From Longimicrobium sp. (GTDB lineage: Bacteria; Gemmatimonadota; Gemmatimonadetes; Longimicrobiales; Longimicrobiaceae): a stretch of DNA of 40,889 bases. Positions within the stretch are counted from its first letter, which is position 1, and each line of letters begins with the position of its first letter. Of this stretch, positions 1 to 40,889 are shown piece after piece. The stretch lies in contig DASTVC010000747.1 in NCBI GenBank assembly GCA_035759295.1, positions 1 to 40,889 on the forward strand, written 5' to 3'. A program made the translations under genes and the position numbers. Below the pieces are notes generated by a model. The model saw only the letters and a list, made by a program, of their open reading frames with translations. It had not been told where the DNA came from and did not search any database.

Positions 1-54
1 CGGGTGAACGGGTGAACGGGCGAACGGGCGAACGGGCGAACGGGCGAACGGGTG
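1..54. repeat. Octamer tandem array (CGGGYGAA)x6 plus CGGGTG, probably truncated by the window edge
   Basis: Read directly: two CGGGTGAA and four CGGGCGAA units. Same unit as the 13633-13724 array. Confidence 0.95.
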
Positions 55-81
55 GCGCGGTGACCGCGGCGTATCGGCGCA

Positions 82-165
82 CGAGAAGGTGAAGCCCCGT
101 TCGGCGAGTGTAACGAGCCGAGACGGGGCTTATGGCATTTCTAGCCACGGGCTTTAGCCCGTGGC
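82..165. repeat. REP-like palindrome, family A, copy 1
   Basis: Stem AAGCCCCGT..CGAGTGTAACGAG..ACGGGGCTT followed by GCCACGGGC-TTTA-GCCCGTGGC. Near-identical copies at 1614 and, inverted, at 18616. Confidence 0.9.
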
Positions 166-206
166 GGCTGCGGCTCTCGGCGGATCTTACGTAACGGTGC
201 GAACCG

Positions 207-923
207 TCACCCAAACCCTTCGAAGATGCCGCCGATGATCTCGGCGATGAACTCGAAGACACCCCCGGCCGCCTCTCCCGCCACCTCCGCGGCGCCGGCC
301 ACCAGCTCCGGCGTCGCGGCGAGCAGGTCGGGTGCATGGGCGGCCGCCTCCGCGCCCGCGCCGATCACGTGTGCCGCGGCCTGCGTTCCGTAGTACGCCG
401 TTTGTACCACCAGGTCCGGGGCGTACCAGAGGGAATCCAGCAGGAACCCGCCGGTATCCATCCCCGCCGCCGGCATCCTGCCCCCCATCCCCGCCTGCGC
501 GACGGCGCGGTCCGCGGCCACGGTCCAGATGGATGCCAGTTCGTGGTGGTCCAGCCAGACGGCGCTGCAGCCGCGGCACACGTCCACCGTCACGTCGCGC
601 TCCGTCTGGCGGCGCATGGCCTTGCCGCACTCCGGGCACTCCAGCGCGTTGTTCCACTTGCACCACGGGCAGAACGCCGCGTCGCGCTCCATGGGCACGT
701 GGCAGGAGTGGCAGACGAACCCCGCGTCGTCGGCGCGCGTGATGGCGGCGCGCATGGCGGCGATGGGAACCGTGCGCAGCCGCGCCGTCTGCTCGCGCAG
801 AATCCAGGTGCCGCCGCACCGCGGGCAGTGTTCGATGTCCAGCCCCGGCGCCGCGGAGACCTTCTCCAGCGCCACGCCCAGGCATGCCGGGCAGGAAAGC
901 CGCATGGGCACCGTGCTACGCAT
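207..923 (-). CDS. Multi-zinc-ribbon (zf-TFIIB-like) protein with an Ala/Gly-rich C-terminal tail
   Basis: Six CxxC motifs (CPAC, CPRC, CHSC, CPWC, CPEC, CRGC). IEHCPRCGGTW and VDVCRGCSAVWLDHHEL match the zf-TFIIB pattern. The start overlaps the upstream stop. Confidence 0.75.
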   Translation of the reverse strand: MRSTVPMRLSCPACLGVALEKVSAAPGLDIEHCPRCGGTWILREQTARLRTVPIAAMRAAITRADDAGFVCHSCHVPMERDAAFCPWCKWNNALECPECGKAMRRQTERDVTVDVCRGCSAVWLDHHELASIWTVAADRAVAQAGMGGRMPAAGMDTGGFLLDSLWYAPDLVVQTAYYGTQAAAHVIGAGAEAAAHAPDLLAATPELVAGAAEVAGEAAGGVFEFIAEIIGGIFEGFG

Positions 924-1368
924 CGAGAATCCCTCGCGCGGTAGATTTGTCGCTCAGCGCGGCCAGGGTGGGGAAGGTGTAGACCAGGTTTCCCTCGTCC
1001 GTCACCTCCAGCTCCGCGCGGCCGCCGGCCACCATGCCGTCCAGCGTTTCGCGGGCGGAGTCTTCGGGCAGGTGCAGCGACATCGCCGCTTCCACCGCCA
1101 TCAGCTTTCCGCCGCGCCCCTGCGCCAGCCGCAGCAGCTCGGATTCCGTCGCGTGGCGGCGCAGCTCCGCCCGCCGCCCCGTGAGCAGGCTCTTTTCGGC
1201 GAAGTGGCTGCGCGCCAGCAGCACCGCGCCTGCCGCGGGAAGGATCACGGTGATCCCCAGCGCCGCCAGCCGCGCCCCGGCGGACACGTCGGGGTCGCTG
1301 TTCAGGAACCCCGCGAGCATGAACACGGCGAGCAGGGCCAGCCCCACCGCTCCGGCAATCTTCGTCAT
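916..1368 (-). CDS. Hypothetical membrane protein (2 TM helices, probable winged-helix-like C-terminus)
   Basis: ATG at 1368 (MTKIAG) preceded by AGGGG. Two hydrophobic segments, C-terminal AELEVTDEGNLVYTFP. Confidence 0.7.
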   Translation of the reverse strand: MTKIAGAVGLALLAVFMLAGFLNSDPDVSAGARLAALGITVILPAAGAVLLARSHFAEKSLLTGRRAELRRHATESELLRLAQGRGGKLMAVEAAMSLHLPEDSARETLDGMVAGGRAELEVTDEGNLVYTFPTLAALSDKSTARGILDA

Positions 1369-1461
1369 GGATCCCCTGGTTGCAGGTCCGCGCCTCCCTT
1401 CGGCGCGCGATTCCGTACGGAGGGATGACGCCGCGAGTTCCACGGGGGCCACCGGCTCGGG

Positions 1462-1516
1462 CCCTCACCCGGCTCGTTCCTCGCCTGCCCTCTCCCGCAA
1501 ACTGCGCGGGAGAGGG
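1462..1516. repeat. REP-like palindrome, family D (CCCTCACCCGG..CCCTCTCCCGC-AAACT-GCGCGGGAGAGGG)
   Basis: Hairpin visible in the sequence. Related copies at 16658-16868. Confidence 0.65.
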
Positions 1517-1613
1517 AATAAACGACGCGCATGCTCGCGGCGCGTTTCCGTACTCGTGGACGCGATTGATACGTCCGGCCCCGCCCCGCGCGCAGGCCGT
1601 CGCCTACGCGTGC

Positions 1614-1687
1614 AGGTGAAGCCCCGTCCGGCGAGTGTAACGAGCCGGACGGGGCTTATCGCTGTCCCAGCAGCGGATTTATCCGCT
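1614..1687. repeat. REP-like palindrome, family A, copy 2
   Basis: AGGTGAAGCCCCGTCCGGCGAGTGTAACGAGCCGGACGGGGCTTAT plus a small hairpin AGCGGATTTATCCGCT. Confidence 0.9.
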
Positions 1688-1736
1688 CATCTGGGCTCGC
1701 TCATCCGCTCATCTCGCCTCGGCCTGTGCCGGACGT

Positions 1737-1773
1737 AAAAAGGCCGGGCGGATCACGTCGATCCGCCCGGCCT
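1737..1773 (-). terminator. Intrinsic terminator of the aroQ-efp-acc-comB operon
   Basis: AGGCCGGGCGGATC-loop-GATCCGCCCGGCCT with a T-run on the minus strand, 30 bp after the comB stop. Confidence 0.8.
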
Positions 1774-1802
1774 CGCCGTCCCGTGTCGATCGAGCCGGCG
1801 GC

Positions 1803-2546
1803 CTACGACTCCGCGGCGGCCACGGTCGCCAGGACGATCTGGCGGCCTTCGAGCACGGGGAGCACGTCGCGCAGGTCCGTCTGCGCGCAGAAGGCCAGGT
1901 CGTCGCCCAGGCCGGCCTCCACGATGGCGCGGCCCGCGGCCGTGTGCGGAAAGAGCTTCGCGGGGTCGGAGAACTCCTCCGCCAGGGCCAGCGCGGCCAC
2001 GGCGCCGTCGTTCATCTCCCACTCGGTGTCGGGGAGCGCCTTCATCACCGCCGCCGCGATCTGCCCGGCGCAGACGGCGTCCTCCAGGCCGAAGGCGCGG
2101 TCGCGGCCGGCGCACAGGAGCACGGGCTCGGCCTGGGAACGCACCAGGTCGTCCACCACGGCCTGGAAGTTGGTCCACGCGCCCACGATCACTCGCTCGC
2201 CGCCGGCCGCGGCGTTGATGGCGATGGTCCCGTTCGTCGTGGACATCACCACCGTCTTGCCGCCCACCGCCTCGGCCGTGAACTCGCCGGGCGAGTTGCC
2301 CAGGTCGAAGCCCTCGATCGGCAACGCTTTCCGCTCGCCGGCCAGCAGCACCTCGTCGCGGCCCAGCGTCTTGGCCAGGCCGATCGCCTCTTCGATGGTG
2401 GCCACCGGGTACAGCGTCCGCGCCCCGGCGGCCAGCGCCTCGACGATCGACGTCGAGGCGCGCAGCACGTCCAGCACAACGACGGTACGGCCCACGATCT
2501 CCGAAGGCACCAGCTCCGTGGGCGTCAACAGCACGTCCAGCTTCAT
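1803..2546 (-). CDS. comB: 2-phosphosulfolactate phosphatase family protein
   Basis: Motifs VVVLDVLRASTS, LAGER, DLGNSP, STTNGT and LEDAVCAG. Confidence 0.92.
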   Translation of the reverse strand: MKLDVLLTPTELVPSEIVGRTVVVLDVLRASTSIVEALAAGARTLYPVATIEEAIGLAKTLGRDEVLLAGERKALPIEGFDLGNSPGEFTAEAVGGKTVVMSTTNGTIAINAAAGGERVIVGAWTNFQAVVDDLVRSQAEPVLLCAGRDRAFGLEDAVCAGQIAAAVMKALPDTEWEMNDGAVAALALAEEFSDPAKLFPHTAAGRAIVEAGLGDDLAFCAQTDLRDVLPVLEGRQIVLATVAAAES

Positions 2547-2547
2547 C

Positions 2548-3897
<1,350 letters not shown>

Positions 3898-3913
3898 TGC
3901 TTTCCCTGTCGGT

Positions 3914-5077
3914 TCAGTCGTCGCGCCTGGGCGTCCAGTCCATCTCCTGCTCCCCCGGCTGCACGCCGGAGACGCGCAGGGCGAACTCGGAAGGGTTGCT
4001 GGCGTAGTGGACGGCCCACTCGTAGCTGATCCAGCCGCGCTTGTACAGCTCCAGCAGCGACTGGTCGAAGGTCTGCATCCCGTACTGCACCTGGCCCTCG
4101 GAGATCAGGTCGGGGATGGACTGCGACTCGTCGCCCGTGCGGATGAGCTGCGCGATGGCGGCGGTGTTCACCAGCACCTCGGCCGCCGGAACGCGTCCCG
4201 GGCGGTCGGCGCGGGGGATGAGGCGAAGGCTGACCACGGCGCGCAGCGCGTTGGCCAGCATCCCCCGGATCTCCTGGTGCTGGTGGGGCGGAAAAAAGCT
4301 GATGATGCGCCCGATGGTCTGGGCGGCGTCCGTCGTGTGCAGGGTGCTGAGCACCAGGTGCCCCGTGTCCGCGGCCTTGAGCACCGTCTCCATCGACGGC
4401 CGGTCGCGGATCTCGCCCAGCATGATGACGTCCGGGTCCTGCCGCAGCACGTGCCGCAGCGCGTCGTGAAAGCTGTGCGTATCGCTTCCCACCTCGCGCT
4501 GGCTCACGATGGCCCTGGCGTCGCGGTGCAGGAACTCGATGGGGTCCTCCACCGACACGATGTTCACCGCGCGCCGCTCGTTCAGGTGGCGCACCATGGC
4601 CGCCAGCGTCGTGGACTTGCCCGACCCCGTGACCCCGGTGACCAGCACCAGGCCGCGGGGGGCAAGGGCGATCGTCTCCATCACCGGCGGCAGGTCCAGC
4701 GCCTCCAGCGCGGGGACCTCGAAGGGGATGGCGCGGAACGCCATGCCGTAGGTGCCGCGCTGCTGAAAGATGTTGGCGCGGAACCGCCCCAGCCCCTGCA
4801 CGCCGATGGCGAAGTCGATCTCCTTGCGCTCGGCGAACTCCTCGCGCTGCCGCGGGCTCAGCGTCTGCTCGGCGCAGCGCTTGAGGTCTTCGGGGCGCAG
4901 CACGCCCAGCCGGGTGTCGCTCAGCTCGCCGTTGACGCGCAGGACCGGCGGGCGCCCCACCTTGAGGTGCAGGTCGCTGGCGCCGGCGCGCACCATCTCC
5001 TGCAGCGCGTCACGCAGGTTGAACTCCGCGCGTACCGCCTGTCCGGCGGGGGCCGCGCTCCCCTGCGTGTCACTCAC
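3914..5077 (-). CDS. pilT: PilT/PilU-family type IV pilus retraction ATPase
   Basis: ASDLHL, Walker [30 protein letters not shown], His box [18 protein letters not shown]. The AIRNLIRE motif is diverged to AIAQLIRT, so the pilT versus pilU assignment is uncertain. Confidence 0.9.
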
Positions 5078-5558
5078 CCGGGTCGACGCGGAAGAGGACC
5101 TGCCCGAACTCCACGGGCTCGCCGTTCTCCACGCACACCTCGCGCACCACGCCGGAGATTTCGGACTGAAGCTCGTTCATGAGCTTCATCGCCTCCAGGA
5201 TGCACAGCGTCTGCCCGCGGGCAATGCGGCTGCCCACCTCCACGTACGCCGGCGCCTCGGGGGCCGGGGCGCGGTAGAAGGTGCCCACCATGGGCGACTT
5301 GATCTCCACCAGCTTGCTGGCCGGAGGCGCGGGCGCGGCGGCTTCGCCGGCTGCCGCGGGAGCCGCAACGGGGGCGGCGGCCGGCGCGGGCGCGGCGGCG
5401 TGGGCCACGGCGGGGGCGGCCCCCGCGGCGGCGACGGGCGCGGGCGGGGGCGTCTTGTTGATGCGGATCTTGGTGCCCCCCCGGGCGATCTCCAGCGAGT
5501 CGATGCCGCTGTCGTCCACCGCCTCGATGAGCCCGCGGATGAAGTCCAGGTCGATCAT
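5070..5558 (-). CDS. accB: Biotin carboxyl carrier protein
   Basis: SPMVGTFYRAP, EAMKLMNE biotinylation motif, Ala/Pro linker. Confidence 0.97.
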   Translation of the reverse strand: MIDLDFIRGLIEAVDDSGIDSLEIARGGTKIRINKTPPPAPVAAAGAAPAVAHAAAPAPAAAPVAAPAAAGEAAAPAPPASKLVEIKSPMVGTFYRAPAPEAPAYVEVGSRIARGQTLCILEAMKLMNELQSEISGVVREVCVENGEPVEFGQVLFRVDPGE

Positions 5559-6118
5559 TTCGCGCGTTCCATGTACTTGTCCTCTCGGCGGTCCACGCGG
5601 ACCACGTCGCCTTCGTTCAGGAACAGCGGCACCTGGATCACGGCGCCGGTCTCCAGCGTGGCGGGCTTGGTGCCGCCGGTGGCGGTGTCGCCGCGCACGC
5701 CGGGGTCCGTCTGCGTGATGGCCAGGATGACGAAGAAGGGAAGCTCCACGGAGATCACGTTCTCTCCGTGCACCAGACCGTCCACTTCCATCCCCTCCTT
5801 GAGGTACTTCAGCTGGTCGTCGCCGATCACGGCGCCGGACAGGGGGATGTCCTCGTACGTCTGCGCGTCCATGAAGTGGTAGAAGTGGCCGTCGCTGTAG
5901 CTGTACGTCATGGGCCGGTGCTCCAGCCGCACCTCGTCGATGCGCTCGCCCGCGCGGAACGTCTTTTCCAGCACGGCGCCGGTGAGCACGTTGCGCAGCT
6001 TGCTGCGCACCACCGTGTTGCCCTTGCCGGGCTTGTGGTGCTGAAACCAGAGGATGGTGAACAGGGTGCCATCGAGGTTGATGGTCATTCCGTTCCGGAA
6101 GTCGGCCGTCGATGCCAC
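5555..6118 (-). CDS. efp: Translation elongation factor P
   Basis: HKPGKG loop, PGVRGDTA, KPATLETG, VPLF. GTG start at 6118 with RBS AGGAG. The ORF-track N-terminal extension is translated repeat DNA. Confidence 0.96.
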   Translation of the reverse strand: MASTADFRNGMTINLDGTLFTILWFQHHKPGKGNTVVRSKLRNVLTGAVLEKTFRAGERIDEVRLEHRPMTYSYSDGHFYHFMDAQTYEDIPLSGAVIGDDQLKYLKEGMEVDGLVHGENVISVELPFFVILAITQTDPGVRGDTATGGTKPATLETGAVIQVPLFLNEGDVVRVDRREDKYMERAK

Positions 6119-6160
6119 TGAAATCTCCTGTTTGGTGCGGACGGAAGCTCCGTCGCGTTT

Positions 6161-6238
6161 AGTGCCAAGTGTCGAGTGCCTAGTCCCAAGTGCCAAGTAT
6201 GCCCGATCGTGGGCACTCGGTACTCGGCACTAGGTACT
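6161..6238. repeat. Inverted heptamer tandem arrays (AGTGCCN)x5 / (NGGYACT)x4
   Basis: Units agtgcca, agtgtcg, agtgcct, agtccca, agtgcca, agt at 6161-6198. Inverted units gggcact, cggtact, cggcact, aggtact at 6211-6238. Confidence 0.85.
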
Positions 6239-6673
6239 TCTGTTCTTCAAGTGCTCCACCAGGGCGCGCAGCCCCAGCCTGTAGCTGTCCACGCCGAATC
6301 CCGAGATCACGCCCAGGGCGCCGGCCGCCAGGTACGACCGGTGCCGAAAGCGCTCCCGGGAAAAAACGTTGCTAAGATGCACCTCCACGTACGGACGCGC
6401 CACTCCCGCCAGCGCATCGGCCAGGGCGATGCTGGTGTGCGTGTAGGCGCCCGCGTTGATCACGAAGCCGTCCGCGTCGGCCGCACGCGCCTGCACGTGG
6501 TCCACCAGGCCGCCCTCGCTGTTGCTCTGGAACGACCGTACCCCCACCCCCAGCTCGCGCCCCAGGCGCTCAAGCTCCTGGTCGATCTCGGCCAGCGTGG
6601 CGCGGCCGTAGATCTCGGGCTCCCGCCTGCCCAGCAGGTTCAGGTTGGGCCCGTGAACGACCTCGATGTTCAC
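6230..6673 (-). CDS. aroQ: Type II 3-dehydroquinate dehydratase
   Basis: HGPNLNLLGRREPEIYG, QSNSEG, INAGAYTHTS, EVHLSN, RERFRHRSY. The GTG start overlaps the upstream TGA (GTGA). Confidence 0.96.
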   Translation of the reverse strand: MNIEVVHGPNLNLLGRREPEIYGRATLAEIDQELERLGRELGVGVRSFQSNSEGGLVDHVQARAADADGFVINAGAYTHTSIALADALAGVARPYVEVHLSNVFSRERFRHRSYLAAGALGVISGFGVDSYRLGLRALVEHLKNRST

Positions 6674-9600
6674 CGCTTCAGGCTCTGCAGCCAGGCCTGG
6701 AAGCTCTCCAGGTCCTCGTCGTCCTCGTCCTGCCCGCCCGCCGGTGCGCTCGCGGCGGGCGCGGCCGGGGCCGCGGGCGGCGGCGTGACGGCCGGCTCGG
6801 GCGGCGCCACCGGCTCGAACGCCGCGCTGGGGACGAACGCCGAGGGCAGCTCCGGCTCCGGCTCCGGCTCGGGCGTCGGCTCCGGCTCGACGGGGGTCTC
6901 CGCCGGTGCAGGCTCCGCGCCGCCGCCGGCGAAGAAGTCCTCGAACGAGAACTCGCCGCCTGCGCTCGCATCCGCCGCCGGCGTCGTCGGGGCGGTGGAG
7001 GGCTCCGCGGGGAGCTCCCACGGCAGCGCCTCTTCCGGCTCGGCAGAGGACGCCGGGCTGGCGATCTCGTCCGACAGCTCGAACGAGTCGATGCTGGGCG
7101 GCTCCACGCGCGGCGCCTCGGCCCACGGCTCCGCGTCCAGGTCGAAGAGCGGGATGTCCGACTCCCCCGCCGGCGGCGCGGCGTCCGGCGCGACTTCCGG
7201 CGCGGAGGCGGCCCACGGCTCGTCCTCCGCGGTCGCGGGCTCGGCCGGTGCGTCCTCCGCGGACGGCGCGTCATCGTAGACCTGCGCCTCGGAGATCGGC
7301 GCGGCGGGCGACTCGGCCCACGGGTCGACAGGCGCCTCCTCCGACGGCGCGGCGGGCGCCTCGCTCCACGGCTCATCGGCCGCGACCGGCTCGGCGGCGG
7401 GTGACTCGCTCCACGGCTCGGCGGCGGCGGAGGGTTCGTCGGCCGCAGGCGATTCCGTCCACGGTTCGTCAGCGGCGACCGGCTCGGCGGACGGCGTGGC
7501 GTCGAACGTGGGCGCTTCGGCGGCCGGCTCCGGCTCGATCGCGGCGGACTGGCCGGGGGCCCAGGCGAGGAGCGAGGAGAAGTAGGCGCGCATCGACGAG
7601 GCGCGGGCCCCGGAGGATGCGGCCGCCGCCGCGCGCTCTTCCTCGGCGGCTTCCTCGTCATCCTCCAGCGGCGCGGCGGCGATGGCCCAGTCGGCGCTCA
7701 CGTCGGCGACCACCTCGGGCGGCGCGGCCACTTCCTCGCCGTCCTCCTCCACGACGATCAGGTCGAACCCGACGGCGTCACTGTCGCTGACGGATGGCGC
7801 CTGCCACGGCTCGCGATCCGCATCCCCCGAGCCCACCGGCGCCGCGGCGGACGCGGGCTCCGGCGCCTCGGTGCCTTCGAACCCGCCCGCGAACGAGTCC
7901 GCGAACGGATCGTCCGACGCAGCGGCGGCCTCCATCGGCGGCTGCGTGAAGTCGGCGATCGGCGCGAAGTCGGCAAGCGGCGCGGCTTCGGCGAACGCGG
8001 GCTCCGGTGAGGCGAGGTCGTCGTCGGCCGACACTTCCGCGGGGAAGTCGGCGATCACGGCGGCGGTGGCGTAGTCCGGCTCATGGACGGGCTCGTCGAC
8101 CGGCGCTTCCTCGGCGGCGGGCTCGGGCTCGACGCTCATGTGGACGGCGGCCAGGTCCGCCGCGGCGCCGCCCATGGCGAACTCATCCACCGAAGCGAGC
8201 CAGTCCGGCGCCTCCTCCTCCTCCTCCTCCTCCGCGACGGGGGCTTCGGCGGCGGGGTGCAGGCGCGCCTCGATCTCCGCCAGGCGGCGCACCAGCCCGG
8301 GCTCGTCGCCGCGCTGGCGGATGAGCTCGCGGTAGGTATCCGCCGACTGCTGCAGCAGCCCCTGCGCGGCGTACAGCTCCGCCATGGTCTCCGTCACCAC
8401 CTCGGCGTCCACGGGATGGTCCGGGTGGCCGTCATCGTCCATGTCGGCGTCGAACGCGGGGAGCGAAGGCGGTCCGCCCGCCGGGGCGGGGGAGAAGGCG
8501 GGGAAGCCGTCGCCGTGCGAAGGCGCCTCGAAGCTGGGAAAGGCGGGATCCGCGTCCAGCGGCGGCAGGCCGGCGGGGACGGTGTGGTCCGCATCCAGGA
8601 GCGGGAGCTCATCCCCCGCGACGGTGTTGTCCGCATCCAGCCGCGGGAAGTCATCCCCCGCGATGGTGTGGTCCGTATCCAGCAGCGGAAGGTCGTCCCC
8701 GGAGACAGTGTCGTCCGTGTCCAGGAAGGGGAGGTCCGCGCCGGCCAGGGGCGCGTCGAGCAGGCCGTCGTCCGCGTCCAGCGGCGCCAGCGCGCCCCGG
8801 TCCGCCGCGGCGCTCTCACCCAGGTCCTGCCGCGCGTCGGCGTCCAGCCACGCGCCCACCGCCCCCGTCTCGTCCGTCTCCGCCGGCTCTCCGCTCAGGT
8901 CCACGCTGCCGAAGCCCAGCGCGTCGAAGTCGCTCGACGATGCCGACGTGGGCGCGGCCTCGGAGGTGGAGGGGATGTCGAAGGGAAGGTCGCCCCACTC
9001 CCCCGCGTCGTCGTCCGCCGCCACGCCGGAGGCGTCCGCGGCCGAGGCCTCGGGGGTGGAGAGGTCGATCATCCCGAACTCGTCCGCGTCGCCCGCGTCG
9101 GCCCCGCCTGCCGAGGCAAGCGGCTCGGAGGCGCCGCCCCAGCCGGTGCCAAGCTGCACGGGCTGGTCGGCCACGGCCGCGTCGGCGCCGCCGCGGGCCA
9201 GCTCCTGCAGCGACACGCGGGCCTCGGCGTTCATGGGGTCCACGGCCAGCAGCTCGTTGTACCACTTCTCCGCCTCGGCCCGGCGCCCGCCGGCGGCGGC
9301 CATCTCGGCCAGCGTCCGCAGCGCGATCAGGTTCTGCGCGTCGATGCTGAGGACGTAGTGGAACTCGTTGGCCGCCTCCTGGAACGCCCCGCGGTCCGCC
9401 AGGCACCGGCCCAGCAGCACGTGGGCGCTCAGGCCGGGAAAGCGCTTGAGGTTCTCGCGCAGGATCTCTTCGGCCCGGCCGGTCTCGCCCGCCTCGCGCC
9501 ACGCGCCCGCCAGCGCCACGAAGTAGCGCCCGGGATTGTCCGCGTAGCTGCCTTCGAGCGACTGGATGCGGGCGGTAAGCTCGGGCGAAAGGTCTGCCAT
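6670..9600 (-). CDS. Large acidic TPR-containing protein with a long low-complexity region
   Basis: N-terminal TPR helices (AHVLLGRCLADRG), central TETMAELYAAQG TPR-like helix, D/E/A/P-rich linkers, C-terminal FQAWLQSLKR helix. Start MADLS at 9600 is my choice. Confidence 0.8.
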   Translation of the reverse strand: MADLSPELTARIQSLEGSYADNPGRYFVALAGAWREAGETGRAEEILRENLKRFPGLSAHVLLGRCLADRGAFQEAANEFHYVLSIDAQNLIALRTLAEMAAAGGRRAEAEKWYNELLAVDPMNAEARVSLQELARGGADAAVADQPVQLGTGWGGASEPLASAGGADAGDADEFGMIDLSTPEASAADASGVAADDDAGEWGDLPFDIPSTSEAAPTSASSSDFDALGFGSVDLSGEPAETDETGAVGAWLDADARQDLGESAAADRGALAPLDADDGLLDAPLAGADLPFLDTDDTVSGDDLPLLDTDHTIAGDDFPRLDADNTVAGDELPLLDADHTVPAGLPPLDADPAFPSFEAPSHGDGFPAFSPAPAGGPPSLPAFDADMDDDGHPDHPVDAEVVTETMAELYAAQGLLQQSADTYRELIRQRGDEPGLVRRLAEIEARLHPAAEAPVAEEEEEEEAPDWLASVDEFAMGGAAADLAAVHMSVEPEPAAEEAPVDEPVHEPDYATAAVIADFPAEVSADDDLASPEPAFAEAAPLADFAPIADFTQPPMEAAAASDDPFADSFAGGFEGTEAPEPASAAAPVGSGDADREPWQAPSVSDSDAVGFDLIVVEEDGEEVAAPPEVVADVSADWAIAAAPLEDDEEAAEEERAAAAASSGARASSMRAYFSSLLAWAPGQSAAIEPEPAAEAPTFDATPSAEPVAADEPWTESPAADEPSAAAEPWSESPAAEPVAADEPWSEAPAAPSEEAPVDPWAESPAAPISEAQVYDDAPSAEDAPAEPATAEDEPWAASAPEVAPDAAPPAGESDIPLFDLDAEPWAEAPRVEPPSIDSFELSDEIASPASSAEPEEALPWELPAEPSTAPTTPAADASAGGEFSFEDFFAGGGAEPAPAETPVEPEPTPEPEPEPELPSAFVPSAAFEPVAPPEPAVTPPPAAPAAPAASAPAGGQDEDDEDLESFQAWLQSLKR
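8548..8733 (-). repeat. Intragenic 42-bp (14-aa) tandem repeat, about 4.5 units
   Basis: LPFLDTDDTVSGDD / LPLLDTDHTIAGDD / FPRLDADNTVAGDE / LPLLDADHTVPAG / LPPLDAD. Confidence 0.85.
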
Positions 9601-9844
9601 GGACGCGTGAAGAGTGCGCGGGAAAAGCCGGGGCAAGGCTGGGAGACAGGGGGTGCAACATAAATCTGGCGCGCAACCGGTGTCAACAACGCGCGGGCCC
9701 CGGCCCCGGGTTGCGTGCCGGGTGCGGTCCAAATATCTTTGGCGGCTTCACTTTCCTGCAATCCGCAGCGGTTTCACGAATCCGGCAACCTCTCAGCCGG
9801 AGCGCCTGCGCCGCGCTCCGTCCCCACGTGGAGTTGGTTTTCCC

Positions 9845-11686
9845 ATGATGATGCAGATGATCCGGTCCAGGGCCGGCAAGATCATCGTTCCCGCCCTGAT
9901 GCTCTTCTTCCTGGGGTGGATGGTCTTTTCGATCGGAATGGACGTGCTGGGCAGCGGCTCGCTGGGCCGCCGCAACAACGTCGGCAGCGTGAACGGCGAG
10001 GCCATCTCCGCGCAGGCGTACAACGATCGCGTGAACGCGCTGTACCAGCAGGCGCAGCAGCAGGGCGAGGTTACCGAAGAGCAGACGCGCCGCATTCAGG
10101 ACGAGGCCTGGGAGCAGATGGTGCAGGAGACGCTGCTGCGCCAGGAGCTGGACCGCCGCGGCATCGGCGTGAGCGACCGCGAGGTGCTGTGGGCCGCCCG
10201 CAACCTGCCGCACCCCGGCTTTGCCCAGCAGGAGATCTTCCTGACCAACGGGCAGTTCGACATCAACAAGTACCGCGAGTTCCTGGCGGGGCCCACGATG
10301 TCGGCCGAGATGTGGGGGCAGCTGGAGCAGTACTACCGCCTGCAGCTGCCGCAAGAAAAGCTCACCCGCCAGCTCACCGCCGGCCGCTACCTGAGCGACG
10401 CCGAGCTGTGGCGCGCCTTTCAGGACCGCACCGAGACGGCCACGGTCGACTACGTGCAGCTGGACCTGACCAAGCTGGTGCCCAAGGATCCCGCGGTGAC
10501 GGACACCGAGGTGCGCCGCTACTACGAGGAGAACCGCGAGCGCTTTCGCCGCACCGAGGGCGCGCGCCTGAAGGTGGCGTACATCCCGCTCACCATCACC
10601 GAGGCCGACCGCCAGGCCACGGTGCAGCGCGCCCGCGAGCTCAAGGCCGAGATCGCCGGCGGCGCCGACTTCGCCGAAGTGGCGGCGGCCAACAGCGCCG
10701 ACGAGAGCAACAAGGACCAGGGGGGCGACCTGGGCACGTTCACCCGCGGGCAGATGGTGCCGGCGTTCGACTCCGTCGCCTTCTCGCTGCCGGTGGGCCA
10801 GGTGTCGGACCCGGTGGTGACGCAGTTCGGCGTGCACTTGGTGCGCGTGGACGAGCGCACCGGCGAGCAGGTCAAGGCGCGCCACATCCTGCTGGAGTTC
10901 GAAAAGAACGTGGCCGACGTGGACCGGCTGGAGAACCAGCTGGTCCGCATTGCCGAGGCGGGGCTCGCGCGCGGCCTCAAGGCGGCCGCCGCGGGGCAGC
11001 CCAACGTCACCTTCCGCGAGGGGGTGGAGCTGAACGCCGCCAACCCGGTGATCCCGGGCGTGGGCCCGGCCATGGCCGCGCTCAACTGGGCGCAGGAAGA
11101 AAGCGCCAACCGCGCCGCCGGCGACGACCCGGTCCGCGTGAGCGAGGTGATGGAGACGGCCGACGCGCTGTACCTGGTGGAGATTGAGAACTACCACCCG
11201 GCCGGCATCACCCCGCTGGCCGAGGCCACGCCGGCCATCCGCCAGCAGCTGGTGTACGAAAAGCGCCGCGACGCGGGCCGCGCCGAGGCGGAGAAGATGC
11301 TGGGCGAGATCCGCGCCGGGCGCACGCTGGAGCAGGTGGCGCAGGCGCGCGGCCTGACGGTGCAGCGCACGGGCCCGTTCACCCGCGTTGCGGAGAACCC
11401 CGTGCTGGGGCAGGCCAACGCGGCCGTGGGCGCGGCGTTCGGCGCCCCGGTGGGCCAGGTGGGCCCGGTGGCGGTAACGCCCGCCGGCGTGTTCCTGATC
11501 CGCCCCGTGGCGCGCACGGCCGCCGACCGCCGCGAGTTCGAGCGGCAGAAGGCCACCCAGCGCGAGCAGGCCATGCGCTCCATGCAGCAGGACCTGCTGG
11601 GCCAGTGGATGAACAACATCCGCAAGAACGCGGAGATCAAGGACGAGCGCGCCGAGTTCGCCGCCCGCGCCGCCCGCCAGAGCTGA
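9845..11686 (+). CDS. PpiD/SurA-like membrane-anchored parvulin peptidyl-prolyl isomerase
   Basis: N-terminal TM, SurA_N-like region (GSVNGEAIS), rotamase motifs GGDLG, MVPAFD, VVTQFGVHLVRV, ARHIL. Confidence 0.9.
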   Translation: MMMQMIRSRAGKIIVPALMLFFLGWMVFSIGMDVLGSGSLGRRNNVGSVNGEAISAQAYNDRVNALYQQAQQQGEVTEEQTRRIQDEAWEQMVQETLLRQELDRRGIGVSDREVLWAARNLPHPGFAQQEIFLTNGQFDINKYREFLAGPTMSAEMWGQLEQYYRLQLPQEKLTRQLTAGRYLSDAELWRAFQDRTETATVDYVQLDLTKLVPKDPAVTDTEVRRYYEENRERFRRTEGARLKVAYIPLTITEADRQATVQRARELKAEIAGGADFAEVAAANSADESNKDQGGDLGTFTRGQMVPAFDSVAFSLPVGQVSDPVVTQFGVHLVRVDERTGEQVKARHILLEFEKNVADVDRLENQLVRIAEAGLARGLKAAAAGQPNVTFREGVELNAANPVIPGVGPAMAALNWAQEESANRAAGDDPVRVSEVMETADALYLVEIENYHPAGITPLAEATPAIRQQLVYEKRRDAGRAEAEKMLGEIRAGRTLEQVAQARGLTVQRTGPFTRVAENPVLGQANAAVGAAFGAPVGQVGPVAVTPAGVFLIRPVARTAADRREFERQKATQREQAMRSMQQDLLGQWMNNIRKNAEIKDERAEFAARAARQS

Positions 11687-11708
11687 TCCTTCCCGATCCG
11701 GCCTGACG

Positions 11709-11751
11709 GCTCGAAGCCCCGCTTCCTTTCCCGGGAGGCGGGGCTTCGAGC
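11709..11751 (+). terminator. Hairpin or probable terminator after the foldase gene
   Basis: GCTCGAAGCCCCGC..GCGGGGCTTCGAGC stem 23 bp after the stop. No clear T-run. Confidence 0.55.
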
Positions 11752-11870
11752 ATCCGGCATCCACTCAAAGAGCGGGTCTCACACGGAGGGCACGGAGGAC
11801 ACGGGGAGGACCAGACATTCCCGTGACCTCTGAGGACGTTCCACTGTTCTGATGATGAGTCCCGCGAATC

Positions 11871-12091
11871 TGTCATTCTGAAGGAGGCGCCGCGCAAGCC
11901 TCTTGTTCTCGCTGCAAAGCCTGGCGCCGACTGAAGAATCTTTAGCTGGGCGGCAGAGTCTTTCCGCCGGAAGCGGTTCCCGGGCGTTGCCCGGGCACGG
12001 GTTCAGCGCGAGGGGACGGAGATTCTTCGGTCGCGCTGCGCAGTCCGGCGCGACGCCGCGGCTTCGAGGCGAGCGCTTCCTCAGAATGACA
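11871..12091. repeat. REP/MITE-like element, family B, as an inverted pair
   Basis: Left arm TGTCATTCTGA..GACTGAAGAATCT (11871-11941) and right arm AGATTCTTCGGTC..TCAGAATGACA (12020-12091). Confidence 0.85.
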
Positions 12092-12144
12092 GGTGTTTCC
12101 CCGGCTTGGGGGATGGCCTCTCTTGTTTCCTGCGGGATGCGCGA

Positions 12145-12184
12145 CGAAAGCCCTCTTCCACGCGGCGGTGGAAGAGGGCTTTCG
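12145..12184 (-). terminator. Intrinsic terminator after the DUF4321 gene
   Basis: CGAAAGCCCTCTTCCAC-loop-GTGGAAGAGGGCTTTCG perfect stem. Confidence 0.75.
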
Positions 12185-12209
12185 TTCGATGTGGATCAGG
12201 GCGCGGCGG

Positions 12210-12485
12210 CTACAGCCAGGTGCGCACGGCAAGGGCGACGACGAGAACGCCAAGGACGCTCAGGAAGTCCAGCCGCAGCACCAGCGGGCCAAGGGTAAAG
12301 CCCACCGCCACCAGGTCGATCACCAGCGGCCCGAAGGCCGCCGCGACGGACGTGGTAAAGAAGGTCCGCGCCGTGCTGTCGGGCATGAACCGCATCGCCA
12401 GCTCCGAAAGCAGCGCTCCAAGCAGCAGCCCGATCAGCACCACCACCAGCATCCGGCCCGCGCGCCGGCGTCCGCCTACGCTCAT
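12210..12485 (-). CDS. Small membrane protein, DUF4321-like
   Basis: 91 aa with hydrophobic helices and a GPLVIDLVAVGFTLGPLVLRLDFLSVLG pattern. RBS GAGGTG. Confidence 0.75.
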   Translation of the reverse strand: MSVGGRRRAGRMLVVVLIGLLLGALLSELAMRFMPDSTARTFFTTSVAAAFGPLVIDLVAVGFTLGPLVLRLDFLSVLGVLVVALAVRTWL

Positions 12486-12570
12486 CTCACCTCCCCAACC
12501 CGTTCATCTGGTGGTCGTGCGGCGTTTGCCCAGCCCGCAGGCAAGACGAGTGCCGCCCGCCCGCGAACCC

Positions 12571-13560
12571 TCAGCGCTGACGCTCTACCGCGTACACGAT
12601 GCCGTCGCGCAGGGCGTCCAGCGCGGGGCCGTGGGGCAGCCCCTCAAGCGCGTCGGCGGCGCGGCCGGCGCACTCCAGCGCCGCCTCGCGCGCAAACTCC
12701 AGCCCGGCCCGCCCCCGCACCACCTCCACCACCCCGGCGATGGACTCGTCGTCCGGCTCCGGATCGGCGAAGAGCGCGTTCACCTTGGCCCGCTCGGCGC
12801 GGGACAGGTTCGGGAGGACGGCGATGAGCGGCAGGGTGACCTTGTGCTCGCGCAGGTCCAGCCCGGTCGGCTTGCCGGTGACGGCGCTGTCGGCCGTGTA
12901 GTCCAGCAGGTCGTCGGCGATCTGGAACGCCAGCCCCAGCTCCCGCCCGAAGGTCTTCAGCTGCGCGCGGAAGCGCGGCGCGCCGGTGATGGCGCCCAGC
13001 TCGCACGCGGCGGCCATGAGCGACGCCGTCTTGGCGTCGATCAGGCGGTAGTAGTCGGCCTCGGAAAAGTGCAGCGCGTCGTGCGACGACAGCTGGCGCA
13101 TCTCGCCCACCGTCATGTCGTTGGCCGCGTTGGCCAGCACCTGGATGGGCTCGATGCGGCCCAGCCGGGTGATCTCCATCAGCGAGCGCGTATACAGGTA
13201 GTCGCCCATGATGATGGCGACCTGGTGGCTCCACAGCGCGTTCACCGTGGGCATTCCCCGGCGAAGCACCGAGTGGTCCACCGCGTCGTCGTGCACCAGG
13301 GTGGCCAGGTGCACCAGCTCCACGATGGCGGCCAGCGTCTCCGCCTGCGGGCTTGGGCGCCCCTCCAGCTCGTCGCACAGCAGGACGAGACCCGGGCGGA
13401 ACAGCTTGCCCCGGATCTTCATCAGGTACTCGTTCACCGTCTCCACCGGCGCAAAGTCGGAGACCACGATGCGCCGGATCTCGTCCACGACGTTGTCCAG
13501 GCGCTCCCGGATGGGGGCCTGGATGTCGGCGAGATGGGGAACGGCGGTGCGGACGCTCAT
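12571..13560 (-). CDS. Long-chain polyprenyl diphosphate synthase (IspB/HepT-like)
   Basis: GKLFRP, first motif LVHDDAVD..RRG, second motif FQIADDLLD, GKPTGLDLREHKVTLP. Confidence 0.93.
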   Translation of the reverse strand: MSVRTAVPHLADIQAPIRERLDNVVDEIRRIVVSDFAPVETVNEYLMKIRGKLFRPGLVLLCDELEGRPSPQAETLAAIVELVHLATLVHDDAVDHSVLRRGMPTVNALWSHQVAIIMGDYLYTRSLMEITRLGRIEPIQVLANAANDMTVGEMRQLSSHDALHFSEADYYRLIDAKTASLMAAACELGAITGAPRFRAQLKTFGRELGLAFQIADDLLDYTADSAVTGKPTGLDLREHKVTLPLIAVLPNLSRAERAKVNALFADPEPDDESIAGVVEVVRGRAGLEFAREAALECAGRAADALEGLPHGPALDALRDGIVYAVERQR

Positions 13561-13632
13561 GCGCTGGGGCTCAGGTGCCGGGCTGTGGGTCAGGTCGCGG
13601 GATTCTATGGAGGCGGACGGCGGATGTCAAAG

Positions 13633-13724
13633 CGGGTGAACGGGTGAACGGGTGAACGGGTGAACGGGTGAACGGGTGAACGGGTGAACGGGTGAACGGG
13701 TGAACGGGTGAACGGGTGAACGGG
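13633..13724. repeat. Octamer tandem array (CGGGTGAA)x11 plus CGGG
   Basis: Eleven perfect units counted. The array ends 6 bp from the stop of the four-helix-bundle gene. Confidence 0.98.
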
Positions 13725-13730
13725 GGCGGG

Positions 13731-14114
13731 CTACCGGCGGGCGGTCCACGCGTCGGGATGATTGATCATCCCGACGAGCGTGGCAAGGATGCCGTCATAG
13801 CCGCGGTACAGCGTTCCTCCAGTGTCTCGACCAAGATAGCCGCAGCGCACCGCGAACTGAATCCACACCTGCGTTTCGGCCGCCTCGGCTTCGGCATCCG
13901 AAAGCTTGCTGATGAACGAAGCACGGTAGCGGCGCTTGCGCCATGCCTCCGCCAGATTTGCGCACACCGAGCGTGAGGAGCGGCGGATTTGGTCCGTCAG
14001 CGAATAGACCTCGTGCTTCGGAAATCCTTCACTCACGTGGAAGATCTCCATCGCCGCGTCGAACGCCCTGCGATACACCTCCAGATCTCCATGCACCCTC
14101 ACCTTCTGCGGCAC
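13731..14114 (-). CDS. Four helix bundle protein (23S rRNA intervening-sequence protein / Avd-like family)
   Basis: DLEVYRRA, FPKHEVYSLTDQIRRSSRSVCANLAEAW, FISKLSDAEAEAAETQVWI..A..CGY. RBS GGAGG before the GTG start. Confidence 0.92.
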   Translation of the reverse strand: MPQKVRVHGDLEVYRRAFDAAMEIFHVSEGFPKHEVYSLTDQIRRSSRSVCANLAEAWRKRRYRASFISKLSDAEAEAAETQVWIQFAVRCGYLGRDTGGTLYRGYDGILATLVGMINHPDAWTARR

Positions 14115-14142
14115 CCCACACCTCCCCTCCCCCGTGCATGTT

Positions 14143-14185
14143 CCCGTTCACCCGTTCACCCGTTCACCCGTTCACCCGTTCACCG
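14143..14185. repeat. Octamer tandem array (CCCGTTCA)x5, reverse complement of 13633-13724
   Basis: Five perfect units at 14143-14182. The unit nearest the TPR gene contains its TGA stop (14180-14182). Confidence 0.97.
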
Positions 14186-16333
14186 CCTCGCCTTCCGCAG
14201 GCGCTCGATGCGCTGGGCGGTGTCGCGGAAGCGGATGTCGACGGAGACCACGCGCTCGTACAGCTCCACGGCACCCTCGGGGTGGTCCGTGCCCTCTTCC
14301 ACTCTGCCCAGGAGATAGAGGACGCCGATGACGTCGCCGTCGGCCACGCCGGGGAGCTTGAGGGCGCGGTCCAGCACGCGGCCGGCGACGGCGTACTGGC
14401 CCTTGTCCACGAAGCACTGGCCCAGCAGCTCCAGCGTGGCCAGGGGATTCGCGCCGCCGCGCAGCGCGACCTGGAACTCGGCGATGGCCTCGTCCACCAG
14501 CCCCAACTCCATGAAGGCCACGCCCAGGTCGTAGTGGCTGGCGCTGTCCTCCACGTCGATGTTCTCGGCCACCTTCTGGCGAAAGTGGGTGAGCATCTCG
14601 GCGAAGTCCTTGTCCTCGTCGCCGCTGGGCTCCTTTTCCTCCACCACGAAGCGCGTGCTGGGCTCGCCCTCGCCGCGCTCGTCGTCCATGATCAGCGCGC
14701 CCAGGTCCACGTAGTCGCCCGGGGGAGGCGGCGGGGGCGCGGGGGCGGCGGGCGGCGCGGCCTCGGCCTGCGGCGCGGGGGCGCGGACGAAGTGGGCCAC
14801 CTGCGCGGCGGCGGCGCGGCCCTCCACGTTGTGCGGGTCCAGCTCCAGCACGCGCTTGAAGACGGCGGCGGCCTTTTCCTCCTGCCCGTGCCGCGCCAGG
14901 TGTCGGCCCAGGTCGAGGTAGGCCTCCACCTGCGCCTCGGCCCGCCCGCTGCGGAAGGCGTATTCCACCCGCTTCTGCAGCAGGATCCCGTCGTCCGGAC
15001 GCAGGCCGATGAGCGCGGTCATGGGCGCCACGGCCTCGAAGTACATTCCGCGCGCGGCCAGGGCCCGGTGGGCGGCCTCGAGCACGTCGGGCACCTCGTG
15101 GCCCAGGCCGCGGCTGCGGAGCTCGCGGACCAGCTCTTCGCGCGACGCCTCGTCCTCGGGGACGGCGGCCACGTGGGCGCGCAGCTGGTCCAGGTTGTCC
15201 TGCTGCGCCTCGAACACCGGCTCCGGCCCGCGGCGGCGCCCCGGCGTGCCCCGCGGCTGCCGCTTGACCGGCTCCTCGTCGAAGCCGATGAGCGGCAGGT
15301 CGCCGCCGCCGCCGTCCGAAGAATCGTCTTCGTCGATCAGCAGCGGCAGGTCGCCGAACCCACCGTCGTCATCCTCGTCCAGCAGCGGCAGGTCGTCGGC
15401 GAACTGCCCGCCGTCGTCGTCATCCACCGCCTCGTCGCCAAAGAGGACGGGGAGGTCGGCGGGGCCCTCGTCCACCGCGCCCAGGCTGGTGGGCTCCAGC
15501 CCCAGGTCCGCGCCCGCGGCGGGCGCCTTGCGGGGCGGGGCGGGTGGATCGTCGACCAGGGAGGTGGATTCCAGCCCGGCGAGGGGGGCAACGCCGTCGT
15601 CCAGCGACGTGGGCTCCAGCCCCGCCACCTCGGAGAGGGCGGCGCCGGAGGAAAAGTCGCCGTCGTGCAGCGCGGCGCTGAAATCGTCGCTGGCGGCGCT
15701 GCGGCTGCGCATGAGCGGCGTGTCGTCCGCGCCGGGCGCCACGGCGCGGATCTGCTCGCGGATGGCCTCGGCGGCGGCGGGGTCGCCGTGCTGGATGTGC
15801 GCGCCCATCAGCACGCGCAGCTGCTCCACCGCCTGGTCCTTGCGGCCGTTGGCCAGCAGCTGGTCGGCCAGCAGCTTGCGGACCTCGGTGTCTTCCGGCG
15901 AAAGGTCGGCGAACTCCTTGAGCGCGTCGAAGCTGGCGTCCAGGTTGCCGGCGCGCTTCATCCGCTGCGCGTACTCCAGAAAGTTCTGGCGCGCGTCGGC
16001 CAGGAACCCCGCGGCGGCGCTGATCTGGCCCAGCTTGAGGTACACGGCCCCGCGCCCCGGCACCAGCCGCAGGATCTTGCGGCACAGCGCGATGGCGTTG
16101 TTGAACAGCCCGCTCTCGGCGTAGCTGGCCACGGCGCGCTCGTACGCCTCTACCGCGCGCTCCGTCTCGCCGATGCGCAGGTGCAGGTCGCCCACGCGGT
16201 TCCACAGGGCGATGTCCACCTCTTCGCCCGGAGAATCTTCCAGGAGCTGGCGGTACAGGATGACGGCCTCGGTCCACTGGCCGCGGTTTTCCGCGGCGCG
16301 GGCCTGGTCTTTCAGCTTGGCTGGGCTTGCCAT
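14180..16333 (-). CDS. Multi-TPR protein with an acidic linker (FimV/SgmX-like architecture)
   Basis: N-terminal TPR array, D-rich linker, C-terminal HYDLGVAFMELGLVDEAIAEFQ TPR block. Start MASPAK at 16333 is my choice. Confidence 0.8.
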   Translation of the reverse strand: MASPAKLKDQARAAENRGQWTEAVILYRQLLEDSPGEEVDIALWNRVGDLHLRIGETERAVEAYERAVASYAESGLFNNAIALCRKILRLVPGRGAVYLKLGQISAAAGFLADARQNFLEYAQRMKRAGNLDASFDALKEFADLSPEDTEVRKLLADQLLANGRKDQAVEQLRVLMGAHIQHGDPAAAEAIREQIRAVAPGADDTPLMRSRSAASDDFSAALHDGDFSSGAALSEVAGLEPTSLDDGVAPLAGLESTSLVDDPPAPPRKAPAAGADLGLEPTSLGAVDEGPADLPVLFGDEAVDDDDGGQFADDLPLLDEDDDGGFGDLPLLIDEDDSSDGGGGDLPLIGFDEEPVKRQPRGTPGRRRGPEPVFEAQQDNLDQLRAHVAAVPEDEASREELVRELRSRGLGHEVPDVLEAAHRALAARGMYFEAVAPMTALIGLRPDDGILLQKRVEYAFRSGRAEAQVEAYLDLGRHLARHGQEEKAAAVFKRVLELDPHNVEGRAAAAQVAHFVRAPAPQAEAAPPAAPAPPPPPPGDYVDLGALIMDDERGEGEPSTRFVVEEKEPSGDEDKDFAEMLTHFRQKVAENIDVEDSASHYDLGVAFMELGLVDEAIAEFQVALRGGANPLATLELLGQCFVDKGQYAVAGRVLDRALKLPGVADGDVIGVLYLLGRVEEGTDHPEGAVELYERVVSVDIRFRDTAQRIERLRKARR

Positions 16334-16657
16334 GGAACGGGCACGGGGACAAACGGCCGAGCCCGGTGAAGGCGGCGCTCGGGCACGGTATGGCGCAATG
16401 GGGGAAAAGATAGCGAATGCCCTAAGTGCGTACAAGGAACGGGGGTGCGCGGGATGCGGTGCGCGCCCCTGTCACCAAGTGCGCGGACGGATGCGGAAGT
16501 CGCGGCGGCGTGCACGGGGGATGCCGTAAGGGGCGTGGAGGCTTGGAGATGCGCGTGTAGCAGAGGGTGGCGATGGGCGTGATTCTGCGCCGTGGGCTGT
16601 GGATCAGGCGTAGGTGGAACGAGGCGCTTCGAAGGGCATCGCCGCGGGGGCGGGGTG

Positions 16658-16868
16658 CCCCTCCCCCGGCCCCTCCCCGTTCGTTCCTCACGGAGAGGGG
16701 AGAATTCGATCGCGCTTCGGCTGGCTTCCGCGCGAGGGCGCCCCCTTACTCGCCCAGGCTCGTACCTCCCCCAAAAAACCCTGGGGGAGGTGGACTTCGA
16801 TCCCGCTTCGGAAAGGTGCGTCGCACCTCCCTCCCCCACGCAGTTTGTGGGGGAGGACCGGGGAGGGG
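16658..16868. repeat. Cluster of family-D REP-like hairpins
   Basis: CCCTCCCCCGGCCCCTCCCCG..CGGAGAGGGG, ACCTCCCCCA..TGGGGGAGGT and CCTCCCCCAC-GCAGTTT-GTGGGGGAGG..GGGGAGGGG. Confidence 0.7.
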
Positions 16869-16901
16869 GGCGGCCCACCATCCCGCACCCATCCTTCTCC
16901 A

Positions 16902-16957
16902 TCACCCCGTCACCTTGTCACCTTGTCACCCGTTCACCCCGTCACCCGTTCACCTTG
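16902..16957. repeat. Degenerate octamer array (TCACCNNN)x7
   Basis: tcaccccg tcaccttg tcaccttg tcacccgt tcaccccg tcacccgt tcaccttg. Related to the CCCGTTCA unit. Confidence 0.85.
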
Positions 16958-17071
16958 AATCTTCTCCCCCCGCCGAACCGTTCAACAACGCGCGGGTACA
17001 GGAGCCCGCACGGACGGCAGGCGCGGAGCGGAAGCCCGCGCCTGCCCGTTTCTTTCGCTCCGCCCATACGC

Positions 17072-18592
17072 ATGCGCACCTTCTTTCTGCTCTTCCGGCT
17101 GCTGCCGTTCGCGCTCTCGTTCGCGCGCGACCGGCGGCGCCTGCTGTTCTGGGGGCCGCCCGCGCGCCGCAGCGAGGCGTTCCACCGCGCCCGGGCGGAG
17201 CGTCTGGCGCGCGCGATTCCCACGCTGGGGCCCACCTTCGTCAAGATCGGCCAGGTGTTCTCCGCCCGGCCCGACGTGGTGCCGGAGCCCTACCTCTCCT
17301 CGCTCAGCACGCTGACGGACCAGGTGCCGGTGGTGCCGTTCGCCCGCATCGAGCACGAGCTGGTGGCGGCGTACGGCGCGCCGGTGGACCAGGTGTTCGA
17401 CGCGTTCGATCGCGAGCCGCTGGCGGCGGGGAGCCTGGGGCAGGTGTACCGCGCCCGCTACCGCGGCGAAGACGTGGTGGTAAAGGTGCTGCGCCCCGGC
17501 GTGGAGCCCATCGTGGAGCACGACGTGGCGTTCGTGCGCATGGTGCTGCGCTTCGTGGAGCGGTGGTGGAGCCATCCGCAGCTGCGCGGCCTGCACGTGG
17601 TGATCGACGAGTTCGAGCGCCGCATCGCCGACGAGATGGACTTTCGCAAGGAGGCGGCGTACTGCCGCTCCATCGGGCAGAAGTTCGCCGCCAACCCGCG
17701 CGTCATCGTCCCCCGCGTGATCGACGGGATGGTGCACCGCCGCACGCTGGTGCTGGAGTTCGTGGAGGGGACGCGGGTGGACCGCATCGACCCGCTGGTC
17801 CAGCTCGGCGTGGTGGACCCGGAGCGGGTGGTGGACGCGGTGGTGGAGGCCTACATCCAGATGATGCTGGTGGACGGCCTGTTCCACGCCGACCCGCACC
17901 CCGGCAACCTGCTGGTGCGGGCGGACGGCGCGCTGGTGCTGCTGGATTTCGGGATGGTGATCGAGGTGGATCCCGGAATGCGCCACCACCTGGTGCACAC
18001 GGCGCTGGCGGCGGTGCGCGGCGACACCGACAAGGTGGTGGACGGGTTCTTCAACCTGGGGATCGTGGCGCCGGAGACGGATCGCGAGACCATCCGCCGG
18101 CTGGTGGGCATCATCATGGAGCTCACGGAGCGCGGCGCGGAGCTGGGTGAGATGCAGGCGGCGCTGGCGGACGAGGTGATGCACCTGCTGTACGACTGGC
18201 CGGTGGTGCTCACGGGGGAGATGACGTACTTCGGCCGCGCGGTAGCGCTCATCGAGGGGCTGGGGGCGCACCACGTGCCCAACTTCAATCCCGTGACGTA
18301 CGTGCGCCCGCTGCTGCTGAAGCACCGCATGGCCGTGCTGCGCGCGCTGGGCCCCACCGACAGCGAGACGGCGGACCTGGCGTACGCGCTGGGCCTGCTC
18401 TCGCGCGACGTGATGCGCGTGGTGGGCAACGCCGGCCGCGAGCTTCTCGGCGTGCTGGCGACGCGCATCCCTTCGGTGTTCAACGCGTTCAGTCGGCCCG
18501 CCCCGGCGGCCTCGGTCGAGGCGCCGGCTGCGCTACCGGTGATCGAGGCCGCGCAGCCGGTCGCCGCGCTGCCGGCGGGGGCGATCGAGTAA
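17072..18592 (+). CDS. ABC1/UbiB (AarF) family atypical kinase
   Basis: LGPTFVKIGQ, PLAAGSLGQVYRA, VVVKVLRPG, FHADPHPGN, LLDFGM. Confidence 0.92.
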   Translation: MRTFFLLFRLLPFALSFARDRRRLLFWGPPARRSEAFHRARAERLARAIPTLGPTFVKIGQVFSARPDVVPEPYLSSLSTLTDQVPVVPFARIEHELVAAYGAPVDQVFDAFDREPLAAGSLGQVYRARYRGEDVVVKVLRPGVEPIVEHDVAFVRMVLRFVERWWSHPQLRGLHVVIDEFERRIADEMDFRKEAAYCRSIGQKFAANPRVIVPRVIDGMVHRRTLVLEFVEGTRVDRIDPLVQLGVVDPERVVDAVVEAYIQMMLVDGLFHADPHPGNLLVRADGALVLLDFGMVIEVDPGMRHHLVHTALAAVRGDTDKVVDGFFNLGIVAPETDRETIRRLVGIIMELTERGAELGEMQAALADEVMHLLYDWPVVLTGEMTYFGRAVALIEGLGAHHVPNFNPVTYVRPLLLKHRMAVLRALGPTDSETADLAYALGLLSRDVMRVVGNAGRELLGVLATRIPSVFNAFSRPAPAASVEAPAALPVIEAAQPVAALPAGAIE

Positions 18593-18615
18593 GTCTCGGT
18601 GGGATGGCGGATGTC

Positions 18616-18699
18616 GCAACGGGCTAAAGCCCGCGGTTAGAAGGGCCATAAGCCCCGTCTCGGCTCGTTACACTCGCCGGACGGGGCTTCACCTTCTCG
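18616..18699. repeat. REP-like palindrome, family A, copy 3 (inverted)
   Basis: Reverse-complement match to 82-165 (ATAAGCCCCGTCTCGGCTCGTTACACTCGCCGGACGGGGCTTCACCTTCTCG). Confidence 0.9.
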
Positions 18700-18732
18700 C
18701 GTCCGCCGAGCCCCCGCCACCCCGAGCAAGAG

Positions 18733-18800
18733 TGTCATTTCGAGGGAGCGCCGCGCGGAACCATCTCTCACCCGAAACTCAGGGCGCGACCGAGAAATCT
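18733..18800. repeat. Family-B REP arm (single)
   Basis: TGTCATTTCGAGGGAGCGCC..GGCGCGACCGAGAAATCT, matching 11871-11941. Confidence 0.75.
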
Positions 18801-18847
18801 AGCGTCGGAATTCTCGTGGCTTTTCGGCGATCCGTGGGCCGTCCGTC

Positions 18848-18897
18848 ACAATCCGCGAAGGCGGATTTTGCAATTTTCCCGCGGCGAGTTCACTCGC
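18848..18897. repeat. REP-like palindrome, family C (TCCGCGAAGGCGGA..CGARTTCAYTCGC)
   Basis: Matches 29317-29367. Contains the stop of the phosphotransferase gene. Confidence 0.75.
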
Positions 18898-19891
18898 TCC
18901 TGGTAGGATACCGCGCCCGGTACGCGTCCAGCGCCGCGCGGTGGATACGCTCCTTCTCCGGGCGCACTTCGGCAAGATGCTCGGGGGATTCGGTGGCGTC
19001 GATCCAGTCCGCCAATGGGTCGATGATCCAGTCCAGCAGCGAGGCGCGCGCGTAGAGTCGTAGCCGCTCGCGCACGCCCGCATCCGCGGTGACGGCGGGC
19101 GGCAGGGCGCGGTCGGCGGCGGTGCGCAGGTCGCCGCGCGCGGGGCCGAAGAGCATGCACCAGTCCATCGCCGGATCGCCCAGCGCCAGGTCGTCCCAGT
19201 CCAGCACGTACCACTCTCCGCGCGGCGTCACCAGCAGGTTGTTGAGCCACAGGTCGCTGTGCGTGGGCGCATCCGCCGGCTCCGCGAACGCCGGCGCGGC
19301 CGCGACCGCCGCCTCCAGCGCCAGCGCCTCGCCGCGCATCCACTCCACCAACGCCGGCGGCACGAACGGCGGCCGCTCCTCCGTGACGAACTCCAGGTCC
19401 GCGATGAAGCGTGCGTGGTAGGTGCCGCGGTACACGTCCGCGCACGTCGCCTGCACCGCGGGAAGGTGCGCGGCAAGCTCGTGATCGCCGTGCAGCCGGT
19501 CCATCGTCCGCACCACCTCCGCCGCCAGCCGCTCGTCCAGCGCCTCCGGCGGCGCCCCGTCGATCCATCGCGACAGCACGCCCGCGTAGCCGGAGCCGGG
19601 CACGTCGATCCACGCCAGGGCGCCGGGCGCGTGGTACCGGTCCGACATCATCTCCCGAAATCCCCAGAACCGACGCAGTGCATCGAGGATCTCCCGATCG
19701 TGGGCGAGCTTCAGGTGCAGCCGCGCGCGCCCGTCCGTCACCTGGAACGAGCGGTTTACGAAGCCGCCCCAGTTCAGCACGTACTCCACCCGCAGCCGCG
19801 CCGCATCCAGCCCCAGCTCCGCGGCGCGCGATGCGAGCTGTTGGTGGACGAGCGACTGCAGACGGGGCAGGTCCATCGGACGATCGATCAT
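18890..19891 (-). CDS. Aminoglycoside phosphotransferase / choline kinase-like protein
   Basis: GGFVNRSF N-lobe, LHLK, HSDLWLNNLL (Brenner motif), LDWD, GDPAMD. Confidence 0.8.
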   Translation of the reverse strand: MIDRPMDLPRLQSLVHQQLASRAAELGLDAARLRVEYVLNWGGFVNRSFQVTDGRARLHLKLAHDREILDALRRFWGFREMMSDRYHAPGALAWIDVPGSGYAGVLSRWIDGAPPEALDERLAAEVVRTMDRLHGDHELAAHLPAVQATCADVYRGTYHARFIADLEFVTEERPPFVPPALVEWMRGEALALEAAVAAAPAFAEPADAPTHSDLWLNNLLVTPRGEWYVLDWDDLALGDPAMDWCMLFGPARGDLRTAADRALPPAVTADAGVRERLRLYARASLLDWIIDPLADWIDATESPEHLAEVRPEKERIHRAALDAYRARYPTRSE

Positions 19892-20072
19892 CCCGGGTTC
19901 GATGCATGGGGTTGGACGTACGCTTGCAACCCTCGCTCCGGTGCGTGCGCGGTGCCAGGGCAGATCGCTGGTGTATTGATCTGGTGAAGGACGCGATCGC
20001 GGAACCTGCGCACCCGATGGCGCGGTACACGTCGCCCGGGTTTTCGATCACGTCCTTCAGCCCGATCCGGCC

Positions 20073-20852
20073 ATGCGCGCATTCTCCCTCCTCGCGCTTT
20101 CCCTTCTCGCCCTGCCCGCTCCCGCGCAGGGCATCGTAGTCCCGGTCCGCTGCCAGGGCGAATGCACGCCCGGCTCGCTCACGGTCGATTCCGTGGCCGC
20201 GTGGGCCAACCTGGAGCACGGCCGGGCCATGACCTACGTGAACCACGTCTTCAGCAACGGATCGGATGAGGCGATCGACGGCGCCTTCTTCTTTCCCCTC
20301 CCCGCCGATGCAATCGTGGAGCGGATTACGGTTCGGCAGGGCGAGGATCTGCAGGTCTACAACGAATGGAGCGGGCCCCAGGAGTCGCGGTGGATACTGG
20401 AAGGGCTCGCCCGCGAGCGGCGGGATGCGCGGCTGCGCGAGTACGCGGGCGCCGCCGTGGTGCACGTGCGCATCCCCGCCATCCCCGGGCACGGGGTAAA
20501 GCACATGCAGATCGGCTACTCGCAGCCGCTGCGCGCGGAGGGCGGGGTGATCGCGTACCGCTATCCGCTCTCCCTGGCCGCCGCTGCGCCCGCCGGCCAC
20601 GTCAGGTTCGGGATGACGATCAAGACGGAGGCGGGCTTTCGCGACGTGGGCTCGCCCAGCCACGCGGTGGACGTGCAGTGGGGCATGGAGCCCGGCCCCT
20701 GCCTTCCCCGGGAGCGCTGCGGCACCCGCGGCTTTCCCTCCGAGCGCGTGCGGGTGATCCGCCTGCTGGACGGCGAAGGCGGGCGCCTCCGCGACTTCGA
20801 GCTGCGCTACACGCCCGCACCAGCGGAGCGCGACGCGGCGTCGGTGCCGTAG
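20073..20852 (+). CDS. Secreted VIT (vault inter-alpha-trypsin) domain protein without a vWA domain
   Basis: Signal peptide, HVFSNGSDEAIDGAFFFPLPADA, YSQPL, YRYPL, SPSHAV, RDFELRY. Confidence 0.7.
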   Translation: MRAFSLLALSLLALPAPAQGIVVPVRCQGECTPGSLTVDSVAAWANLEHGRAMTYVNHVFSNGSDEAIDGAFFFPLPADAIVERITVRQGEDLQVYNEWSGPQESRWILEGLARERRDARLREYAGAAVVHVRIPAIPGHGVKHMQIGYSQPLRAEGGVIAYRYPLSLAAAAPAGHVRFGMTIKTEAGFRDVGSPSHAVDVQWGMEPGPCLPRERCGTRGFPSERVRVIRLLDGEGGRLRDFELRYTPAPAERDAASVP

Positions 20853-21068
20853 CGCAGCAGCGCTGCGGTATTCCGACTCCTGAGCCATCAGGCTGACACG
20901 AACGAAAAACGAACCGTCGCATCGAGAATTGTTCGATGCGGCGTTTGGTCTGACGCAGAATCCTCGCTCCTCGGCCTGATCGCCGGTAGGTTGGCGGTGA
21001 CCCACCCGGCGCGCAGCAGCCACGCACCCCGTGCGTGTGCCCCTCCGCGCGAAACTGGAGGACGTTCG

Positions 21069-21674
21069 ATGCATCCCTCCCATGTCCTCCACGCCGCGCG
21101 GCTCTGCGCAGCCCTCCTGCTCGCCGGCTGCTCTCCGTTGCGAAGCGGCGGCGCGGCGGCGTCCGTGTCCGCCGACACCGTAGTGCACGGCGAGGGACTT
21201 ATCCTGGGGGCGGAGGAGGGTGAGCGCAGAGTGCGCCGCCCGCGCCCCGGCGGAACCGCTGGGCTGACGGCGCCGTTCATCCTGAAGGTAGACGAGCGGA
21301 ACGGAGGCTCGCCCGACCTGGTGATGGGATACGAAGACATCCCGCCGGGGGAGCGCATTCAGCCGCACCAGCATCTGCACGCGGACGAGATCATCTTCGT
21401 GCACAGGGGGAGCGGCGTGGCCACGCTGGGCGGACGCGAGGGGGCGATCAGCGCCGGATCCACCGTCTACATCCCCCGAAACACCCGCGTCAGCCTTCGA
21501 AATACCGGCTCGGAGCCGCTGGGCATCGCCTTCATCTTCTCGAAACCCGGTTTCGAGCAGCTGATGCGCGAGAACTCGGTGCCCGAGGGCCAGCCCGCGA
21601 CCCCCGTCTCTGCCGAGGAGTTCGCGCGGATCCGCGCACGTCACCGATGGCACACTGTCTACGACCAGCCGTAG
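21069..21674 (+). CDS. Cupin-domain lipoprotein
   Basis: Lipobox LLLAG-C, cupin motifs PHQHLHADEIIFVHRGSG and GSTVYIPRNT. RBS GGAGG. Confidence 0.82.
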   Translation: MHPSHVLHAARLCAALLLAGCSPLRSGGAAASVSADTVVHGEGLILGAEEGERRVRRPRPGGTAGLTAPFILKVDERNGGSPDLVMGYEDIPPGERIQPHQHLHADEIIFVHRGSGVATLGGREGAISAGSTVYIPRNTRVSLRNTGSEPLGIAFIFSKPGFEQLMRENSVPEGQPATPVSAEEFARIRARHRWHTVYDQP

Positions 21675-21807
21675 CCGGCTGGCAGCGGGCGCCGGACGCA
21701 TCGCGGCGGCGCGTGCGGCGGGTGATTGCGCGTAAGGGAGGCAACGACGGAAGCTCATCGACAGACGGAGGCCGCCGTGCGCGTTCTATCAGACCTCTTC
21801 ACACAAG

Positions 21808-21948
21808 GCGGGCGATCACTTTCTCGACCAGTTCGTGGTGCCCTACGCGTATGGCGGAACGCTGCGGTTCGAGTCGGGTGCGCACTACGAATTCAACGTT
21901 CTTTCCGAGCCGGATGGATGGAGCGTCCACCTGCACCAACGCTTCTGA
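21808..21948 (+). pseudogene. C-terminal remnant paralogous to the 34579-35346 membrane protein
   Basis: Manual translation AGDHFLDQFVVPYAYGGTLRFESGAHYEFNVLSEPDGWSVHLHQRF* aligns to AGDHFLDRFVVPFRYGGWVRFPSGPRFEFTVWPERLTGGWNVDL. In-frame stop at 21733 and no upstream start. Confidence 0.8.
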
Positions 21949-22017
21949 GCCCCCCGGCGCCGGTAGCGACGCTGCCGGACGATTGCGCTCCGCCCCTTCC
22001 GCGCGATGACCAGGAAT

Positions 22018-22251
22018 ATGAAAACGACGATTTCTCTTCCCGATGAGCTGTTCTTCGCCGCCGACGCACTCGCGCGCCGGCTGGGCGTGAGCCGCAGCGA
22101 TCTGTACGCGAGCGCTCTGGCTGAATTCGTTGCGAAGCACACCCAAGCCGAGATCACTACGCGGTTGGACCAACTCTACGCCACGCAGTCCAGTGACCTC
22201 AATCCGGCTTTTCGTCGCGCGCAGCGCCGCTCGCTGGCGGAGGAGTGGTAA
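22018..22251 (+). CDS. CopG/RHH-type antitoxin (MazE/ChpI-like), orphan
   Basis: MKTTISLPDELF..ADALARRLGVSRSDLYASAL RHH pattern, EITTRLDQLY tail ending in EW. Confidence 0.8.
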   Translation: MKTTISLPDELFFAADALARRLGVSRSDLYASALAEFVAKHTQAEITTRLDQLYATQSSDLNPAFRRAQRRSLAEEW

Positions 22252-22327
22252 TCGCTGTGACTGACGTATAGGCGAGGCGAAGGTTGAGCGCGGCAGGCGA
22301 TCTGACTACGGCTGTTCTCGATCGATG

Positions 22328-23716
22328 TCACGCCGCCACGGCGTGCCGTTCCTCGAAATCCGCCGTTTCGCCGCGGAACTCGGCGAGGAGCTCGATGAGG
22401 CGCGACACGTCGGATTCGGCGCTGGCCATGCCCAGCGAGACGCGGATGGCGCCGACGGGGCGGCCGCGCATGCACGCCCGCAGCCGGTCCAGGTCGAATC
22501 CCTCCGCTTCCGCCGCGCCGAAGCAGCGCGCCGCCTCCTCTGGCGTGAAACCGAAGGCGTGCTCAGCCGCGCCGGGGTTGCAGAAGCATCCGCCGCGCAC
22601 GGAGATCCCCGCCGCGCCCGCCCGCGCCTCCACCACGCGATAGTCCACGACCGAGCCGTCCGGCCGCAGAAGGTTCAGCGCCACGGTCCCGCCGCGCTCA
22701 CGCATCCCCGCTGGTCCGTAGATGTCCACCATCGGCGCGCCGCACGGGTGGCGCAGCTCCCACAGCGCGTGCAGCAGGATGCGCGTCAGCCCGCCGACGT
22801 GCGCGCCCAGCCGATCCATCCCGATCCGCTCCATCATCCCCAATCCAGCCTCGACCGCGGGTGCGGCGAGAAAGTTCGGGGTGCCATCCTCGAAGCCTTC
22901 GGCGCCACGCCGCAGCAGGTGCGTGCCCGTCTGCGTGGAGACGAAATCCACCGTCCCGCCGGCGAACCATGGGCGCTCCAACCCCTCCAACGCCTCACGC
23001 CGCGCGATCAGCGCGCCGATACCGGTCGGGTAGCCGAACATCTTGTAGAACGAGAGCGCGACGAAGTCCGCCGGCACCTCCCGCAGCGAAAGCCGGCTGG
23101 TGGGCGCGTACGCGGCCGCATCAACCAGCACGTGGAACCCCCGCTCCCGCGCCTCACTGACGAGGCGCAGCGGGTGGCGTACGCCGGAGAAGTTGGACTG
23201 CGCCGGGAACGCGAACAGGTGCGGATGATGAGGATCCGCATCCGCCAGCGCCTGCTCCACGCCGCGCAGCCGCAGCTCGGCGTCCAGCGGGATGTAGCGC
23301 ACCTCCGCGCCCCGGCGCCCGGCGAACTGGCGGATGCCGTTTACGGAGTTGTGGTTGTCGGCGGAGAGGACGAAGCGCGAGCCGGGGACGAAGGGGAACG
23401 CCTCGCCCACCAGCCGCAGCGCCCCGCTGCAGTTGGCGGTGAAGCAGACCTCGTATTCCGCCGGGTCTGCATCGAAAAAGCGGAGAACGGCGGCCCGCGC
23501 ACCCTCCAGCATCCCGGTGCTGGCACGCGAGGCCGGACTGTCGGAATGCGGGTTGCCGAACACGCCATCGCGCAGCAACTCGGCGTGTGCGCGGACGAGT
23601 GAATCGGGATACAGCGCGCTGCCGGTGTAGTCCAGGTACACGTCGCCGCGCGCGTCCAGCCGGGCGAACTCGCGCGCCCGCAGCGCCCGGAAGTCGGTGT
23701 CGATGTTGATCATCAC
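22328..23716 (-). CDS. PLP-dependent class V aminotransferase, cysteine desulfurase of the molybdenum-cofactor-sulfurase type
   Basis: VYLDYTGSALY, FGNPHS, DNHNSVNGIR, PAQSNFSG, DAAAY, SFYKMFGYPTGIGAL (PLP Lys), RGGCFCNPG (catalytic Cys), GAIRVSLG. Confidence 0.88.
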   Translation of the reverse strand: MMINIDTDFRALRAREFARLDARGDVYLDYTGSALYPDSLVRAHAELLRDGVFGNPHSDSPASRASTGMLEGARAAVLRFFDADPAEYEVCFTANCSGALRLVGEAFPFVPGSRFVLSADNHNSVNGIRQFAGRRGAEVRYIPLDAELRLRGVEQALADADPHHPHLFAFPAQSNFSGVRHPLRLVSEARERGFHVLVDAAAYAPTSRLSLREVPADFVALSFYKMFGYPTGIGALIARREALEGLERPWFAGGTVDFVSTQTGTHLLRRGAEGFEDGTPNFLAAPAVEAGLGMMERIGMDRLGAHVGGLTRILLHALWELRHPCGAPMVDIYGPAGMRERGGTVALNLLRPDGSVVDYRVVEARAGAAGISVRGGCFCNPGAAEHAFGFTPEEAARCFGAAEAEGFDLDRLRACMRGRPVGAIRVSLGMASAESDVSRLIELLAEFRGETADFEERHAVAA

Positions 23717-23725
23717 CGCCTCCCC

Positions 23726-24367
23726 TCAGCAGCCACGGCGGCGGACGCGGCGCACTGCAGCCGCGCTCCCGCCCTCCGCCGATGCGCCCGGGAGCGCGGC
23801 GGACGCGTCCCCATCCACCGAAGCGCCGCCCCCTGCCCGCGGCACGCCGCCGAAGTAGCGGCTGAGCTCCGCCGCGGAGTCGAACGCGGCGCGATCTGCG
23901 GCTGACGCGCCGTCCGGAAGCACGGGCGTCATCACCTGCGTGAGCCACTCGTAGAGGCCTTCGCGGAGGAAATAGACCCGCTTTACGCCACGCGCGCGCA
24001 GAAGGAACCACCCCTGCGCTGCGTGCGCGCCGCCTTCCGAGTACAGTACCACAGTCTCGTCCGGGCGGATGGCGGCGCGCGTCAGGGCGGTGAGCGACAG
24101 GTTCTCGGCCGTGGGAATTGCGTAGTCCGCGAACTCCGCCGGCGTGCGCACGTCGACGATGCGGAGCCCCTCGCGGCCGTCGCGGATCCACGCCGCCAGC
24201 TCGCGCGCGGTCACGTGGTCCGCTTCCGCCTCCACCTCTCGCGCCAGCGCGACGACATCCACCCCCTGGCGCGTGGCGCCCGCCCCGCCCGCCACCAGCG
24301 CGAGCGCGCCGAGCGTGGCCGCCGCGATGGCCAGCAGCCGGTGCGCGCGCGGCGCCCGCCCGCTCAC
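23726..24367 (-). CDS. Exported or membrane-anchored single-domain rhodanese-like protein
   Basis: N-terminal hydrophobic helix, IVDVRTPAEFADYAIPTA, VYFLREGLYEW. The GTG start overlaps the upstream TGA. Ends in RRRGC. Confidence 0.8.
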   Translation of the reverse strand: MSGRAPRAHRLLAIAAATLGALALVAGGAGATRQGVDVVALAREVEAEADHVTARELAAWIRDGREGLRIVDVRTPAEFADYAIPTAENLSLTALTRAAIRPDETVVLYSEGGAHAAQGWFLLRARGVKRVYFLREGLYEWLTQVMTPVLPDGASAADRAAFDSAAELSRYFGGVPRAGGGASVDGDASAALPGASAEGGSAAAVRRVRRRGC

Positions 24368-24960
24368 GACGCACCTCCCGGGCGGAGCGCCGCGCGCCGC
24401 TCGAATGCCTCCACTCCCGCGAACGCGCCGAGCGCCATCGCCACCACCGCGGCCACCACGGTGCCCGGCGGGACGCGCAGCAGGTCGGGAAAGGTCAGCG
24501 TCCCGGCGGGCGTGGCCTCGTACAGCTGGTCGATCAACGGAAAGGCCGCGGCGAAGAGGAGGATGCCCGCGAGCATTCCGCCCATCACCGCCAGCCCGTC
24601 CCGGCGTCCCGCTGCCGCCGCCACGCACGACGTGCCGGGGCAGAGGCCGCCCGCCACCATCCCCACGCCGAAGAGCGCGCCGCCGACCGCCTGCGGAAGC
24701 AGCCAGGTCTCCGGCACGTACACGCGCGCCGGATCCAGTATCCCCATTTGCGCCAGCCAGAACACGCCCAGCATGGCGGTGACGATGGCGCTGAACAGCA
24801 CCTTGAGCACGGTGAAATCCGTCCCGAAGAACTGGCCGGCGAGCCTGCGCGCGTTCCCCAGGCCGGCGCGCTCCAGCCCCCAGCCGAACGCGACGCCCAC
24901 GGCCAGCGCCACGCCCAGCCCCGCGGCGCCCGCGTCGGAGGCGAGGAAGGGAAGTGTCAT
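24364..24960 (-). CDS. YeeE/YedE family sulfur transport membrane protein (second half-size subunit)
   Basis: GVAFGWGLERAGLG, GGALFGVGMVAGGLCPGTS. ATGA overlap with the upstream gene. Confidence 0.87.
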   Translation of the reverse strand: MTLPFLASDAGAAGLGVALAVGVAFGWGLERAGLGNARRLAGQFFGTDFTVLKVLFSAIVTAMLGVFWLAQMGILDPARVYVPETWLLPQAVGGALFGVGMVAGGLCPGTSCVAAAAGRRDGLAVMGGMLAGILLFAAAFPLIDQLYEATPAGTLTFPDLLRVPPGTVVAAVVAMALGAFAGVEAFERRAALRPGGAS

Positions 24961-25532
24961 GTCCACTCCCTCCGGAACAGGGGCGCCGCCGCGAAGGCCG
25001 CCGCGAACGCGGTGGCGATGAAGATCCAGCTTCCCACGCTCAGCAGCGCGCCGCCGGTGAGCGCCTGCCCGCTGGTGCACCCGCGCGCCAGCTTCGCGCC
25101 GAGCCCCATCACCACGCCGCCGCCGAAGCCGTACATCAGCCGCGCCCGGTCCGTCACGCGCGGCCCGCGCTCCACGGTCCGCCGTGCGCGCCCCGCCAGC
25201 CGCGCGGAGAGGTATCCGCCCAGCGCGACGCCGATCAGCTCGATCACCAGCCAGTCGGCGAGCGGCCCGCGCCCGCCGCCGCCCAGGTATCCGCCGAGCA
25301 CCGGGCTCGCCGCCGCCTGCTCCGGCGCCACCGCCGCGACGCCCGCCACCGCGACGGAGGTGAACCCGCCGGACGCGCCCAGCCCGTGGCCGACGGTCAC
25401 GTACGCCGCCAGCAGCACCAGCCCGATCCCCACGCCCGCCAGGTACGGGCTCGCGTACGGCCGCGCGCGCACCGCCGGCGCCGGCATCGCGATCCGCGCG
25501 GGCGCCGCGGCGGCGAAATCAATCGCGCTCAC
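24957..25532 (-). CDS. YeeE/YedE family sulfur transport membrane protein (first half-size subunit)
   Basis: PYLAGVGIGLV, GLGASG, GGVVMGLGAKLARGCTSGQALTGGA. GTGA overlap with the sulfurtransferase stop. Confidence 0.87.
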   Translation of the reverse strand: MSAIDFAAAAPARIAMPAPAVRARPYASPYLAGVGIGLVLLAAYVTVGHGLGASGGFTSVAVAGVAAVAPEQAAASPVLGGYLGGGGRGPLADWLVIELIGVALGGYLSARLAGRARRTVERGPRVTDRARLMYGFGGGVVMGLGAKLARGCTSGQALTGGALLSVGSWIFIATAFAAAFAAAPLFRREWT

Positions 25533-26503
25533 CGGTCGCTCCCGCCGCGCGCCCGCGGGTTCTCCACCGGCAGATCCGCCCGCCCGCCCCACTCCTCGAA
25601 CGAGCCGTCGTACAGCTTTACCTCGTAGCCCAGCGTGCGCGCGGCGAAGAGGACCGCGGTGCCCTGCTGGCCGATGTGGCAGTAGGCGACGACGGTGTCG
25701 CCCGGGCGGATGCCGGCGTCGCGGAAGAGGGCCGCCAGCTCCGCCGCGCTGCGCACCCGCAGCTGGTCGTCGGTGATGGAGGTGAAGGGGATGCTGCGCG
25801 CGCCGGGGATGTGGCCGTGCCGATCGGCCGTGGCCTGCACGCCGTCGTAGAACACCGCCGCTCGCCCGTCCACGATCGCGATGCCGGGCGTGCGCAGGTT
25901 GCGGTGCACCCAGGCCGCGTCCACCACGCGGTCCTGCGTCCGCAGCGGGCTCAGCCGTCCCTGACGCGCGGCCGGCACGCGATCCGTCACCGCGTTCCCC
26001 GCCTGCCGCCACGCCTGCATGCCACCGTCCAGCAGCGAGGTGCGCGCCCCCAGCCCCGCGTGGTCCAGCGCGAAGATGACGCGGGTGCTGGGGCTCACCC
26101 AGTCGTTGCCGTAGTAGACGATGATCCGCGAGTCGTCGGAGATGCCGAGCCCCTGCAGCCGCTCGCGCAGGGTTTCCGGCGGCAGCGTCTGCAGCATCAG
26201 CTGGCCGTCCACGTGGCCGGTGGAGACGTCCTGCATCCGCACCAGCCGCGCGCCGGGGATGTGCGCCGCCGCGTACTGGTCCGGCTCGCCCACGTGCAGC
26301 AGGACGAGATTCGGGTCGTTCAGGTGTGCCGCCAGCCACGCGGGCGTCACCAGCAGCTGGTCGCGCGGCGTCTGTGCCGATGCCGGGTTCTCCGCGACGG
26401 GAAGCGCTTCGCGGGCAGGCAGGGCCGCGGAAAGCGAAATGGCGAGCCCCCCGACGACGGCCAGGGCTCCACAGGTTCGAATGGCGGGGGTCGTTTTGCG
26501 CAT
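25529..26503 (-). CDS. Tandem-domain rhodanese / sulfurtransferase with a signal peptide
   Basis: LVTPAWL, HIPGA twice, LDGG, active loop YCHIGQQG, YDGSFEEW. N-terminal hydrophobic signal. Confidence 0.9.
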   Translation of the reverse strand: MRKTTPAIRTCGALAVVGGLAISLSAALPAREALPVAENPASAQTPRDQLLVTPAWLAAHLNDPNLVLLHVGEPDQYAAAHIPGARLVRMQDVSTGHVDGQLMLQTLPPETLRERLQGLGISDDSRIIVYYGNDWVSPSTRVIFALDHAGLGARTSLLDGGMQAWRQAGNAVTDRVPAARQGRLSPLRTQDRVVDAAWVHRNLRTPGIAIVDGRAAVFYDGVQATADRHGHIPGARSIPFTSITDDQLRVRSAAELAALFRDAGIRPGDTVVAYCHIGQQGTAVLFAARTLGYEVKLYDGSFEEWGGRADLPVENPRARGGSDR

Positions 26504-26594
26504 CTCGGAAGGCTCCGAAGAGGGTGGATGATGCAGATCCGCGGTCGGATCGCGCCCTCACCCTGCCTTCGGCGCCCCCATCGCGCTACGCGCT

Positions 26595-26624
26595 TGCAGC
26601 GGATGATGCCGGTGATGCAGCGAA
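26595..26624 (-). promoter_or_regulatory. Candidate LytTR-binding direct repeat (9-N12-9)
   Basis: Minus strand TTCGCTGCA-N12-TCCGCTGCA, a 21-bp period, about 90 bp upstream of the sulfur operon and next to a LytTR system. Confidence 0.55.
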
Positions 26625-26964
26625 CCCTCTCCCACACCCGGCGGCGGCGCGGCGGACGCATTGAATCATCCCCCTGCACGCCCGCCGCCCGTCCCTGCAA
26701 CGCCACGCGCCTTCCCTGCATGGACCGCGTGATTCGCCCGCGCCGCGGTTCCGTCGGCACATCCCCGCGTGTACCTTGATGGGCGGTCGCGGCAACGCCC
26801 GCACGCGTCGGACGCGTGCTGGACCGTCGGCGCAGGCCGACATCGCGTTTTCCCAGCCGCGAATTCATTCGCCCGGGGATGATGCCGGCCACGGCGATCC
26901 GGAGGCCGATCCCCCGCATTCGCCCTTCCCGTCGTCGTAACCCCACGATCTTCACCCCCAACCC

Positions 26965-28083
26965 ATGCGACGCGACCCCGCCTCCGCGCACCAGGTGCGG
27001 ATCCCCGCCTGGCTCCTGGTCCTGCTGGCGACCCTGTTCGGGATCGCGGGTGCGCGGCAGCATGTGCTTTCGATGGGGATGCCGGACGGCCAGGTGGCGC
27101 CGTTCGCGCACGGGATGGCGATGCGGATGCCGTTCTGGTACCTGTGGGCGCTCGCCGTTCCCATGCTGCAGTGGTTCGCGCGCCGGTTTCCGCTGGAGCG
27201 CATGCGCTGGCTTTCGGGTGCCGCGCTCCACATCTGCGCCGGTTTCGCGTTCTCGATGGTGCAGTACGCGCTGGAGCTGGGCGTGCAGCGGATGCTCCCG
27301 CAGCGCCTGTTCACCATGGGCGATCCGTATCCCGGAAGCGCGCGGCAGTTCATCGCCAACGGCTGCACGCAGAACCTGGGGATCTACACGATCCTGCTGA
27401 CCGCCGTCTACTGCGCCGACTACTACGCGCGCTTTCGCGAGCGCGAGCTGGCCGCGTCTCAGCTCCAGGCCCAGCTGGCCCGCGCGCAGCTGCAGGCGTT
27501 GCGGATGCAGCTGAACCCACACTTCCTGTTCAACGCGCTCAACAGCATCTCCATGCTGGTGCGCGGCGGGCGGAATCCCGAGGCGGTGCGGATGCTGGCC
27601 GGCCTGGGCGACCTGCTGCGCTCCGTGCTGGAGGAGGACCGCCCCAGCGAGGTGCCGTTGCGCGACGAGCTGCACTTTCTGGAGCGATACCTGGAGATCG
27701 AGCAGATCCGCGCGGGACGGCTGAAGGTGACGATGGACGTGGCGGCGGAGACGATGGATGCGCGCGTGCCCAACCTCATCCTGCAGCCCATCGTGGAGAA
27801 CGCCATCCGCCACGGCATCGCCCGCAGCAGCACGGCCTCGCTGGTGGAGATCGGCGCGCGGCGCGAGAACGGCTCGCTGCTCCTCTCCGTCCGCGACGAC
27901 GGCCCCGGCGTGGGCGAGGACGGGCGCGAGGGCGTGGGGCTGCGCAACACCCGCGCGCGCCTGGCGGGGATGTACGGCGACGCGCAGGGGCTGGAGCTGG
28001 CGAACGTGGAGGAAGGCGGCGCGCTGGTGACCATCCGCCTCCCCTTTCTGCGCGGCGACGCCGTCGAGGAGGCGCCCCGGTGA
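26965..28083 (+). CDS. LytS/YehU-type membrane sensor histidine kinase
   Basis: About four TM helices, LQALRMQLNPHFLFNALNSI, YLEIEQIR, LQPIVENAIRHG, DDGPG, GVGLRNTRARL. Confidence 0.93.
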   Translation: MRRDPASAHQVRIPAWLLVLLATLFGIAGARQHVLSMGMPDGQVAPFAHGMAMRMPFWYLWALAVPMLQWFARRFPLERMRWLSGAALHICAGFAFSMVQYALELGVQRMLPQRLFTMGDPYPGSARQFIANGCTQNLGIYTILLTAVYCADYYARFRERELAASQLQAQLARAQLQALRMQLNPHFLFNALNSISMLVRGGRNPEAVRMLAGLGDLLRSVLEEDRPSEVPLRDELHFLERYLEIEQIRAGRLKVTMDVAAETMDARVPNLILQPIVENAIRHGIARSSTASLVEIGARRENGSLLLSVRDDGPGVGEDGREGVGLRNTRARLAGMYGDAQGLELANVEEGGALVTIRLPFLRGDAVEEAPR

Positions 28084-28871
28084 CGCACCCTCCGCTGCGC
28101 GTGGTGGTGGTGGACGATGAGCCGCTGGCCCGCACCGGCATGCGCGACCTGCTGGCCCGCGACCCGGAGCTGGAAGTGGTGGCCCAGTGCGCGGATGGGC
28201 GCGAGGCGGTGCGGGCTATCGGCGCCCTGCGGCCGGACCTGGTGCTGCTGGACGTGCAGATGCCGGAGATGGACGGCTTCGAGGTGCTGCGCGAGATCGG
28301 CGCCGAGCGCATGCCGCTGGTGGTGTTCGTAACCGCGTACGACCGCTTCGCTCTCCGCGCCTTCGACGTGGCGGCGGTGGACTACCTGCTCAAGCCGTTC
28401 GACGACGAGCGCTTTCTGCGGGCCATGCAGCGCGCCAAGCACGCCGTCCGCAACGCCGAGGTGGGTGAGCTGGGGCGGCGCCTGGCCGGCCTGCTGGAGC
28501 GCGGCGGCGCCGAGCCCGCGCGTGAGGCGCCCGCCGCCTACGCCTCGCGGCTGATGGTGAAGAACACCGGCCGCACCGTCTTTGTCCGGGTGGAGGAGGT
28601 GGACTGGATCGAGGCGGACGACTACTACGCCAAGCTGCACGTGGGCGACAAGACGCACCTGCTGCGCGAGTCGATGGGCTCGCTGGAGGCGCGGCTGGAC
28701 CCGCTGCGCTTCTTCCGTGTGCACCGAAGCGCCATCGTGAACCTGGACCGTGTGCGCGAGGTGCAGTTCCTCTTCCGCGGCGAGCACGTCGTCATCCTCC
28801 ACGACGGCACCCGCCTGAAGCTCACCCGCACCCGCCTGGAAAAGCTGGAGTCGATTCTCGCGGGCCGGTAA
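28080..28871 (+). CDS. LytTR family response regulator
   Basis: Receiver motifs VVDDE, LLDVQMP, DYLLKP and LytTR motifs WIEADDYY, FFRVHRSAIVN. GTGA overlap with the kinase. Confidence 0.94.
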   Translation: MTHPPLRVVVVDDEPLARTGMRDLLARDPELEVVAQCADGREAVRAIGALRPDLVLLDVQMPEMDGFEVLREIGAERMPLVVFVTAYDRFALRAFDVAAVDYLLKPFDDERFLRAMQRAKHAVRNAEVGELGRRLAGLLERGGAEPAREAPAAYASRLMVKNTGRTVFVRVEEVDWIEADDYYAKLHVGDKTHLLRESMGSLEARLDPLRFFRVHRSAIVNLDRVREVQFLFRGEHVVILHDGTRLKLTRTRLEKLESILAGR

Positions 28872-28892
28872 ATGGTTTCCTCCCACACCGCG

Positions 28893-29214
28893 ATTGATTT
28901 CCTGAGGGGGCGCCCACGCGTAACCGTAAGCAACACTAGTGCTTGTGCGCGACCGAAGGATCTCCTCTCGGCCTGCTCGGAGCCGGTCTTCAGCCACGGC
29001 GCGCTCGGCCGCGCGTTGAGCGGGTAAACCCGCCGCAACGACAGCGGAAAGCCCCGCGTCGGCCGCTGGCGCGTCCGGTGCGGGGCTTCACCTGCTCGCA
29101 AGGCTGGGTCCGTCGCGGCGAGGAATCCCGTGGTGGTGCAGGCGAGATCCTTCGGTCGCGCGCAGGCGGTGGTGTGACCGACGGTTCACGCGGGCGCTCC
29201 CTCAGGAAATCAAT
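28893..29214. repeat. Composite REP mosaic: inverted family-B variant arms enclosing family-A-like hairpins
   Basis: ATTGATTTCCTGAGGG..GACCGAAGGATCTC and GAGATCCTTCGGTC..CCCTCAGGAAATCAAT, with an inner AAGCCCCGC..GCGGGGCTTCACC. Confidence 0.8.
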
Positions 29215-29316
29215 GCTTTCGCGGGGTGGCTGATCATGCGGGTTTGGTGGACTGCCCACCTGTCGTCCCACCCCACCCGCCACGCCCACTGCACCCTCTG
29301 CAATCACCGGAGCCGC

Positions 29317-29367
29317 CAGCCCGCGAAGGCGGACTTCGTGTAGTTGTTGCCGCGAATTCATTCGCCC
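29317..29367. repeat. REP-like palindrome, family C
   Basis: CAGCCCGCGAAGGCGGACTTCG..GCGAATTCATTCGC. A partial copy lies at about 26855-26875. Confidence 0.75.
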
Positions 29368-29474
29368 TTGCAGGCCCTTGCAGACCGCACATTCCCTGTG
29401 GATGTTTTCTGTCGATGACATCGTGGATCAGCTGCCGCTGCGGCCGATCCGTCCGCTGATGCTGGGTACAGCCG

Positions 29475-30395
29475 ATGGCGCAAAGCGAGATTCAGAGGCA
29501 TTCGGATAAGCCGCTGCAAGGGCGAGTGGCCGTGGTCACGGGTGCCAGCCGCGGGGCGGGGCGGGGGATTGCGATGGAGCTGGGCGCCGCGGGGGCAACC
29601 GTGTACGTCACCGGCCGTAGTACCCGCGAGAAGCCGGCGAGCGGTTACGAGCGCATCCTGGCGGAGTCGGAGCTCCCATCGCTCCCCGGCACCATCGACG
29701 ACACGGCGGACGAGGTGACGCGGCTGGGCGGCGCCGGCATCGCCGTGCGCGTGGACCACACGCGCGACGAGGAGGTGCGCGCGCTGTTCGCCCGCGTGGA
29801 GCGCGAGCGGGGCGGGCTGGACCTGCTGGTGAACAACGCGTGGGGCGGGCACGAGGCGTTCAGCATCGCCGCGTTCGGCGCGCCGTTCTGGGAGCAGGCG
29901 CTGGACCAGTGGGACGCCATGTTCGACCGCGGTGTGCGCAACCACCTGGTCGCCAGCCGCGTCGCCGCACCCATCTTCATCCGCCAGAAACGCGGCCTCA
30001 TCGTCACCACGTCGTACTGGGATCGCGGCAACTACCTGCGCGGCAACCTGTTCTACGACCTGGCCAAGGCCGCCATGAACCGGCTGGCGTTCGCCATGGC
30101 CGAGGAGCTGCGCCCGCACGGCGTGGCGTCGCTGGCCGTCGTGCCGGGGTGGATGCGCACGGAGTTCGTCCTCGCGTCGCAGAAGACGGACGAGGCGCAC
30201 TGGCGCGACTTTCCCCAGTTCGCCCGCACCGAATCGCCGCGCTACGTGGGCCGCGCCGTGGCCGCCCTCGCCGCCGATCCGCAGGTGATGCGCAAGAGCG
30301 GCGGCATCCACCTTGTCGGCGACCTGGCCGTGGAATACGGCTTCACCGACGTCGACGGCCGCGTCATCCCGCCCTTCGAAATGGACGAAGACTAA
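29475..30395 (+). CDS. Short-chain dehydrogenase/reductase (DHRS1-like)
   Basis: TGASRGAGRG, LVNNA, YDLAK catalytic motif, PGWMRTE, ESPRYVGRAV. Confidence 0.92.
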   Translation: MAQSEIQRHSDKPLQGRVAVVTGASRGAGRGIAMELGAAGATVYVTGRSTREKPASGYERILAESELPSLPGTIDDTADEVTRLGGAGIAVRVDHTRDEEVRALFARVERERGGLDLLVNNAWGGHEAFSIAAFGAPFWEQALDQWDAMFDRGVRNHLVASRVAAPIFIRQKRGLIVTTSYWDRGNYLRGNLFYDLAKAAMNRLAFAMAEELRPHGVASLAVVPGWMRTEFVLASQKTDEAHWRDFPQFARTESPRYVGRAVAALAADPQVMRKSGGIHLVGDLAVEYGFTDVDGRVIPPFEMDED

Positions 30396-30418
30396 AGCAG
30401 CGCGCCGGCCCAGCATGA

Positions 30419-30446
30419 AAGCCGCGGACGATGCGATCCGCGGCTT
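30419..30446. terminator. Hairpin between convergent genes
   Basis: AAGCCGCGGA-N8-TCCGCGGCTT. Confidence 0.65.
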
Positions 30447-30483
30447 CGTGTATCCTCATCACCCGACGGGACGCGATCCGCGA

Positions 30484-31011
30484 TCAGGCGGCCTCGACCG
30501 CGTCCGGATCGTCGCGCAGCAGGTCCTCCATGCGGTTGTAGGAGACCTGCATCCCGCCCTCCATCCCCGTCGCCAGCACCATGTCGCGCACCTCGCGGCT
30601 GGAGTGGTGCACCAGCACCTTCATCGTCGTCACGCCGTCGGCCTCGTCCAGCGTCATGGTGTTGACGGCGTAATCCTCGGGCTTCGGATCGGGCACGCCC
30701 TCGTACATCTCCGTGTTCACCAGGCGGTGCGGCGGCGCGATCTCGCGGTACTCGCCGTGAAAGCCGACCTCCATCCCCCGTTCGCGAATCACGAAGCGCC
30801 ACCCCCCGCCCACGCGCAGGTCGATCTCGCACACCAGCCACTCCGAGGTCTCGAAGCCCCACCACCGCTTCACCAGCTCCGGCGTGGTGAACGCCTTGAA
30901 CACCAGCGCGGCGGGCGCATCGAACTGCCGCGTGATCAGGTAGTCGGTGTCCGACGGCAGGGTGATGACCGCGGAGCCGTGGCGGTTGAGGGGGGCGGTG
31001 TGGGTGGTCAT
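30484..31011 (-). CDS. SRPBCC (AHSA1-like) domain protein
   Basis: ITRQFDAPAALVFKAFTTPELVKRWWG, DLRVGGGWRF, FHGEYREI. ATGA overlap with ArsR. Confidence 0.92.
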   Translation of the reverse strand: MTTHTAPLNRHGSAVITLPSDTDYLITRQFDAPAALVFKAFTTPELVKRWWGFETSEWLVCEIDLRVGGGWRFVIRERGMEVGFHGEYREIAPPHRLVNTEMYEGVPDPKPEDYAVNTMTLDEADGVTTMKVLVHHSSREVRDMVLATGMEGGMQVSYNRMEDLLRDDPDAVEAA

Positions 31012-31349
31012 GGGTGGTTCTCCTCGGTTTGGAGTTCTGCCAGCAGGTCGTCCAGCCGGTCCAGCCGCACGTTCCACGAGCGCTCGAAGGTGCGCACCCA
31101 GTCGTGGATGGGCTTGAGCGCCGGCCCGTTCACCCGGTACCAGCGATGCCGCCCCTCCGCGCGGACCAGCACCAGGCCCACCGCGCGCAGCACGCCCAGG
31201 TGCTTGGACACCTGCGGCTGCGTAAGGCCCAGCCGGTCTACCAGCTCGCCGACCGTCGCCTCGCCGGTGCCCAGCGCATCCAGCAGGTCGCGGCGACTCG
31301 CCTCGGCGACGGCGTTGAAGGCATCGGATGTCGTCGGTGTGCGGGCCAT
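31008..31349 (-). CDS. ArsR/SmtB family transcriptional regulator
   Basis: FNAVAEASRRDLL, QPQVSKHLGVLRAVGLV, GRHRWY. Classic pairing with SRPBCC. Confidence 0.93.
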   Translation of the reverse strand: MARTPTTSDAFNAVAEASRRDLLDALGTGEATVGELVDRLGLTQPQVSKHLGVLRAVGLVLVRAEGRHRWYRVNGPALKPIHDWVRTFERSWNVRLDRLDDLLAELQTEENHP

Positions 31350-31354
31350 GATCT

Positions 31355-31384
31355 ACAATACATTCCGATATGGGAATATGTCAA
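31355..31384 (-). promoter_or_regulatory. Sigma70 promoter for a leaderless arsR transcript, with an overlapping operator
   Basis: TTGACA-18-TATTGT, 5 nt before the ATG. Imperfect palindrome ATACATTCC-GATATG-GGAATATGT. Confidence 0.7.
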
Positions 31385-31595
31385 GGCATTCGAGTGGGGG
31401 CTTGTTCGGCGAGCTTCGCTGTGTGATGCTATGGGAAAGGTTGTGCAACTCGGGGCGGCAAATGAGACGTTCCGGCATTCATTGTCCACAACGGCGCGTG
31501 GATGATCCGTAAGGTGCCGCGCGTTGGGATGGACAGTCGAGAATAGCCGGATCGCCCGCGGACGCCCGGGTCCACTCTCATCTGGAGCGAAGGGG

Positions 31596-32183
31596 ATGAT
31601 GCACAGGTGGCTTTACGCCGGCCGGGTGGCCGTGCTCGCGATGACCGTAGCCTGCGCGCCGGTGGCCGCGCAGCAGACCACCACGCCTGCCGCCGGGCAG
31701 CAGGCCTCGGCCGCAAGGCCGCCGGACGTGGCCTCACCCGAGGCCCTGGTCACGGCGCTCTACGACGTGATCTCCGGCCCGGCTTCGCAGGCGCGCGACT
31801 GGGACCGCTTCCGGTCCCTGTTCCTCCCGAATGCGCGACTGACCTTTCTCCTGGAAATCTCACCGGGTGAAAAGCGGCTCTTCAACCTGACGGTGGAAGA
31901 GTTCATCCAGCTCGCGGGCCCCGGGTACCAGTCCGGAGCCGGGTTCTGGGAGCGGGAGATCGGCCACCGCATCGACAGGTTCGGCACCGTGGCGCACGTA
32001 TTCACCGCGTACGAGTCGCGCCTCACGTCTCCCAATCCGAACAGCCCCGTCGACGAGCGCGGCATCAACAGCGTGCAGACGATTCAGCACGAGGGCCGCT
32101 GGTGGATCGCGAACCTGGTGTTCGACAGCGAGACCCCCGCGAACCCCATCCCGCCGGAGTACCTGAACGCGCAGCACGAGTAG
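31596..32183 (+). CDS. Secreted NTF2-like hypothetical protein
   Basis: Signal peptide, ALYDVISGP..RDWDRFRSLF, GFWEREI, FGTVAHVFTAYE, RGINSVQ, RWWIANL. Confidence 0.75.
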   Translation: MMHRWLYAGRVAVLAMTVACAPVAAQQTTTPAAGQQASAARPPDVASPEALVTALYDVISGPASQARDWDRFRSLFLPNARLTFLLEISPGEKRLFNLTVEEFIQLAGPGYQSGAGFWEREIGHRIDRFGTVAHVFTAYESRLTSPNPNSPVDERGINSVQTIQHEGRWWIANLVFDSETPANPIPPEYLNAQHE

Positions 32184-32209
32184 CGATCCCCGTTCGATGC
32201 CGGGAACAC

Positions 32210-32247
32210 GGCAGCCGCGAGCGTCCCGCCCGCGGCTGCCGGTTTTT
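32210..32247 (+). terminator. Intrinsic terminator
   Basis: GGCAGCCGCG..CGCGGCTGCC followed by a T-run. Confidence 0.75.
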
Positions 32248-32408
32248 GCGTCCCTGGCGGTCCCCGCCATGCCGCCGCGATGGGAATTCTCGTCCGCCCT
32301 GTCCGACCAATGCGCGTGATGGATTCAACCCGCCGCCAATGCGGGCGCGGAGATTCCGCGGCCCCAGCGGTGACCCCGAACTCCCGCGCGTCATCATTGG
32401 AGGAGATC

Positions 32409-32948
32409 ATGAGCACCCTGACCCCCGCCGCACCGCTGCCTCCGCAGCCCAGCTCCGAGAAGACGGAGTACGATCATGGATCGCTGCGCATCCGCGAAAA
32501 GACGCTGGTGATCGGCAACTCCATCTACCCGATCTCGAACATCTCCACCGTCAGCTTTTCGGATCTCCGCACGCCTGTCCCCAACATCGTCTGGCTCCTG
32601 CTCGCGCTTGGCGTGGCCTGCCTTCCGATGGGCGCGGTGGTCAGAGGCATCGGCTTCCTTCTGCTCATCGGCGCGGTCTACTTCTTCATGGTGTACTTCA
32701 ATTCCAAGAGCGATGCCGATTTTGCACTGTCGGTCCGCATGAATGGCGGCAACACGGTGCTCGTAACGAGTGACGACGGAGCTTTCCTGAAGGCAATCGC
32801 GCTGGAACTGTACGAGGTCATCGAATTGGAGAAGGCGAGCAACACCACCTTCAACATCGATCAGAAGGTGATGATCGACAGCATTACCGGCGCCACGGTG
32901 CGCATCGCCGGCATGCAGGGCGACATCGTGAACAACGTGCCGGTCTGA
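32409..32948 (+). CDS. DUF6232-like membrane protein
   Basis: LVIGNSIYPISNISTV followed by two TM helices. Strong RBS GGAGGAG. Confidence 0.65.
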   Translation: MSTLTPAAPLPPQPSSEKTEYDHGSLRIREKTLVIGNSIYPISNISTVSFSDLRTPVPNIVWLLLALGVACLPMGAVVRGIGFLLLIGAVYFFMVYFNSKSDADFALSVRMNGGNTVLVTSDDGAFLKAIALELYEVIELEKASNTTFNIDQKVMIDSITGATVRIAGMQGDIVNNVPV

Positions 32949-32997
32949 TACCATTTCCCCTGGTTCCTTGTGCAGACGGAGGAACTGCGCAACAACA

Positions 32998-33088
32998 TCA
33001 CGCGGAGGCGCGGAGGAACTGATGAGGCGCGGAGGAGTCTCGATCTTCCCTCCGCGCCTCTCCCTTTACCTCCGCGTCTCCGCGTGAA
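32998..33088. repeat. Inverted 9-mer repeat element, family E (CACGCGGAGGCGCGGAG / CTCCGCGTCTCCGCGTG)
   Basis: Both arms visible. A related single arm (CACGGAG units) lies at 11779-11808. Confidence 0.7.
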
Positions 33089-33189
33089 ACCATCTTTCCT
33101 GCCGTGCACACAGAAATCGGAGAATCGGTATGACCTGCCGTTCCGTCGATCTGCCTCATCACACCGCTGCCTTCAGCGGATAACCTGCA

Positions 33190-34437
33190 TCATACCACCC
33201 GCTCCCCCGCCTTCCACACGCCCTGGATGATGGGGGCGGCGAGGCGGTAGGGGATCTCGGCGGCGGACTGGGCGCGCCAGAGCACCAGGTCGGCGGGGGC
33301 GCCGGGGGCCAGGGTGCCGTGGCCGTCGGCCAGCTCCAGCGCCGCGGCGCCGCCGGCGGTGGCGGCGCGCAGCGACTCGGACGGGCTCATCCCCATGCGG
33401 CTGCAGGCGGCGGTGAGGATGAAGTGCATGGACGGCGTGGGCGAGCTGCCGGGGTTGAAGTCCGTGGCCAGCGCCACGGTGGCGCCGGCGTCCAGCAGCG
33501 CGCGGCCGGGCGCCCACCGCGGCCGGCCGAGAAAGAAGAGCGTCGCCGGCAGCAGCGTCGCCACGGTGCGTGACGCCGCCAGCGCGGCGATGCCGGCCTC
33601 GCTGATGTCGCCCAGGTGGTCGGCGGACGCGGCGCCCAGCTCCGCCGCCAGCTCTGCCCCGCCGCTCCCCTCCAGCTCGTCCGCGTGCAGCTTGGGGCGC
33701 AGCCCGTGCGCAAGCCCCGCGCGCAGAATCCGCTCCGTCTCCTCCCGCCCGAACACGCCGGGCTCCATGAACACGTCGCAGAAGCGCGCCAGCCCGGCCC
33801 CCGCGACGGCCGGGATCATCTCCTCCACCAGCAGCTCCACGTACGCCGCGCGGTTGTCGCGGTACTCCGGCGGCACCTCGTGGCCGCCCAGGAAGGTGGG
33901 GATGAGCTCGATGGGCTGCAGGCCGTTCAGGCGGCGGATGGCGCGCAGCGTCTTGAGCTCGCTTTCCGTCGACAGGCCGTAGCCGCTCTTCACCTCCGCC
34001 GTCGTGGTGCCGCCGCGCAGCATCTCCTCCAGCCGGGGCAGCGCCATCTCCACCAGCTCGTCCTCGCTGCGCGCGCGCAGGTCGCGCACGGAGGCGTTGA
34101 TGCCGCCGCCCCGCCGCGCGATCTCCATGTACGGCACGCCGGTGCAGCGCAGCGCGTACTCCTCCACCCGGTATCGGCCAAAGACGGCGTGCGTGTGGCT
34201 GTCCACGAACCCCGGCGTGAGCGTCATCCCCGCGCAGTTCACCCGCTCAAGCTGTGGATGCTCGGCCAGCACGTCGTCCTGCGGCCCCAGCGCCTCTACC
34301 ACGCCGTTCACCACCGCGACGGCCACGCCGTGCAGCACCCCCGCCGGATCGGCGTCCTCCGACGCGCGGGCGGGGCCGGTGCACACCGCGACTTCGGCGG
34401 CGTTGATGAAGACGGCGGAGCGGGGCAGGTCGGTCAT
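33190..34437 (-). CDS. hutI: Imidazolonepropionase
   Basis: PGFVDSHTH, YMEIARRGGGI, GTTTAEVKSGYGL, HADEL, SADHL, ATDFNPGSSP. Confidence 0.95.
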   Translation of the reverse strand: MTDLPRSAVFINAAEVAVCTGPARASEDADPAGVLHGVAVAVVNGVVEALGPQDDVLAEHPQLERVNCAGMTLTPGFVDSHTHAVFGRYRVEEYALRCTGVPYMEIARRGGGINASVRDLRARSEDELVEMALPRLEEMLRGGTTTAEVKSGYGLSTESELKTLRAIRRLNGLQPIELIPTFLGGHEVPPEYRDNRAAYVELLVEEMIPAVAGAGLARFCDVFMEPGVFGREETERILRAGLAHGLRPKLHADELEGSGGAELAAELGAASADHLGDISEAGIAALAASRTVATLLPATLFFLGRPRWAPGRALLDAGATVALATDFNPGSSPTPSMHFILTAACSRMGMSPSESLRAATAGGAAALELADGHGTLAPGAPADLVLWRAQSAAEIPYRLAAPIIQGVWKAGERVV

Positions 34438-34578
34438 GGGCTCGAGCTGGCGTGTTTTCCAGGGATGATGCGCGGGCGCGGTACATTCTGGGCGGGATCG
34501 TCCGCGCGCGTCAAATCTGCCCTCCCCGGCGCGTTGATCTCTTTCGAACGCACCTTCCGCACATCACCCCGATCCTCC

Positions 34579-35346
34579 ATGACCGCGCGACATCTCCTGT
34601 TCGTGGCATTCGCCATCGCGCTCGCGATCCAGGCCGCCGCGATGCTCACGCTCGGGCCGCTCACGGACTGGTGTTTCTGCGCCATTACCCAGCTGGACTC
34701 GCCGCCCCTCCCGCCGCCGTACGTGCAGCGCTTCATCCAGATGGCATTTGCTCCGGACGAGTGGGCTCCGAGGGGGCTGGGCCTGCCCCTGGTGTTCGCG
34801 TACAACCTGGCCGCGTGGTTCCTGGCGGTGCTGGTGGTGCTGCACGGGATGGCGCTCGCCGCGCGCCTCCGCGTCGGCGGGGACGGGCGTGGCGCGTATG
34901 TCCGGCTGGCGGCGCCAGAGCGCGTGCGTGCGTGGCAGATGCTGCTGCTGGCGTGCGCGTTGACCGGCGTGGGGGCGTGGGCCGGCGCCATGGCGCGCGA
35001 TCGATGGCTGTCGGAGGCGGAGCAGGTCTTCTACGCCGCCATGTCCGCCGCGAGCACGGGCCGTCCGTTGCCGCCGGGCGTGGGGTTTTCCATGGTGGAG
35101 CGCCGCGGCAGGGAGGACGTGCAGGTGAATCCCGGACCACGCTTCTCCGTCGATGTCGATCCGCACCTGGCGGGCGATCACTTCCTGGACCGTTTCGTGG
35201 TGCCGTTCAGGTACGGCGGGTGGGTACGGTTCCCGTCGGGTCCCCGCTTCGAGTTCACCGTCTGGCCCGAGCGCCTGACGGGTGGGTGGAACGTCGATCT
35301 GTATGACGAGAACCTCTTCAGTCGTGATCGGCGCCATCGCGGGTGA
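34579..35346 (+). CDS. Hypothetical membrane protein (3 TM helices plus a C-terminal beta-rich domain)
   Basis: ATG at 34579 and hydrophobic segments. A paralogous fragment at 21808 supports coding status. Confidence 0.65.
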   Translation: MTARHLLFVAFAIALAIQAAAMLTLGPLTDWCFCAITQLDSPPLPPPYVQRFIQMAFAPDEWAPRGLGLPLVFAYNLAAWFLAVLVVLHGMALAARLRVGGDGRGAYVRLAAPERVRAWQMLLLACALTGVGAWAGAMARDRWLSEAEQVFYAAMSAASTGRPLPPGVGFSMVERRGREDVQVNPGPRFSVDVDPHLAGDHFLDRFVVPFRYGGWVRFPSGPRFEFTVWPERLTGGWNVDLYDENLFSRDRRHRG

Positions 35347-35514
35347 ATGAAACGACGACGGCCGCGGACGATCGCCCGCGGCCGTCTCGCACCTGCGCGA
35401 CGCGCTGGGTCTTTCCCGCGCGCGAAGCCGCTGGCGGTGTCGATTTCCGGCGTGGCCGTTCGTCGGATGGGTAAGAAGGCCGACGACGATCCACATCGAC
35501 CCGGAGACCCACCC

Positions 35515-36168
35515 ATGCGCAAGCTCGCGGTAAACACCTTCATCAGCCTGGACGGCGTAATGCAGGCCCCCGGCGGGCCGGAGGAAGACCCCACCGGCGG
35601 GTTCCCGCACGGCGGCTGGTCGTTCAACTACTGGGACGACGTGATGGGGCAGGTGATGGACGCGGCTATGGCGACGCCCTGCGACCTGCTTCTCGGCCGC
35701 AGGACGTACGAGATCTTCGCGGCGCACTGGCCCTACTCCACCGAAGAGCCCGCGGCCTCATCCCTTAACGCCGCGCACAAGTACGTCGCGTCGCGCACGC
35801 TGGAGCACACGACGTGGGGACCTGCGACGCTGATCCGCGACGTGCCGGCGGAGGTGGCGAAGCTAAAGGCGCAGGATGGCGTGGAGATCCAGGTGCACGG
35901 CAGCTCCGACCTGCTGCAGACCCTGCTGAAGCACGACCTGGTCGACGAGCTGCGCGTGTGGACCTTCCCGGTCCTGCTCGGCGGCGGAAAGCGGCTCTTT
36001 GGCGATGGCATCGCGCCGGGCGGCCTGAAGCTGGTGAGCTCCACAGTCGCCACCACCGGCGTGATCATCGCCACCTACCAGCGGGCCGGCGCGATCCCGT
36101 ACGGCTCCTTCGCGCACGAAGACCCCACGCCGGAGGAAGTCGAGCGCCGCAAGCATCTGGGCGAGTGA
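35515..36168 (+). CDS. Dihydrofolate reductase / RibD C-terminal family protein
   Basis: FISLDGVMQAPGG, LLGRRTYE, KYVASRTL, VHGS, LVDEL, PVLLGGGKRLF. Confidence 0.92.
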   Translation: MRKLAVNTFISLDGVMQAPGGPEEDPTGGFPHGGWSFNYWDDVMGQVMDAAMATPCDLLLGRRTYEIFAAHWPYSTEEPAASSLNAAHKYVASRTLEHTTWGPATLIRDVPAEVAKLKAQDGVEIQVHGSSDLLQTLLKHDLVDELRVWTFPVLLGGGKRLFGDGIAPGGLKLVSSTVATTGVIIATYQRAGAIPYGSFAHEDPTPEEVERRKHLGE

Positions 36169-36182
36169 CCTGCGAAGAAAAC

Positions 36183-36223
36183 GCAGCCACAGACGATCGC
36201 GTCCGCGGCTGCCGTTTTTTCTT
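36183..36223 (+). terminator. Intrinsic terminator
   Basis: GCAGCCAC..GCGGCTGC stem followed by TTTTTTCTT. Confidence 0.7.
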
Positions 36224-36236
36224 CACTTGCGGATGG

Positions 36237-36331
36237 TGTCATTCTGAGGAAGGCGCACCCGCTGTCCTGTCCGGATATACCGATGCCATGCGAGGAAGAA
36301 GGTATCGTGCGGCGCCGGCCTCAGAATGACA
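36237..36331. repeat. Family-B element, internally deleted
   Basis: Terminal inverted repeats TGTCATTCTGAGG and CCTCAGAATGACA. Confidence 0.8.
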
Positions 36332-36363
36332 GTAATCTCCCCGATCCGTTCGACGTCCCGCGC

Positions 36364-37605
36364 TCAGCGTTCCCGCATCCCGGCGCCGGCCAGGCAGGCG
36401 CGGACGTAGGCGGGCTCCACCGCCCGGCAGGCGGCGCGCACCGGCTCCGGATCGGTGTGAGCCAGGGTGAGCCGTGCGCCGATCATCTCGTAGCAGCGCG
36501 GCTTGGCGTCGCCCGGCACCTGGCGGCAGAAGTCGATCCCCGGCTCGATGCGCCAGTCCAGGTCCGTGAAGTACTCCACGCCGCCCATCAGGCAGTCCGT
36601 GGCGTGGGCGGGGTCGCCCTTCCGGCACTCCGCGATCATCCTGGGCACGTCGCCAAAGGTGCCCCCCAGGACCTGCTTGCCGAACCCCTGGTAGCAGGCG
36701 GCCACGGCGTTGGCCGGGGCTGCGTCGCAGCCCCGGAGCGCGCGGGCGTAGTCGGGCCAGGTCAGTGACATCAGCACCAGCGCCTGGTAGGCCCAGCACG
36801 AGGGCTGGTGGCCCGCATTAACCCCGCTGCACAACTGCTCGCGCTCCCTGCGGGCTGCGATCTTGGCCATGATGCGTCCGACGCCGTCCTGTTTGTCCGC
36901 GGCGGAGAGGCTGCGCATGGCGTCACTGTCGGCGGCGTGGGCCTCGTGGCTTTCCGCGCCATGCGCGTGGCCTATGCCCGGCCCGTCGCCCACGTTGATG
37001 GCCGTTGCGCCAATGGCGCGGATGGCGCGCTCCATGAAGATGCCGTCCTGGCACTCCCGCCGTGGCTGAGCCTCACGCAGCCCGTCGCAGACGTCGAGCG
37101 CCTGCCGGAAGTTGCCCGCGTGGTGCACCATCAGGCCGTGTCCCAGGCCGTGCCAGCACTCCATCCGCTCGAAGCCGCGGACGCCCCGCCCGGCGCAGAC
37201 GCTTTCCACAGAGGCACGGTCGATGGTTCCGCCCTGGAGAAAGTAGCCCTCCAGCACGCCGTGAAAGCATCCTGACTGGAACCGCGGCGTGCACTCCCCG
37301 ATCACGGCCAGGTCGTTTCGCTTCTCCATGACGTACCGGCCGGCGGCATGCGCCAGCTGGTGTCCTTGCGCGCGAATCAACGGGTCCCGGTTGGCCAGCC
37401 GCTCCATGGTGTCCAGCGCCGCGCGGAGGCCCCGGTCGCGCGCCGTCAGGAACACCGACGCGACGTCCAGGTCGTGTTCCGTGACGCGCGTCCAGTCCAC
37501 CCCCGGCTCCGCGTCCGCCTGCGCGGCGAGCGGAGCCGCGCCGGCGGCGGTCATCAGGAGTCCCAGGATGGCGGCGAGTCCGGCCTTGCACTTCATGATC
37601 GGCAT
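36364..37605 (-). CDS. Secreted Cys/His-rich helical-repeat protein
   Basis: Signal peptide, motifs HQLAHAAG, GCFHGVLE, CWHGLGHG, CQDG, CYQGFG, CLMG, and a His-rich insert. Start is 37605 or 37596. Confidence 0.75.
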   Translation of the reverse strand: MPIMKCKAGLAAILGLLMTAAGAAPLAAQADAEPGVDWTRVTEHDLDVASVFLTARDRGLRAALDTMERLANRDPLIRAQGHQLAHAAGRYVMEKRNDLAVIGECTPRFQSGCFHGVLEGYFLQGGTIDRASVESVCAGRGVRGFERMECWHGLGHGLMVHHAGNFRQALDVCDGLREAQPRRECQDGIFMERAIRAIGATAINVGDGPGIGHAHGAESHEAHAADSDAMRSLSAADKQDGVGRIMAKIAARREREQLCSGVNAGHQPSCWAYQALVLMSLTWPDYARALRGCDAAPANAVAACYQGFGKQVLGGTFGDVPRMIAECRKGDPAHATDCLMGGVEYFTDLDWRIEPGIDFCRQVPGDAKPRCYEMIGARLTLAHTDPEPVRAACRAVEPAYVRACLAGAGMRER

Positions 37606-37824
37606 CCTTCGGCTCAGGTTATTCGGCTGGATGAGCGCGTTTGGTGAATTTTACATCCGAAAATGATTGTGCAGAAGGGGCTGTGATCGCTCGCGCGATT
37701 TTCTGTCCGAGTTGCTTCTCGCCCGAAGCTCCTTGCTCACAATTCAAAGTCTGGCGATGTTCTCTCCGTCCAGCATTTTGTTGCTTCAGGTGAAGATGAG
37801 AGCGAGATCGGAGGGTGCGTGACA

Positions 37825-37956
37825 ATGCCAGAGAAACGCGAGGTGTCGGCCGAGATGACGGAGGATGCTGCTCTGGTAGTTGCGATCCAGGAGGGCGAGA
37901 CGAGCGCCCCCGTCTCGCGAGAGGATGTCTTCGACGAATTGGAAGCCCGCGCGTAA
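37825..37956 (+). CDS. Small acidic antitoxin-like peptide (43 aa)
   Basis: Manual translation MPEKREVSAEMTEDAALVVAIQEGETSAPVSREDVFDELEARA*. RBS GGAGG, and the TAA overlaps the next ATG (TAATG). Confidence 0.5.
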   Translation: MPEKREVSAEMTEDAALVVAIQEGETSAPVSREDVFDELEARA

Positions 37957-38276
37957 TGGCGATGGCCAACAGCAATCGGAAGCTGCTTTCGATCCATCCG
38001 GGCGAGGTCTTGATTGAGGACTTCCTGGTTCCGCTTGGTTTGTCGCAGTATCGGCTCGCGCAGGACCTCAGCGTTCCTCCGCGCCGCATCAACGAGATCG
38101 TCCACGGGAAGCGCGCGATCACTGCGGATACGGCGCTGCGGCTGGCGCGCTACTTCGGGACGAGCGAGCAGTTCTGGCTCAACCTGCAGTCGCGCTATGA
38201 TCTGGATGTGGAGCGGGACCGGCTGGGTGCGCGTCTGGAAGAGGAGGTTACTGTCTTCGCGCCGCAAGCGGCATAG
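37956..38276 (+). CDS. higA: HigA-family addiction module antidote (HTH)
   Basis: IHPGEVLIEDFLVPLGLSQYRLA, RINEIVHGKRAITADTALRLARYFGTS..FWLNLQ. Start is 37956 or 37962. Confidence 0.92.
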   Translation: MAMANSNRKLLSIHPGEVLIEDFLVPLGLSQYRLAQDLSVPPRRINEIVHGKRAITADTALRLARYFGTSEQFWLNLQSRYDLDVERDRLGARLEEEVTVFAPQAA

Positions 38277-38381
38277 CATCACGGGGCGCGGCTGTGCTAG
38301 GGCGCGCTGGTTTGCACCGTGCAAACTGATATGAGGATGTTCTCGCGAGCCGGCGCACCCCTCGCGCGCGCCGCGGAGGCA

Positions 38382-38699
38382 GACGGTCAGGCACATGCGC
38401 TCCCCGCCTAAACACGACAGCCGCAGCCAACTCTGGCCCGCGGCTGTTCGCTTCGTCGCCCCCTGCTCGCTCCCAGGCGTCACACTCGCTGCCTGCGAGA
38501 GCCTGGTGGCGAACTAAGCCCTTGGACTCGGCCCAGGCGCCAGAGGCGGCGCGGGCGGTGCGCAAGTCGTCGGCAAACTCCAGCACGGCTTCAGCGACCT
38601 GCGGGTCCATCGCGAGCTCGTCGGCGCTGGTGCAGCGGTTGAGCTTGATGGTGGAGTGGCCCAGCGCCTCGAAGACGCCGAAGCGGTCCGTCAGCATCT
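38382..38699 (-). pseudogene. Direct repeat copy 1: 5'-truncated duplicate of the 39424-39693 gene plus its hairpin
   Basis: Matches 39332-39641. Lacks the first 18 codons, and the stop TGA has become TGG. Confidence 0.85.
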
Positions 38700-38701
38700 G
38701 G

Positions 38702-38730
38702 TTGACGCGATGCGAGGTATGATGTATTAT
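38702..38730 (+). promoter_or_regulatory. Sigma70 promoter for a leaderless toxin-antitoxin transcript
   Basis: TTGACG-17-TATTAT, 6 nt before ATG 38737, with no RBS. Confidence 0.7.
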
Positions 38731-38736
38731 CCCACC

Positions 38737-38979
38737 ATGCCTAAGACCAAAGTCGCCGTCACGCTTGAAGCCGGGCTCCTGGACGAAGTCGATGCGCTGG
38801 TGAGGCAGCATCGGTTCGCCAACCGCAGCCAGGCAATCGAAAACGCCGTCTCCGAGCAACTCGCGCGGCTGCATCGTACGCGGCTGGCTGAGGCGTGCGC
38901 GTTGCTGGACGCCGATGAGGAACGCGCGCTTGCGGAAGAGGGGCTGGCTGCGGACGTGGAACTCTGGCCGGAATACTGA
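38737..38979 (+). CDS. CopG/RHH antitoxin (MazE-like partner)
   Basis: MPKTKVAVTLEAGLLDEVDALV..FANRSQAIENAV, acidic tail ending in WPEY, immediately before the toxin. Confidence 0.88.
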   Translation: MPKTKVAVTLEAGLLDEVDALVRQHRFANRSQAIENAVSEQLARLHRTRLAEACALLDADEERALAEEGLAADVELWPEY

Positions 38980-38982
38980 GTC

Positions 38983-39315
38983 GTGCGCATTCGTCGTGGG
39001 GAAATTCGGTGGGCTGATCTGGATCCGGTGCGTGGACGAGAGCAGGCTGGGCGCCGGCCCGTGTTGATCCTGAGCGCCGACGTTTTCAACGACCGCTCTG
39101 GGACAGTGATCGCCGTCGCCGTCACAAGCCAGCCACAGCGAGCTCCCTATCCGCTCACGCTGGAGCTTGAGTCGGCCGATCTGCCGAAACAGTCGTGGGT
39201 CAAGATCAGCCAGATCCGAACGCTTGCGGTGGAACGCATCGGCGACCTCCTCGGCACGGCGTCTCCTGAGGAGCTTGAGCGGGTGGTCGATGGACTGACA
39301 GAGATCATCGGCTGA
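38983..39315 (+). CDS. mazF: PemK/MazF family endoribonuclease toxin
   Basis: RRGEIRWADLDPVRGREQAGRRPVLILS, AVTS, SWVKISQIRTL. Confidence 0.93.
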   Translation: MRIRRGEIRWADLDPVRGREQAGRRPVLILSADVFNDRSGTVIAVAVTSQPQRAPYPLTLELESADLPKQSWVKISQIRTLAVERIGDLLGTASPEELERVVDGLTEIIG

Positions 39316-39331
39316 CTACGGGAAGCCAATC

Positions 39332-39641
39332 GACGGTCAGTATGCGCGCTCACCTGTGTAAACACGACAGCCGCGGCCAACTCTGGCCCGCGGCTGTTTG
39401 ATTGCTCGGCTCGCCTGCTGGCTTCAGGCGTCGTCCCCGCTGTCGGCGGGGTTCACCAGGCCCTTAGTCTCGGCCCAAGCGCCGGAGGCGGCGCGGGCGG
39501 TGCGCAGGTCGTCGGCAAACTCCAGCACGGCTTCGGCGACCTGCGGGTCCATCGAGAGCTCGTCGGCGCTGGTGCAGCGGTTGAGCTTGATGGTGGAGTG
39601 TGCCAGCGCCTCGAAGACGCCGAAGCGGTCCGTCAGCATCT
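39332..39641. repeat. Direct repeat copy 2 (about 310 bp)
   Basis: Shares GACGGTCAG, TAAACACGACAGCCGC..GGCTGTT and a highly similar block of about 180 bp with 38382-38699. Confidence 0.92.
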
Positions 39642-39693
39642 CCAGCAGCCGCATGGGCGAGGCGGGGACGCCGGCATGGCTCGTCAGCATCAT
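39424..39693 (-). CDS. Hypothetical 89-aa protein
   Basis: RBS AAGGAGG and a downstream hairpin. Differences from the duplicate are largely synonymous or conservative, which supports this frame. Confidence 0.65.
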   Translation of the reverse strand: MMLTSHAGVPASPMRLLEMLTDRFGVFEALAHSTIKLNRCTSADELSMDPQVAEAVLEFADDLRTARAASGAWAETKGLVNPADSGDDA

Positions 39694-39758
39694 GCGCGAG
39701 CCTCCTTCCGCGCGCGGAGGGTGGGAGCGGAGCCTGCGGATGTGCGGGGTGCGCGCAT
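39690..39758 (-). CDS. Putative 22-aa peptide coupled to the 89-aa gene
   Basis: MRAPRTSAGSAPTLRARKEARA*, with RBS GGAG and an ATGA overlap. Confidence 0.35.
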   Translation of the reverse strand: MRAPRTSAGSAPTLRARKEARA

Positions 39759-39897
39759 GGCGATCTCCAATCCTCTTGACCCTGGCCGCGCAGCAGGGGT
39801 AGCTTGGGCGAGCGGGCGGCCTTCGGGTCGTTCCGTGTGTGAGGCTGGTCGTGTCTTCTTGGCGGGAGAGGCGGCCAGCCTTGTTCTTTCCCCTGCT

Positions 39898-39958
39898 GGT
39901 GAATAGTGTAATTCACCTGATCGGTCTTGTCAATGGAAAAATTCACCAGCTCTGGTGA
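39898..39958 (-). promoter_or_regulatory. Strong leftward sigma70 promoter with an operator palindrome
   Basis: TTGACA (39933-39928)-17-TACACT (39910-39905). GGTGAAT-N6-ATTCACC brackets the -10 box, with further half-sites at 39941-39958. Confidence 0.78.
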
Positions 39959-40184
39959 CGTGGACTACAAAGAAGCTACGGATCTGCTGTTCGAACGCAT
40001 CACAGCGGCGGATCTAGCTGAGGAACTTGGCGTGTCTCAGAATGCTGTCGCACGCGCGCGCTTGGATCCGGAGACTCGCGACTTCAGACCCCCGCCTGCC
40101 GACTGGCGGCGGGCGATAGCTCAGATTGCTGAAAGGCGGGCTCGAACCCTGTTGGAGTTGAGCAGAAGTCTGAGAGTAGGATGA
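39933..40184 (+). CDS. Small HTH DNA-binding protein
   Basis: ITAADLAEELGVSQNAVARAR HTH pattern. The start is uncertain (ATG 39933 or GTG 39960). Confidence 0.65.
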   Translation: MEKFTSSGDVDYKEATDLLFERITAADLAEELGVSQNAVARARLDPETRDFRPPPADWRRAIAQIAERRARTLLELSRSLRVG

Positions 40185-40244
40185 AGCTCGGTTTCCCGCG
40201 TTGCGAAGAAAAGGTCTGACACCTTCACGGAGCGAACTCCATTG

Positions 40245-40889
40245 ATGAGTGGACTGCGAGCGAGCTTTGATCTTCTGCTTCCAGTGATTATCTGGGCCGG
40301 AGGCTTCTTTGCGGCTGACAAGATTCGCGACCGGATATTCGAGCAAGGTACAGATAGGGCTTCGTCGCGGATACTGCTGCGAGAGCTGATCACGCAGGCC
40401 TCGCTTTGCGACTTACCAAGGTTGGTACCGTCACGGCTAGAGTTCGGCTCCAACTTACTGGAGGAGAAATCAAGCAGGCGAGTCACTATTCGGCAAAGTT
40501 GGAGCCCAGTGGTATCCAACTCACGTTCGTTCCGCTGGTGACGAGTTCAACTTCGGGAAATTGGTTCGAGATTCGTCGCCGAGTTTCCAAGCAGGACACG
40601 ACCGGAAACTTGATGTTCCGTTGGCCGGCGGGTGAGGAACTTGTTGTGCTCTCCTCTGAGCCGCGATTGAACCGCGGTAGCGTAGCGAATTGGAGCGTGT
40701 TTTTGGACAACGCGGCTGCTGATTCATTCGCAGACTCGAGGCGGCGCGAGCGCACGTATCGATGGTTGTACGCCTTATGGGGTGCCACCTTGATCGCGGG
40801 GTTGATCACTACCGTCCGGGCCGCTGTGAAAGCTGGCAAGCGTGTTTCTGGACCAAGTGCCACACCTGAGGAGGTGCTTGATCTTCTCG
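40245..40889 (+). pseudogene. Probable frameshifted membrane-protein gene running off the window edge
   Basis: Frame 1 gives an N-terminal TM (LLLPVIIWAGGFFAA). The -1 frame is open from 40358 to the window end and contains a second TM (WLYALWGATLIAGLITTV). GC is lower than the rest of the window. Confidence 0.45.

Follow-up and report, generated by a model that had tools for sequence, protein, structure and literature searches.

A four-helix-bundle gene between complementary octamer arrays in Longimicrobium: an insertion and probable movable DNA element

In the 40,889-nt stretch of Longimicrobium DNA analysed here (the window), a single gene for a four-helix-bundle protein lies between two complementary 8-base tandem arrays, at the 3' end of a TPR gene and before the promoter of a prenyl synthase gene. 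This cassette is an insertion, because most of the orthologous junctions in the genus are empty and all array-bearing ones fall into a single clade. The cassette is likely a movable element of DNA, and not RNA cut out by RNase III, and its protein likely recognises its own repeats, an activity predicted here. The explanation that we favour, tentatively and a little short of an even chance, is a selfish DNA system resembling REPIN/RAYT with a non-catalytic Avd-like protein, whose binding and mobility are predictions.

Organisation of the cassette

The cassette and its neighbours are as follows, in the order of transcription.

14180-16333, minus strand: upstream host gene, TPR protein (ORF list, profile searches)
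14143-14184, minus strand: 5' arm, G-rich period-8 tandem array, 5.2 copies (Tandem Repeats Finder, read directly)
14115-14142, minus strand: short purine-rich leader between the 5' arm and the start codon (direct reading)
13731-14114, minus strand: 127-aa four-helix-bundle gene (TIGR02436/PF05635) of the octamer-arm clade (ORF list, profile searches)
13633-13724, minus strand: 3' arm, 11.5 tandem copies of a C-rich octamer, the 5' arm in reverse complement (Tandem Repeats Finder)
13602-13630, minus strand: sigma-70-like promoter of the prenyl synthase gene, host DNA also present in empty alleles
12571-13560, minus strand: downstream host gene, polyprenyl synthase (PF00348; ORF list, profile search)

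An earlier note on this DNA had described inverted octamer arrays around the 127-aa gene, and this description holds: both arrays are perfect (100% matches in Tandem Repeats Finder) and, read directly, the 5' unit is the reverse complement of the 3' unit (5 vs 11 units). The stop codon of the TPR ORF (14180-14182) is indeed within the first unit of the 5' array, and the last codons of the TPR gene differ from those in empty alleles. The leader likely holds a ribosome-binding site, judging from its letters. On the transcribed strand of 13600-14220 the arms are predicted to pair as a single stem of more than 40 pairs with the gene in the loop (z = -6.8 vs 20 shuffles), in agreement with the stem of about 40 bp noted previously. 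Thus, terminal inverted repeats around an S23p-family ORF are present in the cassette. In an Rfam search of 11000-19000 no RNA match was found near the cassette, and its flanks are the TPR and prenyl synthase genes, not an rRNA gene.

The cassette had been placed inside a housekeeping operon. It does sit between the TPR and prenyl synthase genes, but the downstream gene has a sigma-70-like promoter with 11/12 consensus matches (13630-13602), starting 3 nt beyond the 3' array; the scan found 2 such promoters vs 0.2 expected. As the same hexamer pair is also seen in empty alleles, the prenyl synthase gene likely has its own promoter, and therefore the cassette is not inside one operon, so the earlier placement is right only in part. 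Arrays in general show only a weak tendency to abut a -35 box (8/95 vs 98/2608 control sites), and this idea was dropped.

The encoded protein

The 127-aa protein passes the cut-offs of TIGR02436 (91.9 bits, cut-off 24) and PF05635 (97.9 bits, cut-off 33.8), and its structural model (pLDDT 95.2) has four long helices, consistent with the four-helix-bundle identity first read from the sequence. The model matches 2gsc (TM 0.82, rmsd 1.3) and the Avd structure 4dwl (TM 0.75, E 0.066); it resembles Xcc0516 and BT_0352, with a weaker likeness to Avd, so that the fold proposed to be common to the family and Avd is recovered. A sequence search against structures matches 2gsc and 2rld only. Both of these have five chains each, and by analogy with them the protein may be a homopentamer; by analogy with Xcc0516 and Avd, it would form a pentameric nucleic-acid-binding barrel. 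The Avd profile scores (24 bits, cut-off 80, and 21.4, cut-off 40) are below both cut-offs. Domain matches are limited to PF05635 and a weak bAvd, without a Y1 tyrosine transposase domain.

The gene is under purifying selection, with dN/dS of 0.057-0.09 vs 0.056-0.074 for prenyl synthase in the same genome pairs. Compared with prenyl synthase its GC3 is lower (0.75 vs 0.95) and its dS is higher.

Distribution of the cassette in the genus

The genome of the window (G000: 6.58 Mb, 941 contigs, 82% complete) was compared with others of the genus. Prenyl synthase was found in 35/37 genus genomes, and 30 loci were retrieved for comparison of the junction. The junction is empty in 19/30, where the TPR stop leads straight into the promoter, and filled in 2/30 (G000 and G018). 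Four of the 30 have octamer remnants round palindromes, which by their appearance we take to be REP-like, three have a heptamer pair without a gene, and two (G022 and G041) are broken by a contig end at the 3' array. In a midpoint-rooted tree of synthase DNA the array-bearing junctions (11/30) form a single clade (support 94/93). The cassette is thus a compact insertion with empty sites, as had been proposed. No target-site duplication is visible against the empty alleles, which are distant (76-84% prenyl synthase identity).

In G022, a TPR end and cassette are found on another contig (C251; L291/L297, L037), where the next gene is not the one that follows it in G000 and G018; in G000 that gene adjoins a different array. 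An assembly misjoin through repeats is as likely here as real recombination between arrays, and this cassette was left out of the filled class in the tally of 30 loci.

The protein clade of the window is found in 4/37 genus genomes and, among nine close genomes, at three sites: this junction, G000 C54/G018 C179 and G015 C462. The octamer array is present in many copies in 9/37 genomes, with one weak match in a tenth and none in the other 27. The nine octamer-rich genomes are a clade of the synthase tree (support 97/96) that includes all four protein carriers, and five of the nine have no detectable gene (completeness 76-95%, one at 95%). Within the genus, this coincidence of array with protein goes back to a single event.

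Arms and protein clades across phyla

The nearest relatives were taken as the best 80 of at least 576, with windows 600 nt away as controls and a stem threshold score of at least 14. Among these best 80, stems are found in 61 vs 0/63 control windows, upstream arrays in 63 (58 of period 8) vs 2/71, and downstream arrays in 52 (46 of period 8) vs 7/72. The flanking stems are not due to chance, and the expectation that inverted arrays flank homologues is borne out.

For the whole family, 30 relatives' genomes were searched, with 150 of 180 matches listed; 30 loci and 100 further stretches were taken, to which 20 stretches from a separate search were added, and a FastTree phylogeny was made of 239 distinct proteins. 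The window's clade comprises 94 rows (support 90): period 8 in 70, period 7 in 5, another period in 4 and no call in 15, that is, period 8 in 70/79 calls. The other 145 rows have period 7 in 104, period 8 in 14, another period in 6 and no call in 21 (period 7 in 104/124 calls). The unit period therefore co-varies with protein clade, a relationship that the earlier note had raised for the unit sequence, with the reservation that the rows are related and the genomes were selected for holding the window's clade, so that Fisher significance is overstated. Octamer rows come from ten named phyla, across which the unit letters drift while period 8 stays. In 21 of the 25 genomes that hold both kinds, the window's clade has period 8 and the others mostly 7. 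In a sister branch of the family in the same genus, 7- and 8-base arms occur at one orthologous site with similar proteins.

Stems scoring at least 14 are found in 168/239 family rows. A gene's own arms pair better than same-group arms from other loci in 82/89 cases in the window's clade and 131/139 in the second group. Complementarity is thus kept between the two arms of each copy.

The flanking ORFs are unrelated, with 132 crudely picked ORFs falling into 107 clusters; as the largest cluster has only 4 members, a travelling partner gene was rejected. At one other site, family genes point against both neighbours. Selection of units for stop codons in all frames was also rejected (39/82 distinct upstream units hold a stop vs 33.8 expected from shuffles).

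A divergent branch in another family of the order (L028-L031) has 6-base arrays in three loci and 7-base arrays in the fourth. In five further loci (L069, L074, L077, L112, L126) the best array just downstream of the gene is G-rich and not the complement, which suggests nested or tandem elements.

Arrays and gene-less pairs in the genome

G000 holds 498 arrays of period 7 or 8, 91 of them with the window's unit; 43 of the 498 are at contig ends. It has three family genes, all flanked by inverted G-rich/C-rich arrays (one heptameric, two octameric), and no additional, decayed family genes were found in it. After merging to 469 arrays, and with gene positions that rest on a purpose-made gene caller, the outer side faces a stop in 253, a gene start in 172 and an edge in 44; 210 of the 253 stop-facing arrays are within 20 nt of the stop, and 28/469 are centred in genes. 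Neighbouring arrays up to 1500 nt apart (n=112) run G-rich to C-rich in 57 cases, C-rich to G-rich in 6 and in the same direction in 49, with the G/C label being unreliable for balanced heptamers. Gene-less inverted doublets thus occur in many intergenic copies (57 vs 6; 28/469 genic), as in REPIN/RAYT.

Inspection by eye of the 22 G-rich to C-rich pairs with 80-420 nt between the arms found a gene in three. Of the 19 gene-less pairs at this spacing, 8 combine arms of different unit families, and these mixed pairs are therefore not the product of simple whole-element copy-and-paste. Two G000 sites, C538 and C710, carry a short pair without a gene, whereas relatives (G011/G017 and G003) have a family gene between related arms there; gene-less counterparts of gene-bearing sites do exist. 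In sequencing run X1, possibly from the sample that gave the window, the cassette gene is covered by one 472-nt contig. The single joint across the arms has depth 2 and 26 other letters, and most probably represents a pair without a gene from elsewhere. RNA runs, searched as small shares, do not cover the gene.

Many G000 pairs contain palindromic repeats between the arms. REP-like palindromes of several families lie in the window at 80-170, 11870-12100, 16700-16880 and 18610-18900 and in many G000 intergenic regions, often stacked between the arms of gene-less pairs. Compound arrays, in which two unit families are joined head-to-tail on one strand in either order, were seen in G000 contigs C58, C66, C600, C658, C766 and C815, among others, and look as if units had been added or converted in place. 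G000 has three Y1_Tnp (Y1 transposase) genes, all on contigs other than that of the cassette. No reverse transcriptase was found in G000 (82% complete), and no match was found in the viral contigs searched.

Three further places in the window carry arrays.

1-52, plus strand: G-rich octamer arm of the same family without a gene, at the edge of the contig, with a REP-like palindrome after it (Tandem Repeats Finder)
6161-6238, no strand assigned: inverted pair without a gene, of a different (heptamer) family (Tandem Repeats Finder)
16902-16957, plus strand: C-rich octamer arm of the same family without a gene, upstream of an ABC1/UbiB-like gene

The junction at 6161-6238, between genes that we take from their sequence to be aroQ and efp, has an inverted pair in 30/30 genus loci (L305-L334; short and degenerate in G043) and a family gene in none. 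Close relatives differ in whether the arms belong to a heptamer or an octamer family, with both arms changing in step, and shared spacers suggest that alleles have also been exchanged between species. The arm near 16902 is present, without a gene, in 2 of the 24 genus loci with a full start; the other 4 of the 28 loci were partial. The view that the arrays at 6161 and 16902 are derivatives of the cassette is thus not supported; they are members of the repeat system.

A second small-gene-plus-repeat system is represented by the GxxExxY (TIGR04256) loci L004 (G000 C588) and L005/L006 (G000 C896, where the copy is in two pieces), both bracketed by short inverted repeats of a separate kind, with a period of about 9 bases. 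Gene-less repeats resembling the GxxExxY brackets lie in the window at 11781-11804 and 33001-33085. Two TPR proteins of the window (6670-9660 and 14180-16333) have long acidic low-complexity middles, and the latter scores 93.9 bits against the type IV pilus protein SgmX, far below the cut-off. Judging from their sequence, the ORFs at 37815-38276 and 38656-39315 resemble an antitoxin of HigA type and a toxin-antitoxin pair of PemK/MazF type.

RNA excision or DNA element

The earlier note regarded the cassette as an intervening sequence of mRNA. On this model the two arms would base-pair once transcribed, and an RNase specific for double strands would excise the gene, as RNase III does for 23S intervening sequences. 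The predicted stem of more than 40 pairs speaks for such a model, and a Coxiella element with a 28-bp terminal stem is cut by RNase III in vitro (PMC4990558, available in part). However, a sequence search did not find RNase III in G000 or in any of the 37 genus genomes, nor in any of 41 order genomes, five of them single-contig and 27 at least 90% complete, a divergent enzyme being possible in both sets. All 8 control genomes gave a match in this search, as did 29/30 other carrier genomes, where cutting may happen as a side effect; the sole miss among these 30 is G061, of the Longimicrobiaceae. No mention of RNase III loss in the host group was found in the literature searched, and a whole order without it would be notable in itself.

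The mismatches in the stems also bear on this model. On the gene's strand, G-T numbers 56 vs 58 for A-C in the window's clade, and 44 vs 51 in the remaining family, so that there is no G-U excess and selection on an RNA strand was rejected. The two kinds of mismatch are equal in the window's clade, which is what arms maintained as DNA would be expected to show. Further against RNA excision, the downstream gene has its own promoter-like site, family genes can point against the flanking transcript, and the model offers no route to new DNA sites. Taken together, we consider it improbable.

Discussion

Under the REPIN/RAYT-like reading, the cassette is likely the gene-bearing member of a selfish repeat system with few gene-bearing copies and many gene-less ones, the gene-less pairs being putative non-autonomous copies. 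The protein would read its own arms as DNA rather than as an RNA stem, and likely helps arm-bounded elements to spread to gene borders via host enzymes. A host enzyme would do the chemistry, because no catalytic site is known for this fold and the gene has no partner that moves with it. We count in favour of this reading the empty junctions (19/30) and the single clade of the 11 with arrays; the protein in 4/37 genomes at three sites, with all carriers inside the nine-genome octamer-rich clade; the clade-specific period, also within genomes (21/25), and the better pairing of own arms (82/89). Also counted are the equal G-T and A-C mismatches, the unrelated flanks and the gene opposed to both neighbours at another site; the stop-facing arrays within 20 nt (210/253) and the hundreds of gene-less arrays at gene borders; and the gene-less pairs at C538/C710, the dN/dS of 0.057-0.09 and the matches of the model to 2gsc and Avd 4dwl. 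Counted against it are the linkage of arms and gene, by which co-inheritance alone can give agreement between unit and clade, the match in the genus being one event with 5/9 array-rich genomes lacking a detected protein, and the 7- and 8-base arms at one sister-branch site. In addition, 8 of the 19 gene-less pairs combine different unit families, no target-site duplication, reverse transcriptase (in G000), partner gene or viral contig match is visible, and several sites are old and vertically inherited.

Two other explanations give the protein a different part. In one, unlikely but credible, the protein is a host-serving regulator: bound to its repeats beside genes, in DNA or in RNA, it would influence termination, translation or the stability of RNA; its own arms would be a feedback site, and arrays would spread by slippage and conversion. 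Such a regulator would not be expected to be patchy (4/37 genomes) and at unrelated sites, with array-rich genomes that lack a detectable gene copy, 19/30 relatives without arrays at this junction and arm mismatches without strand bias. It does fit the strong purifying selection on the gene and the persistence of the 6161-6238 pair in 30/30 genus loci though the unit changes. The polarisation of arrays to stops and starts, as for the heptamers of Xanthomonas and Nostoc (PMC4692102, available in part), and the translational role proposed for Beggiatoaceae heptamers (PMC4679880, likewise in part) also speak for it. In the other, which we hold to be unlikely, the protein is a passenger, inert toward the repeats. 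The gene would have come in with its arms in one horizontal transfer, and the arrays would owe their spread and their uniformity to slippage, template switching and recombination by the host. Linkage alone then explains the agreement of unit and clade, but if nothing reads the period, it is difficult to see how period 8 could last across ten phyla despite drift of the letters. Mixed-family pairs, head-to-tail compound arrays, period switches at fixed sites and the 5/9 array-rich genomes without the gene all suit a passenger, whereas both the conservation of the gene and the presence of two arms at nearly every gene copy (3/3 in G000; stems of at least 14 in 168/239) are left unexplained.

The literature already covers, one by one, the protein family, the elements in rRNA and the dispersed arrays of heptamers. 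The cassette resembles the ORF-bearing 23S rRNA intervening sequences of Coxiella burnetii and Leptospira (S23p; PMC4990558, available in part) in having a PF05635 gene that is looped out by inverted repeats at the ends, an arm with short tandem repeats, and a patchy, likely horizontally gained distribution; in the Coxiella element, heptamer repeats precede the S23p gene (same source). It differs in lying between protein genes, with 8-base arrays, no Rfam RNA nearby and no RNase III found in the host order, and its gene is conserved, while the S23p gene there is decaying. Heptamer arrays of Xanthomonas and Nostoc have the G-rich strand just past stops and the opposite strand before starts, with inverted pairs in Xanthomonas (PMC4692102, accessible portion). 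These and the Beggiatoaceae heptamers (PMC4679880, accessible portion) are intergenic short tandem arrays like those in G000, which have the same polarity; unlike them, G000 has period 8 besides 7, and several families per genome. In the main text of PMC4692102 'helix bundle' does not occur, and 'four helix', 'S23' and 'intervening' do not occur in that of PMC4679880, so that neither connects its repeats with the gene in these terms.

With REPIN/RAYT (as described in the available part of PMC3337134) the system shares a small number of gene copies, each between repeats of its own, a large number of inverted intergenic pairs that lack the gene, and long persistence in lineages. RAYT is a tyrosine transposase, whereas here there is a four-helix bundle without a known catalytic site, and tandem arrays take the place of palindromes in the arms. 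The same fold (4dwl, TM 0.75) is found in Avd of diversity-generating retroelements, a pentameric barrel without catalytic activity that supports a polymerase and binds a stem-loop of RNA (bioRxiv 10.1101/2023.10.23.563531). By this precedent, the fold can serve as a non-catalytic nucleic-acid-binding polymerase helper. However, the protein is below the Avd cut-offs and no reverse transcriptase was found in G000, and it does not qualify as the Avd of such a retroelement.

No link of the family to inverted tandem arrays between protein genes was found in the literature searched, which held few subscription journals and no supplements. The present analysis adds four results: the period control within genomes, the coincidence of array and protein across the genus, the failure to find RNase III and the absence of any G-U signal. 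On a wider view, which is possible but more doubtful than the favoured reading, TIGR02436 proteins would confer specificity on a widespread and so far undescribed class of selfish DNA. Each clade would read tandem arrays of its own period (8 here, mostly 7 elsewhere), and host enzymes would write or move arm-bounded elements at gene borders, without a nuclease of the element's own or RNase III. The unexplained families of heptamer and octamer repeats in bacteria would then stem from this class, and the rRNA intervening sequences would be copies that landed in rRNA genes.

The absence of detectable RNase III in the host order separates the cassette from the only known processing route of its rRNA relatives, and so directs attention to DNA. 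The clade-specific period implies that octamer-clade and heptamer-clade proteins, often in one genome, should prefer different arrays. A very common protein family of unknown function is tied here to the short tandem repeats that crowd the gene borders of many bacteria.
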